NCBI GenBank assembly: GCA_963662465.1
Contig: OY759599.1
Span: 2,016,001 to 2,080,000, forward strand
DNA: 64,000 bases
Direction: 5' to 3'
DNA from: Desulfatiglandales bacterium
GTDB lineage: Bacteria; Desulfobacterota; DSM-4660; Desulfatiglandales; Desulfatiglandaceae
In this document: piece after piece, positions 1 through 64,000 of the stretch
Layout: each line of letters starts with the position of its first letter
How positions within the stretch are numbered: position 1 is the first letter of the stretch
Program-made: the position numbers and the translations under genes
Notes under the pieces: generated by a model
What the model was told of the DNA's origin: nothing
The model's database searches: none
What the model saw: the letters and a program-made list of their open reading frames with translations, nothing else

Positions 1-1
1 C

Positions 2-1858
2 ACCTCAGACGGTTTTGTTTTCGAACTTGACTATATCGGCAACAACCAGGCCGCTGTGCAAGTGCTCTCCCCCGACGGATCGGCACAGATCAACACAAGT
101 TTTGTGATCGGGACTGACACTGACGGCGCCTTGAATGTCGACCCGATGGCTGGAATTCATGCGACCGGAAAATTTTCGGACTGTTACATTAACGTCGAAC
201 ACTGCGGCGCTGCGATTACCGACGCAGACGTCCGGGTTAAAATTACCCAAGCAGGGAATTTGACTCCTTCTTGGTTCGGGCCAGCGGCACATGTTACGGG
301 TGGCACTTACTATATTTCATTGCCAACGTCACTACCGGAGTCACTGAATGGCGAATCTCTCCGAAAGGCAGCAGAGGCCATTGCCGCCAAACTTGGCAAT
401 ATCTGCACAGTACTGTCGGCAAAAGGAAACCCAGAACACTATTTAACGTTGATGTGCCCGGCCATCGGCATGGCGTTGACAACATTTACAGGCCCTATCG
501 CCATCATGGTTGGTGCGGCCTGCGCCAAAGTCACTGCTGCCGTCACGGTTTACTGCGCTCTCCTTGGCAATGGGGGCCTCCCCGGAAATTCTAGTCTTGC
601 GGAACAGATACTTAAAGGGTTGCAGGATCCGAGCGTCTTAACCGGTGAAATAACTATCGAGGCAAGCGCTATAGAACCCGGAGCTATTGCCTCTTCTCTT
701 CAAAAGGTGTCGACTACGGTTACAGCTTCCCCCGCCGGCCCTTTTCCGACGATCAATATCTCGGGTGCCGTTAACTCCCGCATCGGAGGTTTCACGATCT
801 CCCCGGCAAGCCCATTAGCGTTAAAACCCTACGAGATCACCACTCAGATCGTTTGTCCTAATCCAGGGGATTCGCTGGCAATCGATGTTGCTAGATTCGA
901 CGATAGGGGAGACCCCTCAGTCGAATATCAATTGGTTGGCATGACACTTCTTGGCGGGACTATAAGTATCACGGGTAAGGTTCCCGGGGGAGGGGGCTTC
1001 GGGGCCGCTATGGACATCGTGACTGCGACGATCACCGACAGTTACGGGGATATTATTGATTCTGGGAGTGCCATAATCACGATCCCCAAGGCGGAGCCCA
1101 TTATTGACGGCATCTCACCAAAGGCGGGCTTGGTGGATACCATGGTTACAATCACGGGCACTAACTTCGGCAAGGAGCCGGGAAGGTTTTATTTTTACAA
1201 TAATATTTCGGCCACAGTGATTTCATGGACTGCCATAGAAATTAAGACAAGAGTTCCGGCAGGCGCTATATCAGGGGATGTAAAAGTATATGACCGCTAT
1301 GGCATTGCTTCAAATGGTGTATATTTTGAGGTAAAATCTTCTACCCCCGGGTGGGATGGCGGGTGCAGCAAAACCCCATGCTCTTCATTATATTTCAAGA
1401 GACCGACAAGTAAAGGCGGACCTCATGGTGATTATTCGTGCCCATATCAGGCTGTGATCAACGCGGAATGCTGGGCGGACATCAACCCATCATCTTCACC
1501 CCGTTCTCTGGATGAGATCTACAAAACATTGCAGGATGACAGCCATAAGCTTACTTCTATTGAAAAAATTCAGATTGGGATTCTCACGGGATGGTTCGGT
1601 GAAAGTGAGTTAACTTATAACAAAGGTTATTATGACGGGGGCTACGTCTCCAGCGGTATATCTTCATATGGCCGCGGCTGGGTAATTAATGAAGAAGGGG
1701 ATTTTGCCGTGCGCCTGATATACAATGTTGGTGGCTACGGTTGTTTCAACAATACCCAGAAAGATTTTATGGAAACTGAGGGCAAAGCTGCAAAAACCGA
1801 GGCCCAGGCCATAATGAAAAGTATCAGGCTATTAGAGAATGGAGATCTTGGCTTTTGA
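2..1858 (+). CDS. Extracellular/surface protein with IPT/TIG (Ig-like) domain, 5'-partial
   Basis: Frame is open from the window edge through the 56..1858 ORF; contains the IPT/TIG-type segment PIIDGISPKAGLVDTMVTITGTNFG...IKTRVPAGAISGDVKV; rich in Thr/Gly/Ser/Cys. Confidence 0.65.
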   Translation, partial: TSDGFVFELDYIGNNQAAVQVLSPDGSAQINTSFVIGTDTDGALNVDPMAGIHATGKFSDCYINVEHCGAAITDADVRVKITQAGNLTPSWFGPAAHVTGGTYYISLPTSLPESLNGESLRKAAEAIAAKLGNICTVLSAKGNPEHYLTLMCPAIGMALTTFTGPIAIMVGAACAKVTAAVTVYCALLGNGGLPGNSSLAEQILKGLQDPSVLTGEITIEASAIEPGAIASSLQKVSTTVTASPAGPFPTINISGAVNSRIGGFTISPASPLALKPYEITTQIVCPNPGDSLAIDVARFDDRGDPSVEYQLVGMTLLGGTISITGKVPGGGGFGAAMDIVTATITDSYGDIIDSGSAIITIPKAEPIIDGISPKAGLVDTMVTITGTNFGKEPGRFYFYNNISATVISWTAIEIKTRVPAGAISGDVKVYDRYGIASNGVYFEVKSSTPGWDGGCSKTPCSSLYFKRPTSKGGPHGDYSCPYQAVINAECWADINPSSSPRSLDEIYKTLQDDSHKLTSIEKIQIGILTGWFGESELTYNKGYYDGGYVSSGISSYGRGWVINEEGDFAVRLIYNVGGYGCFNNTQKDFMETEGKAAKTEAQAIMKSIRLLENGDLGF

Positions 1859-1985
1859 TTCAGACCTCGTGCGGACGCGGCCGCTTTGTATTTGACATGC
1901 CGGTTGATGTCGCCTATGTTTTGACTCTAGAAAAGGGAGTTATTACCATGTCACTCTTTCATCCAGCGTAAGACGGAGGAGAAAA

Positions 1986-3380
1986 ATGAACAGAAGCGAA
2001 ACCCCAGTCCATAAGTTCCACCTGGTCCATACGGGAAAAATAAGATTTAATGGCGATGGTTTCGCATCGATTCGGTGCTGCCTTCATTGGTTACTGATCC
2101 TCATTTTGATGATTGCACTTGCGGCAGGTTGTGATGGAAATGATGGCAGTAACAGCGACGCTACACGTTCGCCCAAACAAAGAATCCCGGACGGCACCAA
2201 ACCTTGTGAACATCCTGAGTATTGGCTATTTTCGCTTGTGTCGGAGAAGTATCCTTTTATGGTTCACTATTGTGACCCAAACGAGGAGGGTATGGCGCGG
2301 GAAGTTATAGCGCATCTTGAGGCCGCCTGGGAGGTTGAAGTGAATGAATGGCAGTATGTTCCCCCGCCTTCCGACGAAGGTCTATGCGGCCCTGACGGCG
2401 CTTTCGACGTTTTTATCTGGGAAGGCCACCGTGCCTGCTGGGTGAATATCGTTTCCGAAGATATCGTTACCCCTTGGGGAGGGCGCGCCAGTTTTATGCT
2501 GCTGGATCCCTGGGGACCCTATGGTGGAGAAATCCTGGGACAGACTGTCGCACATGAATTCAACCATGCCACACAAGCTGCTAATGATTGGCATGAAACC
2601 GCCATCTCCTTCGAAATGACGTCCGTCTATATTGAGCAGTTTTTTGGCCCGGCATGCAGTGACTGCATTGTGGATTTTCAATCCAGACCGGACTGGAGCC
2701 TACTTTGGGATGACAATTACAACACCTGGTACATGTACGGTTCGGCGCTTTATTTTCATTTTATTCGGGACCGCTATTTTGAGAGCAGGGAAGACTTCTT
2801 GCCTCATCTGTGGCTCGAAGTTCGAAATTATCCCGATCTTTGGGTCAATAGTCCCAATCTGGTTGATGGTCTGAACACCATACTTGCGCCTTTGGGTGAA
2901 TCATTCATGGATTCGGTGATTGAATTCGCACGCTGGCGTTATTACACAGGGCCAAGGGATGACGGAAAACATTTCCGTCGTTTGCCAACAGAGTGGTCTC
3001 AGCTTCCATTTTTACCCGAGTCAGGTGTAAGTATGACGTCCCTGCAAGCCATTCCTGGTTTATATAAGATAGAGCCGGCCCCGATGGTTCTTGGCAGTGT
3101 GTATTTGGAGATTGGGCAAACTGATGCCTCACAAACCTCTTTCGAACTTTCGCTGGTGGAACCATTGGATCAGACTGTGGACTGGATTGTACAGGCGGTA
3201 CCGGGGATTTCGGAGGATACAGATGGGAACTTCGTCGACCTCAAAGGGGGGAGTGCCCGCGTTCCCTTTGGCCCGGATGGAACCAGAACCCTGATCATTA
3301 CGTCGCTGCCGCGAGTGCCGTTTGACCCTGATGCTCAGACTGGAAATCGCTGTACGCTGACGGTGCGCCTAGCACACTAA
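1986..3380 (+). CDS. Putative lipoprotein zinc metallopeptidase (HExxH)
   Basis: Hydrophobic stretch plus lipobox LAAG|C; AHEFNHA zinc motif followed by a downstream Glu (FEMTS). True start may be downstream of 1986. Confidence 0.65.
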   Translation: MNRSETPVHKFHLVHTGKIRFNGDGFASIRCCLHWLLILILMIALAAGCDGNDGSNSDATRSPKQRIPDGTKPCEHPEYWLFSLVSEKYPFMVHYCDPNEEGMAREVIAHLEAAWEVEVNEWQYVPPPSDEGLCGPDGAFDVFIWEGHRACWVNIVSEDIVTPWGGRASFMLLDPWGPYGGEILGQTVAHEFNHATQAANDWHETAISFEMTSVYIEQFFGPACSDCIVDFQSRPDWSLLWDDNYNTWYMYGSALYFHFIRDRYFESREDFLPHLWLEVRNYPDLWVNSPNLVDGLNTILAPLGESFMDSVIEFARWRYYTGPRDDGKHFRRLPTEWSQLPFLPESGVSMTSLQAIPGLYKIEPAPMVLGSVYLEIGQTDASQTSFELSLVEPLDQTVDWIVQAVPGISEDTDGNFVDLKGGSARVPFGPDGTRTLIITSLPRVPFDPDAQTGNRCTLTVRLAH

Positions 3381-3475
3381 TCCGGGAGGCATCGATGCGT
3401 TGGGATGCTCTGCTTTCTACTGGAAACTGGTCATGCCTACACTAGTTTTATTTATCAAAATAAAAGGTGCATGCT

Positions 3476-5176
3476 CTATTTCCCTTGCCGGGCCTCATCC
3501 AGCGCTTTAAGGCCCAGCCCCATGGGCTTCAGTATGGCCGCCAGATTGACGACCAGCGCTCCCAGGAAAGACAATGCCATGTAAATCCATTCCACGGAGG
3601 ATATGGGGCGGCCTTTCATTTCAGACATGAACAGAAGGTACACCGGCCCTGCCTCCAGCACCACAACAACGCCGATAAACAGGGCACTCACCATCATGTA
3701 CAACAAACCGCCTAATCCGGTTGCTACCTGTCCGATATTTTCATGGTCAAACTTGGGGTACATGGCCCCGAAACCGATGCCGAGGGACACGATCCCAAAT
3801 ACCATCAAAACAATGGTCCCCGAAGAGAGCAGCATCATGAACCGGGTGGCATCCAGAAAATAATTGGTCACCACGATCAACACGAGTCCCAGAAACAGCA
3901 TGGGGACCAGAAAGAAAAAATATTTGCCCCACAAGTACCGTTTAAGTTTCATGGGGGAGGACCGAATGATCCAGAACGCCTGGCCCTCGGCGCTCACCGC
4001 CGTGTAAACAAAACGGACCCCCACCGCCGCCAGAACAAAACCCGCCAGTCCCATGTTCAAAAACGCCAGTCCATTTTGAAGAAAGTCCAGCGGCAGAGGA
4101 CTTTTATGCAGGGGAAGCACCTTGAAATTGTAAACATAGACCACCACCAGGGCGAAAAGGAGCAGCAACTGGGACCATTGGGTATTATCCCTGAAAAAAA
4201 CCCGGATATCCTTGGCCATCATCATGGACAAATCGGCACGAAACGGTTTTGTAATCCCTCGGATCAACAGGTCAAGCATCCGCCTTCCGCCCATGAGCCT
4301 TTTTTTGGCCTCCTGGGCCTTGGAAAATCCGTCAAAGTAAATAAAACGAGCCGTCCAAATATTAACGACCACCAGGGCCATGGCCATAGACCAGGTGAGG
4401 AATACATGGAAAAGTTCCCCCTCCCCTCCCCGCAATCGCCCCCACAGAATTTCCGTGATCCAATGGGTGGGAAGATAGGGGGAATCCGGGGCTTTGAGGG
4501 CCGACACATACTGCATCACCGATAGCGCGGTTTCCGGATCCACCAGCCTTTCCGGCCTTAGGAATCGAAATAAGAGGTAAAGGCCCACCACCATGAGAAT
4601 AGACAAAAGCAGAATCACATCCCTGGTTCTCTGGGCCGGAAAAATGTGAACCAGGACCATGGTCGCCAAAATCCCCAGACCCGAGGCGATCAGCCCCAGG
4701 GCGGCCATCAGGTGCAGAAGGGAAACGTAGAATCCTGGGCCAGGCGCATACACATAACCATAGGCCCCAAAAATCGGTACGGCAAAAATCAACGCCATCC
4801 AGGAACTGTTCAAAAAAGTGGTAAAGGCCCGTGATACAAAAAGCGTCTCAATGCTCACCGGCGCCGAATGGCAGAATTCCAGGTCCTTGGACAGATAAAG
4901 GGTGGAAAGGGCGGTGATGACATTACTGAAAATGAGCAAGGAGAAAAAAGTCAAAAACACCATGCTGAGGAGTTCTTTCGCCAGAAGATCACCGATCATT
5001 TCAACGGATTGAAAATAGACCAGTACACGGGCGGAAAGTACAAACAGAGTAAGGCCGAAGCCAAGCCCCAGCCCTCCCATAAAAAGCGGTTTTTTGAGCC
5101 CTGCCCCATGGGTCCGGCCGAGCCGGTTCTTAAGACCCAGGAGGCCGGGACTCAACAGAAGAATAAGATGGCGCAT
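3476..5176 (-). CDS. Putative ABC-2 type exporter permease
   Basis: 566 aa with two blocks of multiple TM helices; overlaps the upstream ABC ATPase gene. Confidence 0.8.
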   Translation of the reverse strand: MRHLILLLSPGLLGLKNRLGRTHGAGLKKPLFMGGLGLGFGLTLFVLSARVLVYFQSVEMIGDLLAKELLSMVFLTFFSLLIFSNVITALSTLYLSKDLEFCHSAPVSIETLFVSRAFTTFLNSSWMALIFAVPIFGAYGYVYAPGPGFYVSLLHLMAALGLIASGLGILATMVLVHIFPAQRTRDVILLLSILMVVGLYLLFRFLRPERLVDPETALSVMQYVSALKAPDSPYLPTHWITEILWGRLRGGEGELFHVFLTWSMAMALVVVNIWTARFIYFDGFSKAQEAKKRLMGGRRMLDLLIRGITKPFRADLSMMMAKDIRVFFRDNTQWSQLLLLFALVVVYVYNFKVLPLHKSPLPLDFLQNGLAFLNMGLAGFVLAAVGVRFVYTAVSAEGQAFWIIRSSPMKLKRYLWGKYFFFLVPMLFLGLVLIVVTNYFLDATRFMMLLSSGTIVLMVFGIVSLGIGFGAMYPKFDHENIGQVATGLGGLLYMMVSALFIGVVVVLEAGPVYLLFMSEMKGRPISSVEWIYMALSFLGALVVNLAAILKPMGLGLKALDEARQGK

Positions 5177-5909
5177 GCAACCCTTCTTTCGCTTCGGTCA
5201 ACCTCAAAAAAATCTCTTCCAGATTACCATCCACGCCGGCCTGTTGACGGAGATTTTCAGGGGCGCCTCGGGCAATCAAACGACCCCCCTGAATGATGGC
5301 GATTTCATCGCAGATCTCCTGAGCCACATTCAGGGAATGGGTGGACATGAACAGCGTGGCGCCGTTTGCAACCTGATCCTTGAAAACATTCTTAACCAAC
5401 CTGGCGCCCCGGGGGTCCAACCCCACCATGGGCTCATCCACAATGAGTACTTTCGGTCGATGCACCAAGGCCGCGCACATGACCAGACGTTGTTTCATCC
5501 CGTGGGAATACCCCTCAATCAACTCTTCTCCCCACCGACCCAGGCCGAACAATTCCAGCAATTCTCCGATGCGACGCTCCGGACCGGTTTTGCCCCCAAG
5601 ACCGTAAAGTCCCGCCACAAACCGCAGAAATTCAAGGCCCGTGAGCTTTTCATAGAGAAACGGCCGATCAGGGATAAACCCCACACATTGTTTGGCGGCA
5701 ACGGGGTCTTTGGCCATATCATAGCCGTTGATGATGATCCGGCCGGTCGTGGGCATCAGAACCCCCGCCATCATCTTGATGGTCGTGGTCTTTCCCGCGC
5801 CGTTGGGCCCGAGGAACCCAAAACGGGCCCCCTCTTCTATTGCCAGGTTAATCCCGTCAACGGCGCACAGGGACTTGTATCTCTTGGTCAGATTGATCAA
5901 CTGAATCAT
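5130..5909 (-). CDS. ABC transporter ATP-binding protein
   Basis: Walker A GPNGAGKTT, signature YSHGMKQR, Walker B LIVDEP, H-loop STH; start placed at MIQLINLTK. Confidence 0.92.
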   Translation of the reverse strand: MIQLINLTKRYKSLCAVDGINLAIEEGARFGFLGPNGAGKTTTIKMMAGVLMPTTGRIIINGYDMAKDPVAAKQCVGFIPDRPFLYEKLTGLEFLRFVAGLYGLGGKTGPERRIGELLELFGLGRWGEELIEGYSHGMKQRLVMCAALVHRPKVLIVDEPMVGLDPRGARLVKNVFKDQVANGATLFMSTHSLNVAQEICDEIAIIQGGRLIARGAPENLRQQAGVDGNLEEIFLRLTEAKEGLHAPSYSSVESRPPGS

Positions 5910-7416
5910 AAGCATAATCCACAATATCCAATTGCAGTTTTCCCATCAGGGCCATCAGTTCAGCCTGTTTATCCAATCCCCCATGGACCAGTTTGATATG
6001 CGTCGCATCGGTGGGCATCTGGTTGAGGGTCGCATCCATGGAAATCCAGCGCCCGAGATATGCTTCGGTCCAGGCATGATAAAAGAATCGATGGTCCGTG
6101 TAAACAACCCCCACGCACTCACGGGCGGGAATGCCTTCAGCCCGAAGCAGGGCCGTCAACAACACGGCATGCTCATTGCAGTCGCCCACCCCTGTCTTCA
6201 GGACCGCCAAGGCATCGGGAACGCTGAGAACAGGGCGTTTTTCCACATTTTCGTACACCCAGGCCATGAGCTTCCGAGCGGTCTGCGGCAAATCTTTCCG
6301 GTCCTCCCCTGCAATTTGCCGCGCTTTTTCCATCAGGGCCTTGTCATCGCTTTGAATGTTGATCCCGGGCAAAAGAAAGGGTTTCACATCTTGGGGCATG
6401 CCCGCTTTCGAGGCTTCTGAAAAGGAATCATCAAGACCTTTTTCTTGAGAAACCTCTAACATATCTTGTCTCAACCGTTGCCGCCCTTCGTTCAACACCG
6501 TCTCGTCAAAACCGGTTCCCTGAAACCCCATCACCTTGAGTTTCAAATAGGCGATTTCCCGGGGGCACAAAAGATTTTGCGTTACGGGGATGGCGGCCAT
6601 GGCATAAAAATCAGCCCCTCCGGACCCGTCCACGTTTAATGGCGCACGCTCCCCATCGGAACGGAGAAGGGTCAACCCCATAAAGCCCTCTTCCTTCATC
6701 AGGGCGCCCCCCTCATCCAGCCAGAAGACCAGCGTCTGCCCCCAAACCTTTGTTTCCAGACGGAAAACGGAACATTCCCGGTCGTTTATGGGAATAACCG
6801 TCTTGACGACAACCTGAGTCGCCATTTCCTTGTGGGAGAGCGTGGAGGGGTCAAATATCGTGAAGCGAAACACATCGCCTATGGCAAGAGAACGCCCCTT
6901 GAAGAATTCCGGGATACTTGAACCGATGACCAGTGGACCGGCAAGGGGAATCACATGCGTCCTTTTCCGGTCGCCTTCGCCCACTGCCACCTCCAACCGG
7001 TTTTCTTCCACCTTTCCCGATACGCGAAAATCAACCACGCCGGAACGGATTTTGACCCGAAATTCCTTCAGTGCAAATCCCTTATCCACAACCGCCCGGG
7101 ATGCCATATACATCACACTTGGCTGCCCCATCAGGTTCAACACCAAGACCATTTTTTCCTCAATGAGGCGGTCTTTGCCGAGCGGGCTGACCCGGGTCTC
7201 GGAAAATCCCACTTTTTTCCCCTTGAGATAGATCTCCATCCAATCATGCTGGGAACCTTCCGCGGGTTTTAGTCCCACTGAAACCGGGATGTCCGTGGCC
7301 AGATCATTTTCATGAAAATGCGTCTTACGAATCAACAAAACCACCATCACAATCCAGAATACAACAACACTTGCACCCAGGAAATAAAATAGGTTTCTTT
7401 TGTTGATCAGGGTCAT
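5857..7416 (-). CDS. Membrane-anchored transglutaminase-like protein
   Basis: N-terminal TM helix; Cys-His-Asp triad motifs GDCNEHA, YHAW, MDAT. Confidence 0.85.
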   Translation of the reverse strand: MTLINKRNLFYFLGASVVVFWIVMVVLLIRKTHFHENDLATDIPVSVGLKPAEGSQHDWMEIYLKGKKVGFSETRVSPLGKDRLIEEKMVLVLNLMGQPSVMYMASRAVVDKGFALKEFRVKIRSGVVDFRVSGKVEENRLEVAVGEGDRKRTHVIPLAGPLVIGSSIPEFFKGRSLAIGDVFRFTIFDPSTLSHKEMATQVVVKTVIPINDRECSVFRLETKVWGQTLVFWLDEGGALMKEEGFMGLTLLRSDGERAPLNVDGSGGADFYAMAAIPVTQNLLCPREIAYLKLKVMGFQGTGFDETVLNEGRQRLRQDMLEVSQEKGLDDSFSEASKAGMPQDVKPFLLPGINIQSDDKALMEKARQIAGEDRKDLPQTARKLMAWVYENVEKRPVLSVPDALAVLKTGVGDCNEHAVLLTALLRAEGIPARECVGVVYTDHRFFYHAWTEAYLGRWISMDATLNQMPTDATHIKLVHGGLDKQAELMALMGKLQLDIVDYAYDSVDQSDQEIQVPVRR

Positions 7417-7448
7417 GGATCGGGGTATAAAGCGACGTTCGGGGTTGG

Positions 7449-7549
7449 GTAACCGTTCACGGGGTACAGGAGACAGGGAACAGTTGTCAGGGGGCAGGAT
7501 AAAATTAAGAATCGAACCTGATTTTTCCGCACCCTGACAACTGCACCCT
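7449..7549. repeat. Dispersed intergenic repeat, copy 1 (GTAACCGTTCA-ended family)
   Basis: Reverse complement (AGGGTGCAGTTGTCAGGGTGCGGAAAAA...TTTTATCCTGCCCCCT...GTGAACGGTTAC) matches 62660-62726; has an internal inverted repeat CAGTTGTCAGGG/CCCTGACAACTG. Confidence 0.75.
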
Positions 7550-7551
7550 TC

Positions 7552-8049
7552 CTACATCTTGTATTTTCCAAAATCATCAGGATCGAGATTCTCAAGGATT
7601 TTCTGCCACCTTTTTCCTCTTTCAGTCTTATCCTGGGCCTCGGCTTTCAAATCAATCTGGGTAGACCGATTAATAACGTCTTCCGAGACAAAAATGGGCG
7701 CATCCAATCTGAGTGAAAGAGCGATGGCATCACTGGGCCGTGCGTCGATAGACATTTCCTTGCCGTTGAACACGAAATTAATGCGGGCATAATATGTATT
7801 GTCTTTAAGATCGCAGACCTCAATCTTACTGACCTTGATGTCTACCAGATCCATCATATTTTTCAGCAGGTCATGGGTCATGGGTCTGGAAAACTTAATG
7901 CCTTCCAGTTCACTGGCAATGGCAGTGGCCTCCAGCAATCCGATCCATATGGGAAGCGTTCCGTTCCCATCGATTTCTCTTAGGATAACGATCGGGCTAT
8001 TGGTGATGGGATCAACAGTTAACCCGGATATGACCATAGGCGTATACAT
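7552..8049 (-). CDS. Bifunctional nuclease family protein (DUF151)
   Basis: LPIWIG..EA, RPMTHDL and DARPSDAIALSL motifs. Confidence 0.92.
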   Translation of the reverse strand: MYTPMVISGLTVDPITNSPIVILREIDGNGTLPIWIGLLEATAIASELEGIKFSRPMTHDLLKNMMDLVDIKVSKIEVCDLKDNTYYARINFVFNGKEMSIDARPSDAIALSLRLDAPIFVSEDVINRSTQIDLKAEAQDKTERGKRWQKILENLDPDDFGKYKM

Positions 8050-8100
8050 GATTTCCCCCAGGAATTCTCAGCTTCAGTACAATGGCATCTTTGAGGGCTA

Positions 8101-8128
8101 TTTTTAACCATACAATTGCTTTTGTCAA
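8101..8128 (-). promoter_or_regulatory. Candidate sigma70 promoter of the DUF151 operon
   Basis: TTGACA-16 nt-TAAAAA on the minus strand, ~50 nt upstream of the DUF151 start. Confidence 0.35.
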
Positions 8129-8147
8129 CAACCACTGTCCATAATCC

Positions 8148-10068
8148 CACGGTAAATTTGTTCTAACAGGTATCACGCTTGGGGCACTGAATTTTTGGTC
8201 ATCTTGAGATAGTCGAAGACACCCCTTACGTTCTGCGTGAGCTGGCGCATTTTCTGGGCTACACTGCGAACGCCTTTCGCCTTAATGACGCCCACCGCGA
8301 ATCTACGCAGCCTGGTCATGTTTTCAGGACCATTGCCGGTTCTTATTCGGCTTCGATCTTCGTCGTAGTTCCAGTCGATGATGTAATGGCACTCGTTTTC
8401 AATGCTCCAGTGACCGCGATTGATAGAAAGTACACGTTCGGGATTCGCCTGATCAGGTGATTGACTCGTTATGCCGTAAGCAACCTCAACTGTGCATTTA
8501 CCGGTTTTCTTGTTTGTAACTTCTCTCTGGATCATAAAAGCCTGGCCGACATACGGGAAATCCAGGTATAGGTTAAGTTCGGTAGTCGTCCATATTTTGC
8601 GCACTTCGATGCGACCATGATCGGGAGCATCGTGTTGTATGAAATCAGGATCGTTGCAGCCCTCAAAATACAGGGAAATGTCTTGAAGTAATGTGGGCTG
8701 GTTGTTTTTGGCGATGAAATGGTAATGGGCGTTGCGTTGCTCGACCAAATATTTAGCAAAAGTCCTTTGGGTTAGCAGTGCGTCAGCTGAAATGACTTTG
8801 CCTTCGATATCGATCGCGTCCAGTAAAGGGGCAGCCGTTTTGATTTCATTGGTTCGCTTGAGTTCGTCTTTGCCTTCTACAGGGAGAGAACCGACTTTTT
8901 TTGGGTGTAACAGGTCTTAGTTTGATGGCCGACAGCACTCATGATGTGAGTCTGATAACCTTGTTCATCGATGGCATTACACATGGTTTTTCCATCGATG
9001 GCCAAGCTTTCGTCCTGTTCACCGTAAAGCAGATTCCAACGCTGGAGAGCTTTGTCGAGTTCTGTGGGGTCAACGCGAACCAGAACATCACGGATAGTAG
9101 ACTGACTGGGAGCTACATAGCGCTTATTTTCATATCGGCAACGGAAACGCTCAAGGGCTTTTTGTCCAAGACCATTTACCCAATCGGATATCGCCAGATA
9201 ACCGCGCATTCCGCACAGTGTTGCGGCGGTGGCAATGGCCAGAACAGTGGAGAGCCTGTGACGTCGTCCCTGGGATCGACGCGGGTCGGGAATTTGAGCA
9301 AAAAAGTCGGGTAGAGATTTCATATGTTCCGCACTGAGCATGATTTTGTAACCTCCTGTAAGATATGGTTTTTTGAGAACAGGTCGGGATAACAGTGCTT
9401 GAACATTGGAAACCAATGGTTTAAGAAAAACCATTTTCGGTGAATCCGCTTTATCGCTGTAGCCTTGGCGAGTTCGATGAAAACCCTTTGTTTTACCAAC
9501 ATATATCCAATTAGACGCTCGATATACGGTTCCGTGGAATTGCTTTGGGTCCACAAAGGTTTCCAGGAGTACAACCGGATGCCCGAAACGCTCCTGCCAA
9601 TCAGCCTGCATTCGCTTCCGACATAATGAAAGGATACGGGATGCGAGATTCGGAATATGCCATTCGGGCAAAATTAGAAAACGACTGTTATTGGTTACCA
9701 GTTTCAGTCGATCGTATTGATGGCGAAAATTCCATCCGATCCAGCTGTCCCTTGGTGTACATTTCAAAGCGGGAGCAGAAAAACTGACAAGCGCAATCCA
9801 CTCACTATTTAGTCTAGCTGTATACCAGAGGGTTTCGCTGATCTTGGGAAGAGCGCCCAAATAATGATGCGACTGCATCAGATGCTGAAAGCGTTGTTCT
9901 TCAAGCGGGCGGACTATTTGAATGCGGACTTGCTTAACGTTCAAGAATTTAAACCCCGAATTGGTTTGGTGCCTGTCACAGTATATACACCATCCGAGGG
10001 TTTCTGTCCATAATGTAGCGCAACTTTTATATTTTATTTGGATAATTCGGAAGAATAAATTCACCCTG
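8148..10068 (-). mobile_element. Complete ISAs1-family insertion sequence carrying a DUF4338 domain
   Basis: 16-bp terminal inverted repeats (8148-8163 CACGGTAAATTTGTTC; 10053-10068 rc CAGGGTGAATTTATTC, 13/16 identical); exact 10-bp flanking duplication TCCATAATCC (8138-8147 and 10069-10078). Confidence 0.92.
8173..9944 (-). CDS. DUF4338-ISAs1 DDE transposase fusion, two frames joined by a -1 frameshift at 8895-8901
   Basis: Frame A: HHYLG, NNSRFLILP, ETFVD and GTVYRASNW (DUF4338), then IPDPRR..GRRH and AIDGKT. The -1 frame continues TNEIKTA...VISADALLTQ...HWSIEN...YDED. The junction is CAA AAA AAG. Likely TTG start at 9944. Confidence 0.85.
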
Positions 10069-10261
10069 TCCATAATCCAGCCAGGGTTACGGAATCCATT
10101 CCAAATAAAATGTAAACCCTCGTCCCCACCCCTTCAAAAATACCATTTGTTACTTGCCAGAACCTTTCATGAAATGTAGGATCAACCGTTTTAAAATTCT
10201 CCACATGTTCCCCGGTTTCAGGGAACACTGAACCTGTTGACGAATTGTTTAAGGAAACATC

Positions 10262-12814
10262 ATGACGGACAAAAAACCATACTTTCCCTTTGTTGTCGAT
10301 TATAAACCGAGATTCCTTCTAAACTGGATTCTTTTCAAACTGTTCAAACGCGTTCGGTACAATGAGAGCATGGCCCAGAAGTTAAAAACAATGCACCGGG
10401 AAGGAACCGTGGTGTACGCCGTCAAATATCGGGGACGACTGGACTATCTTCTCTATCACTACCGTTATCTCACCAGCCGCCTGCCCTACCCTAAAATCGC
10501 CTTTAATCTGAATATGGCCCTTGTCCTTCCCTTGCCCCAGCTCTTCAAGGTCTTCAAATTCTACCTGTCCGGACTTCTCAGAGAAGGCCGTTTCCCGAGT
10601 CCCTTCAAAACGGGCTTTTATGAAAAAGCCATTCAAGAAGGGACCACCTCGCTGGTCTGTCTGGTGGATCCCGTTGGATTTACCCGGCATTTCATCTATG
10701 CTGAAAAGGACCCTCTGACCTTCCTGCTGGAAACCCAGAAAAAGATGACCCGTCCCATCTTTGTGGTTCCCCAGTTGATCCTGTACAAAATGACCCCTGA
10801 AAAGAGCACCCATAGCCTGTTGGACATTCTCTTCGGATTTAAAGACAGAATCGGTTTCCCCCGAAAAATCATCCTCTTTTTCAGACACAACCGTCGCGCA
10901 TTTATCGATTTTGGGGAACCCCTCAACCTGCAACAGGTCCTGGCGGACAAAACCTGCGACCTCCCGCCGGAAGAGATAACGGCACAGGTCAGAAAAACAC
11001 TTCTGGAAAGCATTGATCAGCAAAAACGGGTCATCCTGGGGCCGGTCCTGAAATCCAGGCAGCAATTCAGAGAAACCGTTCTCAGCGACCGGAAAGTTAT
11101 CGAGGCCATCGAGAAAAATGCCTCCGAAAAGGCATCCGGTCTGCAACAGAGCAAGAAAAAGGCGGCGGCCTATTTTAATGAAATCGCCGCGGATTTCAAC
11201 ATTCCCGTCATACAATTTGCATCTATCGTATTGACCTGGGTTTTTAAAAAAATGTTCCAGGGCATCGATTTGAAACCGGAAGAACTGTCCAAAGTCAGGG
11301 AATGGTCCCGAAAAGGACCGGTAATTTATGTCCCTTCACACAAGAGTCATATTGACTATCTCCTTCTCAATTATACGCTCTACGTAAACCACCTGCACAT
11401 TCCAAGAACGGCAGCGGGCAAAAATCTCGCCTTCTGGCCCCTGGGCAATTTTTTCAGGAAAACGGGCGCCTTCTTCATTCGCAGGACTTTCAAGGGCGCC
11501 AAGCTCTATTCAACGGTTTTTTCACGTTACATCAAGGCGCTCCTTCAGGAGAACACCCCTCTGGAGTTCTTTATCGAGGGCGGCAGAAGCCGCAGCGGAA
11601 AACTGATTCTTCCGAAAATCGGCTTCCTCTCCATCCTGGTCGACGCCTACCGGGAACACTATTGCGAAGACCTTGTTTTTGTCCCATTATCCATTGTTTA
11701 TGATCGCATTCTGGAGGAACAGGCCTATCTGAGTGAATTGGGCGGGGGCAAAAAGAAAACGGAAAACCTGCACCAGGTTATGGGCGCCAGACGATTCCTG
11801 AAAAAAAAATATGGAAAAGTCTATATTCGCTTTGGCGACCCCATTTCCTTCAAGCAATATCTGACTGAAAAGCCGCACCGGAACGATAAAAGACATAAAC
11901 ACCTGGCCTTTCACATCATCAGATCCATCAATAAAACGACCCTGGCGACGCCCATGGCCATCATGGCATCCGCTATTCTCGCCAAACACCGCAAAGGCTT
12001 TCAAATGGAAGAGATATTGGAAACCGCCGAGGGATTCCTGGAATTTATAAAAACACGCGGGACGCCCATTGCTGATTCCCTTCAACAGTGTGAAAAGGCC
12101 ATGACGGAAACCCTTGGCGTTCTGTTGAAGAGCCGTGTGCTTGAAGCCATCAAGGATGTGGATGCGTCTGAAATGTTTTACTACGTGAAAGAAGAAAAAA
12201 AGCCGGAATTGGAGTACTATAAAAACAGCATTATACACTGTTTTATCCCCCAGGCCTTTGTGGCCCTTTCCCTGCTGACCGGAAACCGGGAGATCTCTTC
12301 CCGTGAAAAGGTGGCCGTGGATTACGCATTTCTCAAAAAAGTTTTCAGGTATGAATTTATTTTTGACGAAGAAATGGAAACGCCTGAAACAGAAGTCAAT
12401 ACCATTCTGACGGATTTCTTCCGAACCTCACTCTTGGTCAAATCCGATGTCAAAGCCGGCTACAGCCTCACCAGGCCAGGTCTTGAACAAATGACGGTCT
12501 GGGCCAACCTGGCCAAAACATTTATCGAGTCCTACTGGATCGCGGCGCGCGCCATTATCGAACGACAGAAAAACGGTAAAAAACGTTCGGACATGCTGAA
12601 AAGCATGACCTATCTGGGACAGCGCTATCACAGGCTTGGACTCATAGACCACCTTGAGGCGGTTTCACAGATCAATTTCAAAAACGCAATCCGCATGATC
12701 GAAAAAGACTTTTCATTGTCCGCGGGCCAATCTGAAGAAGAACTCCGGGAAGCCCGTGAACGCCTGACCTTGTTCAGCAAGCGATTGCATGAATTTTCAC
12801 AATATCATAAGTAA
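10262..12814 (+). CDS. plsB: Glycerol-3-phosphate acyltransferase (PlsB-like)
   Basis: HKSHID (HX4D), GAFFIRR and FFIEGGRSRSG acyltransferase blocks; 850 aa. Confidence 0.88.
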   Translation: MTDKKPYFPFVVDYKPRFLLNWILFKLFKRVRYNESMAQKLKTMHREGTVVYAVKYRGRLDYLLYHYRYLTSRLPYPKIAFNLNMALVLPLPQLFKVFKFYLSGLLREGRFPSPFKTGFYEKAIQEGTTSLVCLVDPVGFTRHFIYAEKDPLTFLLETQKKMTRPIFVVPQLILYKMTPEKSTHSLLDILFGFKDRIGFPRKIILFFRHNRRAFIDFGEPLNLQQVLADKTCDLPPEEITAQVRKTLLESIDQQKRVILGPVLKSRQQFRETVLSDRKVIEAIEKNASEKASGLQQSKKKAAAYFNEIAADFNIPVIQFASIVLTWVFKKMFQGIDLKPEELSKVREWSRKGPVIYVPSHKSHIDYLLLNYTLYVNHLHIPRTAAGKNLAFWPLGNFFRKTGAFFIRRTFKGAKLYSTVFSRYIKALLQENTPLEFFIEGGRSRSGKLILPKIGFLSILVDAYREHYCEDLVFVPLSIVYDRILEEQAYLSELGGGKKKTENLHQVMGARRFLKKKYGKVYIRFGDPISFKQYLTEKPHRNDKRHKHLAFHIIRSINKTTLATPMAIMASAILAKHRKGFQMEEILETAEGFLEFIKTRGTPIADSLQQCEKAMTETLGVLLKSRVLEAIKDVDASEMFYYVKEEKKPELEYYKNSIIHCFIPQAFVALSLLTGNREISSREKVAVDYAFLKKVFRYEFIFDEEMETPETEVNTILTDFFRTSLLVKSDVKAGYSLTRPGLEQMTVWANLAKTFIESYWIAARAIIERQKNGKKRSDMLKSMTYLGQRYHRLGLIDHLEAVSQINFKNAIRMIEKDFSLSAGQSEEELREARERLTLFSKRLHEFSQYHK

Positions 12815-14147
12815 CCCATATACCATGACGACGAACGCAATTCCACAACCGGTCCTATTTTTGATTGAAAAGCTAAAAAATGCCCATCATCAGGCGTTTA
12901 TCGTGGGCGGCGCCGTGCGGGATCTCTGCCTGAACAGATCGATAACCGATTGGGACCTGGCCACCTCGGCGCCGGTTCCGGTGATTCAACGTCTCTTCAA
13001 GGACAATACACAGTTTACCCTGGGACACGGCACGGCAACCATTATGGTTGCGGGACGTTCATATGAGATCACCACATTCAGGGGTGAAACAAATACGTTG
13101 GATGAAGACCTTGCCCTCCGGGATTTGACCATCAACGCCATGGCCCTGGACCCCGGCGCCGGTCAGGTCATTGATCCCTGCCAGGGGTTAAAGGATCTGC
13201 GGGATAAATGGGTTCGCGCCGTGGGAAACCCGAGCGATCGCTTTCGGGAGGACCCTTTAAGACTTCTGAGAGCCGTAAGGGTTGGCGCCCAACTGGATTT
13301 CAAAATCCACCCTAAAACCCTTTCCGCAATTTCCGCCCTGGCGCCCCTGTTGTCCGGGACCGCACCGGAACGCATTCGGGAAGAACTCCTGAAAATCCTC
13401 ATGGTTCCCATCCCATCGCGAGCCTTCAATATCCTGGCGAGAATCGGACTTCTCAAGGAATTTTTACCGGAGCTTCTTGAGGGGCGTCTCAAGCGGCAAA
13501 ACCACTATCATCGCTATACGATCTTCAAACATATCATGGAAACCGTAGATCATGTAACCCCCGACCCTGTTCTACGCATCACCGCCCTCCTTCACGACAT
13601 CGCAAAACCACGGGTCAGAACTAAGGTGGATGGCGTCTGGCGATTCCACGGTCACGAAAAAGAGAGTGCGGTACTGGCCGAAAAAATTATGAACCGATTA
13701 AAATTCAGTAAAGCGCTGACCCGGAAAGTGACCCACCTCATCAAACACCATCTGATCGGGTATAACGCCGACTGGAGCGACGCGGCCGTCCGGAGACTCA
13801 TTAAAAGGGTGGGCACAGGCCCTATCGGGGACCTTCTGACCTTTCGAAAGGCTGACATTTTTGCACACGGAAAGAATAATAAAAACCAGGAACTGCTCTT
13901 TCAGCTGGATACGAGGATTCAGGGGCAACTGCTTTTACACCCTCCTCTTCACGTGACGGACCTGGCCATGAACGGACGGAAAATCATGGCCATTACAGGC
14001 ATTGAACCCGGCCCCGAAGTGGGAAAGATACTGAAAGAATTGAGTCAAAAAGTACTGGAAGATCCCCAATTAAACCAAGCGGAAAAACTTGAGGAAATTC
14101 TGAAAGGATTGAAAATCCAACGACGAAAAATCGATTTCTTCTCTTGA
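12789..14147 (+). CDS. cca: CCA tRNA nucleotidyltransferase / poly(A) polymerase family with HD domain
   Basis: VGGAVRD, DWDLAT, RDLTINAMA, EDPLRLLR and LLHDIAK motifs. Confidence 0.85.
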   Translation: MNFHNIISNPYTMTTNAIPQPVLFLIEKLKNAHHQAFIVGGAVRDLCLNRSITDWDLATSAPVPVIQRLFKDNTQFTLGHGTATIMVAGRSYEITTFRGETNTLDEDLALRDLTINAMALDPGAGQVIDPCQGLKDLRDKWVRAVGNPSDRFREDPLRLLRAVRVGAQLDFKIHPKTLSAISALAPLLSGTAPERIREELLKILMVPIPSRAFNILARIGLLKEFLPELLEGRLKRQNHYHRYTIFKHIMETVDHVTPDPVLRITALLHDIAKPRVRTKVDGVWRFHGHEKESAVLAEKIMNRLKFSKALTRKVTHLIKHHLIGYNADWSDAAVRRLIKRVGTGPIGDLLTFRKADIFAHGKNNKNQELLFQLDTRIQGQLLLHPPLHVTDLAMNGRKIMAITGIEPGPEVGKILKELSQKVLEDPQLNQAEKLEEILKGLKIQRRKIDFFS

Positions 14148-14172
14148 CCATCCACAGCGCATTCTTTATACT
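14144..14172 (+). promoter_or_regulatory. Candidate sigma70 promoter of the mltD-like gene
   Basis: TTGACC-17 nt-TATACT, ~55 nt upstream of the ATG. Confidence 0.55.
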
Positions 14173-14225
14173 CCGATTTGTTAACACTAAACAACACGCT
14201 ATCCTTTTCAAGCTAATGGAGAAAA

Positions 14226-16148
14226 ATGCGATTTAATTCAAAAAAAATCAATATCTGGCTATGGACGATTTTTTCTTCGATCCTGTTGTTTGGAGGTTGC
14301 ACCACCGATAGCCTTCAACAAAAAACCGCATCCAACCCTTTGTCAGGCAATGCCCCTTCCGCCGGGATGACCCTCCCAAACCCATCCGCCGCGCATGAAC
14401 CGGCCGCGAGTCAGCCGGCCGTTTACGGCAGCCCGGAAGATACCGCTCGTCATTTTCCGGAAATGGACGCCAGGAATGAAGCGCCTATTCCCAATGAAAA
14501 CGGCGAGAACATAAGGTCATTTCCCAATTCAAACACAGAGCAGAAGTCCGACCAGGAACTGCTGGATTCAGCAATGGAATTCTGTAATGCTTCCAATGAT
14601 TTCTGGGAGGAGGGAGACCTTGAAAATGCCATCGATGCCTTAGACCAGTCCTATACCATTATATTGAAAATAGACCCCAACAAATCTTCGGAAATGGTAC
14701 AACAGATAGATGATTTGCGGTTCACCATTTCCCAGCGAATCCTGCAAATCTATTCATCCCGGTTTACCGTGGTCAACGGCTATCACAAGGCCATTCCCCT
14801 AGACATGAATCCCCATGTGGAAAAGGCTCTGAATATGTATAAGGGGCGTTACAGGGATGCCTTTTTGGCCGCCTACCGTCGATCCGGACAATACCGCCCC
14901 TTTATTGTGAAACGCCTTAAAGAAGCCGGTCTTCCCGAAGAACTTTCCTGGTTGCCCCTCATTGAAAGCGGCTTTAAAGTCAGAGCGCTTTCACGGGCGC
15001 GGGCACTGGGGATGTGGCAATTTATCGCCTCCACCGGTTACAAATATGGTCTGAATCGGGGCCGCTGGGTCGATGAAAGAATGGACCCGGAAAAATCCAC
15101 CGAAGCTGCCATCGGCTATCTGAAAGAACTGCATCAGATTTTCGGCGACTGGGAAACGGTCCTTGCCGCTTACAACTGCGGGGAAGGTCGGGTACTCAGG
15201 ATTATTAACTCACAAAAAATCAACTATCTGGACCATTTTTGGGATCTTTACGCAAGGCTTCCCTCCGAGACGGCTTTTTATGTACCCAAGTTCCTTGCAG
15301 TGCTGCACATCATCAATGATCCAAAAGCACACGGTTTTGTACTTCCACCCGTGGACATGCCTCAACAGGAAACGGAAATCGTCACCATCGATAAACAAAT
15401 CTCCCTCAAATCCATAGCGGAGGGCGTTGTCGTTTCAACTGAAGTTTTGCACCAGCTGAATCCATCTCTCAAACGCCGCACGACCCCTCCCCGCCCCTAC
15501 GATTTGAGGGTTCCCAAAGGCAAAGGGGAAATGCTTCTGGCCAATCTGAATCAGATGCCGGAGTGGTGTCCTCCGCCGGTTCAGACCGCATATACGGACA
15601 GCACACTTAAACATAGAGTCAAAAAAGGTGAAACGCTCTCAACCATCGGTCGCAGATACGGCGCCGGCGTGAAGTCGATCATGCGTGCCAACCATTTGAA
15701 AAGCAGTCGATACCTCAAAGTGGGATGGACCCTCAAAATTCCCGTCAAGAAAAGACATGCTTCCACCCGGAAACCGACGGCAACAACCATTTCGCCAAAA
15801 AATGGCAATCCGGCAACATGCCCACCCGTCCCCCGCACTTATGCGGTTCAGAAGGGGGATTCACTTTGGAATATCGCCAACCGCTTCAAGACTACCACCA
15901 AGGCTATCCAAACCGCAAACCGGATGTCCTCCCCCGCCTTGAATATCGGTCAGGTCCTTAAAATCCCCGGCGCTTCTACCACCAGCGGCAGCGTCAAAAC
16001 AGATCCCTACAGGGTCTTGAAAGGGGATTCCCCCTATATCATCGCTCAAAAACACCAGATGGATCTCTCTATCCTGCTGCGATTGAACCAGCTAACACCG
16101 AGAAGCACCATTTTCCCCGGACAGACACTTCTGGTTCAGGCGAAATAA
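14226..16148 (+). CDS. mltD: Lytic murein transglycosylase lipoprotein with three LysM domains (MltD-like)
   Basis: Lipobox LFGG|C; SLT motifs IESGF, GMWQF, AAYNCG; LysM repeats HRVKKGETL, YAVQKGDSL, YRVLKGDSP. Confidence 0.88.
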   Translation: MRFNSKKINIWLWTIFSSILLFGGCTTDSLQQKTASNPLSGNAPSAGMTLPNPSAAHEPAASQPAVYGSPEDTARHFPEMDARNEAPIPNENGENIRSFPNSNTEQKSDQELLDSAMEFCNASNDFWEEGDLENAIDALDQSYTIILKIDPNKSSEMVQQIDDLRFTISQRILQIYSSRFTVVNGYHKAIPLDMNPHVEKALNMYKGRYRDAFLAAYRRSGQYRPFIVKRLKEAGLPEELSWLPLIESGFKVRALSRARALGMWQFIASTGYKYGLNRGRWVDERMDPEKSTEAAIGYLKELHQIFGDWETVLAAYNCGEGRVLRIINSQKINYLDHFWDLYARLPSETAFYVPKFLAVLHIINDPKAHGFVLPPVDMPQQETEIVTIDKQISLKSIAEGVVVSTEVLHQLNPSLKRRTTPPRPYDLRVPKGKGEMLLANLNQMPEWCPPPVQTAYTDSTLKHRVKKGETLSTIGRRYGAGVKSIMRANHLKSSRYLKVGWTLKIPVKKRHASTRKPTATTISPKNGNPATCPPVPRTYAVQKGDSLWNIANRFKTTTKAIQTANRMSSPALNIGQVLKIPGASTTSGSVKTDPYRVLKGDSPYIIAQKHQMDLSILLRLNQLTPRSTIFPGQTLLVQAK

Positions 16149-17407
16149 AGACCTTTCCACAGATCCCAGAACTCGGGGAAAGACTTGTTAACGCAGGCGC
16201 GATTCCGAATGCGGACGCCCGGAACTCTTAACCCCACCACCGCCAGGCTCATGGCCAGGCGATGATCGTCATGGGGGTCTACCTCGGCGTCGCAAAGCCT
16301 TTCACCGCCATGGACGACGAGATAATCCTCGAACTCTTCCACCCTGCCCCCCAATTTTCGCCACTCCCGGGTCACGGCATCCAATCTGTCGCTTTCCTTG
16401 AAACGGAGATGCCCCACATTTCGAATGGTGGTATTACCTTCGGCAAAAAGAGCCACTGCCGCCAGGGTAGGCACCATGTCCGGCATGCCCCCCATATCCA
16501 CATCAAGCCCTTTTAAGGAACCACCCGTAACCGATACCCGGTCCGGTTCCTTAACCACGGTGCATCCCATGGCCTCAAGGACCTCCAGCAATCGGATGTC
16601 CCCCTGCCGACCCTCGGGATGGATATTTCCGGTGGTCACCGTTCTCCCGGTAATGGCCGCGGCTGCCCAGAAGTAGGATGCGGACGATACGTCCCCTTGA
16701 ACCGTGTAGTCTCTCGACACATAGCTTTGTCCGGCGGGAACCCTGAATTTAGCGTAACCTTCCCGTTCCACCCTGACGCCGAAGGCCGCCATCACATCGA
16801 TGGTCACATCCACATAGGGCCGGGACACCAGCACCCCCTCTACCCTAATCTCCACATCTTTCCGGGCGTAAGGCCCTGACAGCAACAACGCCGAAAGAAA
16901 CTGACTGCTGGCATCCCCCGGCAAAACCACCGCACCCCCTGAAATGCCATCTGAAGCGATGCGAATGGGCGGGCAACCATTGTTTTCCATGCAGGAAACA
17001 TCGGCGCCCAGTTGACGGAGGGCATCCACCAGCGGCCCCATGGGCCGCTCCCGCATACGGGGGGTTCCGGTCATGAGATATGTTCCCTTTGCCAGGGCCA
17101 GAACGGGCACCAGAAGCCTAAAAGAAGTTCCGGAATTACCTAAATAAACCGCTTTTTCCCAAGGCTGGAAACTGACCTTTTCACCAATCCCCTCCATGAC
17201 CAAATGATTGCCATTGCGCTTCATTTGAACGCCCATGGCCTTCAAAGCCCGGGCCGTGTGACGGGTGTCATCGCATTGCAGATCATTTTTAAGGATGGTT
17301 TTTCCACCGGCCAGACCTCCGGCAATGAGCGCCCGATGGGTGATGCTTTTTGATCCTGGAATGGTCACTACATCATCATCCCCTGAAAAAATTTTTATTG
17401 TGTTCAT
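16136..17407 (-). CDS. aroA: 3-phosphoshikimate 1-carboxyvinyltransferase (EPSP synthase)
   Basis: PGSKSITHRAL, GNSGTSFR, SSQFLSALL, KESDRL and DHRLAM motifs. Confidence 0.96.
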   Translation of the reverse strand: MNTIKIFSGDDDVVTIPGSKSITHRALIAGGLAGGKTILKNDLQCDDTRHTARALKAMGVQMKRNGNHLVMEGIGEKVSFQPWEKAVYLGNSGTSFRLLVPVLALAKGTYLMTGTPRMRERPMGPLVDALRQLGADVSCMENNGCPPIRIASDGISGGAVVLPGDASSQFLSALLLSGPYARKDVEIRVEGVLVSRPYVDVTIDVMAAFGVRVEREGYAKFRVPAGQSYVSRDYTVQGDVSSASYFWAAAAITGRTVTTGNIHPEGRQGDIRLLEVLEAMGCTVVKEPDRVSVTGGSLKGLDVDMGGMPDMVPTLAAVALFAEGNTTIRNVGHLRFKESDRLDAVTREWRKLGGRVEEFEDYLVVHGGERLCDAEVDPHDDHRLAMSLAVVGLRVPGVRIRNRACVNKSFPEFWDLWKGLYFA

Positions 17408-17425
17408 TTCCGCTCCAGTTGTTTT

Positions 17426-18232
17426 TCAAAGGTACATTTTGACCGCGGCCCGCATGACATCCACGGGGGGATTCAAGTCGGTCCACAAGCGAAACTGTTC
17501 CGCCCCCTGATGGATAAACATTTCCAGTCCGTTGATGACGGTGCATCCGCGAGCGCGGGCGTTTTTCAGCAGGCGGGTTTCAAGGGGATTATAAATGGCA
17601 TCCATTACCACCATTGTCTCCTGAAACACATGGTCCGGCACAGGGGAGGCATTGGTATGGGGAAACATGCCCACCGGCGTTGTCTGAATCAATACATTCG
17701 CCGGTATCTCATGGATTCTCTCCAGGGGAATAAAAGGACATACCAAAAAATCCGCAAGGATCCGACCGCGATCCTCGGACCGGTTGGCAACCACCAGTTT
17801 CATCCCCCTTTCCCGGGCCATAAACCCGATGCCCCGGGCCGCGCCGCCGGCGCCCACCAGAACGCACCGTTTTCCCGCGAGATCGATTTTCGCTTCGAGA
17901 GCCTTCATGGCCCCCAGACCATCGGTATTGTATCCTTTCAACCGGCCTTCCACATTCACAATGGTGTTGACGGCGCCGATTTGTTCCGCTAGTGGGTCCA
18001 GCTCATCCAGATATTGAATGACCGACGTCTTGAAGGGAATGGTGACGCTCATGCCCTTGATGCCCAGTGCCCGCATACCGCGAATGCTCCCCTCGGGATC
18101 CGATGATTCAAAGGCCCCATAGAGCGCGTTAACCCCCGAAGCCTTGAATGCCGCGTTGTGCATAACCGGGCTGAGGGAATGGCCAATAGGATTTCCCAGC
18201 ACCCCGTAAATTTTCGCAAGCCGGATTTTCAT
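17426..18232 (-). CDS. aroE: Shikimate dehydrogenase
   Basis: HSLSPVMHN, SVTIPFK, GAVNT, NTDG and GAGGAA motifs; start placed at the ATGA overlap with the aroD stop. Confidence 0.95.
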   Translation of the reverse strand: MKIRLAKIYGVLGNPIGHSLSPVMHNAAFKASGVNALYGAFESSDPEGSIRGMRALGIKGMSVTIPFKTSVIQYLDELDPLAEQIGAVNTIVNVEGRLKGYNTDGLGAMKALEAKIDLAGKRCVLVGAGGAARGIGFMARERGMKLVVANRSEDRGRILADFLVCPFIPLERIHEIPANVLIQTTPVGMFPHTNASPVPDHVFQETMVVMDAIYNPLETRLLKNARARGCTVINGLEMFIHQGAEQFRLWTDLNPPVDVMRAAVKMYL

Positions 18233-18897
18233 TGGGAAAAAACCTCCAGTATCATCTTCATCTCTTTCACCGTCATCTGGCCGGAAGCGGACTTCTGTTC
18301 TCTTGTGAGGGAAGCAAAGGTGAAAGCCCCACCCAGAAGAGGGCAGACGACCCGGCTGATGCGGCCCAGGGGACCCATGCACAGAGCAACAATCTCAACG
18401 CCCATCTTTTCAGCCAAAGGGATCAATCCCAACACGGTCAGGTTATCCGCCGGGGTCCGGGCGTGGGTAACGATCTTCACCACATCCGCTCCCGTATCGG
18501 CCATTTTTCGGAACAAATCAGACAGTGTCTCCTTTGAAGGGGTTCCATCGGGAAAGTGTTTTGACAGGATCAGCCTGGAATGATTCCGTTCCTCAAATAA
18601 CAGCCGTCGATGTTCCAGGGGAATGGCATATTCAATATCCACAAAATCCGCTCCCACTCTTACGGCTTCCCTGAGATAAGCCACGCAGGCGCCATGGGGA
18701 ACACAACCGCCCCCCCCCTCTTTTTTGGATCGATAGGTCATGATCACCGGTTTGGAAGCTGCCGTTATGATCTTATCCAAATTAAAGGCTTCCATAACAT
18801 CCAACCGGACTTCCATGAGGTCGCCGGAAATTGACGCTTCCGCCATTTTCCGAAGCGCATCGGACGTATCCCGGGCCATAATGGGGATACAAATCAT
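18229..18897 (-). CDS. aroD: Type I 3-dehydroquinate dehydratase
   Basis: MICIPI start, EVRLD, DIE, SKH, VVKIV, MGPLGRISR and ASGQ motifs; ATGA overlap with the upstream kinase. Confidence 0.9.
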   Translation of the reverse strand: MICIPIMARDTSDALRKMAEASISGDLMEVRLDVMEAFNLDKIITAASKPVIMTYRSKKEGGGGCVPHGACVAYLREAVRVGADFVDIEYAIPLEHRRLLFEERNHSRLILSKHFPDGTPSKETLSDLFRKMADTGADVVKIVTHARTPADNLTVLGLIPLAEKMGVEIVALCMGPLGRISRVVCPLLGGAFTFASLTREQKSASGQMTVKEMKMILEVFSQ

Positions 18898-20780
18898 GAT
18901 ATTACCTGAACGGAATCTTTTAATTCGTGAGAAAGGCGTTTCGAAAAGGACACATGAAAAGTGATGCCCCTTTCGGCGTCGGGACTCACCCATACACTGC
19001 CCTGATGCCGCTGTGCAATCTCTTTGACGATAGCCAACCCCAACCCTGTTCCCTGAATACCCTCGGCGTCCTTTCGACGCATGAACAGACCAAAAATTTT
19101 CTTGGCGTCTTCCGACCCTACCCCGATACCATTGTCCCTGACGGAAAGGATATGGTGTTCGTCCGTTTCTTCATATCCAATGTTAATTTCACTTAAGCCC
19201 TTCCCACCGTATTTTAAGGCATTATCCACGAGATTTCTGAACATCCGGACCAGACTTACCCTGTCCCCATGAATAAGGGGTACGCGTTTGGGTTCGCGCC
19301 AGCTTATCTTCCGCCGACCCAAAACATCGGAAAACTCCCGGCGGATACTCTGAAGAACCATTTTCACGTCGATGGGTTGAATGTTTAAAGGGGATTCCTT
19401 GGCCGAGATGTAAACATTGATATCGTCGAGGAGCGCCACCATCTGCTCGCAGGCCCCAGCAATATATCGGCAGTACCGTCGGCCTCTTTCATCGAGTACA
19501 TCCCCATAGTTTTCCTGAAGCCGTTTGGCAAAGCCGTAACTGCTGATGGCCGGGCTTTTAAGGTCGTGAGAGATCGAATAAGCAAACAGTTTGATTTTTT
19601 CCGAACTTTCGTTCACAGCCTCCTCCATCTGCTTGCGGTCCGTAATATCAAGAATCAGGGCTTGCTTGGACAGGGTCCCATCCTCATGATAAATGGGCGT
19701 GTTGACGATATAGTACCAGCGGGAATCCTTGGGACTCAGGACTTCCCACCGAACGGTCTCTCCCTTAAAAACGCGATCGTTGACGCACCAGGGGCATATG
19801 GTATCCAAATCATGAAGGGCCTTGTAACACAATTCTCCCGTTGCATCGCGACCGGTTCTCTCCATCAGACGCCGGTTCATGAATTCCACCCGGTAATCCT
19901 GGGAGCAAATATAGATGAGTCCGTCAAAAGCCTCCACCATGGCCCGATAATGGGCCTCCCGCTCCCGCAGGGCCTTCTCTGCCCTGTTTTGCTGAGTAAC
20001 ATCTCGAATAATGCCCTGATACCCTGAAATGCCGCTATGGCCATCCTCCCCCGCCGTTGCCGTCAGCAGGCACTGCATTTCGACGCCGTCTTTCTTTCGT
20101 AACGCAATTTCATAGTCTTTAACGGAATGAGTCCTCTCCATCCGTTCCAGAAGCAACTCCCGATCCCCGGGGTCAACATACATCTCCCGCACATTGACCT
20201 TGCCGACCATCTCGTCTTTGGTATACCCAAAAAGCGTTAACATGGCCGGGTTTGCATCCAGGCATTCGCCTTCGCGGCTTGTGATATAAATGGCATCTCC
20301 GGAATCGTTAAAAAGCCGGCGGTATCTCCCTTCACTTTTCAACAATGCATGTTCCGTCCGTTTCTGCGCGGTCACATCTTTTGCAACCCCTTGAATGGCA
20401 TAAGGTTGTTTTCCATTCCGGTAAATGACGGCGGCATCGGTCTCCACATCCACATACTGCCCGTCTTTTCTCCTCAGCCGGTATGTGGAAAGCTTGGATG
20501 AACCCGTTTCCAGAAGGTGTTCCACGGCCTTAAAGGCACAAGGAAGTTGATCTTCGCTCAACAGGGCTGTGAAATTCAAGGAGCTGAGCTCATCCCTTTG
20601 ATATCCCAACAGTTTCAAGGCTGCATCATTGGCGTCCAGAAACCAGCCTTCCAGGTCATGAAGATATACGCAATAGGTGGAACGATTAAAAAGAGCTGCA
20701 TACCGTGCTTCTATATCATGGATTCCACTTTCCATTCGTTTGCGCTCCAATTTAGGATCTATTTTGTTAGCTGTCGGCAA
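18894..20780 (-). CDS. Cytoplasmic multi-PAS sensor histidine kinase
   Basis: Three PAS/PAC repeats; H-box SHDLKSP; N-box NLVDNALKY; G-boxes DNGIG and GTGLGL; no TM helix or receiver domain. Confidence 0.92.
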   Translation of the reverse strand: MPTANKIDPKLERKRMESGIHDIEARYAALFNRSTYCVYLHDLEGWFLDANDAALKLLGYQRDELSSLNFTALLSEDQLPCAFKAVEHLLETGSSKLSTYRLRRKDGQYVDVETDAAVIYRNGKQPYAIQGVAKDVTAQKRTEHALLKSEGRYRRLFNDSGDAIYITSREGECLDANPAMLTLFGYTKDEMVGKVNVREMYVDPGDRELLLERMERTHSVKDYEIALRKKDGVEMQCLLTATAGEDGHSGISGYQGIIRDVTQQNRAEKALREREAHYRAMVEAFDGLIYICSQDYRVEFMNRRLMERTGRDATGELCYKALHDLDTICPWCVNDRVFKGETVRWEVLSPKDSRWYYIVNTPIYHEDGTLSKQALILDITDRKQMEEAVNESSEKIKLFAYSISHDLKSPAISSYGFAKRLQENYGDVLDERGRRYCRYIAGACEQMVALLDDINVYISAKESPLNIQPIDVKMVLQSIRREFSDVLGRRKISWREPKRVPLIHGDRVSLVRMFRNLVDNALKYGGKGLSEINIGYEETDEHHILSVRDNGIGVGSEDAKKIFGLFMRRKDAEGIQGTGLGLAIVKEIAQRHQGSVWVSPDAERGITFHVSFSKRLSHELKDSVQVIS

Positions 20781-20802
20781 TGCGCCTTACGCTGCTTGAT
20801 CT

Positions 20803-21942
20803 TCATGATATATCACCTGATGGATAAGATCCCAACCATTTTATAAACACGCACAGATCTTTCATCTCAGCCAGGGCATCGGCCAGGGTAGGATCATTGC
20901 GGTGTCCTTCAAGATCCACAAAAAACAGGTATTCCCAGGAGCGCATACGCATGGGTCTGGATTCGATGCGGCAAACGTTAATGTCTCTTTTTGCCATGGC
21001 TGACAGCACCTCGGCCAAAGCGCCCGGACGATGGCCCAGAAAAAATAACAGGGTGGTTTTGTCGCATCCGGTGGGTTGGGGCTCACTGTTTCCCAACACC
21101 AGGAAACGGGTCACATTATGGGGCTCGTCTTCGATATCTTCACTGAGAAGCTGGAGCCCCAGGGTTTCCGCCAGAAAACGGCTGCCCAGAGCAGCGCCAT
21201 TCGGATCATCGGATGCCATTTTGCCCGCAAGGGACGTGCTTTCCACCGACTCAAAGGGAACCTCCGGCAGATGGCTTTTGAGCCATGAACGGCACTGGGC
21301 CAACGGCATGGGATGGGAATAAAGTCTTCTGATGTGTTTCAGGTCTTTATTCCGGGCCATCAAACTGAGCCTGATCCGGTGGTAATACTCTCCACATATT
21401 TTCAGATCAAATTTGTTAAACAGATCCCAGATCCCGGAAACTGAGCCTTCCAGAGAATTTTCCACCGGAATCACACCCTGATGACAGTGCCCCTTTTCCA
21501 CGGACCCGAAAACATCTTCAAAGGTCCGGGACGGACAGAATTCAGCGGAACTGCCGAAAATGGAAATGGCGGCCTGGTGCGAAAAAGTTGCCTCGGGACC
21601 CAGGAAACCGACCTTCAACGGCCCTTGAACCGCCCGACCGGCGGAAATGATCCGGCCAAAAATATCCCGGATCGCATCCGGCGTAAGACGTCCGCGGTTA
21701 TTTGCAGCCATCCGGTCAAGGATCTCTTTTTCGCGCACGGGATCAAAAACCGCCATCCCCAGTTTTTCCTTGATCCGTCCGATGGCGGCGGCCGCGTCAA
21801 GCCGCTCCCCCAAAAGCGACAGTATTCCGGCGTCAATCGAGTCGATATCCCGACGCCGACAGCCCAGCTCCCGCCAATCGGCATTTTCATCCTTTTCGGA
21901 CGGCATTCCTGTTGTTTCTTCTGTTTTCATGTCCATATCCAC
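20803..21942 (-). CDS. pheA: Chorismate mutase / prephenate dehydratase (P-protein)
   Basis: N-terminal chorismate mutase (RRDIDSID...RE), LGPEATFS, PVENSLEG, NVTRF and ACT-domain IESRP motifs. Confidence 0.95.
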   Translation of the reverse strand: MDMDMKTEETTGMPSEKDENADWRELGCRRRDIDSIDAGILSLLGERLDAAAAIGRIKEKLGMAVFDPVREKEILDRMAANNRGRLTPDAIRDIFGRIISAGRAVQGPLKVGFLGPEATFSHQAAISIFGSSAEFCPSRTFEDVFGSVEKGHCHQGVIPVENSLEGSVSGIWDLFNKFDLKICGEYYHRIRLSLMARNKDLKHIRRLYSHPMPLAQCRSWLKSHLPEVPFESVESTSLAGKMASDDPNGAALGSRFLAETLGLQLLSEDIEDEPHNVTRFLVLGNSEPQPTGCDKTTLLFFLGHRPGALAEVLSAMAKRDINVCRIESRPMRMRSWEYLFFVDLEGHRNDPTLADALAEMKDLCVFIKWLGSYPSGDIS

Positions 21943-21980
21943 CCTTTAATTCACGCAAACCCTTGACGCCCCACTTCCTC

Positions 21981-23048
21981 TCAAATCCCCAGATCCTGCC
22001 CACCGGCTCTGGCCCGCAAATAATGATCCGCCAGAACCAGCGCCACCATAGCTTCAACCACCGGCACAATGCGGGCAACCGCCGTCACGTCAAATCTGCC
22101 GGTCAATTCCAGGGTCGCGTCCCGACCCTGCCGATCAATGGTTTCCTGGGGCTTCATGATGGAAGGAATGGGTTTCACCGCTACCCGAAGCACCAGTTCA
22201 TCGCCGTTGGAGATACCCCCAAGGATGCCGCCGGACCTGTTGGAAGCAAAACCCGTGGAACGGATGGGGTCATTGTTTTCAGAACCCTTGAGACGGGCCG
22301 CCTCAAACCCCGCGCCCACCTCAACCCCTTTTACGGCGCCAATAGACATGAGAGCTTTAGCCAGCTCCGCATCCAGCTTGTCGAACACGGGTTCCCCCAA
22401 TCCGGCGGGACAACCGGATACGCAGACTTCCACCACACCACCGAGACTGTCTCCGTCTTCCCTGGCCCTTTCGAGTGCCGCCAACATGGGTTCCACCGCA
22501 TCCGGGTCGGCACAATAGAGAGGATTCCGGGAAATAACGCCCGGGTCCATCCGTTCAGCTCGAATCCCCCCCAACGCCAGGGTATAGGCAAGAATGCGCA
22601 TATGGAAGGGCGCCAACACTTTCCGTGCCACCACCCCGCAGGCCACCCGAGCGGCGGTTTCCCGGGCGGAAGCCCGACCCCCTCCCCGGTAATCCAGATG
22701 ACCAAATTTCTTGAAGTAGGTGTAATCCGCATGCCCCGGCCTGAACAGGTCCTTCAGTACCCCGTAAGGTTTGCTTTTGACGTCATGGTTTCCCACCAGC
22801 AGGGTTAACGAGGTTCCGGTAGTGCGCCCTTCAAAAACGCCGGACATGATTTCCACCCGGTCTTCTTCCGCCCTGGGCGTCTCAAAAGAAGACCGCCCCG
22901 GCCTGCGCCGTTCCATCTCCCCTATGAAGTCAGCGTCCGTAAGGCGAATCCCTGAAGGACACCCGTCGATAATGGCCCCCAGGGCTTTTCCGTGGGATTC
23001 GCCAAATGTGGTGATTTTAAATGCCTGTCCAAATGAATTTCCGGCCAT
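21981..23048 (-). CDS. aroC: Chorismate synthase
   Basis: TTFGESHG, RPGHAD, GGGRASARET and GGILGGISNG motifs. Confidence 0.97.
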   Translation of the reverse strand: MAGNSFGQAFKITTFGESHGKALGAIIDGCPSGIRLTDADFIGEMERRRPGRSSFETPRAEEDRVEIMSGVFEGRTTGTSLTLLVGNHDVKSKPYGVLKDLFRPGHADYTYFKKFGHLDYRGGGRASARETAARVACGVVARKVLAPFHMRILAYTLALGGIRAERMDPGVISRNPLYCADPDAVEPMLAALERAREDGDSLGGVVEVCVSGCPAGLGEPVFDKLDAELAKALMSIGAVKGVEVGAGFEAARLKGSENNDPIRSTGFASNRSGGILGGISNGDELVLRVAVKPIPSIMKPQETIDRQGRDATLELTGRFDVTAVARIVPVVEAMVALVLADHYLRARAGGQDLGI

Positions 23049-23062
23049 GAGATCCTCTCCGG

Positions 23063-23644
23063 TTATGAGTTTAATGCCGCCGTGCTGACAGTCCCCTGTG
23101 GTTGTCCGCTATCCCGTATGGGCATAACCGGCTCAGGCATGGATTGTATGATTTCGTATGCCACCGCCTCGGGGGATTGCTCATCCGTATTCACAACATA
23201 ATGGCAGGCCCGTTCATAAAGGGGGGCTCTCTCACTCAGGAGCTGTCCGATCTCAGCCATCGGGTTTTCCCCGACCAATCCCGGTCGAATTCTGCCCGAG
23301 TTCTCATCTTGGGTCATCCGATCCCGAATGGTCGATATGCTCGTCCGCAACCAAACGAGCCAGCCCGTTTTTTTTAAATTCCGCACATTTTCCCAATCCA
23401 GCACCGCACCGCCACCGGTGGAAATAACCCGTTGATCATCATTTGAAATGGATCGAATGATAATTTTCTCCAGCATTCGAAAGGCATCCCAGCCGTTTTC
23501 GGCCACATAATGGGGAATGGTGGACCCAACTCGCCTCTCCAAAAGCTGATCCGTATCCACCAGTTCCAACCCCAGATGATTCGCCAGGGTTTTCCCCACC
23601 ACACTTTTTCCGCTGCACCGATACCCGATTAAAACAATATTCAT
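23063..23644 (-). CDS. aroK: Shikimate kinase
   Basis: P-loop GYRCSGKS, DTD, STGGG and RAPLY motifs. Confidence 0.93.
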   Translation of the reverse strand: MNIVLIGYRCSGKSVVGKTLANHLGLELVDTDQLLERRVGSTIPHYVAENGWDAFRMLEKIIIRSISNDDQRVISTGGGAVLDWENVRNLKKTGWLVWLRTSISTIRDRMTQDENSGRIRPGLVGENPMAEIGQLLSERAPLYERACHYVVNTDEQSPEAVAYEIIQSMPEPVMPIRDSGQPQGTVSTAALNS

Positions 23645-23666
23645 GTCAACACCCGAAACATTTCAC

Positions 23667-23707
23667 AAAAAAAAGCCGCGGAAGCTTTTGAAGGCATCCA
23701 CGGCTTT
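23667..23707 (-). terminator. Intrinsic terminator (attenuator) in the aro leader
   Basis: mRNA AAAGCCGUGGA-loop-UCCGCGGC followed by 8 U, ~22 nt upstream of aroK. Confidence 0.85.
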
Positions 23708-23730
23708 GAAAAATGACAAAAAACAGCATC

Positions 23731-23796
23731 TCAGACCATGGATGGACCTCCAAAATAATAATAATAAAAGCCCTGCCACGATCGATTCGTAAACAT
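23731..23796 (-). CDS. Aromatic-amino-acid attenuator leader peptide MFTNRSWQGFYYYYFGGPSMV (21 aa)
   Basis: ATG TTT ACG AAT CGA TCG TGG CAG GGC TTT TAT TAT TAT TAT TTT GGA GGT CCA TCC ATG GTC TGA, directly upstream of the terminator and aroK; below the ORF-track size cut-off. Confidence 0.85.
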   Translation of the reverse strand: MFTNRSWQGFYYYYFGGPSMV

Positions 23797-23838
23797 TATT
23801 TCGCTGTTTCCTTTTGTCCAAGTTAAAGAATGAGAAGC

Positions 23839-24470
23839 AGTCAATGACCACCACCAAAGGTGGTGGCTTGAATTAATGCACCTGGAAGGTGCATGGTACC
23901 TATTCTATTTGAACAATTTACCTTGCGTCACATCGGCATCTTTATCTTTACTATGCTGCCATTTTACATACTTTTTGATCCGCTCTTCATTTAAGCCTAC
24001 CGTACTCACACAATAGCCTCTCGACCACACATGTTGTCCCCAGTATTTTTTTCGTAGTTGAGGAAAACGGTCAAATAGTTGTAGAGCCAGTTTCCCCTTC
24101 AAGAACCCCATGAACTGCGATATGGCGTATTTCGGAGGGATTGATACGACCAGGCGAACATGGTCAATTTGCACATTACCTTCCACCACTTCTACGTCAT
24201 CTTTTTGATTACATAACCGATATATCTGTTGCATCACATATTTTGCCACTTCTTCCTGCAATATTTTGTAGCGATATTTCGGGCAAAACACCACATGGTA
24301 CTTACACTCATACAAAGAATGTGCTAATTTCTTGAATTGACGTTGACGAGTCATTATATGCCTCCTGTTAGTTTCGCACCTTCCAGGAAGACATATAATA
24401 CTCGTCATATTCAATACACCGGTAGAACCTTTTTTTATTCCACTACCAGAGGTAGTGGTTTACTTTTTAA
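23839..24470 (-). mobile_element. IS200/IS605-family element (tnpA only); ends approximate
   Basis: Subterminal hairpins CCACCACC-AAA-GGTGGTGG (23848-23866) and CCACTACC-AGA-GGTAGTGG (24440-24458) flank a Y1 transposase; no terminal inverted repeats or target duplication, as expected for the family. Confidence 0.85.
23905..24354 (-). CDS. tnpA: IS200-like Y1 (HUH) transposase TnpA, HUH motif mutated
   Basis: KYHVVFCPKYR, DHVRL (expected DHVHL), SIPPK, WSRGY and KKYVKWQ motifs; AGGAGG RBS before the ATG at 24354. Confidence 0.88.
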   Translation of the reverse strand: MTRQRQFKKLAHSLYECKYHVVFCPKYRYKILQEEVAKYVMQQIYRLCNQKDDVEVVEGNVQIDHVRLVVSIPPKYAISQFMGFLKGKLALQLFDRFPQLRKKYWGQHVWSRGYCVSTVGLNEERIKKYVKWQHSKDKDADVTQGKLFK

Positions 24471-24505
24471 TAAAAATCATTTGGGATCTTTTGTCAAGAA
24501 GAAAA

Positions 24506-26247
24506 GGCTCAACGCGGATTAACGTGAAAAAATGTTTCGCCTGTCATTTTTTTGAGAACTTTCTCCCCCAATAGGTATAAATAGGATGGAAAAAGCTCAT
24601 TAGGAGGATTTTCCATGAAACTGCTACCCCGTTTTACATCCTATATAAAGGATGCTGCGAAGTCCGTGAAGCGAATTACCCTGCAAGAATTCAAAGAAGT
24701 TGCGGATGAAACTCTGACCGAATTGTTGGGCATTGCAAGCATCGGGGTAAAGATGTTTGCACTTCGTCGCGAAGGAGAACACGAAGTTCTGCACTTTGGT
24801 GTACCCATCGCGAGGAGGTTGCCTTGTGTCCACATTGCGGCTCACTTTCAACGAAAATTCATCAAGAAGAAACTCGATCTATTCGTCATTTGGATGTGTG
24901 GGGCAAAAAGACTGTCCTACATTTTCTTTCTCGCCGTTTCAAATGCGAAGATTGTGGTCGGACTTTTGTAGAAGAATTGCCCTTCGTAGATTCCCACCGC
25001 AGGCAATCCATAACCTTCGAACAGCATATTTATCAGGCCTGTCTTACAAGCACCCGCAAGGCTGTTGCAGTTCATGAAGGGCTAAGCCACTCTACAGTAA
25101 AAGATATCTTCAACTTTTGGGCGGCAATGAAACGGATATCTACGGCCACCTATCCTGTCAGGGGCTTAGGAATTGATGAGCTTTCCATCAAAAAGCGTCA
25201 CAAGCAATTCGTACTCGTGATCTCTGATATTGATAGGAAATGCATACTCGCTATCCTGCCTGACAGGGAGAAAAAAACCCTGGAAAATTGGATAGAAGCC
25301 TTGAGTCCTATGGAGAAAAAATCTATCCGTTTTGTTTCCATTGACATGTGGGCGCCCTATGATCAAGCAGCCCGCAGCAAGCTGCCCCATGCGAAGGTGG
25401 TAGTTGACCGATTCCATGTCATGAAACAATTGAATACGCGCCTGACCCAGCTGCGCACAAAATATCAGAAAGAAAGCTCTGATGAAATGAAAAAACTACT
25501 CAAAGGCAGCCGCTGGATACTTGTACGCAATCGGGCTGAACTGTCACCAAAGGAGACGGAACATCTGGATAACATACTGAAAACATGCCCTGATCTTCGC
25601 GCCTTGTACCTGCTTAAAGAAGAATTCCGCACCATATTCGAGAAAATCCATTGCAGAGAAAAAGCAGCCCGTTTTTTGGACGCATGGGTTCTAAAAGCAA
25701 AACGAACAGGCAACAAATACCTGCTCAAATTTGTTGCTACATTCAAAAACTGGAGAAAGGAGATCCTCAATTATTTTACCGAACGAATCACAAATGGTTT
25801 TGTCGAGGGGCTCAATAATGGACTGAGGACGATGATACGCTCGGCTTACGGTTACAGGAATTTTGCAAACTTCAGGCTTCGGGCGCTCGCACAATTCGCG
25901 GGTTTTCGCGTTACTCCGCGATAAGTCAAAAAAGTCAACAGTTTAAAAGAGCTCATAATAACAAGCGCCTAAGTAAATCAAGTCAACAAGGTAAGCGCCT
26001 GAACCTTGATGATGCCGGCAGCATGAATAAAAAATCAAGTCATCAAGTCAATCAAGGTTCATACAAATGAGAAACTGTCCTGCCTTGCGTCGGTAGCCAT
26101 CTTGTATTAGCTCTTCATTGCCTTATCCCAGTGGACGCAGAGCGTCCAAAGCGCATTCTCACGCAGAGTGTAGGAATACGCGGAGCTTTTGACATCTGAC
26201 ATCTTTGGTTCGAAATATCGATTTTTCACGTTAATCCGCGATGAGCC
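24506..26247 (+). mobile_element. ISL3-family insertion sequence
   Basis: 26-bp terminal inverted repeats GGCTCAACGCGGATTAACGTGAAAAA (24506-24531) and TTTTTCACGTTAATCCGCGATGAGCC (26222-26247), one mismatch; exact 8-bp duplication GAAGAAAA (24498-24505 and 26248-26255). Confidence 0.93.
24615..25924 (+). pseudogene. ISL3 transposase with a frameshift near 24795
   Basis: N-terminus (LTELLGI...EVLH) is in one frame; WCTHREEVALCPHCG zinc finger, GIDE, SIDMW, DRFHV, TNGFVEGLNN and AYGYRNF are in another. Confidence 0.8.
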
Positions 26248-26281
26248 GAAGAAAATTGAATTCTCTCATGAAAAGGAATGA

Positions 26282-27694
26282 TCAGGGAACCCACATTCTG
26301 AAAACCAGATCCGGCAGGATGCCGAACAGGATGATCAAACCCGCCAGAAAAAGCCCCCCGGACAGGCTGAAAACCGGGCTATAGCCTTTTGTTTTATCAA
26401 TGACTTCGATTATCTCCGGACTTTCCTTCGCATAGGCATGCCACACCAGATTCAAATAGTAAAAGAGACCGATGGCCACATTGGCGGCGGCAATCACCAC
26501 CAGGTAGTTGCAGCCCCGGTTCCAGGCGGCGGAGAGCAGAAAAAACTTGCCCATGAACCCGGCCGTGGGGGGAAGGCCCACCAGGGCCATGGCGGCAACG
26601 GCCAGAACCAGGGCAAGACCGGGCGCCCGTTTGGAGAGACCGTTTAAGTCTTCCAGTTTCAAATTTCTACCGTCAACAGACTCGCGACAGACCACCCAGA
26701 AACAGGCAAAATTCATGAGGACGTAGGCGAAAGCGTAGTAAGCCGCGGCCGTCACCCCCATGGGCGTTCCCGCCACCACCCCTACCATAAGATAGCCCGC
26801 ATGGGCAACGGCCGAATACCCCAAAATTCGTTTGATATCTTTCTGCACCAGGGCCGCAAGGTTGCCGTAGGTCATGGAAACGGCGGCCAGCACCGCCAGG
26901 ATGGTGGTGATCTCAAGCCCCGGTTTCAGCAGAGGGGTAAAACGGAGCAGCACCACCACTGCGCCCACCTTGGGAAGCGTTGCAATGTAGGCGGCGGTTT
27001 CATTGCCGGCCCCTTCATAGACGTCAGGCGCCCAGAAGTGAAACGGGAAAAAAGCCAGTTTAAACAGCAACCCCGAAAGAAACAGGGTCAACCCCATCAC
27101 CGCCATGGGACTGTCAGACCAAGCCCAGGACATCTCCGTGAGTTGATTGAGATAGGTGGTATGCCGGGCCGCAAGGATATATGAAAACCCGAACAGACCG
27201 ATGACGGTGGCCACCCCGCCAAAAAAAACATACTTAATGGCGGCTTCAGCGGCGTTTCGGCTTTTTGCTCGAAGCGATACCAGGGGAAAAAGGCTGAAAG
27301 AGGCCAGCTCCAGGGACAGGGTGATGCTGATCAGTTCTACTGAGGAGCAAAGGAGCATCAACCCCCAGGCGGATAGCGCCAGGAGCAGAAAGTAATCGCA
27401 CCGTTTGTCTTTTTCCAGCATGGGCTGGCCGGCGCCGTTTATGACGGTCAGGAAAAAACCCAAAGCGACGGTCATTTTGAAAAATTGACTCAGCCGGTCC
27501 ACTTGGTAGCATTGGCCGAACAGCAACCCGTTTTGCCCCAATGACAGGAGCGCCACCAGGACGCCTAATCCGGAAATCCAGGATAACCACTTTTCCACCT
27601 GTACAATCCGATCTCCGCAAATGACGCTCCGCACAAATAGGATTGCCACAATCAAAAGCTGAAAGAGTTCCGGAAAGATCAGGTGGAAGCTCAT
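26282..27694 (-). CDS. nuoN: NADH-quinone oxidoreductase subunit N
   Basis: LELAS, EAAIKY, FKLAFFPFHFWAPDVYEGA, KRILGYS and GLPPTAGFMGK motifs. Confidence 0.9.
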   Translation of the reverse strand: MSFHLIFPELFQLLIVAILFVRSVICGDRIVQVEKWLSWISGLGVLVALLSLGQNGLLFGQCYQVDRLSQFFKMTVALGFFLTVINGAGQPMLEKDKRCDYFLLLALSAWGLMLLCSSVELISITLSLELASFSLFPLVSLRAKSRNAAEAAIKYVFFGGVATVIGLFGFSYILAARHTTYLNQLTEMSWAWSDSPMAVMGLTLFLSGLLFKLAFFPFHFWAPDVYEGAGNETAAYIATLPKVGAVVVLLRFTPLLKPGLEITTILAVLAAVSMTYGNLAALVQKDIKRILGYSAVAHAGYLMVGVVAGTPMGVTAAAYYAFAYVLMNFACFWVVCRESVDGRNLKLEDLNGLSKRAPGLALVLAVAAMALVGLPPTAGFMGKFFLLSAAWNRGCNYLVVIAAANVAIGLFYYLNLVWHAYAKESPEIIEVIDKTKGYSPVFSLSGGLFLAGLIILFGILPDLVFRMWVP

Positions 27695-29244
27695 GGCTGG
27701 AATCCTCCCGTGGGCTTTCTGTCAAGGCCGAGCTGTTTTTTTGCAGGTGAAAAAAGGTGTTTATCCATCGAAAGAGTGACCGGCGCCCGGGAGTGAAATA
27801 CTCCCACCAGGTGATTCAGGGTGGGGTTCATGACTTTCAGGCAAAGGGTGGGCATAAGCCCCAGGTAGAGTACCAAAAATGCCAGGGGGAGGAGACATGC
27901 CCATTCCCGGACATTCATATCCCGCCATGCTCCAGCCTTTGACGGCTCTCCCCATGCCATTTGCTGGGTGGGACGAAGCATGTAGGCCGCCGCCAACAGG
28001 GCGCCCGGAACCGCGGCGGCCCCCAGCCACAGGTTCCTTTCAAAGGCCCCTGCCAGGATCAAAAATTCTCCCACAAAATTATTGGTGCCGGGAAAAGCAA
28101 AGCCCGCAAAGGCAAACAGGCCCCAGAACCCCATAAAAGCGGGCACGAATTTTCCCAACCCCAGGTTTTGGGATAAATCATTACTTCGGCTGCGCTCATA
28201 AAGGATCCCCGCCATGGCAAACAGGGCGCCCGTGGTAATGCCATGATTGACCATCTGGATCAATGCCCCCTGGGCCCCATTGAGATTAAAGAGAAAAATT
28301 CCTAACGTCACAAACCCCATATGCCCCAGTGAAGAATAGGCAATGATTTTTTTGAGGTTTGATTGGGCGAAGGCCAGAAGACCTCCGTAAAGGATGGAGC
28401 AAACCGACATGCCGATGATCAAAGGCGCAAAGAAGTGGGCCGCATCGGGGGTCAGCGGCAGGGCCAGGCGCAGAAATCCGTAAGCCCCCATTTTGGACAA
28501 AACGGTGGAGAGAAGAATGCTGCCGGCTGTGGGGGCCTGCACGTATGCCGCCGGCAACCAGGTGTGAAAGGGAAACAGGGGCACTTTCACCGCAAAGGCC
28601 AGGGCCAGGATCAGGAAGGTCCATCGCTGAAAATTAATGGAAAAGGGATGCGCCATAAGCGCGGGAATGGAAAAACTGTTCCCCTCCATGCGAAAAGCGA
28701 TGACCGCCACCAGGAGAAGGGCGCTCCCGGCCAGGGTGTACAAGATAAACTTCAGGGCAGCACGGTCTTTTTGAGGGCCTCCCCAGAGGGCAATGATCAA
28801 ATAGGTGGGGATCAGAATAGCCTCCCAGAACAGGTAGAAGAGAACCAGATCCAATGCTGAAAAAACCCCGATCAAAACCGATATGAGTACAAAAAGACAG
28901 ACGTGAAATTCTTTGACCCGGGTCGTGATGGAAGCCCGGGAACAGACAACGCAAAGGGGGAAGATTATCAGCGTCAATGCCACCATGAACACACTGATGC
29001 CGTCCAACCCCAGGCAATACCACAGCCCCCAGCTGGAAACCCATGGAACGGATTCCACAAACTGAAAGTCCGCCGTTCCCATCCGGAATTGAAGCAAAGG
29101 CAACGCCAGCAGGATTTCCCCAAGAGACACTCCGAGGGCCCAGCACCGGATGGGCTTAGGATTCTTAAAAAAAAGCAATCCCAGACAGCCCAGGAGCGGC
29201 AGCACAATCAAGCAGGTGAGAACGGGAAACTGAGCTTCAATCAT
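27691..29244 (-). CDS. nuoM: NADH-quinone oxidoreductase subunit M
   Basis: LGLDGIS, FYLFWE, AVKVPLFPFHTWLP, QMVNHG and NFVGE motifs. Confidence 0.9.
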   Translation of the reverse strand: MIEAQFPVLTCLIVLPLLGCLGLLFFKNPKPIRCWALGVSLGEILLALPLLQFRMGTADFQFVESVPWVSSWGLWYCLGLDGISVFMVALTLIIFPLCVVCSRASITTRVKEFHVCLFVLISVLIGVFSALDLVLFYLFWEAILIPTYLIIALWGGPQKDRAALKFILYTLAGSALLLVAVIAFRMEGNSFSIPALMAHPFSINFQRWTFLILALAFAVKVPLFPFHTWLPAAYVQAPTAGSILLSTVLSKMGAYGFLRLALPLTPDAAHFFAPLIIGMSVCSILYGGLLAFAQSNLKKIIAYSSLGHMGFVTLGIFLFNLNGAQGALIQMVNHGITTGALFAMAGILYERSRSNDLSQNLGLGKFVPAFMGFWGLFAFAGFAFPGTNNFVGEFLILAGAFERNLWLGAAAVPGALLAAAYMLRPTQQMAWGEPSKAGAWRDMNVREWACLLPLAFLVLYLGLMPTLCLKVMNPTLNHLVGVFHSRAPVTLSMDKHLFSPAKKQLGLDRKPTGGFQP

Positions 29245-29251
29245 AAATTTT

Positions 29252-31039
29252 TTACCAAAACCAGATGAGGGCGAAAATGCCCAGGGCCAGCAGCATCATC
29301 CATGCCAGTTGATCCTGGAGACGACCGCTTTGAAGCCGGGCGGATGCTTTCCCCAAAAACATGACCGAAAAGGCCGTTTGGTCCACCACTCGATCTATTC
29401 CATTCCTGTCGAACCGATCGCTGATCCGGGCCAGAAAATTAAAGGCCCAAAGAAAGAGGGTGCGGTAAATCTCAGACCAGATGCCGTCTATCCACGAAAG
29501 GGGTTTTGAAAAGAGCGTCATGACGCTGCGGCCCACCAGCATGTACAGACGTTCGAAATCAGACAAATCTTCCGCCCCCGGTCTCAAGATCGGCCGCAGA
29601 AAGATAAACAAAAAGATAGTGGCCGCCAAAAAACCAAACCCGATCCCCACATTAAGAAAGGTGAAGGGGCGCCCTTCCATCAGGGATGGCAGGCGACGAT
29701 CAACGATACCGGGAAAAATCCCCTGAACCAGGCAAAAGGCCGCAGCCATGCCCATGGCCGCCACCATATTTTTGGGCAGGGGCAGCAGCGCTTTTCGGTT
29801 GAAAATGGCTTTAGACCAGAAGGTAAAATAGGGCAGGCGCAATCCCCCGGCCAGAATCATCAGCAGCATGGCCAAGCCCAGGCACAGACAAAGGATCGGA
29901 CCGGGTATGGGGCCTTGAAGTTTAAAGGCTTCCTCAAAGATCAGATAAGTTCCCGTAAACCCGCTGAAAAAAGGCATGGCGCAAAGGGCCATAACCCCAA
30001 TGGGGGTAACGGCGGCCACAAAGGGAAGTTTCCGGGCCAGCATCCCCAAACGTGCCAGGACTTCATCATGGGTGGCGTAAATGATGGACCCAAATGCCAT
30101 AAAGAGGATCGCGTTATAAAAGGTATGGGCATAGGCCAGGGAGATGGCGCCATCCAGGGCCATTTTTGAGTCCATGCCGATCCCCGTGATCATAAGCCCC
30201 ACCTGTGCGACCATGAGATAGGCGAGGATTCTTCTGACATTGTTGGAAAAAATAGCATAGAAAGCCCCATAAAGGGCCATGATCGCACCCAGGACAATGA
30301 GAAGATCGAGACCCACAAAACAACGCGCCATAGCATAAACAGCCGTTTTAATGCCGAATACGGATAAAAACACCGCGCCGGGAATGGTGGCTTGAGGGAT
30401 CCCCTGGGTCATCCAGGCATGAAGCGGTACGACGGCTGCGTTGATGGCAAAGGCCGTCAGAATCAAGTAGTCATAATGCCACATGAGATCGGCATCCGCG
30501 GGACCGAAAATGAAGGCGCCCGTCACCCGCTCCCGCAGGAGAATGCCCGCCAAAAGCAGAACGGAACTCAACAGCAGGACTAACATGTACAAAAAGCCCG
30601 TTTTCGAGGCCTCGGGCTTGCGGTTCAACCAGATGAGAAATGACGAAGACACGGTCATCCCCTGCCAGAACATGTAAAGGGTCCAGTAATCCCCCGCCAA
30701 AACACTGCCGAAGGCCCCGGCCATGAAAAAGAGAGCGGCCACATGCTGGGCCTTATCCCGCACATGAAAGGAAAAGGTGGTGCAGATCAGGGTCATAAAA
30801 GCAAAAAGAACGATGAAGGGGAGTGATAGCGCATCCACCCGGCCAAGTACCAGGGCCTGGCCCACATAATCCACCTCCCAGTAACGACCCACCCGCAGTT
30901 GCAGGGCCAGAAAAATGGCGATGACGGGCGGTATAAAGAGCAGCACGCGCCAGAATCTTCCCCGAAGAAACGGAAGGATGCACCCCAAAAGGACAAAGGG
31001 CGTGGCCGGGTGCAAAAAGCTGCCTTCGATGAAGTTCAT
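29252..31039 (-). CDS. NuoL/MrpA-like antiporter-type subunit
   Basis: Proton-antiporter fold motifs (PLHAW, RRILAY) plus a C-terminal amphipathic helix ending GIDRVVD...LQSG, as in NuoL. Confidence 0.75.
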   Translation of the reverse strand: MNFIEGSFLHPATPFVLLGCILPFLRGRFWRVLLFIPPVIAIFLALQLRVGRYWEVDYVGQALVLGRVDALSLPFIVLFAFMTLICTTFSFHVRDKAQHVAALFFMAGAFGSVLAGDYWTLYMFWQGMTVSSSFLIWLNRKPEASKTGFLYMLVLLLSSVLLLAGILLRERVTGAFIFGPADADLMWHYDYLILTAFAINAAVVPLHAWMTQGIPQATIPGAVFLSVFGIKTAVYAMARCFVGLDLLIVLGAIMALYGAFYAIFSNNVRRILAYLMVAQVGLMITGIGMDSKMALDGAISLAYAHTFYNAILFMAFGSIIYATHDEVLARLGMLARKLPFVAAVTPIGVMALCAMPFFSGFTGTYLIFEEAFKLQGPIPGPILCLCLGLAMLLMILAGGLRLPYFTFWSKAIFNRKALLPLPKNMVAAMGMAAAFCLVQGIFPGIVDRRLPSLMEGRPFTFLNVGIGFGFLAATIFLFIFLRPILRPGAEDLSDFERLYMLVGRSVMTLFSKPLSWIDGIWSEIYRTLFLWAFNFLARISDRFDRNGIDRVVDQTAFSVMFLGKASARLQSGRLQDQLAWMMLLALGIFALIWFW

Positions 31040-31045
31040 GCTCTT

Positions 31046-32545
31046 TTATCTCCAGAATCTTCCATAAACATCCACAAAATCCACAAACGTCTGAGGGTAA
31101 AACCCGATGAGGATCGAAATAATGGCGATCATGAACATGGGAACCACCATGGTTTTCGGCGCTTCCGCATATTGATCCATGTCCACGCCTTTGACGGGGG
31201 GCATGAAAAAGCCTCTGATCACGATGGGGCCGAAGTAGGCCATATTCAAGAGGACGCTTGCCAGGATCACCAGCATGAGTATTGTTTGCCCCGCATCCGT
31301 GGCCCCGGTAATCAAATAGAATTTGCTCAAAAAGCCGCTGGCCGGCGCCAGCCCGATAAAGGAAAGCGTTGCCAGGGCGAAGGCCCCGAAGGTCCAGGGC
31401 ATGCGGCGACCCAGACCGTTCATAAGACTGATTTTTTTGGAACCGGTCACCACCATAATGCACCCGGCGGCGAAAAACAGGGTAATTTTGGGAAAGGCAT
31501 CGTGGGCAATGGCCGAGACGCCCCCTTCCACCCCCCCTTCCGTCAACATGGCCACACCCATGACGATATAGGAAAGGTGGCTCACCGTGCTGTAGGCGAT
31601 CCGTGCCTTGATGTCATCCTTGGTGAGGGCAATTAAGGCGGCCGCGATGATGGTAAATCCCGCCACATAGGCAGTGGGCATGCCGAGACCCAGATCATGC
31701 AAAGAATCCAGTCCGAAACAGGAGAGCATGATCCTGCATACGGAAAAGGCGCCGGCTTTGACCACGGCCACCGCGTGCAGGAGGCCCGAGACCGGCGTGG
31801 GCGCCACCATGGCGGAGGGCAGCCAGCTGTGCAGCGGCATCATGGCCGTTTTAGTGAGACCCGCCAAAAACAGGATGTAGACCACAATCAGCAATACGGG
31901 GTTTGCATTGGTGGGAAAAATCCCCTTGTGGATATCCCCCAGTTGAAAGTCCAGGGTTCCGCACAGCACATAGGTGATGATCATGGCCGGCAGAAAAAAA
32001 AGCTTCGAAGTTCCCAGGAGATAGACCAGATATTTTTTGCCCGCCTCAAAGGCATCTTTACTCTGATAATGGGCCACCAGCGGATAGGTAAATAGGGTGA
32101 TGATTTCATAAAAGAGATAAAGGGTGAACACATTGCCCGCAAAGGCGACCCCCTGGGCCCCGAAGACGGCGATCCCGAAACAGATGTAATAACGGGTCTG
32201 GGCGTGTTCCTTGAGGGTCCGCATATAGCCGATGTTGTAGCTGGTGGTGAGTATCCATAAAAAAGACGAGATCAGAGCAAAGACCATGCTCAAGCCGTCC
32301 GCGCAAAAACTCACGGTCATGCCGGGAAGGATGCGAAAGAGGGTATACGTATAGATTTTCCCTTCCAGAATGCCCGGCGCCATGGACACCACGGCAATAA
32401 ACGTGATGGCGCCGATGATAAAGGAAACGGCCTCCCGGCGGTTTTCATTTTTGGCAAAAAGCCGAATGAGAAAGGGGGCAAAAAATGTCACTGCCACCGG
32501 AATGAGGGGTCGGATGCCGGCGATAATGTCAGGGTTTGGGGTCAC
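31046..32545 (-). CDS. MrpD/NuoL-like antiporter-type subunit
   Basis: LYLFYE, PLHSWLPSAMVAPTPVSGLLHA, AYSTVSHL and GFLSK motifs; 499 aa, no C-terminal lateral helix. Confidence 0.8.
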   Translation of the reverse strand: MTPNPDIIAGIRPLIPVAVTFFAPFLIRLFAKNENRREAVSFIIGAITFIAVVSMAPGILEGKIYTYTLFRILPGMTVSFCADGLSMVFALISSFLWILTTSYNIGYMRTLKEHAQTRYYICFGIAVFGAQGVAFAGNVFTLYLFYEIITLFTYPLVAHYQSKDAFEAGKKYLVYLLGTSKLFFLPAMIITYVLCGTLDFQLGDIHKGIFPTNANPVLLIVVYILFLAGLTKTAMMPLHSWLPSAMVAPTPVSGLLHAVAVVKAGAFSVCRIMLSCFGLDSLHDLGLGMPTAYVAGFTIIAAALIALTKDDIKARIAYSTVSHLSYIVMGVAMLTEGGVEGGVSAIAHDAFPKITLFFAAGCIMVVTGSKKISLMNGLGRRMPWTFGAFALATLSFIGLAPASGFLSKFYLITGATDAGQTILMLVILASVLLNMAYFGPIVIRGFFMPPVKGVDMDQYAEAPKTMVVPMFMIAIISILIGFYPQTFVDFVDVYGRFWR

Positions 32546-32550
32546 AAAAA

Positions 32551-32859
32551 CTACCCTCTCATTTGGGAAATACTGTCGGTTTGACCGTTGTTGAAGCGTT
32601 TGACCACCACCAGAATAAGGGCCAGCATCAGCGTTGCTTCAGCCGCCGCCAGACCCATGACAAACAAGGCGCCCAATTGCCCCACAACAGCGTCCCCTTC
32701 GGTGAGCTGGGCAGCAGCCACGATGGAAAGCCCGGCCCCGTTGATCATCAGTTCCAGGGCGATGAGCATGCCCACCAGGGTTTTTCGCCGAACAAGGCCG
32801 AACCCCCCGATGCAGAACAGGAACAGGCCCACCAGTTGAAATAGCGTCAATGCGGTCAT
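32551..32859 (-). CDS. nuoK: NADH-quinone oxidoreductase subunit K
   Basis: LELMING and LAAAEA motifs; start at the ATGA overlap with the nuoJ stop. Confidence 0.9.
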   Translation of the reverse strand: MTALTLFQLVGLFLFCIGGFGLVRRKTLVGMLIALELMINGAGLSIVAAAQLTEGDAVVGQLGALFVMGLAAAEATLMLALILVVVKRFNNGQTDSISQMRG

Positions 32860-33377
32860 TTTTTCCCCCGCTTGCGCCAGACCACCAGTACCGCACCTGC
32901 CATGGCCGCAAAAAGCACCACGGAAATCAGCTCGAAAGGCAGCAGGTAGGGTCCGAGCATCCCCTTTCCCAGCATGGCCGGCGCCACATTTACCGGCATA
33001 TTCAGGCTTCTTTCGGGATGATTGAAAATAACGACTGAGAGGATCACTGCGGGCGCCAGCAGGCATGCCAGGGCATTGACCGCTTTCTTAAGGGAAACGG
33101 GACCGGTCTCATCCCCTTCTGCCGAGGCTCTGGACAACATGATGGCAAAAAAGATGAGTACGCCGATACCCCCTACATAGATGAGGACCTGCATAAAGGC
33201 GATAAAGGGCGCCGCCAGCAACAGATACATGCCCGCAACGGCCATCATCACGGCAATCAAGCCCACGAGGGCCCGCACCAGGCTTTTCGATGTTACGGCC
33301 ATGATGGAACCGATGCAGATGATGAGGCAGTAGAAAGCAAAAGCGCTTTTAGCCAGGATTTCCATTGTTTCGGTCAT
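32856..33377 (-). CDS. nuoJ: NADH-quinone oxidoreductase subunit J
   Basis: QVLIYVGGIGVL and YLLPFELIS motifs. Confidence 0.92.
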   Translation of the reverse strand: MTETMEILAKSAFAFYCLIICIGSIMAVTSKSLVRALVGLIAVMMAVAGMYLLLAAPFIAFMQVLIYVGGIGVLIFFAIMLSRASAEGDETGPVSLKKAVNALACLLAPAVILSVVIFNHPERSLNMPVNVAPAMLGKGMLGPYLLPFELISVVLFAAMAGAVLVVWRKRGKK

Positions 33378-33382
33378 GTTTA

Positions 33383-33547
33383 TTAGCTGTTAGCTGTTAG
33401 CTGTTAGCTGTTAGTAGCTTACAGATTAAATGCTTCGAAAAAAACAAGATGATCAATATAACAACATGGATTCATTGGTAGAAAAACTTAAAACTTAAAA
33501 CCTAAAACTTAAAACTGCGGCTTACCGCTTTAGCTATTAGCAGTTAG
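33383..33547. repeat. Clusters of 7-bp tandem repeats between nuoI and nuoJ
   Basis: (TTAGCTG)x4.5 at 33383-33414; (AAAACTT)x~5 at 33483-33516; degenerate TTAGC heptamers at 33530-33547. Confidence 0.85.
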
Positions 33548-34025
33548 ATCGAAATTTATCAAGAAGATCAAATTTAAAATCATTTTTGTCGGTGCTTGCG
33601 GAATAGGGGTTTCCCGAAAACCGGATGGCCCCCTTGGGGCAGTTTTCCGCGCACAGACCGCATTGGCAGCACACAGTGTAATCATAGGTGAATTTTTCGG
33701 GACCTTTGGGGGCCTTCTCTCCCTCAACTGCCTCCCCGGGTTTCGGGGTCTTTTTTTTGACCACTGAAATGGCCCCCATGGGACAGGTGGAGGCACAAGT
33801 CATACATGCAATACACAGGGGCAGCGTGGGATCTTCCGGGTTGGGAACAAGTTCAATGGGTCCCCGGAAGGTTGCCAGGTTATCCACTTGGACCCTTGGG
33901 TAATGGACGGTCACCTGTTTTGAAAAGAAAAAGGCGCCGGTAATCTTGAGCCCTTTCACCAAACTCCAGAGTCCCAGAACGTCTTCCCCCATTTTTTTCA
34001 GTGCATTCATGAATAATTTTCTCAA
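33537..34025 (-). CDS. nuoI: NADH-quinone oxidoreductase subunit I (2x[4Fe-4S])
   Basis: CIACMTCASTCP and CCQCGLCAENCP motifs; VTVHYP. Confidence 0.92.
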   Translation of the reverse strand: MRKLFMNALKKMGEDVLGLWSLVKGLKITGAFFFSKQVTVHYPRVQVDNLATFRGPIELVPNPEDPTLPLCIACMTCASTCPMGAISVVKKKTPKPGEAVEGEKAPKGPEKFTYDYTVCCQCGLCAENCPKGAIRFSGNPYSASTDKNDFKFDLLDKFRSNC

Positions 34026-34993
34026 AAAAGCTTCATTACCAAGGCCGTCGCCATCAGATTAATCAACGCCGGCGGCAACAGCCATTTCCAATTAAGATTG
34101 AGCAACTGGTCAAAACGGAGACGGGGAAAGGTCCATCGAAACCACATCATAACCAGCAACAGCACATACATCTTGGCCAGGAACCACCAGAACCCCGGCA
34201 GAAAGGGTCCCTGCCAGCCCCCCAGAAAGAGTACCGTGCAAACACTGCACACCACAATCATATTGGTGTATTCCGCCAGGAAAAAGAGGCCGAACCCCAT
34301 ACCCGAGTATTCCGTATGGAAACCGGCAGTCAGCTCGCTTTCCGCCTCGGGCAGGTCAAAGGGGTTGCGGTTGGTCTCCGCTACCGCGCAGATAAAGAAG
34401 ATGAAAAAGGCCAGGGGCTGGCTCACGAAATTCCAGTGCCATGGGTACGGCCCCTGTCTCACCACGATTTCGGACAAGTTCAACGTGCCGTTGTTAAAGG
34501 TCACGGCCAGCACCGCCAGCAGCAGGGGGATTTCATACCCCACAGCCTGGGCCACGGAACGGGCCGCTCCCAGAATAGCCCATTTATTGTCGGAACCCCA
34601 TCCGGCCAGGCAGAGGGCCAGCACATTAACCCCCGAAAAGGCCAGGATCAACAAAAGTCCCAGGTTCACCTCGCATCCGGTGAGAGTCGGTCCGAAAGGG
34701 ATGGGGAGCAGCAACAGCAGCGTCGGCGCAAAGGCCGCAACGGGCGCCAGCCAGAACAGAAAAGAATCGGCGCCATCAGGTTTCAGGGGCTGTTTTGATA
34801 AAAGTTTAACAGCATCCGCAACGGTTTGGAGCATGCCGTGGGGTCCTACCTCAAAAGGCCCCGGTCGCCGGTGAACGTGCCCCGCCACCTTCCGTTCCAG
34901 GTAAACCAGGAAGATCACACTGGCAGCCACAAACAGGGCCGTGGCCACCACCGCAATGATCATCCGGATCAACTGAATCTCGTCAAAGGACAT
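34022..34993 (-). CDS. nuoH: NADH-quinone oxidoreductase subunit H
   Basis: ERKVAG, DAVKLL, ETNRNPFDLPEAESEL, TEYSG and PRLRFDQL motifs. Confidence 0.96.
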   Translation of the reverse strand: MSFDEIQLIRMIIAVVATALFVAASVIFLVYLERKVAGHVHRRPGPFEVGPHGMLQTVADAVKLLSKQPLKPDGADSFLFWLAPVAAFAPTLLLLLPIPFGPTLTGCEVNLGLLLILAFSGVNVLALCLAGWGSDNKWAILGAARSVAQAVGYEIPLLLAVLAVTFNNGTLNLSEIVVRQGPYPWHWNFVSQPLAFFIFFICAVAETNRNPFDLPEAESELTAGFHTEYSGMGFGLFFLAEYTNMIVVCSVCTVLFLGGWQGPFLPGFWWFLAKMYVLLLVMMWFRWTFPRLRFDQLLNLNWKWLLPPALINLMATALVMKLF

Positions 34994-35017
34994 GTTGTGT
35001 AAATTACCCTTTCCCCA

Positions 35018-35800
35018 TCAACACTGATCTAAATCGGCTAATTTGGCCTCAAGGCTTTTCATGGGTTTAATGGTTTGTGGTTGATAAATCATATAACTTT
35101 GAACCGGATATCTTGTTCCTTTCTCCTGGGTTTTTTTCAAGCCGTCCAAGAGCAATTCACAATCGCTTGCCGGAAATGTTAGAAACATCTCGGACTCATC
35201 CGTGCCTGCCAGTATGCGCTCTCCCCGTCCGGGATGAACAAATGCAGGCTTACCGGTAAAATGTGGCTTTAAGGCCGAAAGACAGGAAATACCAAATCCC
35301 GTGGTCCTGGATTCAATGAGTTCTCCATGGTGATATAGGTATCCCGCAGCCAATCTGGCCATTTGGGCGGGTGTTCCATAGATCAGCACAATATCGGGAT
35401 CGACCGGCGCCATTTCAAGGGGGAAAAAAGCTGCACCGCCGATTTCCCCTGCAGGTATCAGACCCAGCCCTTTTGTTACCTTCTCCGCTGATTCAATACT
35501 GTCGAAGTAACCCATTTCTAAAAAGTATTCGGAAAGCGGTTTGCTGCCCTCCATTCGTTTAAGGCCCAGCGCCGCAAGACACGGCGTGCAGTTGATATCG
35601 TCCGCTACGGCGCCAAGAATTCGTCCCCAGCGTCTTGCCATCGTTATCCACTGGCAAAGAGAGATCTTAATGCCATACTTTGAGGGTCTGATTGCGCTCT
35701 CCGGAAGTTGGTTGCTATTTTTTACCAATTTCACTCCGAGAGGATAAGATTGCGGTCGAATCAGCTTCGTAATTTCTTCGGAAAAGGTTTCATAATTCAT
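35018..35800 (-). CDS. DUF169 family protein
   Basis: PLGVKL, SLCQ..MARR.G, DINC, PDIVLIYGTPAQMARL and GERILAG pattern. Confidence 0.8.
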   Translation of the reverse strand: MNYETFSEEITKLIRPQSYPLGVKLVKNSNQLPESAIRPSKYGIKISLCQWITMARRWGRILGAVADDINCTPCLAALGLKRMEGSKPLSEYFLEMGYFDSIESAEKVTKGLGLIPAGEIGGAAFFPLEMAPVDPDIVLIYGTPAQMARLAAGYLYHHGELIESRTTGFGISCLSALKPHFTGKPAFVHPGRGERILAGTDESEMFLTFPASDCELLLDGLKKTQEKGTRYPVQSYMIYQPQTIKPMKSLEAKLADLDQC

Positions 35801-35918
35801 TTCATTCCCCCCCTTTCAGATACTATCCCCAAACGATAAATTCACCATTGCCATGCACGGACTATGCTTTGAAATCCGTATGACTCATGGCGCCTGGTGT
35901 AGCATCGGGTTCGCATTT

Positions 35919-36182
35919 TTACGCTAATTTGTGAGCGTAGGCATAAATCCGAACTGCTGCTGTTAATTGGTGCTTCCAATCAGATCCTTGAGCTTTGAAC
36001 CAATCGAGAACCTCCGGCTCAATTTCCAACATAACTTTAACTTTCGGCTTTGGCATTCGCCATTTTGCCGTCACAAAAAAGTCATCCGTCAATGGAGGAC
36101 TGTCTGACGTGTCAATCATATCATCGGTCATTGCGTCAATACGCTCCAAATTCGTTTTTGTATAAGTCGAAAATTTTTGCAT
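35919..36182 (-). CDS. BrnA-family antitoxin (no adjacent toxin)
   Basis: IDTSDSPPLTDDFF...EVLDWFKAQG pattern. Confidence 0.75.
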   Translation of the reverse strand: MQKFSTYTKTNLERIDAMTDDMIDTSDSPPLTDDFFVTAKWRMPKPKVKVMLEIEPEVLDWFKAQGSDWKHQLTAAVRIYAYAHKLA

Positions 36183-36452
36183 TTAAGTTATCATAATCTG
36201 TTTTGTATGCTTTATCCAACCCTATTTCTTTTCTGAGGTTGAGATGTTTATGTCTTTTCTTCTTATTTCGTATTTTTTGTTTTTCACCTATATTTCAATA
36301 GCTTTCTCGATTAGTGCAAGATGTCCAACCGCAGTTGCATCATGTTCCCGTGGCGTTTCCCCGAGCTGATATGTCACTGCCCTTCAGGCCTGAAACGCAT
36401 GTGGCGCCCCATCAAGTTTCATCTAAGAATTCCTGCGAGTGTTTGCTTTAAT

Positions 36453-36749
36453 TTAGAAATCAATACTCTCAAAATGGTCGCATAGCGCTCCGAGTTCTCG
36501 CGCTTTTCGAGGAGATTTGGCATGATTGGATTCTGCCGCCATCCAACCGGCAAGATCGTTTATTTCATTTTGAGTCATGCGAATGGTATGAACCCCCTCT
36601 TTTCTAGACATCCGGGTTAAAGTTGTTTTTAATTGACCAAAAACAATAGCATTTTTTAAAATTAGGTCGCAGTCATAATCATCAAGTTCAACAGGATATT
36701 TTTCGATATTTTCAGACATAATAATTGCTTCCTTTACCCTTTCAGACAT
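36453..36749 (-). CDS. Hypothetical protein
   Basis: 98-aa ORF co-oriented with its neighbours; no family recognised. Confidence 0.5.
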   Translation of the reverse strand: MSERVKEAIIMSENIEKYPVELDDYDCDLILKNAIVFGQLKTTLTRMSRKEGVHTIRMTQNEINDLAGWMAAESNHAKSPRKARELGALCDHFESIDF

Positions 36750-36771
36750 GGCAGAATACCCGTCCGTTTTT

Positions 36772-36799
36772 GTAGAGACAAGGCATGCCTTGTCTCTAC
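36772..36799. repeat. GTAG-type REP palindrome
   Basis: Perfect 28-bp palindrome GTAGAGACAAGGCATGCCTTGTCTCTAC. Confidence 0.85.
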
Positions 36800-36840
36800 G
36801 TTCCCGCGGGCACCGCCATCATTTTGATTTAACCCTCATA

Positions 36841-37821
36841 TCAATGTTCACGTGGTCCAAGAAAGCGATCTCCATTAAAATGGATCATGTGATCCGGGTT
36901 GTCTGCAATCCAGACCTCTGTTTCCCACGCTATATCCGCCGCATTTCTACGAAATTCCGCTCGGCTCGGAAAAGCAGTTACATATACCCTGCCCACTTTA
37001 CAGGTTGCTAAGGCTTCTTCCAGCTCTACCCATCTTTTAGGGGATACTGGCCCATGACTTGTGACCGCCTCAATCAAAAACAACCAATTGCGTTTCTCAT
37101 CAAAAACCACAACGTCAGGCAGTTTGTCATGTGACATGGGCGGCACTCCGATAGACTCAAGAAACTCACTTTCCAAAATCATGAGTTTACCGCCTTCGTT
37201 TCGACTGCTGGCTGTATCTCCCATATAGAGAAGTCGACCGCCTTCTCCAATAAATCTGGAGCAAAATTCGTGGACGATATCCGCATGCAATTGATTATGT
37301 TTCCCGGGAGAAAGTAAAATTTTCTTCCCATCAGGTAATGTGATGGGGATCTTTTCTTTATCCAGTTTTTTTGCATAAAGATATTTTAGGGCGGTTGAAT
37401 TCTGTTTATACTCTTCAATCTTTCTCCTCCACTCCCCCGCTGGGTACTCTCTCAAAACAGTAAGAATTGACTCATTCAGTGAATAGTTATTATCCTTGCT
37501 ATTTGTGGGACGAGCAGGGTCATCCCGATTCCGATCTACAATTCGGGCTTGTTCAAATTGATGTAATGTCTGTCGGCGGATCGTTTCACGGCTGTTCGGT
37601 TTGTAATCCTGTTTGTAGTGTTTACGGATGAACTGCATGATATCGACTGTTGGGAGCAGTGGTGATGCTGCGTTGCCCCATGGACTTTCCGGTCGAATAT
37701 CCGCTAAAGCCAAAAATACCCATCCTGATCTGTCATTATGTTGTGCCTTTGGTAAACCAAGGGCTTTCAATATTTCCTTGGACTGTTTTAGCTTCTCCTC
37801 TCGCTGTTTTTTGGTGCTCAT
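36841..37821 (-). CDS. BsuBI/PstI-family type II restriction endonuclease
   Basis: [37 protein letters not shown] and IAWETEVW motifs. Confidence 0.93.
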
Positions 37822-39308
37822 TGCAGGTTCCGTATCGCCAGTGCGGATTGGACAATCTCATCTACTGACAATTGTTCATAGCCTTTTGCCCTCTGCACTT
37901 CCTTTCCTATTGATATAATCTGATCTCTCGTCGGTAATTTCAAAAGTCGTATTTCCGTGGCGTTCACTTGGGTATTTCCAGATATTGACCGGAAGTAACG
38001 ATCCATAAGCGTAGAATTAAACAACGCAGCCAACCCGAATGCTTCCGTAAGATTCATGTCTTCATCTTTTACGCCGATATAGTTCAAATGATTTTCCAGT
38101 CCAATCAGGTGATTTTTGAATTGTTCAGGGTCATGAATACCTGCGACGAGACGGCGCTTTTCATCTTTAGAACTGAACCGTTTTAGTATTACATAGACTT
38201 TATTGCTGCAAGTGTGTTTTTCGTGCCCTTCCTTCAAAATAAAGCGTGCGTCTTTCCAGTGTTTTCCGGTCCATTCGATGCGAAACGCCTTAACATTGTG
38301 CATTCGCAACAAAGGAATGCTATTCTTTTGGGCCTTTGTTGTAATAAATTCTCTGGTGCGAAACTCCACCACCGGGCCGGTGGAAATATAGTAATTATTT
38401 TCTTCAAAGCTGCCGGGCCAATCTTCAACCAACTTCAGAATATGGCCGTCTGCCGTACTTTCCGGAATCCGAATAATATTATGTCCATTGCTTCCATCAA
38501 TAATCAATTTTTGTGGATAGCGGACGACCTCAGATTCCGCCAAGTCTTCCGCACAAATGCTCGACCCTATTTCTATGGTAGGTTGCTGTTCGTTTTTTAC
38601 GAACTTACAAATAATGTTCTCCTGTAGTACCCCCATACTTTTGAAAAGCCGGTTTCTGGAGCGAAAGATATGAACCCGTTCCAAGCTCATCCGTGACTGG
38701 AGATAGCCGCGAAAGCCTTTGAAATAGAGGCCATTTGTAAAACTGCGCGGAACAATGGCAACCATTTGTCCTCCCGGCGCCAGGCATGACGAAACCACCG
38801 CCATAAAGGATGCGTAAATATTGGGATTTCCCTTGAACAGATCGGCGGTTGCGCCACTATATACGGAGTGCTTGGTGTTATACTTGAAATATGGCGGATT
38901 GATTATTGAAATATGAAAGTTAGGTTCATGTTTATCCGGCCTCGACAATATGAAATCCTCGTTATGAATTTCATATGAGAATTTTCCGCCCTTTTTAATA
39001 AATATTCCAGCCAAGCGATCCAGGTTTTTTTCGAGTGTCGACAGTTGTTTATCGATCTCGAAAAGAATTGCATGAACTCGACGGTTTCCCAGCTCCAAGC
39101 AGCGGCGAGCGGCGGATGTCGTAAGAATTCCTTCTCCGGCGCCGGCATCGAGAATCTTTACCAACTCAACGTTCCCAATGGAATCAAGCATTGATGCCAT
39201 ATAATCGGCTGTTTTGGACTCCGTAAAAAACTGTCCCAGCTCTTTGCTTTGGGATCTGGATTTGAGATCGAATAAGCTAAGTTGTTTTACGGCATTCATA
39301 TTCGGCAC
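37818..39308 (-). CDS. N6-adenine DNA methyltransferase of the BsuBI/PstI-type RM system
   Basis: [25 protein letters not shown] and [10 protein letters not shown] motifs; ATGA overlap with the REase. Confidence 0.92.
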
Positions 39309-39328
39309 AATATCAATTTCCTATTTGT

Positions 39329-39451
39329 TTCATTCGGCTTTATGGAAGTTCAGCAGTTTCAAAAAATCTCTGAAGTCTTGGGGGTAAGTGGATCGTATCC
39401 ATAAAGCATCTGCCTCATCATTTCGACCGACGCGAGTTCCCTATCAAACAT
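39329..39451 (-). pseudogene. Fused remnants of a HEPN/DUF86-like toxin start and a second nucleotidyltransferase-like gene
   Basis: ATG overlapping the MNT stop gives MFDRELA and then degenerates; another frame reads LPQDFRDFLKLLNFHKAE*. Short, so the assignment is tentative. Confidence 0.4.
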
Positions 39452-39749
39452 AAATCGCCTCTATGGCGATACGCTTTTTTAGAAAGGTATTCATTTTCTC
39501 CCGGTAATGAACAATATCAACTTTTGTCTGGTAATCAACCTCAAGTTCTTCCTTTATATGTACCATATTAAAGAGATCCGGCTTGTTCATCTTTACGACA
39601 ATATCCACATCACTATCCGATCCGCACCTCCCTCTGACAAGAGAGCCGAAAACGCCTATAGAAGTAACTCCAAATTCTTTTTCAAATGCCGTTTTTCTTT
39701 TTTTGAGAACTTTAAGCACCTCATCCAGGCTCAAATCTTTCCTGTGCAT
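39444..39749 (-). CDS. Minimal nucleotidyltransferase (MNT antitoxin-like)
   Basis: GVFGSLVRG..SDSDVDI (GS-x10-DxD) and KVDIV motifs; start placed at MHRKD. Confidence 0.88.
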   Translation of the reverse strand: MHRKDLSLDEVLKVLKKRKTAFEKEFGVTSIGVFGSLVRGRCGSDSDVDIVVKMNKPDLFNMVHIKEELEVDYQTKVDIVHYREKMNTFLKKRIAIEAIYV

Positions 39750-39976
39750 ATTCCCCCCTCTTCTTTCCCTGATGAATATACCTACCAACGACATGCTTCA
39801 TCATTCTCACAACAATCAGAATTTCAATCCAATGAAATTATCAACGTTTTTTGTATTTTCGTTTATCAAAAAACTGTCCTATCGTTGAACGATTGCATAA
39901 GTACGATAATAGTGGGACGATAAACGGCAGCACAAAGACTCGGGGGGGATGAAGGAACTTCCTGCCCCGATGCCTG

Positions 39977-40029
39977 TGCCAACGATGAGCTAACTTTTTT
40001 GCATGTCCCAGGCAACAGCAAGGTTATAA
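39977..40029 (-). other. Degenerate attC-like site (attC4)
   Basis: Inverse core TTATAAC contains the upstream gene's stop codon; GTTGGCA core 53 bp later; arms pair poorly. Confidence 0.4.
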
Positions 40030-40380
40030 TCTCTTTAATTGAACTGTAAAAAATCGAAAATTCTTATCTTTCATTTCATTGAAGTTTGCTTCTTCAACAG
40101 GTAATCCTTCTTTCCGTGCAAGCGGATAAAACTTTTTGTATGACTCCTCGTCAAACCCATAAGCTGCACCAAAATTGAGGCCTCTCAATATTTCCCCGAA
40201 TCTCGTCTTTTTTACGATATGTCTTTTTTGATCATCTGGATCAAATTCTTTAAGGAAAGCTTTCATAGCTCGAACAGATCCAGATATTACACATGCGTTG
40301 CCTCGATCTCCGGTACATACAACTTCAGTAGGAGATGCAAAAGCAAAATAACCAATTATCTTTCGACTACGATCAGCCAT
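40024..40380 (-). CDS. Hypothetical protein (probable integron cassette gene)
   Basis: 118 aa, AGAGG RBS, lies between two attC-like sites. Confidence 0.65.
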   Translation of the reverse strand: MADRSRKIIGYFAFASPTEVVCTGDRGNACVISGSVRAMKAFLKEFDPDDQKRHIVKKTRFGEILRGLNFGAAYGFDEESYKKFYPLARKEGLPVEEANFNEMKDKNFRFFTVQLKRL

Positions 40381-40456
40381 ATGAATTTTCCTCTTTGTGG
40401 TTTTGCTTCCTTGAGACCCTCATCTTTCTTGCTTGTAGATGCTACTAATGGCCTAC

Positions 40457-40515
40457 GGTCAAAGTGCTAATCAGTCGCGCGGCTTTTTGCGTCGGCTGCA
40501 TTAGGCTTGTTGGGC
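40457..40515 (-). other. attC site with mutated core (attC3)
   Basis: GCCCAAC-AAGCC-TAATGCAG...CTGATTA-GCAC-TTTGACC; L boxes pair with one extra G, but the core GTT reads TTT; overlaps the helicase stop codon. Confidence 0.65.
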
Positions 40516-43500
40516 CATTTCCTTTAAAAGTCTGATCCGATTATTCTTGGCTTTATACTTTTCAATAATCCCTTGTTCTTCCAGCGTATTGAGACTGCGC
40601 ATAACTCGGTGCTCAAAAACTTTACGAGGGTTTCCGCGTGTTAAAACCCCCACTTCCTTGAGAACACGAGATGCCACGGAATGCAGGGTGCAGGACTGGT
40701 TTGGGCATTTTGACAATGCATTGATAATGGCGTTCTGGATTTCCATTATGGTAACTTCTTCCACGCGATGACCTACGGACTCTACGTCATTTTCATCATT
40801 TTCGGGTGAATCATCGCTATGAGTGCGATCGTTGTCTTCTTCATCATCTAATTCCTCGAAAACCTGCCCATCCTCAGCATCTTGCCAGCCTTCGTTGCTC
40901 TCGGAGTGATGGTCTCCAAAGCATGATCCGGGGAAAATACCTCTTTCTTCAAGCATGAACCACAATTGTTGAAGCGCCCCATTTTTGTCTGTGTAAAAGG
41001 CCGACTCTCTCACACGGAAAAACTCCCATCCGCAACGTTCAAGTTGCCGTTGGCGTTGCATGTCCGCCTCGTAACGGTCGGCGCCGTGCCAATTATCTCC
41101 ATCGCACTCAACCGCCAGCCGCGCCTGTCCGCCCTCAACCACAAGATCAATTCGCTTTCCCGCAACTTCATGCTGGGCAAGCACAGTGAAATCTCTGCGA
41201 AGAAGTTCCAAGGCAACGTCAACCTCGAACCAACTCTCGAATTTGTCAGGGGGCTTTACAATGCCTCGATTGTCCTGCGTTGCTCGCCGCTCCAGTTCGG
41301 CCACCTCAATTCCAGCAATCTGTTGAGGCTTCGTGTTCTCGAAAAAATCAAGCAACTGTCGCCGAAGACACGAGACGCTAAGATCGTCACAGGTGACGGA
41401 ATGGAATAGAATCATCATGTCACGGGCGCGACTGGCCGCGACATTGAAGCGTCGCTCGTCCGCCGCCTTTGCGAGAGGCCCGATTCTTTCATTGCCGGCC
41501 GCGACGAGCGACAAAAACATGATGTCGCGTTCATCGCCTTGAAAACTGTAAGGGTTGCCGCAAATCAGGCGACGCCGTTCCATTTCCTCGGCCCCCAGTC
41601 GTTCGAGCAACTGATTCTCGATCAAAGCAGCTTGCGCTTCGCCTTGAAGCACCACCACCCCCATAGTCTTGCCATTGTACCGGCTGTCGCCGCACATTTC
41701 GGCGAACCTTTCGACGATGGCTTCGGCTTCCGGACGGTTGATTGTTCGGGTGTTTGAACCTTCACGATATCCACCGCTCACAAAAACATGTTCCAGCGGC
41801 GGCAGCCGGTCCGGGCCATACTGCCTCAAGGGAATGAGCGGCGTATCCGAATAGCAAAGGTCATTGCTGAAACGGATGATTTCCGGCATGCAGCGGAAGT
41901 GCTCACGCAGCGTGACGCGCCGCGTGCCGTAGCGAAGTTTCCCGTGATCGAACAAGCTGCTTTCAATATCGAATGACGACTTGAAGTGGAAATCGTAAAG
42001 GAACTCTTCCATCAGGCGGTGCACCGAATCGCGGGGCAAACCCACGGCATCAGGGCTGATCTGTTTGTCATCGCCAACGATCAATATCTTCTTTCCAAGA
42101 TAGAATAAGTGAAGAGCTTCGACGCCACATTGCGAAGCTTCGTCAATGATAATCACATCGAACATGCCGGGCGTGGGATACACCGTGTCCCAAATGCGAT
42201 GGAGTGGCATTACCCATGCCGGAACCGCTTCGCGGCACTCATTCAGATGTCCTTGAGCCTCGCGACGATGGTGCGGCGCGTGTTTACCAGTCCCCTTGCC
42301 AAGCCGCCGCATGGATTGCTGCCAGGCCTCCATGTGGCGGCGATGGTCTTCCTTGAGCCGTGAGAAACAGAAAGACCAGGCGTAAAGGGAAGCAAGTTTC
42401 GCGATAATGCCGTTTATCTCATCCTCGATTTGTTTGGCGCGCATGGCGAGCGCCGGAACGTCTTCCTGTCGAATGTAATCCTCAATCCAGTACCACGCCT
42501 GCGCCCAATGCCAAGCGTCGCCAATTCGCCGGACTCGTTCTTCCCAATATGGCTCGTTGCAGGTTTGTTCCAAGGACTTCGTGAACTTCGGAAGCAAGCG
42601 GCGCAGTTTCGAGAGATATTCGTCCACCTTCTGAAGGCGGTGACGCTGTTTCTCCAAATCCTGAATCGTATTCGCGCACAGAGCAAACTTATCCATGCCG
42701 CGGCTGCGAATGGCACGCAGCAAATCGTTTGTCACCGGATGTGCGCTGCCCATAGCGACCACGCGAGAAATCGGAACCTCAACGCTTTGGATTTCCTCGA
42801 CGGCAAGCCGCTTGCGGATACGGGCCAACGCAAGGAGGCATGAGGAGACAACCCTTTCAACCTGGGATTCGTCGGCCCATACGGGCTCACCCATGCCTGA
42901 ACATTGGTTTATCGCTTCTCGACATTTGGCAATGAGTTCTTCTAGGGCCAAGGCGTTTTCGAGCGCATCACGCAACGACTTGAGAGCTGTCAATTGGAGA
43001 GTGTACGGACCTTCAACCTTTTCACTTCGCCCTTTCCAGAAGCCCCACGCCTTTTCAAATTCAATGCGAACATGCACCGCATCCGAAAGATTTGAGAAAT
43101 GCTCGACAGTGGAACAGGGGCGTCCAGTGATTCGCACAGTCTTGATTACGTAAAGCCTTTCCTTCACCGGTTTGGGTCGAAATACCCCCCAACCCAGTTT
43201 CCCGCCCTTCTCCATGTACTCTTTCAGTTTGCGAGCATCTTCATACAACGACCTGATATCGGTAGTGTCCGGGAATTCAATTCGGGTCTCATCGGCGACC
43301 GCAACGAGTTCTTCAATTGATGCAATAACATCTCGCGTAACACGTAGAAATTCATGCCACAGGGACGAGTTGCCGCCCAAAATATCGCTCAAAACATCGT
43401 TCATCCATGCATGCGGCGTTGCGAGGAGTCTCCTGCGAGTGTCCCGAAAAGTTGAGAAAGCTTTATGGATCGCCTCGATGGCCGAAGGATTGTTTTTTAC

Positions 43501-45390
43501 CAAAACATCGGCAAACCGTTCATCGGCCCCGCGTGCCGAGTTTTGCTCATCTTCAGTCGCCCTTGTCTCATTCCTCACAAGGTTAGCAAAGCGCTCAGGG
43601 GATGGCAACGCTTCGGGCCATGCAAGGCCCAATTCCCGGCTTTTCTCTGGCGTGAATTGGCGCAAAACCACAAGAACGTTTCTCAAGTCGTTTTCGGAGA
43701 TCTGACACGTCTTGTCTAAAGGAACGGAATCCGTGAACCATTCGTAGTCGGATCGATCCCGGTTCACAGTTTCGGCGATTCTAGCCGCCGTCCCTCGATA
43801 GGCTCCCTCCGCAATGGACTGCGTATGCGTTTCGGACTCCCTGATGTCGCGAAGTCGCCGGTTGACCCTGGCCTTCTCCTCGCGGAGTTTCCGAAGGCGC
43901 TCTTCAAGTTCCCTGCGCTCACATTTGGCGCGATCTTCGTTCCACTCCTCATTCTTCCGGAGAATGCCGCCAACGCTGGCTTCGAGAGAGCGGCGTTCCT
44001 CAAGTCCACTGCCAAGTAGATTGATGCAAAGGGGGCGCAACTCATCAGGCACAAGCCCTTCAAGAACCTGAAGCGCACGCGGCGTTTTCGCCGTGATGAG
44101 TGTTCGCTGTCCCGTGGCAAGCAGATGGCAAATCAGATTGGCGATGGTATGAGATTTTCCGGTGCCCGGCGGCCCTTGCACAAGTACGCCGCTTGCCGTT
44201 CGAATCTTATCAACAATGCGGCGTTGCTCATCGTTCGATGGTTTGGGGAAGAAGACCTCACCATCGAATGCAGCGTTTGCCTCTTCCGGCCCATTTGGCG
44301 ATTCACGGCCATCCTTCGGGCGGATTTCCGCGAGGTCCGAGAATTCGCCGAGGATGTCTTCGCCGTGCTCAATCTGTTCCTTGATCCGTTTCAAGGTTTC
44401 GGTAAGACCTTTGGCGGAACGCTTTCGCAGAATCAAAGCCGGAGCATATTCCACGATGGGCTTCGCCGAAGCGCGGATGTTTTTCGCTTCCAGCGAATCG
44501 TCATAATCGCCTTGTGAGTTGATCGAATGCACCAGGGCCTGTAGGACGCCTTCGATACATCCTTTTTCCCACGGATCGTCTTCGGCTGCGGTCAGTGACA
44601 CCTTCGCGGTTTCCTCCACGTGCGCCGGTTGCTCCTCGATGTCCAACATGTCGAGTTCGGGCCGTAGTTTGGCACCTTCGGTGTGGGGCCGGACGGTGAA
44701 TTTGCCCAAACGGGCTTCAAACTCCAAGATTGCATCCGCAACAGCCAAATGACGCCTGATGCGCTGTCCGGTCTGCGTCTGCCAAGTTAGCAGGCCCAAA
44801 CCGAGTACGAGTTCGTATTCCTCGCCAAGACGAAGTTGCTCCTGATGAATGGCAAAGAGCGCGGAATAGACCTTATGGACTTTCTCCCACGCATTATGTT
44901 CCTCCGTCCAAAGAAACCATTTGCCTTCCACATACCGTTCCCATGTTTGCTGAATTTCAGGGTGATTCTTAAGGTGTTCGATGTTCTGGATGGTTTCCGA
45001 CTGGTCTGATCCCTCGCGCCAATCGGGATTCTGGATTTGACGAGTAATCTCAGAAAGAAGTTCAGGTAGGACATTCTTGTTTCGGAGTAGAGACCGATTC
45101 ACCCAATCTCTGCATTGAGTGGGCACAGCGGGTAGTTCGGGTTCTCGTCGGTTTTGCACTTCCAACCATACGTCCGATTCATATTCCTCATCGCGCCCCC
45201 ATGCCTGGGTGAAACACCCCTGTTCCCTTGGAATGGCTGAAAGCCACAGAACCTTCTCGTACTCGTCAATGCTGCGGATCAGTTTCGCACGCAGGGTCGC
45301 CAGCCGTAGAAAATAATCCACCAAGCGAACGGCTTTTTTTGCTTCAGAGTTGAGTGTCTGTGGTTCGTTCACAAGCTCACTTATATCCAT
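40501..45390 (-). CDS. Large SF1 (UPF1/DNA2-like) helicase fused to a Vsr/DUF559-like endonuclease; candidate anti-phage protein
   Basis: QGPPGTGKS, IIDEASQ, VGDDKQ, EHFRC, FQGDERD and NVAASRAR motifs; C-terminal FESWFE...RIDLVV...AVECDG..WH...RQRQLERCGW. Confidence 0.88.
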   Translation of the reverse strand: MDISELVNEPQTLNSEAKKAVRLVDYFLRLATLRAKLIRSIDEYEKVLWLSAIPREQGCFTQAWGRDEEYESDVWLEVQNRREPELPAVPTQCRDWVNRSLLRNKNVLPELLSEITRQIQNPDWREGSDQSETIQNIEHLKNHPEIQQTWERYVEGKWFLWTEEHNAWEKVHKVYSALFAIHQEQLRLGEEYELVLGLGLLTWQTQTGQRIRRHLAVADAILEFEARLGKFTVRPHTEGAKLRPELDMLDIEEQPAHVEETAKVSLTAAEDDPWEKGCIEGVLQALVHSINSQGDYDDSLEAKNIRASAKPIVEYAPALILRKRSAKGLTETLKRIKEQIEHGEDILGEFSDLAEIRPKDGRESPNGPEEANAAFDGEVFFPKPSNDEQRRIVDKIRTASGVLVQGPPGTGKSHTIANLICHLLATGQRTLITAKTPRALQVLEGLVPDELRPLCINLLGSGLEERRSLEASVGGILRKNEEWNEDRAKCERRELEERLRKLREEKARVNRRLRDIRESETHTQSIAEGAYRGTAARIAETVNRDRSDYEWFTDSVPLDKTCQISENDLRNVLVVLRQFTPEKSRELGLAWPEALPSPERFANLVRNETRATEDEQNSARGADERFADVLVKNNPSAIEAIHKAFSTFRDTRRRLLATPHAWMNDVLSDILGGNSSLWHEFLRVTRDVIASIEELVAVADETRIEFPDTTDIRSLYEDARKLKEYMEKGGKLGWGVFRPKPVKERLYVIKTVRITGRPCSTVEHFSNLSDAVHVRIEFEKAWGFWKGRSEKVEGPYTLQLTALKSLRDALENALALEELIAKCREAINQCSGMGEPVWADESQVERVVSSCLLALARIRKRLAVEEIQSVEVPISRVVAMGSAHPVTNDLLRAIRSRGMDKFALCANTIQDLEKQRHRLQKVDEYLSKLRRLLPKFTKSLEQTCNEPYWEERVRRIGDAWHWAQAWYWIEDYIRQEDVPALAMRAKQIEDEINGIIAKLASLYAWSFCFSRLKEDHRRHMEAWQQSMRRLGKGTGKHAPHHRREAQGHLNECREAVPAWVMPLHRIWDTVYPTPGMFDVIIIDEASQCGVEALHLFYLGKKILIVGDDKQISPDAVGLPRDSVHRLMEEFLYDFHFKSSFDIESSLFDHGKLRYGTRRVTLREHFRCMPEIIRFSNDLCYSDTPLIPLRQYGPDRLPPLEHVFVSGGYREGSNTRTINRPEAEAIVERFAEMCGDSRYNGKTMGVVVLQGEAQAALIENQLLERLGAEEMERRRLICGNPYSFQGDERDIMFLSLVAAGNERIGPLAKAADERRFNVAASRARDMMILFHSVTCDDLSVSCLRRQLLDFFENTKPQQIAGIEVAELERRATQDNRGIVKPPDKFESWFEVDVALELLRRDFTVLAQHEVAGKRIDLVVEGGQARLAVECDGDNWHGADRYEADMQRQRQLERCGWEFFRVRESAFYTDKNGALQQLWFMLEERGIFPGSCFGDHHSESNEGWQDAEDGQVFEELDDEEDNDRTHSDDSPENDENDVESVGHRVEEVTIMEIQNAIINALSKCPNQSCTLHSVASRVLKEVGVLTRGNPRKVFEHRVMRSLNTLEEQGIIEKYKAKNNRIRLLKEMAQQA

Positions 45391-45400
45391 AGATTTCTTG

Positions 45401-45496
45401 ACCTAACGACAAACTTAGCAGAAGACAGGGCGATACAGACTTTCAGTCCGGCACGGCAGCCCTACCCTGGTTTTCTGCTACAGTGACAGGTTGGGC
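45401..45496 (-). other. Integron attC site (attC2)
   Basis: R'' GCCCAAC, L'' ACTGTAGC, L' GCTAAGT (pairs with one extrahelical G), extended stem AGAA/TTCT and CAGGG/CCCTG, R' GTTAGGT; the helicase ATG follows 10 nt after the core. Confidence 0.85.
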
Positions 45497-45507
45497 ATAA
45501 AAATATA

Positions 45508-45545
45508 TTGACATCCCACCTTTAATATGTACAATATTCTGTACA
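45508..45545 (+). promoter_or_regulatory. yefM-yoeB promoter with two TGTACA operator cores
   Basis: TTGACA-16 nt-TACAAT; TGTACA at 45528-45533 and 45540-45545 (12-bp spacing); AGGAGG RBS follows. Confidence 0.85.
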
Positions 45546-45557
45546 GGAGGTGCTAAA

Positions 45558-45809
45558 ATGGAAGCCATAACCTATACGGCAGCAAGGCAAAACCTTGCAA
45601 AAACAATGGAAAAAGTTTGCAGAGACCGTGCGCCGATGATTGTAACGAAAAAATCCTCGGGTTCTGTAGTTATTATGTCTCTTGAGGACTTTGAAGCCCT
45701 TGAAGAGACAGCCTATCTGCTACGGTCACCGAAAAACACAAAGCGGCTGATTGAATCTATTGCTCAACTCGAAAATGGCAAAGGGGCTGAAAAGGAGCTT
45801 GTAGAGTGA
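45558..45809 (+). CDS. yefM: YefM/Phd antitoxin
   Basis: ITYTAARQNLA and LEETAYLLRSPKN motifs. Confidence 0.95.
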   Translation: MEAITYTAARQNLAKTMEKVCRDRAPMIVTKKSSGSVVIMSLEDFEALEETAYLLRSPKNTKRLIESIAQLENGKGAEKELVE

Positions 45810-46060
45810 AGCTCATTTTTTCTGACCACGCTTGGGACGATTACATCTTTTGGCAAAAAACTGACAAAAAGATTCTTCGTCGCATCAACACCCTCATTAA
45901 GGAAACCAAACGAAATCCTTTTGAGGGTGTGGGAAAGCCTGAGCCGCTAAAACATGCACTTTCCGGATATTGGTCCAGGCGAATAACAGACGAACATAGA
46001 TTTATCTATAAAGTCTCCGAAGATGCAATTCATATTGCCCAACTGAGATACCACTACTGA
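45806..46060 (+). CDS. yoeB: YoeB/Txe mRNA interferase toxin
   Basis: AWDDY..WQ, GKPEPLKH, WSRRITDEHR and C-terminal RYHY; GTGA overlap with yefM. Confidence 0.96.
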   Translation: MKLIFSDHAWDDYIFWQKTDKKILRRINTLIKETKRNPFEGVGKPEPLKHALSGYWSRRITDEHRFIYKVSEDAIHIAQLRYHY

Positions 46061-46071
46061 TCCCCGTTTAG

Positions 46072-46133
46072 CCCCAACGCCGCTACTGTGGGGTGCGCGG
46101 TCCTTGCGCATCCCTACCAGCAGTTTGTTAGGC
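46072..46133 (-). other. Integron attC site (attC1, 62 bp)
   Basis: GCCTAAC...TGCTG(G)TAGGG(A)TGCGC-loop-GCGCACCCCACAGTA...GTTGGGG; imperfect palindrome with two unpaired bases, 6 nt after the upstream stop codon. Confidence 0.85.
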
Positions 46134-46139
46134 GAACAA

Positions 46140-46674
46140 TTACCGATACTCGTCACCAGCCTGATTGCACAATTCAATACAGCAATCAAGCCATGATTGG
46201 TACCAGTACCAAACACCTTGAACTTCAACCCCGAACCCCTTTGCCGGATTCTTGGCATCCTCGGCCTGCCACATGCGCAGGTGCTCTGCGAGAACGCGAA
46301 ATTTCTTGAAACCCGCTTTGTTAACTGCCTCAACGACATCAGTTGCGCGGTATTTCGGGCGTTCAGTTTCTTTCTTAACCCAGAATTCCTTATCAATGGT
46401 TTTTGCTAAATCAGACTTGGGGTCAATGAACTCGATCACCTTGTCAGCCTGCCCTGGCTTATTTTAAACTTATCTGGTAGACTCTTCAGCTCATTAAGGA
46501 ACTCTTGCATGCTGTCCCCAGTTAGATCCCCAAGGTAAGCATGGATAAAAACGGTCAACTGCTTCTTTTCCTCTTTGGATAAGCTTTTCGATAAGATTGA
46601 AGAGACTCCTCCTCGTCAGCGTTTGTCTTGAGGAAAGGATGAGACTCAAAACCGAGTTGAATGTAGAATGCCAC
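46140..46674 (-). pseudogene. Chimeric remnant of cassette genes
   Basis: RBS plus GTG gives MAFYIQLGFESHPFLKTNADEEESLQSY; a second frame gives SKSLSKEEKKQL...LPDKFK; a third gives NKPGQADKVIEF...ETERPKY...* (resembles a DUF3644-type C-terminus). Confidence 0.55.
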
Positions 46675-46705
46675 GTGGAATTCTCCTATTATTTTTTCTT
46701 AATGC

Positions 46706-46836
46706 GCCCAACAAGATAATATGCTGTTTCCGAATAACCCATACCACCAATTTCAATTTGCTTGCAAAAGTTCAAATTTTGCCGGTTTGCTAACGGTATA
46801 ACGTGATAAAGGAGGTGATATCTGGTTTCCGGATAA
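46706..46836 (-). other. attI-like site at the head of the cassette array
   Basis: Core GTTGGGC ~30 nt before the first cassette start with no attC-type hairpin partner; imperfect direct repeats TTATTCGGAAAC / TTATCCGGAAAC upstream. Confidence 0.45.
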
Positions 46837-46907
46837 GCTGCCATACTGAGAATCCCTTCAGAAATAGCACATGCCTTTCACTTCCCAAGTTCCTCACCTT
46901 CTCCCTT

Positions 46908-48017
46908 TTACCGATCAATCTCAGGGATCACCAGATCCAGACTGCCCAGAATAGACACCGCATCCTGCAAAAGATGCCCTTTCGCCAGTTCCCCGAAAAG
47001 GCTCAGGTTGGAGAAACCGGGCGAGCGCAATTTCACGCGGTAGGGGAATTTGTCCCCGTTTGAAATGAGATAGACGCCGATCTTCCCCCGTGCCCCTTCC
47101 ACGGCGAAATAGGCTTCCCCCCTGGGAGGTTTCCAGCGGGGTTTGGGGGCTTTTTTGACGATGTAATCCCCTTCCGGAATCCGGTTTACGGCCTGTTCGA
47201 TGATGTTGAGACTTTCCGCCAGTTCCGCCATGCGAACCCGGTATCGGCCCATGGCATCACCCTTTTCATCAACGGGTATTCGATAATCGAACCGGTCGTA
47301 TATGGAATAGGGTTCGGATTTTCGAATATCATAGGGGCGGTTGGAGCCTCTGATAACGGGTCCTGTGGCCCCGTACCTTTGACACATCTCAAGGGAAAGA
47401 ACCCCTACCCCCTCGCAGCGCTTACGGAAAATAATGTTGTCCGTCACCAGATCCCGGTACATGGGGAGCCGGTCTCTCATATATTTCACAAAGGCAAGGG
47501 TATCTTTCAGAAATGAATCGGTAACGTCCGTTGCCACCCCGCCGGGGCGGAAAAAACTGTAGGTAAGGCGCGATCCCGAAATGGGTTGAAGGAGATCCAG
47601 AATTTTTTCCCGATCCTCAAAGGCGTACATGATGGGCGTAAAAGCCCCCAGATCCAGGATATAGGCCCCGAACCAGACCAGGTGAGAGGATATACGGTTC
47701 AACTCTCCGGTGATGACCCGAATAAATTCCGCCCGTTCAGGAACCTCAATGCCGGCCAGACGTTCCAGTGCCCCCACATAGGCCCAGTTCCATCCCAAAG
47801 GGTTCAGGTAGTCCACGCGGCCCATGTTTGGCATGTATTGCACACAGGTTCTGATCTCCGCCATTTTTTCGTGCATACGGTGGAGATATCCAATGACGGG
47901 CGTTGCCCTGACGATATATTCGCCGTCCAGGACCAGCACGACCCGAAGCACCCCGTGGGTGGACGGGTGCTGAGGCCCCATGTTAATGATGAGAGTTTGT
48001 TCGTCGCCTTCGGTCAT
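46908..48017 (-). CDS. nuoD: NADH-quinone oxidoreductase subunit D
   Basis: NMGPQHPSTHGVLR, GYLHR, RVDY and C-terminal EIDR; lacks the Ni-binding CxxC pairs. Confidence 0.95.
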   Translation of the reverse strand: MTEGDEQTLIINMGPQHPSTHGVLRVVLVLDGEYIVRATPVIGYLHRMHEKMAEIRTCVQYMPNMGRVDYLNPLGWNWAYVGALERLAGIEVPERAEFIRVITGELNRISSHLVWFGAYILDLGAFTPIMYAFEDREKILDLLQPISGSRLTYSFFRPGGVATDVTDSFLKDTLAFVKYMRDRLPMYRDLVTDNIIFRKRCEGVGVLSLEMCQRYGATGPVIRGSNRPYDIRKSEPYSIYDRFDYRIPVDEKGDAMGRYRVRMAELAESLNIIEQAVNRIPEGDYIVKKAPKPRWKPPRGEAYFAVEGARGKIGVYLISNGDKFPYRVKLRSPGFSNLSLFGELAKGHLLQDAVSILGSLDLVIPEIDR

Positions 48018-48550
48018 TGCCCCTCGGGTTTCGATTCTTCGGTTGGCAAATTGGCTTCTTCAAAAAACAGAAAATCAGGGTCCCTTTCCACGATTTCGCC
48101 CGGATCCAGCAGATTTTTTAACGGTGCCCGGCCTTTATCCTCCTTTATAAGGGGATGATCCGTCATGTCTTCGGGCAACAACAGAGGTTTTGGGTTCGGG
48201 TGACCGGTAAAGTAAATACCAAAAAAATCCATTACCTCCCGTTCGTGCCATAAAGCGCCGCTGTAAACAGGGCTGATGGTCGGAATTTGAGGGTCATCGT
48301 GAGGAACGATTACATAAAGAGCGGTCCTGTCCGAGCCGGAATATACGCTTAAATGGTACACCGCCACAAAGCCATTTGCGCTGTCCAGGCCCGAAATATC
48401 TTCCAGGAAAAAACCGGCTTGAAACAACCGCTGAGCCGCATCCACCAGCGTGTCGGGGGAAAGAAAAAGACCCCAGGTGATCCCCGTCTTTTCAAAAACG
48501 TGTCGGCACTTGCAAAGGGTATTGAGGCCTTCCATCCACGCAGGCGTCAT
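48014..48550 (-). CDS. nuoC: NADH-quinone oxidoreductase subunit C
   Basis: PTIS, WHEREVMDFFGI.F.GHP and HPLIK motifs; start uncertain (48550 or 48610). Confidence 0.9.
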   Translation of the reverse strand: MTPAWMEGLNTLCKCRHVFEKTGITWGLFLSPDTLVDAAQRLFQAGFFLEDISGLDSANGFVAVYHLSVYSGSDRTALYVIVPHDDPQIPTISPVYSGALWHEREVMDFFGIYFTGHPNPKPLLLPEDMTDHPLIKEDKGRAPLKNLLDPGEIVERDPDFLFFEEANLPTEESKPEGQ

Positions 48551-48602
48551 GTGCCTTTGTCCTCGGTTTGGATTCCGGTTATTCTCATTTATGCGTTTAG
48601 AC

Positions 48603-49019
48603 TCATTCAATGGCCATAGCCTTGAGGCCCCTTTTTGAAAGATCTCTGTCGAAGGAGTATATCCCTTTCAGATTTTTCTTTTTTGACAACGCCAATAAAT
48701 AGGCATCAACAAGGTCGATTTTTTCGGTTTGGAGTATTTCAAAACAGGATAGAATAAGGGGCTTATCATGCATGATGATACCCATAAACGATACGATGTC
48801 CGACAGCTTTTCGGCAGCCTCATTTTGGGGCACTCGATAAAATTTCGTGAGTACAAAAAATGCTTCGAACAACACAAGTTCACACAACGCTACGTTTCGC
48901 TCTCCACTTTCCACTTTTGGAAAAAAAGTAAAAACCCCTCTAAATTTCATGTGAACTTTTTCTGGATCTTCCACGAGATAACGGATGATGACATTTGTGT
49001 CAATTAGACTAATTTCCAC
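48603..49019 (-). CDS. PIN-domain (VapC-like) toxin
   Basis: IDTNVIIRYL, VLFE, DLVDAY and YSFD acidic tetrad; overlaps the upstream antitoxin gene. Confidence 0.88.
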   Translation of the reverse strand: MEISLIDTNVIIRYLVEDPEKVHMKFRGVFTFFPKVESGERNVALCELVLFEAFFVLTKFYRVPQNEAAEKLSDIVSFMGIIMHDKPLILSCFEILQTEKIDLVDAYLLALSKKKNLKGIYSFDRDLSKRGLKAMAIE

Positions 49020-49269
49020 GGACAATTCCTTCCGCAAGTGCCTCTTTCATTTCTTGCTTTGAGGGGAACCGCCGTTTTTGTTTGTATTTTGAAAGAGAAC
49101 CAGCCAGTTTAGCGGATTTCATTCCGCCTGCCTTTTTCAGCGTTAGGCTTTTTTCACGTCTATCCACGATAACATCCAGCATATCACCAATCTCAATATC
49201 GAACTCTTTTCGGACGTCAACCGGGATCACCACTTGACCCTTATCAAATATCTCAATCAGCATCTTCAT
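49009..49269 (-). CDS. AbrB/MazE-family antitoxin
   Basis: KGQVVIPVDVRKEFDIEIGD motif. Confidence 0.9.
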   Translation of the reverse strand: MKMLIEIFDKGQVVIPVDVRKEFDIEIGDMLDVIVDRREKSLTLKKAGGMKSAKLAGSLSKYKQKRRFPSKQEMKEALAEGIVRGN

Positions 49270-49369
49270 TACCCCCCTCGACCTATTTTGCTTGCTCCAG
49301 TACGAAATATACCGAATCCTCTGAAGTTGTCAAAAAAGAACTGCCCCAAATTGCTATCCAATCCTGTTT

Positions 49370-49900
49370 TTAAGCGACTTTGCTGTCCCGCGGTTCCGGC
49401 CACCAGCGCCGGCCGGTGATTTTTTTCTGTAGTTCAAACAGACCTTCCAGGAGTGCTTCGGGTCGGGCCGGGCATCCGGGGACATAAACGTCCACGGGGA
49501 TGATTTTGTCCACGCCCTCCACCACCGAATATTGCCCCGGAAATTTGAAGGGTCCCCCGGATATAGCGCAGTTTCCCATGGCAATCACCCATTTGGGCGC
49601 AGGCATCTGTTCGTAAAGGCGCAAAATGGCGGGGGCCAGTTTGTGGGTGACGGTGCCGGCCACAATCATCAAATCCGACTGCCTGGGGGATGCACGAAAT
49701 ACCTCGGCCCCGAATCGTGCCAGATCATAGCGCGCCATGCCCGCGGCCATCATCTCGATGGCGCAACAGGCCAGCCCGAAAGTCATGGGCCACAGGGACA
49801 TGGACCTGCAAACATCCTTCAGCTTCTCCGCCAGCTCAAGACGAACAATGGGAGGGGTCCAGGGTTCGGGGCTTTGCGTCACGAAATTTTCCGGGGCCAC
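49370..49900 (-). CDS. nuoB: NADH-quinone oxidoreductase subunit B
   Basis: [20 protein letters not shown] and VPGCP motifs. Confidence 0.96.
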
Positions 49901-50256
49901 TTAAAGACTCCTTTTGCATGAAAAAACAGAACCGCCAGGGCCAATACCAAGAGAAAAACGAATACCTTGAAAAATGCGGCAATACCAATGGTCTGAGAAT
50001 AGAAAAGGGCCACGGGAAAGAGGTAGAGAACATCCACCTCAAAGGCCAGAAAGATGAGGGCATAAATGGCGTAATTGATATGAAAACGGATTCGGGCGTC
50101 GGCAAGGGAGCGCATGCCGCATTCGTAGGCCATGCCCATTTGTTTATCCCTTGCTCGGGGCGAGAGAAAAAAAGCGCCGGTCAGGGCGCCCGCGGCCATG
50201 AGAAAACCCACTAAGAAAAAGAGGAGGATCGATATGTGTAACCAGTTAAAGACCAT
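49879..50256 (-). CDS. nuoA: NADH-quinone oxidoreductase subunit A
   Basis: YECG, FEVD and KGVFKW motifs; start placed at MVFNW. Confidence 0.93.
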
Positions 50257-50469
50257 TGAGAACCCAAGTTTCTTATTCTGTTGACCGGGATGGAATCGAT
50301 ACGCGCTATCATACCAAGAAATGCGATGGTTGCAAGAAATAATTTGCGCTTGCTTTAAGGGTTGACAAAAAGCGGCCTTTTCGTGATATCCTCTATTTAA
50401 CATCCTGAAAAACCAATAAGGCTTCGAAATAAAATCCGTTTACCATTGTTAAAGCGTAAGGGAACCGCC

Positions 50470-51021
50470 ATGCCGCTTGCATCCCGGAAACAGCAGTTTT
50501 ATACTTACCGCAATTATTTGACCTGGCCGGATGGATTCAGGGCCGAGTTGCTGGATGGCGCCATTTTTGACATGAGTCCGGCGCCGACGCGCCGGCATCA
50601 ACAGGTTTCAGGGGAGCTTTTCAAACAGATTGCGGTTTTTCTGACTGGAAAACCATGTGAAGCGTATGCCGCGCCCTTTGATGTCCGGCTGCCCGATGAA
50701 GAAGAACCGGACGATGAAGTGCGAACCGTTGTCCAACCGGATATTCTGGTGGTCTGCGACCAGGCCAAACTGGATGAACGAGGATGCCGGGGCGCCCCTG
50801 ACCTTGTCGTGGAAATCGTCTCACCTGCTACCGCCGCCAGGGACCAGATTCACAAGGTCCATATTTATGAAAAGGCCGGCGTTCGAGAATACTGGATTAT
50901 CCATCCTATCGACAAGCTGGTAACCCTGCGCCGTCTCGGTTCGTCAGGCCACTACGATATTCCGAGACTGATTGAAGGAAAGGGTGTGTTGGAAATCAGT
51001 GTTCTGCGGGGCTTGTCATAG
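50470..51021 (+). CDS. Uma2-family endonuclease-fold protein, C-terminus apparently frameshifted
   Basis: ELLDG, MSPAP..HQ, VQPD, GAPDLVVEIVSP and YEKAGVREYW motifs. Confidence 0.9.
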   Translation: MPLASRKQQFYTYRNYLTWPDGFRAELLDGAIFDMSPAPTRRHQQVSGELFKQIAVFLTGKPCEAYAAPFDVRLPDEEEPDDEVRTVVQPDILVVCDQAKLDERGCRGAPDLVVEIVSPATAARDQIHKVHIYEKAGVREYWIIHPIDKLVTLRRLGSSGHYDIPRLIEGKGVLEISVLRGLS

Positions 51022-51067
51022 ATCTCGATGCCGTCTTCGACGGTTCTTGAACGAGGGGTCATCTATT

Positions 51068-52089
51068 ATGGGTATCGTGTGCGCGTTGCTCCTTGTCATG
51101 GGCCTTGTCCTGATCCCCTGGGTCGGGGTTCAGGGGTTGGGCCTGGCCTATCTCTTCGGCGTTCTGATCCCCTACGCCGCCATAATCATTTTTTTTGTCG
51201 GTGTTCTGGCCCGTTTACTCAAGTGGGCACGTATTCCCAATCCCTTTGTCATCCCCACCACCGGCGGCCAGCAGAAGAGTCTGAACTGGATCAAACCCGC
51301 AAGAATAGATAACCCGTTTACCCGGGTCCAGACCATTGGCCGACTCTTTTCCGAAGTTTTCCTGTTCAGGAGCCTTTTTCGGAATCTCTCTCCCAGAATC
51401 GAAAGCCGGCAACCCACACTGACCTTTGCCTCAGCCAAATGGCTCTGGCTCTTTGCCATTCTGTTTCATTATGCCATGTTTGCAACGGTTTTCAGGCACT
51501 TGCGGTTTTTCACCAACCCCGTGCCATGGCCCGTGAAAATGGCGGAAGCCCTGGACGGGTGGCTGGAAGTGGGGATTCCGGAGATCCTGGTGAGTGGACT
51601 GGTCTTGCTGACGGCACTCAGCCTGCTCCTGGCCCGGCGATTGTTGATGCCGAGACTGCGATACATTTCGCTTTTAAACGACTATTTCCCTCTTTTTCTG
51701 CTGATCGCTATCGCCGGTACAGGCGCCCTCATGCGCTATGTGGTGGGAATCGACGCCATCAGCGCCAAGCAACTGGCCATGGGTCTTATTTCCTTTAATC
51801 CCTTGATTCCCCAGGGAATCGGCCCTCTTTTTTTCGTGCATCTCTTTCTGGTCTGCACCCTCCTGGCATACTTTCCCTTCAGCAAATTGATGCATGCGGG
51901 GGGCATTTTCTTTTCCCCCACCCGAACCATGCCCAACAACAGCCGGGCCGTATATCATGAAAACCCCTGGAACTACCCGGTCAAATTCCATACCTACCAG
52001 GCCTATGAAACGGAATTTCACGATAAAATGGTGGAAGCGGGCATCCCCTTGGGCTCGGCCACGCCCCCTGTGAACGGAAAGGATATCTC

Positions 52090-52093
<4 letters not shown>
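51068..52093 (+). CDS. dsrM: DsrM membrane cytochrome b
   Basis: IPTTGGQQKSL, FRSLFRN, FH..RHLR and YFPFSKLMH motifs. Confidence 0.93.
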
Positions 52094-53750
<1,657 letters not shown>

Positions 53751-53751
<1 letters not shown>

Positions 53752-54146
53752 TGCACGGTAAGGCCTGGGTAATTTCGGGAATGATTTTTTTTGCCGCATT
53801 GGCGGCCTTTCCCTTTTACTGGCATTCCATAGGTCAAAGCAAACCCTTCCCGCAACTGGAAATGCCGGGAAAGGCCAAAAAATGTATCGAGTCCACAGAC
53901 TTCATGCGGGCGGATCATATGCGCCTGCTGGACGCCTGGCGGGTTTCGGTGGTGCGGGATGATCTGCTCATGTACACGGCTTCAAACGGAAAAAGCTATG
54001 AAATGAACCTTCACAAAACATGCCTGGGGTGCCATGTCTCCACCGCCAAATTCTGCGATCGGTGCCATGAATACAATGACGTAAAGCCACCCTGCTGGGA
54101 TTGCCATGTGGCGCCGGATTTAACTGAAAAAGGGGACCGATTATGA
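53751..54146 (+). CDS. dsrJ: DsrJ triheme cytochrome c
   Basis: CLGCH, CDRCH, CWDCH plus C...MRADHM. Confidence 0.93.
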
Positions 54147-54913
54147 CCCTGTCCCGCCGAAAATTTTTAAAAACAGCATCCGCCGCGGCCCTGACGGTAG
54201 CGACGGGACCCGCCATCAGCCATGGGTTTGATCTCCCCGGCCGCATATCCCCGGGCCCTAATGCCCTTAAAGCCAAACGGTGGGCCATGGTGGTGGACAT
54301 GAGCAAGTGCGATGGCGAGTGTGCGGAAAATTGCATCGGCGCGTGCCACGAAATCCACAATGTTCCCTTCATCCCCAAAGCCGAACACCAGGTCATGTGG
54401 CTGTTTCAGGAGCCCTATGAAAACACCTTCCCGGAACGGGCACATGAACTTATTTCCAACCCGCTCAAGAATCGGAAATTTTTCCTGTTGTGCAACCATT
54501 GCGATGACCCGCCCTGCGTGCGGGCCTGCCCCACCCAGGCCACCTTTAAGCGGGAAAAAGACGGCATCGTCATGATTGATTACCACCGCTGCATCGGATG
54601 TCGATTTTGCATGGCCGCCTGCCCCTATGGGTCCCGAAGTTTCAATTTCCGGGACCCCCGGCCCTATATCAAAAAGATTCATCCGGAGTTCCCCACCCGG
54701 CGCAAAGGGGTGGTGGAAAAATGCAACTTCTGCCAGGAACGACTGGCAGTGGGTCAAATGCCCGCCTGCGTGGAGGCCTGTAAAAAAGGCGCCCTGGTCT
54801 TTGGAGATCTGGGAGATCCGTCGTCTGAAATTCGTCAAATTCTGGCGGAAAAGCCTCACGTGAGACGCAAGCCGGATCTGGGCACCCGTCCATCGGTTTT
54901 TTACATTCTATGA
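54143..54913 (+). CDS. dsrO: DsrO periplasmic ferredoxin-like protein
   Basis: Tat motif SRRKFLK; CNHCDDPPC, CIGCRFCMAACP and EKCNFC motifs. Confidence 0.93.
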   Translation: MTLSRRKFLKTASAAALTVATGPAISHGFDLPGRISPGPNALKAKRWAMVVDMSKCDGECAENCIGACHEIHNVPFIPKAEHQVMWLFQEPYENTFPERAHELISNPLKNRKFFLLCNHCDDPPCVRACPTQATFKREKDGIVMIDYHRCIGCRFCMAACPYGSRSFNFRDPRPYIKKIHPEFPTRRKGVVEKCNFCQERLAVGQMPACVEACKKGALVFGDLGDPSSEIRQILAEKPHVRRKPDLGTRPSVFYIL

Positions 54914-54923
54914 GAGGTTCATC

Positions 54924-56084
54924 ATGATTGAAAAAGCCCTTCACGGGGGAAAAGGCTACTGGATATGGATCATTTTCCTGGCGGCAGGCGTCGGGGCGGG
55001 TCTTTGGGCCTATCTGTACCAGCTGCATGAGGGCCTTTGGCTTACGGGCATGAGCCGGAACGTTTCCTGGGGCTTTTACATCTCTCAGTTTACCTTCCTG
55101 GTGGGGGTGGCAGCCTCGGTACTCATGGTGGTGCTGCCCCTTTATCTTCATGATTTCAAAGCCTTTGCCCCCATCACAGCCCTGGCCCAGTTTTTAACGG
55201 TGGGAACTCTTGCCATGAGCCTGCTCTTTATCTTTTCCGATGTGGGCATGCCCATGCGCATTTTGAACGTCCCCCTGAACCCCACCCCCGGGTCCATGCT
55301 CTTTTATGATACCATCTTTCTACCGGGATTCATGCTGCTCAATCTGGTGATCGGCTGGACCGCCGTGGGCGCGGAGAAACGGGAGACGCCGCTGCCGGGA
55401 TGGATTAAGGGCCTGATTTATGTCTCCTTTCCCTGGGCCATAATCATGCACACCGTTACTGCATTCATCTACGCCGGCACCCCAGGGCGGGGATTCTGGA
55501 TGACAGCCATCATGGCGCCCCGCTTCTTGACCACGGCCTTTGCCGCGGGAACGGCCCTTCTGATCATTATTTCCATGGTACTGAAAACCCTGACCCGGTT
55601 TGACGCAGGAGAAAAAGCGCTTTCAAAACTCGTCACCCTTCTCCTCTATTCCCTGATCATCGACGCCTTTTTTCTGGCCGTGGAATATTTCACGGCCTTT
55701 TACAGCCATGTACCGGCTTACAGTGAAACCTTTCGGTATCTTTTTTTCGGGATTGACGGCAATAACGCCTTTGTGCCCTGGTTCTGGAGCATGAACCTGA
55801 CCCTCCTGGCCGCTATTTTGCTGCTGGCCATTCCGGGTGTAAGAGCGAGCCGTTCCCGTCTGGCCGCTGCCTCCATCATCGCCCTTGCGGGTCTCTGGAT
55901 CGACAAGGGGTTTCTGCTGGTGCCGGCGGCCTTTATTCCCAACGTTTTCGGCCGGATTATGGAATACCCACCCTCATGGGTGGAATTGACCGTCTCCTTT
56001 GGCATCTATTGTTTGGGTACGCTGATGATCACGGCCTTCTATAAAGTGGCTATTGTCGTAAAGCATCAAACCCATATATCCTGA
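54924..56084 (+). CDS. dsrP: DsrP (NrfD/PsrC family) membrane protein
   Basis: TGMSRNVSWG.YI..FTFLVGVAAS, HTVTAF and IDKG motifs. Confidence 0.93.
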   Translation: MIEKALHGGKGYWIWIIFLAAGVGAGLWAYLYQLHEGLWLTGMSRNVSWGFYISQFTFLVGVAASVLMVVLPLYLHDFKAFAPITALAQFLTVGTLAMSLLFIFSDVGMPMRILNVPLNPTPGSMLFYDTIFLPGFMLLNLVIGWTAVGAEKRETPLPGWIKGLIYVSFPWAIIMHTVTAFIYAGTPGRGFWMTAIMAPRFLTTAFAAGTALLIIISMVLKTLTRFDAGEKALSKLVTLLLYSLIIDAFFLAVEYFTAFYSHVPAYSETFRYLFFGIDGNNAFVPWFWSMNLTLLAAILLLAIPGVRASRSRLAAASIIALAGLWIDKGFLLVPAAFIPNVFGRIMEYPPSWVELTVSFGIYCLGTLMITAFYKVAIVVKHQTHIS

Positions 56085-56567
56085 ATGGTCAATAATTCCT
56101 ATCCCATTACCGTCAGACCCGCTCAAAAGACTGATGTAGATTTTATCCGAGCATTGAGCGGTATCTTTGACCAATACGGCTCCTATGAAGAGATACTGCC
56201 GCAATGGTTCCTATCGGGTATTGCACTAACCCTGCTGGCTGTGGTAAATGAAGAACCTGCAGGCTACATTATGTTGGGAATGGATGAGGGACGGCATGAA
56301 CCTCTAAGCGTAGCGGAACTGCTGGCCATTGCCGTCACACCCACCCATTGTCATTGCGGCGTGGGAGACCGTTTGATGGAGGCGGTGATCAAAATGGCGG
56401 AAGACGCCGGGGTAAACATCATGATTCTCTACACAGGCGTCCACAACCTGCATGCGCAGGCCCTTTTTGAAAAACACGGGTTTTCGTCAATAGGTGTAAA
56501 GAAAAAATTTTACGAAGAGGGGCAAAACGCCCTGATGATGCAAAAAGAGATAAGGAGAAAAAAATGA
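56085..56567 (+). CDS. GNAT (RimI-like) acetyltransferase
   Basis: IAV.P....GVG..LM and N..A..LFEKHGF motifs. Confidence 0.85.
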   Translation: MVNNSYPITVRPAQKTDVDFIRALSGIFDQYGSYEEILPQWFLSGIALTLLAVVNEEPAGYIMLGMDEGRHEPLSVAELLAIAVTPTHCHCGVGDRLMEAVIKMAEDAGVNIMILYTGVHNLHAQALFEKHGFSSIGVKKKFYEEGQNALMMQKEIRRKK

Positions 56568-56605
56568 AATTTTCCAAAACGTTGTTGAGTATTAAGGAAG
56601 AAAAA

Positions 56606-57004
56606 ATGAAATTTTTCAAAATGTTGTTGGGTATTTGCGAAACGATCCCCCCTGCCGATGGGGGATGCTGGCGTTATTCGGATGGAAAAATCGAGGTTCA
56701 CCTGAACCGTTCCCCGGAGCTGGAGGACAAAGGCGGCGCCGTCCGTCTGGAAGGAAACGGGTCTCCTGAAAGAGTTTTGCTCATCCATGACCGGGATGGT
56801 CAATTCCGTGCCTACAAAAACCGCTGCACCCATGCCGGGCGGAGAATCGATACCTATGATGAAACCAAATTATTGAAATGCTGCAGCGTTTTCCAATCAG
56901 TCTTTGATTATGAGGGAAACGTGGTTTCGGGAGCGGCCAAAAAACCGTTGACCCAGTATAAGGTTGTGCAGAAAGACGGGATGTTGACGGTTTTTGTTAA
57001 TTGA
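56606..57004 (+). CDS. Rieske-like ferredoxin
   Basis: NRCTHAG first motif; second motif reads KCCSVFQSVFD..G.V..GAA..PL; alternative in-frame start at 56564. Confidence 0.75.
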   Translation: MKFFKMLLGICETIPPADGGCWRYSDGKIEVHLNRSPELEDKGGAVRLEGNGSPERVLLIHDRDGQFRAYKNRCTHAGRRIDTYDETKLLKCCSVFQSVFDYEGNVVSGAAKKPLTQYKVVQKDGMLTVFVN

Positions 57005-57087
57005 GTTCATCAGCCTCTCTTGCATTTGCCGCATGGGTTTAGTAAAAGGAAACCTTTTCTTTTTGGAACGCTGTTTCAGGGGTTTCC

Positions 57088-60000
57088 ATGAATTCGGGCA
57101 GAAAAGTTTTATTTTGGATTGGGGGAGTAGTGGGCGTCCTCCTGCTCTTGGCGTGCGTGTTGCTGGCAGCGATGCCCCTGCTCATAAACCTGGATGCCGT
57201 ACATGGAAAGATTGAAGCCCGTTTCCACAGCGAAACAGGCGGACAAGTCACATTCCGGAAACTCGATCTTTTGTTTCTTCCCCGGCCCCATGCGGTGATG
57301 CGTGGGGGAAGCCTTTCTTTTCCCGACCGGACAACCCTGGTCTTTGAAGCTTTAACGGTCTATCCAAAGCTTCTGCCATTGCTTAAAGGAGACATTCGTC
57401 CGGCGCGGGTTCAGATCTCTTCTCCCCGGATGACCGTAGCGCTCTCCCCTGCTAAAAGCGACAAGAAGAACGCATTTCCGTTTTGTGTCACTGATGGGCA
57501 ACCCGAAATCCCCCCAGCATTCCAGTGGCTTAAAAAGACCGAAGGCCTTGTGATCCAGGTGAATAACGGTCTCTTGAATCTTACCGCCACGGAAAAACAA
57601 TCGATTCAGTTCAGCAAAATTGACGTTTCGATCGACAACGCAAAAGGACGTTTAAACTTTGAATTGACCTGCGCCGCCAACCTTTTCAATCGGTTGATCT
57701 TGAAGGGACAACTGGACCCGACGTCCCTTAAAATATGCGGAACCCTGTCCCTGAAAAATTTGATGCTTCAGGAATTATCGGACCAAATAAAACTTCCGGA
57801 CTCAATGTCCCTCTCAGATGGCGCCATGGACCTGGAAATGGATTTTGATACGGTGGGGTTTCAAAACCTCAACACCACAATGCGGGCCTCTGCCCCATCC
57901 TTGGGCTTATCACGCGGGCAAAGAAACATTACCGTAAAAGGCGCCCGAATTAATGGCAGTATCCATTTGGGCGAGGGTTTCCTTGAGGCCTCCTTGTCTG
58001 ACATGACCCTGGATTATCCTCAACTGGGGCTGTCCGGAAAATTCAAAATGGAAAAGGACACGCCCCTTGTACGCATGCACCTTGAGGGAAAGGCCATTGA
58101 TGTGGCCGCCACCCGTTCCTGCGCCCTTGCTTTCGCCGGGGATATCCCCGCCGTTAACAACATATTTGCAGTTGTCATAGATGGGCATCTCCCCTTTATA
58201 TCGGTGGATGCCCATGGAAATGTGGCGGATTTAAGTACACTGGATCGGTACACCATCAGGGGCAATCTACAAAAAGGGCGCATTTCCCTGCCGAATCAGG
58301 GCTTGGACCTGACGAATGTAGAAGGCGGCGCGCTGATTTCAAAGGGAATTCTCAACGGGCAAAGACTTCGCGCAACCATAGGGGATATCAAAGGAAAAGA
58401 GGGAATGCTGACGGTAGCGCTGACACAGGGCGCCACTCCTTTTCACCTGGATATTCAGGTGGATGGGGATCTGGCCGAGGTTCATCCCATTTTGAAACGG
58501 CTGGTTAAAACAGGTGCGTTTGCCGAAGATCTTCGTGATATCCATTCAATAGAAGGACAGGCAACGGCGACCCTGCGTCTTGATGAAACGGAAAGCGGCC
58601 TTCTGGTGGATGTGGACGCTTCATCATGCCGTCTGAAAGCCGCTTACCGGTCTCTTCCATTTCCCGTGATTGTGGAGAAAGGCGAAATTCATTACCGTCA
58701 AAATCATGTCAGGTTACGCAATGTGGCGGGCGCCTATGGTCAATCGAATTTTTTCCTCGCATCAGGCCTTTTTGATTGGCAAAATGAGCCTCGAATAAAA
58801 ATCGAGTCCGCAACAGGCATCGTTTTTCCGGAAGAGGTCCATCCACTACTTTCCGTCGGGGAAGAAACGACCCCATGGCTGAAAAAGATTTCAGACATCA
58901 AAGGCCGGGTATCCGTTCATGCCCTGGACTTGAAAGGACCGCTGATGAACCCGGTCGCCTGGCAATACCAAACTGATTTGGAAGTGGAGGACTTTTCCCT
59001 GAACGCGGCGTTTTTGCCGTCCCCCGTAAGCATTTCAACGGCACGGGTAAAAGCCCGGACTGGAGGGGTCGATTTCCGGGATGCCGAAATTAATATTCTG
59101 GATGCAGACCTGAGTATGACCGGGAAATTAGAAGGTCCCCTGATGGCCCTGGAAAAGGTCGACGCCACCCTGTCGGGAAACCTGGGGGCAAAAGCGATTC
59201 AATATCTCTATGAAACCCTGGAACTGCCAGGGGATTTCATGGTGCAAACGCCCATGACGGTTCACTCGGGACGCGCCATCTGGGAAAAAGACGCCGGAAT
59301 GTCCTTTGATGGGAACCTGTTTTTTCCCAATGGACCGAACGTGACCCTGGACGTTTTTTATGAGCCGGACAACCTGAATATTCGAAAACTGACGGTGACG
59401 GACGAAACGTCAAAGGCTTCACTTGAATTTCTGGTTCGTGAGAATCTGGTGAATATTGCTTTTGCCGGAATATTGCAAAAAGCGGCACTGGATGGGCTGT
59501 TTGAAAAAAATCAATTTTTGAAGGGTTGGATCCAAGGCGAAATGAATGCCAGGGTGTTTCCCGAACAATCATTCAGTGCCTCAGCGGAAGGTGTCCTCAC
59601 CGGAAAAGACATTCCGATTTATGGCCTGGCGCTGCCCATAAAAATTAAAGACTTTTCGTTAAGCGCGGAAGGACCGCAGCTCCGTGTTGCATCGGCCCGC
59701 ATGGTTTTGGGTGAAAACACACTGTCCATGAGTGGGAAGGCTGATTTTTCGCCGGGAGACCCCCAATTTGACGTGGATGTTTCCACTGAAAATGTTGACA
59801 TGGACAAAGTGCTGAAGTTCCTGAAAGAAACGGATGAAAGCGCGGGGAATGGGGGTGACCCATGGGTTCTGCCCGTGCGGGGAACAGCGCATTTGATGTG
59901 GGACAGTTTAAAAATCGGAGGGTACACATGGCATCCCTTTCAAGGTGAAATTACCGTGGCCCCTGAAGAGGTTCGAGTTTCCGTTGAAAACGCCCAGCTC

Positions 60001-60735
60001 TGTGGTATTTCAAACCCCGGCGTCTTGCGTATTACACCCGATGGCATTCAGATGGACTTTCAATTGAGGGCGGAAAAACGTAATCTGAACCAATGTATAA
60101 CCTGCCTGAGTCACGAAAGGGTGATTGCCGAGGGGACCTTCGACCTGGAAGGACAAATCCAGGGGAACGGAACTTGGGAGAATTTACTTGAAAATCTGAA
60201 GGGCCCTCTTGTTTTTACCACCGTCAATGGGAAGGTTAAACAGGATCCGGCACTGGCACGGGTGCTTTCGCTCTTGAATGTTACGGATATCTTCAAAGGC
60301 AAGCTTCCGACCCTTAAAAATGAAGGCCTTTTCTACGATTTAATACGGATTAAGGCAAACCTTCAAGATGGAAAAATTCGTATCCATGAAGGTCTCATGA
60401 ACAGTTCCGCCATGGACCTTGTTTTTAAAGGGGATATCGATGCGTTGAATGACCGGATAAATCTCATGATGCTGGCTTCCCCTTTTACCATGACGGATCG
60501 CTTGATCAGGCTTATTCCGGTGGCGGGTTACATTCTCGGGGGAACGTTGATTTCCGTTCCCGTCAAAGTCGACGGTCCCATGGCTGATCCGAAAGTCCGC
60601 ATTCTCCCCCTGTCGGAGATTGGATTGGGAATGTGGGGCATTATGAAAAGAACCCTTGAAACACCGGTCAAGATCATGGAACCGTTTGTGGGAGAGGAAC
60701 AAAAAGACAAAGAGAATGAAGTGAAATTCTGGTAA
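57088..60735 (+). CDS. AsmA-like / YhdP-type beta-rich envelope protein
   Basis: N-terminal TM helix, long beta-rich body, AsmA-type C-terminus (LIPVAGYILGG...KVDGPMADPKV). Confidence 0.8.
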   Translation: MNSGRKVLFWIGGVVGVLLLLACVLLAAMPLLINLDAVHGKIEARFHSETGGQVTFRKLDLLFLPRPHAVMRGGSLSFPDRTTLVFEALTVYPKLLPLLKGDIRPARVQISSPRMTVALSPAKSDKKNAFPFCVTDGQPEIPPAFQWLKKTEGLVIQVNNGLLNLTATEKQSIQFSKIDVSIDNAKGRLNFELTCAANLFNRLILKGQLDPTSLKICGTLSLKNLMLQELSDQIKLPDSMSLSDGAMDLEMDFDTVGFQNLNTTMRASAPSLGLSRGQRNITVKGARINGSIHLGEGFLEASLSDMTLDYPQLGLSGKFKMEKDTPLVRMHLEGKAIDVAATRSCALAFAGDIPAVNNIFAVVIDGHLPFISVDAHGNVADLSTLDRYTIRGNLQKGRISLPNQGLDLTNVEGGALISKGILNGQRLRATIGDIKGKEGMLTVALTQGATPFHLDIQVDGDLAEVHPILKRLVKTGAFAEDLRDIHSIEGQATATLRLDETESGLLVDVDASSCRLKAAYRSLPFPVIVEKGEIHYRQNHVRLRNVAGAYGQSNFFLASGLFDWQNEPRIKIESATGIVFPEEVHPLLSVGEETTPWLKKISDIKGRVSVHALDLKGPLMNPVAWQYQTDLEVEDFSLNAAFLPSPVSISTARVKARTGGVDFRDAEINILDADLSMTGKLEGPLMALEKVDATLSGNLGAKAIQYLYETLELPGDFMVQTPMTVHSGRAIWEKDAGMSFDGNLFFPNGPNVTLDVFYEPDNLNIRKLTVTDETSKASLEFLVRENLVNIAFAGILQKAALDGLFEKNQFLKGWIQGEMNARVFPEQSFSASAEGVLTGKDIPIYGLALPIKIKDFSLSAEGPQLRVASARMVLGENTLSMSGKADFSPGDPQFDVDVSTENVDMDKVLKFLKETDESAGNGGDPWVLPVRGTAHLMWDSLKIGGYTWHPFQGEITVAPEEVRVSVENAQLCGISNPGVLRITPDGIQMDFQLRAEKRNLNQCITCLSHERVIAEGTFDLEGQIQGNGTWENLLENLKGPLVFTTVNGKVKQDPALARVLSLLNVTDIFKGKLPTLKNEGLFYDLIRIKANLQDGKIRIHEGLMNSSAMDLVFKGDIDALNDRINLMMLASPFTMTDRLIRLIPVAGYILGGTLISVPVKVDGPMADPKVRILPLSEIGLGMWGIMKRTLETPVKIMEPFVGEEQKDKENEVKFW

Positions 60736-60756
60736 GGTTTTGGGTGAATAATTTTT

Positions 60757-61287
60757 ATGGAGGATCAAAAAATGAAAATTGGAAGTGTTGTTTTTGTACT
60801 GTTATTTCTGTTTGCCTGCGTGCCGGCCAAGACGTGGATCAGCACCCCTTCCACACAGCAGGTGCAAAATGTCGATTTCACTGCCGACCTGACCCCCCTT
60901 AAGAGGGATAAAAATCATTTTGTGTCATTCCGTCTTTTCATTGACAATAAAACGGACCGGAATTTAGAGATTGACTGGAATAAAACACAGTATCTCTACA
61001 ATGGAAAGGGGTCCGGACCGATGGTATTTCCGGGCATCGATCCCGCGACCATTAAAAAATCCATTCCACCGGATACCATCCCGGCGGGCGGCGCCTTCAG
61101 CAAGGAAATCTTCCCCCTCAAATTAGTGGCCTTTGCGCCCATGCGGGAGGAGATCCTCGATGGAGAAGGTCGGGGGCTCTATCCGGGGCCGCTTCCGGAA
61201 GGAAAAAACAGCGTCGAACTGGTGATCCATAAGGGCGGGAGTCTAATAAGGCAGATCATTACCGTAGATATCAAACAGGAGCAGTAA
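60757..61287 (+). CDS. Hypothetical lipoprotein
   Basis: MKIG-hydrophobic-LFA|C lipobox. Confidence 0.7.
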   Translation: MEDQKMKIGSVVFVLLFLFACVPAKTWISTPSTQQVQNVDFTADLTPLKRDKNHFVSFRLFIDNKTDRNLEIDWNKTQYLYNGKGSGPMVFPGIDPATIKKSIPPDTIPAGGAFSKEIFPLKLVAFAPMREEILDGEGRGLYPGPLPEGKNSVELVIHKGGSLIRQIITVDIKQEQ

Positions 61288-61294
61288 ACAAGTA

Positions 61295-61408
61295 AAGGAT
61301 GCGCTGACAAGGCTAAAGGGTATCAGCGAAGCCTATATCTTCGGAGCACTGGACTACAACATGAGGGTATGGCAGATGGCCCCGGAACGATTAACCTCTC
61401 GGATTTAT
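61295..61408 (+). pseudogene. Short internal fragment of an RND (AcrB-like) efflux gene
   Basis: Translates KDALTRLKGISEAYIFGALDYNMRVWQMAPERLTSRIY, resembling the AcrB-family segment D.L.R..GV..V..FG..YAMRIWLDP..L. Confidence 0.6.
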
Positions 61409-61414
61409 CCGGCA

Positions 61415-61444
61415 TTGACACTTAGGTTCCGGCTCTGCTAAAAT
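61415..61444 (+). promoter_or_regulatory. Candidate sigma70 promoter of the RdgC-like pair
   Basis: TTGACA-18 nt-TAAAAT with an extended -10 TG. Confidence 0.6.
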
Positions 61445-61487
61445 ATGAAATTCTCAAAAAAATGGAAAGAAAAGAGAAAGGAAACAA

Positions 61488-62111
61488 ATGGGTTTCATAA
61501 CCGGATCGGGAAGCTTTACCAGATACCAGGTAAAGGGCAAGCCCGCGGAAAATTTTCTGGAAGGTCTGGCTGACAAAATTGGCCGTTACGCTTTCAAAAA
61601 TCTGACGGATATTTCCACGGAAGAACGGTCCGCGGGATGGGTTAATATCATGGATATGTTCGATAACCGGTTTTCGGAACTTGAATTCCTTAAAGAGCCC
61701 TACATCGCCATGTCCCTTCGCGTAGATGAAAGAAAAACTCCCGCAACAGCTATCAAAAAGTACTGCCTGGAAGCCGAAGAAAAGATCAAGGCAGCCGAGA
61801 ATCTGGACTTTTTGCATAAAAAGCGGCGTGCGGACATCAAGGAAGGCGTGAGGCTTCGTCTCCTTAAAAGGGCAATTCCCAGTTCTAAGGCTCACGACAT
61901 GATCTGGAACTACAACACCGGCGACGTTATTTTCGCCTCTACCAATACCAAGCTCTGCGACGAATTTCAGGAACGTTTTCTTCAAACCTTTGATTTCCAT
62001 CTTCTGGCCATGTGCCCTTACACCCTCGGCGGCAAATTCCTCGAAAAAAAAGGGGATTCCCCCGAGTTCATTGACGGCCTGAGCCCTACGAATTTATGGG
62101 AGGAACCCTAA
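61488..62111 (+). CDS. RdgC-like protein, first gene
   Basis: GS.SFTRY.V, ERSAGWV, LRVDERKTP and LL.RAIP pattern resembling the N-terminal part of RdgC. Confidence 0.7.
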   Translation: MGFITGSGSFTRYQVKGKPAENFLEGLADKIGRYAFKNLTDISTEERSAGWVNIMDMFDNRFSELEFLKEPYIAMSLRVDERKTPATAIKKYCLEAEEKIKAAENLDFLHKKRRADIKEGVRLRLLKRAIPSSKAHDMIWNYNTGDVIFASTNTKLCDEFQERFLQTFDFHLLAMCPYTLGGKFLEKKGDSPEFIDGLSPTNLWEEP

Positions 62112-62114
62112 AAC

Positions 62115-62639
62115 ATGCAACTGCTTGAAAAAGTAAAAAAAACTGAATTTCTGGGAAGGGAATTCCTGGCTTGGCTGTGGTTCAGAACGGAAACGGACAG
62201 GGGAAATTTCAAACTGGGCGATAAAAATGTTGAAATCTGGTTTGATGGAAAAATCACCCTTCAAGGGGAAAATGAAAAAGGCCTTGAAATCATCACCTGC
62301 AGCGGCGAAAGCCAGAACATGAAAGAAGCGCGTTTCGCTCTGGCAAAAAACAAGGAGATTGTTCAAGCCACTCTCGTACTCAACATCGGCGACAACCAGT
62401 GGTCCTTTGTTCTGGACTCCCTCTGGATGAATTTCAAAACCTTCAAGGCGCCAAAGGTCGTTCAGGACAAAGAAGACGACGCGGACGGAATCTTTTATGA
62501 AAAAATGTTCCTCATTGAAGAGGCGGTGTCCGCCATGGATGGCATTTACGCCGAGTTCATGGAACAGCGTATCTCACCGGAATGGCTGACGGAAGAAACC
62601 CCCGCTCTTGTCCAATGGATCAGCGAAGGCAAAAAATAG
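62115..62639 (+). CDS. RdgC-like protein, second gene
   Basis: FLGREFLAWLWF and EAR.AL..K motifs resembling the C-terminal part of RdgC-like proteins; starts 3 nt after the first gene. Confidence 0.6.
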   Translation: MQLLEKVKKTEFLGREFLAWLWFRTETDRGNFKLGDKNVEIWFDGKITLQGENEKGLEIITCSGESQNMKEARFALAKNKEIVQATLVLNIGDNQWSFVLDSLWMNFKTFKAPKVVQDKEDDADGIFYEKMFLIEEAVSAMDGIYAEFMEQRISPEWLTEETPALVQWISEGKK

Positions 62640-62647
62640 CGTATGTT

Positions 62648-62726
62648 GTAACCGTTCACAGGGTGCAGTTGTCAGGGTGCGGAAAAACCAGTTTCGAATT
62701 TTATCCTGCCCCCTATGAACAGTTAC
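62648..62726. repeat. Dispersed intergenic repeat, copy 2
   Basis: GTAACCGTTCA ... TGAACAGTTAC terminal inverted repeats (10/11); interior matches the reverse complement of 7449-7549. Confidence 0.75.
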
Positions 62727-62749
62727 GTATTTTTTTATGCCGGCAAAAA

Positions 62750-64000
62750 CTACTTCCAGTAATAAAGAGCTGAGCCCCCGAGTTCCTGTTCAATTTCAAG
62801 GAGTCGGTTGTACTTTGCCATCCGTTCGCTTCGACTGGCTGACCCGGTCTTGAGGTGCCCCCCATCCATGGCCACGGCAAAATCCGCCAGAAAAGCGTCT
62901 TCCGTTTCTCCCGAACGGTGGCTCAAAAAATAACGCCACCCCGCATCCCGGCACATGCGAACCGCTTCAATGGATTCGGTTACGGTTCCGATCTGATTCA
63001 GCTTAATAAGGGCGGCGTTGGCCGCCCCCTCTTTTATGCCGCGGGTAATGTACCGGGTGTTGGTGACAAAAAGGTCATCCCCCACCACTTCGATTTTCTC
63101 TCCCAGTTTCTCAGTTAACCGCGTAAATCCCTTCCAGTCCCTCTCGGCCAGGGGATCCTCCCACAAAACAATGGGATATTTCGCAACCCATTCCTCGCAA
63201 AGCGCAATCATTTGATCGCTTTTCATTTCACCGGCCCCGGACCATTTCAAATCATAGGGGCCCTCCTGCCCCAGGGAAAAAGAGCTGGCGGCGCTGTCAA
63301 TGGCAATGGCGATATCGACCCCCGGTTTGTATCCGGCCTTTAAAATGGCTTCGATGATAATTTCCATGGCCGCTTCATTGCTGTCGAGATTGGGCGCATA
63401 GCCCCCCTCGTCGCCCACACTGGTGGCCAGACCGCGGGATTTGAGGATTTTCTTCAACACGTGGAAGGTTTCCGCCACATACCGAAGACCCTCCCGGAAG
63501 GTCGGCGCCCCCAGGGGAACCGCCATGAACTCCTGAAAATCAACGCTGTTGTCCGCATGTTCACCACCGTTTAAGATGTTCATGCAGGGCACGGGCAACC
63601 GCCGTGCGCCGGCGCCCCCCAGATACCGGTATAGCGGAATCCCCACTGAAGCCGCCGCCGCCCGGGCAACCGCCATGGAAACACCCAGGATAGCATTGGC
63701 GCCCAGATTCGATTTGTTTTCCGTACCGTCCAAGTCGATCATGCACCTGTCGATCAGTGCCTGTTGAACCGCATTCATGCCCATCAGGGCCCGGCTGATT
63801 TTTTCATTGACATTGGCCACGGCCCGCAAAACACCTTTTCCACCGTAGCGTTTCGGATCATTGTCACGCAGCTCAACGGCCTCATTTTCGCCGGTGCTGG
63901 CGCCTGAAGGGACGGACGCCGCTGCCCGGGTGCCATCGCTCAACCCCACCACCACACGCACCGTGGGATTGCCGCGGGAATCAAGAATCTCCATAGCCTC
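62750..64000 (-). CDS. eno: Enolase, 5'-partial
   Basis: [34 protein letters not shown] and SHRSGET motifs; frame runs off the window end. Confidence 0.97.

What the first reader, a model, noticed from the sequence alone, without database searches (positions are those of the whole stretch)
23667..23796. Leader-peptide attenuator reading Tyr, Phe and possibly Trp ahead of the common shikimate pathway
Seen: a 21-aa ORF, MFTNRSWQGFYYYYFGGPSMV, has 8 aromatic codons (4 Tyr, 3 Phe, 1 Trp). It is followed by a GC stem plus U8 terminator just before aroK. The leader's last codons (CAUCCAUGGU) can pair with the terminator's 5' arm (GCCGUGGAUG, 10 bp with two G-U), giving a mutually exclusive antiterminator that a ribosome at the stop codon would mask. 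Established: this is the trpL/pheL attenuation architecture. Inference: one leader integrates the end products of the shared aroKCDEA/pheA pathway, with Tyr as the dominant signal. I do not know of a characterised Tyr-run attenuator on such an operon in this lineage.
Basis: partly seen in the sequence, partly recalled or inferred. Interest (0 to 1): 0.82.

Follow-up and report, generated by a model that had tools for sequence, protein, structure and literature searches.

The report
Aromatic leader-peptide attenuator before aroK operon
A 21-codon mini-gene packed with phenylalanine and tyrosine codons, followed by two competing RNA hairpins, sits in front of the shikimate-pathway genes of this anaerobe and of its relatives, and likely lets transcription continue only when these amino acids run short: a textbook kind of switch in an RNA family that I did not find catalogued.

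Summary
In detail: the uORF (23796-23731, minus strand; 4 Tyr, 3 Phe, 1 Trp), the 10-bp antiterminator (extendable to about 19 bp) and the terminator with U8 are all there. The same leader precedes aroK in 24 of 29 relatives. Antiterminator and terminator both show compensatory changes, and the aromatic run ends 7-16 nt before the antiterminator arm, where a stalled ribosome would leave it free. A model matches 121 of 149 class and 56 of 151 phylum genomes. Four sister leaders in this genome change codon content with their targets (Trp runs before trpE). It is very probably a classical ribosome-stalling attenuator.

Two corrections. 'Tyr-dominant' holds only for this genome (family: 59 Phe, 57 Tyr). 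The Trp codon lies in a stem and is replaced in 6 of 25 leaders. The concept is known: Corynebacterium aroR (Phe-Tyr-Phe before aroF), which reportedly answers to Phe only.

Extra: an IS200/IS605 element separates the leader from its native promoter here. No expression data were available. The scan has noted such leaders before in at least 12 other genomes.

The parts
23731..23796 (-). Leader uORF, 21 aa, MFTNRSWQGFYYYYFGGPSMV
   Evidence: homologous uORFs of 21-27 aa in 24 of 29 relatives' aroK loci
23752..23769 (-). Control-codon run F10-Y11-Y12-Y13-Y14-F15, at the top of the 1:2 hairpin
23776..23778 (-). Trp7 codon (UGG), paired in the 1:2 stem; possible minor control codon
   Evidence: fold; UGG in 18 of 25 leaders
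23809..23812 (-). Weak Shine-Dalgarno-like AGGA, 12 nt before the leader ATG; predicted to pair with the post-stop spacer in the finished leader RNA
   Evidence: sequence; 9.8-13.0 expected pairs in 10 of 10 same-genus leaders, variable elsewhere
23734..23783 (-). Protector (1:2) hairpin inside the uORF, -22.2 kcal/mol
   Evidence: z = -3.1 here, z <= -2 in only 9 of 25; no fixed-register covariation
23735..23755 (-). Segment 2: 5' arm of the antiterminator (core 23744-23735)
   Evidence: covariation with segment 3
23685..23707 (-). Segment 3: shared strand (terminator 5' arm and loop, antiterminator 3' arm)
23667..23707 (-). Intrinsic terminator (3:4 hairpin and U8)
24469..24497 (-). Probable native sigma-70 promoter: TTGACA (24497-24492), 17 nt, TTTATT (24474-24469); now about 630 bp from the leader
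   Evidence: matches the sequence lying directly before the leader in same-genus relatives; inferred, no start site mapped
23839..24468 (-). IS200/IS605-family element (tnpA only, 23905-24414) inserted between promoter and leader
   Evidence: three further copies 98.9-99.4% identical define the ends
24506..26247 (+). ISL3 element with 8-bp target duplication TTTTCTTC, directly upstream of the -35 box
   Evidence: two further copies 99.9% identical
23063..23644 (-). aroK/aroL shikimate kinase, first regulated gene
   Evidence: best NF002988 AroL E 4e-40, below curated cut-off
21981..23048 (-). aroC chorismate synthase
   Evidence: TIGR00033 above cut-off
20803..21942 (-). pheA chorismate mutase/prephenate dehydratase
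18894..20780 (-). PAS-domain histidine kinase inside the gene run
16136..18993 (-). aroD, aroE, aroA; the next gene (14226-16148) is on the + strand, so the run ends at aroA

Best explanation
This is very likely a classical ribosome-mediated transcription attenuator: a 21-codon leader with a Phe/Tyr run is predicted to control a terminator in front of aroK-aroC-pheA-kinase-aroD-aroE-aroA. Shown in sequence and alignments: the uORF, the terminator, an overlapping antiterminator, and their fixed spacing. Inferred working: a ribosome loads on the leader and opens the 1:2 hairpin. If charged tRNA-Phe or tRNA-Tyr is scarce it stalls at codons 10-14, leaving segment 2 free to pair with segment 3; the terminator cannot form and the operon is read. 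If they are plentiful the ribosome reaches codons 17-22, covers segment 2, the 3:4 hairpin forms and RNA polymerase stops at the U-tract. The family most likely reads Phe and Tyr about equally; this copy leans to Tyr (four of six codons); Trp7 is at most a minor input.
For: Conservation: leader plus terminator in 24 of 29 relatives' aroK loci; 32 of 45 pattern-found leaders precede aroK/aroC, 5 a DAHP synthase, 1 an aldolase of the ADH-synthase type. Antiterminator: 86.2% of cells paired, 5 of 12 pairs with two-sided changes, 0 of 500 shuffles reach the covariation score, slid controls 32-48%. Terminator: 96.4% paired, 4 of 11 pairs with two-sided changes. Column 152 changes together with partners in both helices. 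Coding signal: 86 of 100 codons at positions -10 to -7 from the conserved Met codon are F/Y/W; that Met codon is in frame in 23 of 25. Geometry: the last aromatic codon lies 7-16 nt before the antiterminator core in 25 of 25; 159 of 162 F/Y/W codons fall where 2:3 is predicted with a 10-nt footprint, and the stop codon never does. Internal control: sister leaders carry Trp runs before trpEGDC-trpB and a second DAHP synthase, and a Tyr-rich run before aroG-aroB-aminotransferase-tyrA. Precedent: aroR of C. glutamicum.
Against: No expression, 3'-end or translation evidence. The 1:2 protector shows no covariation in one register (96-179 of 500 shuffles as high) and is clearly stable in only 9 of 25 leaders. 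In the truncated ribosome-free transcript 2:3 wins at equilibrium in 15 of 25 leaders, this one included, so the untranslated state is unresolved. At full-length equilibrium stalls at Tyr14 and Phe15 do not hold the antiterminator (P 0.00-0.36); they need the kinetic argument. Ten of the two-sided changes per column separate one genus from the rest and may be one event. The Shine-Dalgarno match is weak. The IS200/IS605 insertion may change or bypass normal control in this genome. One relative (L021) has a decayed run with a single Tyr.
Confidence: 0.9

Rival explanations
1. Same attenuator, but in practice it senses Phe only; Tyr and Trp codons add little, as reported for Corynebacterium aroR.
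For: [quoted passage not shown]
Against: Here 4 of 6 run codons are Tyr; Tyr is kept as often as Phe across 25 leaders (57 vs 59); phylum members with pure Tyr runs of 5 and 8 codons exist (L151, L155); the tyrA-containing operon has a Tyr-rich sister leader.
Confidence: 0.2
2. One reading: one leader integrates all three aromatic amino acids with Tyr dominant.
For: A stall at Trp7 or Tyr11 gives P(2:3) 0.80-0.99 at every footprint tested; further Trp codons enter the run in 8 of 25 leaders.
Against: Phe and Tyr are balanced across the family; Trp7 pairs in the 1:2 stem and changes to GGG, GAG, CGG or GCG in 6 of 25, four of which keep the GG; Trp has separate leaders in this genome.
Confidence: 0.25
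3. The switch is driven by a ligand or an RNA-binding protein (riboswitch or TRAP-like), and the uORF is a by-product of a U-rich binding site.
For: The run is U-rich; codon bias is extreme (UUU 55, UAU 54, UUC 4, UAC 3); a weak match to the Rfam trpB riboswitch-candidate motif exists (25.3 bits).
Against: Start, stop and frame are kept; indels in the run are mostly multiples of 3; no UUA, UUG, UAA or UAG among 139 run codons; codon identity follows the downstream pathway; the Rfam match is far below its 59-bit cut-off and rests mainly on the terminator.
Confidence: 0.05
4. In this genome the attenuator is intact but cut off from normal expression, because two IS elements have landed around its promoter.
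For: IS200/IS605 at 24468-23839 lies between the -10 box and the leader; ISL3 abuts the -35 box.
Against: Both promoter hexamers and their 17-nt spacing survive; neither IS-end hairpin is followed by a U-run on the transcribed strand; leader and terminator carry no damage.
Confidence: 0.2

Closest known systems
aroR-aroF attenuator of Corynebacterium glutamicum (Neshat et al. 2014; not read, seen through passages of PMC11802643, PMC4046766 and PMC11525245)
   Same: Leader peptide with adjacent Phe and Tyr codons controlling the common shikimate pathway by ribosome-mediated attenuation.
   Different: Different phylum; Phe-Tyr-Phe against a run of 5-9 codons; controls aroF rather than aroK-aroC-pheA-aroDEA; reported to ignore Tyr. 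Sequence relatedness not tested.
pheL-pheA, pheM-pheST and trpL of Escherichia coli (passages of PMC11802643 and PMC3082878; 1:2/2:3/3:4 model recalled)
   Same: Short leader, control codons, protector, antiterminator and terminator in the same order.
   Different: Each senses one amino acid for a terminal branch. No Rfam Phe- or Trp-leader match at E <= 5.
uORFC-13-1 motif upstream of aroF in Acholeplasma (PMC8632094, passages)
   Same: Predicted uORF with Phe codons before a terminator ahead of the shikimate pathway.
   Different: Other phylum, 24 representatives, Phe only, no antiterminator described in the passages seen.
Rfam RF04312 trpB motif (PMC11109978, passages)
   Same: Hairpin, spacer and terminator with an antiterminator strand in the first hairpin; best Rfam score here.
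   Different: 25.3 bits against a 59-bit cut-off, E 0.15-0.65; described from Firmicutes and Fusobacteria as a riboswitch candidate.

Membership tests
Classical leader-peptide transcription attenuator (trpL/pheL/hisL type) | Short conserved uORF ahead of a biosynthetic operon | tested here: met
   24 of 29 relatives' aroK loci
Classical leader-peptide transcription attenuator (trpL/pheL/hisL type) | Clustered codons for the pathway's end products | tested here: met
   86 of 100 codons at fixed positions are F/Y/W; sister leaders switch to Trp runs before trp genes
Classical leader-peptide transcription attenuator (trpL/pheL/hisL type) | Intrinsic terminator before the first gene | tested here: met
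Classical leader-peptide transcription attenuator (trpL/pheL/hisL type) | Antiterminator mutually exclusive with the terminator | tested here: met
   86.2% paired, 5 of 12 pairs with two-sided changes
Classical leader-peptide transcription attenuator (trpL/pheL/hisL type) | Stall at control codons frees segment 2, ribosome at stop covers it | tested here: met
   folding with a masked footprint, (model, not measurement)
Classical leader-peptide transcription attenuator (trpL/pheL/hisL type) | Protector/pause hairpin 1:2 | tested here: inconclusive
   present here (z = -3.1); z <= -2 in 9 of 25; no covariation in one register
Classical leader-peptide transcription attenuator (trpL/pheL/hisL type) | Leader is translated, transcripts end at the U-tract, read-through rises on starvation | not testable with these tools
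   needs RNA or ribosome-profiling data and reporters
Rfam Phe- and Trp-leader families | Covariance-model match at gathering score | tested here: not met
   not among the matches at E <= 5 or E <= 2
Rfam RF04312 trpB motif | Score at or above 59 bits | tested here: not met
   25.3 bits
Corynebacterium aroR attenuator | Sequence homology of the leader RNA | not tested
   aroR sequence not fetched; only the published description was compared

The most novel reading that the evidence does not exclude
A phylum-wide, uncatalogued attenuator chassis of Desulfobacterota in which one RNA switch is re-used with swappable codon cassettes (Phe/Tyr, Trp, pure Tyr) to run an entire aromatic amino-acid regulon, and in which tyrosyl-tRNA shortage is a real attenuation signal, something the characterised Corynebacterium case did not show. 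Its copies then tag uncharacterised genes (an MBL-hydrolase fusion, acyl-CoA ligases, aminotransferases, an indolepyruvate oxidoreductase) as parts of aromatic amino-acid supply.
Probability: 0.55. Interest if true: 0.6.

Novelty: new member of a known kind. Interest (0 to 1): 0.42.

Why it matters
It supplies a missing regulator for aromatic amino-acid synthesis in anaerobic Desulfobacterota and a well-supported RNA family for annotation. Natural variants run from mixed Phe/Tyr to pure Tyr or Trp codons on one scaffold, which makes the question of tyrosine sensing by attenuation directly testable with reporters. The family also points at unannotated enzymes. The mechanism itself is textbook, so surprise is moderate.

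Tried and rejected
Rfam: nothing at gathering score; the trpB motif hit rejected as a terminator-driven weak match. The consensus terminator scan missed this terminator because its loop limit is 8 nt; its promoter-like hit inside the IS end (23931-23902) is no better than chance (2 found, 1.8 expected). Fixed-register covariation of the 1:2 hairpin was not significant. The 37-aa in-frame extension from TTG 23844 starts at the IS junction and was not taken as the real start. A blastn of the leader against the own genome returned no parsable output; the covariance model did that job. Sequencing runs: no RNA holder listed. Contigs of four runs gave no joint for an IS-free site, which shows nothing either way; two runs of one sample match 23400-23865 without a difference and may be the source sample. 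Literature searches listed no description of this family; the comparative study of Lopatovskaya et al. 2010 was seen only as a reference. The supplement of PMC11109978, which covers a Desulfobacteraceae genome and 8 uORF candidates, could not be read and may bear on novelty. A recalled IS200 insertion in the Yersinia pheA attenuator was not found in the library and is not used.

Full report
Observation. The minus strand carries ATG 23796 to TGA 23731, MFTNRSWQGFYYYYFGGPSMV. It is followed after 25 nt by a hairpin (23707-23672, -20.8 kcal/mol), U8 (23674-23667) and, 22 nt later, the start of a shikimate kinase gene. The downstream run on that strand is aroK, aroC, pheA, a PAS histidine kinase, aroD, aroE and aroA; the next gene faces the other way. 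Co-transcription is inferred from spacing only. A hairpin inside the uORF (-22.2 kcal/mol) sequesters the same strand, so the 1:2, 2:3 and 3:4 set is complete. The region folds better than 200 of 200 shuffles. Among 115 terminator-like sites of this genome that have a short ORF just upstream (of 363 sites), this is the only one with six aromatic codons in six; two more reach five and both are sister leaders. That scan missed two other sister leaders, so it is a specificity control only.

Conservation. aroK was found in 40 of 61 genomes and the 30 best of 46 matches were fetched. A terminator motif with a uORF lies upstream in 25 of 30, the own locus included. The motif was written after viewing, so that step is not blind. 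The five misses are three genomes of one family (f4), one locus with 653 nt of upstream DNA and one other. A pattern scan of one genome per species gave 74 loci, of which 45 had leader and terminator; 10 of these duplicated loci already held. The other 29 are mostly unrelated taxa, and at least one (L072) is a real leader that my filter dropped. Of the 45, 32 precede aroK or aroC, 5 a DAHP synthase, 1 an aldolase of the ADH-synthase type, 4 a metallo-beta-lactamase-fold protein, 2 a contig end and 1 unassigned genes. Six of these loci were scanned with Pfam; the rest were labelled by BLAST to the window's proteins or by likeness of the N-terminus. Record titles name Desulfatiglandales, Desulfobacteraceae and deltaproteobacterial genomes, which places the window's organism there by inference.

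Range. A covariance model from 60 leaders matched 121 of 149 class genomes (training sequences match by construction, family f4 0 of 5, targets not checked) and 56 of 151 phylum genomes. Of 28 phylum loci examined, 24 have a Phe/Tyr run, 2 a Trp run and 2 no clear leader. Their first genes include ADH synthase, DAHP synthase, aroK, aminotransferases, an acyl-CoA ligase and an indolepyruvate oxidoreductase subunit; 9 were scanned, 6 with a hit at the strict threshold used.

Structure. In the 25-leader alignment the terminator is 96.4% paired with 4 of 11 pairs changed on both sides. The antiterminator is 86.2% paired with 5 of 12 pairs changed on both sides; no shuffle of 500 reaches its covariation score and slid registers give 32-48%. 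One column changes together with its partners in both helices. Ten of these changes per column follow one genus and may be a single event; the tool warns that relatedness inflates the shuffle test. The 1:2 hairpin is weaker evidence: no covariation in one register, and z <= -2 in 9 of 25.

Coding signal. At positions -10 to -7 from the conserved Met codon near the end, 86 of 100 codons are Phe, Tyr or Trp. That Met codon is in frame in 23 of 25; the other two shift late and use a second UGA. The run gives 125 aromatic residues of 139 in frame, 47 and 48 in the other frames and 74.5 +/- 3.9 in shuffles, but its ends were defined by aromatic residues, so that figure is partly circular. Totals are Phe 59, Tyr 57, Trp 9. 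Trp7 is UGG in 18 of 25, another codon in 6 and unplaced in 1; it pairs in the 1:2 stem here, so its conservation can be structural.

Switch model. Masking a ribosome footprint in folding gives antitermination for stalls from about codon 5-7 to Tyr11-Tyr13 at full-length equilibrium, depending on footprint. With the transcript cut before the terminator's 3' arm, as during synthesis, the window runs to Tyr14 or Phe15 and closes by Ser19. In all 25 leaders the last aromatic codon is 7-16 nt before the antiterminator core and a ribosome at the stop abolishes 2:3. A stall at Phe2 leaves the terminator favoured at full length. In the cut, ribosome-free transcript 2:3 wins in 15 of 25, so whether an untranslated leader terminates depends on folding order and is not settled. 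These are equilibrium models, not measurements.

Internal control. The model finds four more leaders in this genome: FFYFRF before an 854-aa MBL-fold protein (E 4.7e-14); FLYYWYYFY before aroG-aroB-aminotransferase-prephenate dehydrogenase (E 4.6e-5); FWWWRWF before a second DAHP synthase (E 0.011); and WWW before trpE-trpG-trpD-trpC and trpB (E 0.25). The last two scores are weak, but their context fits. Codon content following the target argues that the codons are read as amino acids. Earlier notes of this scan had already recorded the first two.

Promoter. Same-genus relatives have TTGACA, 17 nt and a weak -10 box directly before the leader. Here the same boxes lie at 24497-24469. An IS200/IS605 element (24468-23839, four near-identical copies in the genome) sits between them and the leader, and an ISL3 with an 8-bp target duplication abuts the -35 box. 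The simplest reading is that transcription starts in the IS end and crosses tnpA before reaching the leader; this is untested.

What is known. A review describes C. glutamicum aroR, a Phe-Tyr-Phe leader before aroF that responds to Phe but not Tyr (PMC11802643, passages; also PMC4046766 and PMC11525245, passages). The primary paper was not available. An Acholeplasma uORF before aroF is predicted in PMC8632094 (passages), and a Shewanella table lists aroF as 'attenuator sensing tyr-tRNA', citing 1980 work in E. coli (PMC2659441, passages). PMC3082878, PMC3223726, PMC4833913 and PMC11109978 were seen as passages only. Seven searches and Rfam gave no record of this family; the library lacks most subscription papers, and one supplement was unreadable. 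The scan's index holds 13 similar findings in at least 12 genomes; these are unchecked notes and not support.

Verdict. Real, conserved, and very probably a classical attenuator (0.9). It works like trpL/pheL/aroR and belongs to that mechanistic class on every feature that could be tested except the inconclusive 1:2 hairpin; it is not a member of any Rfam family. It is a new member of a known kind. The likely signal is Phe plus Tyr, not Tyr above all. Interest 0.42.

Noticed in passing
window 23839-24468 and 24506-26247: Two insertion sequences bracket the native promoter of the operon: IS200/IS605 right after the -10 box, ISL3 (8-bp duplication TTTTCTTC) right before the -35 box.
   Followed up: partly
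window 24793: The ISL3 transposase is split into two ORFs (24615-24971, 24824-25924); contigs of all four runs carry one more T here, so this copy is frameshifted or the assembly has an error.
   Followed up: no
window 18894-20780: A three-PAS histidine kinase sits between pheA and aroD with a 22-nt gap and an overlap, so it may be co-regulated by the attenuator; no partner regulator is adjacent.
   Followed up: no
L002, L003, L004, L007, L011, L017, L029, L087, L092, within 330 nt after aroC: A second attenuator of the same type lies inside the operon after aroC; in L002-L004 and L007 it precedes an ADH-synthase-like gene. This genome lacks it, and L008 shows a decayed remnant.
   Followed up: partly
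G000:C1:3650965-3651079 (+), L106/L143: Sister leader MYCKLTGFFYFRFMGTPPPVD before an 854-aa MBL-fold fusion protein without an NCBIfam hit at 1e-40; similar genes follow the leader in L038, L090, L094, L101, L159, L167.
   Followed up: partly
G000:C1:1624697-1624778 (-), L110/L144: The trp operon leader (WWW) is followed by two terminator hairpins in tandem.
   Followed up: no
L151, L155: Leaders with pure Tyr runs (5 and 8 codons) precede an ADP-forming acyl-CoA ligase-like gene; L161 has a Trp run before an indolepyruvate ferredoxin oxidoreductase alpha-like gene. This suggests aryl-acid salvage to aromatic amino acids.
   Followed up: partly
window 23812-23803 with 23728-23718 (- strand): In the 10 same-genus leaders the ribosome-binding region is predicted to pair with the spacer after the stop codon (9.8-13.0 expected pairs), which would shut off re-translation of the finished leader; variable in other genera.
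   Followed up: partly
L014, L023, L026 (family f4): aroK follows another gene directly with no leader, and the model finds no match in 0 of 5 genomes of this family.
   Followed up: no
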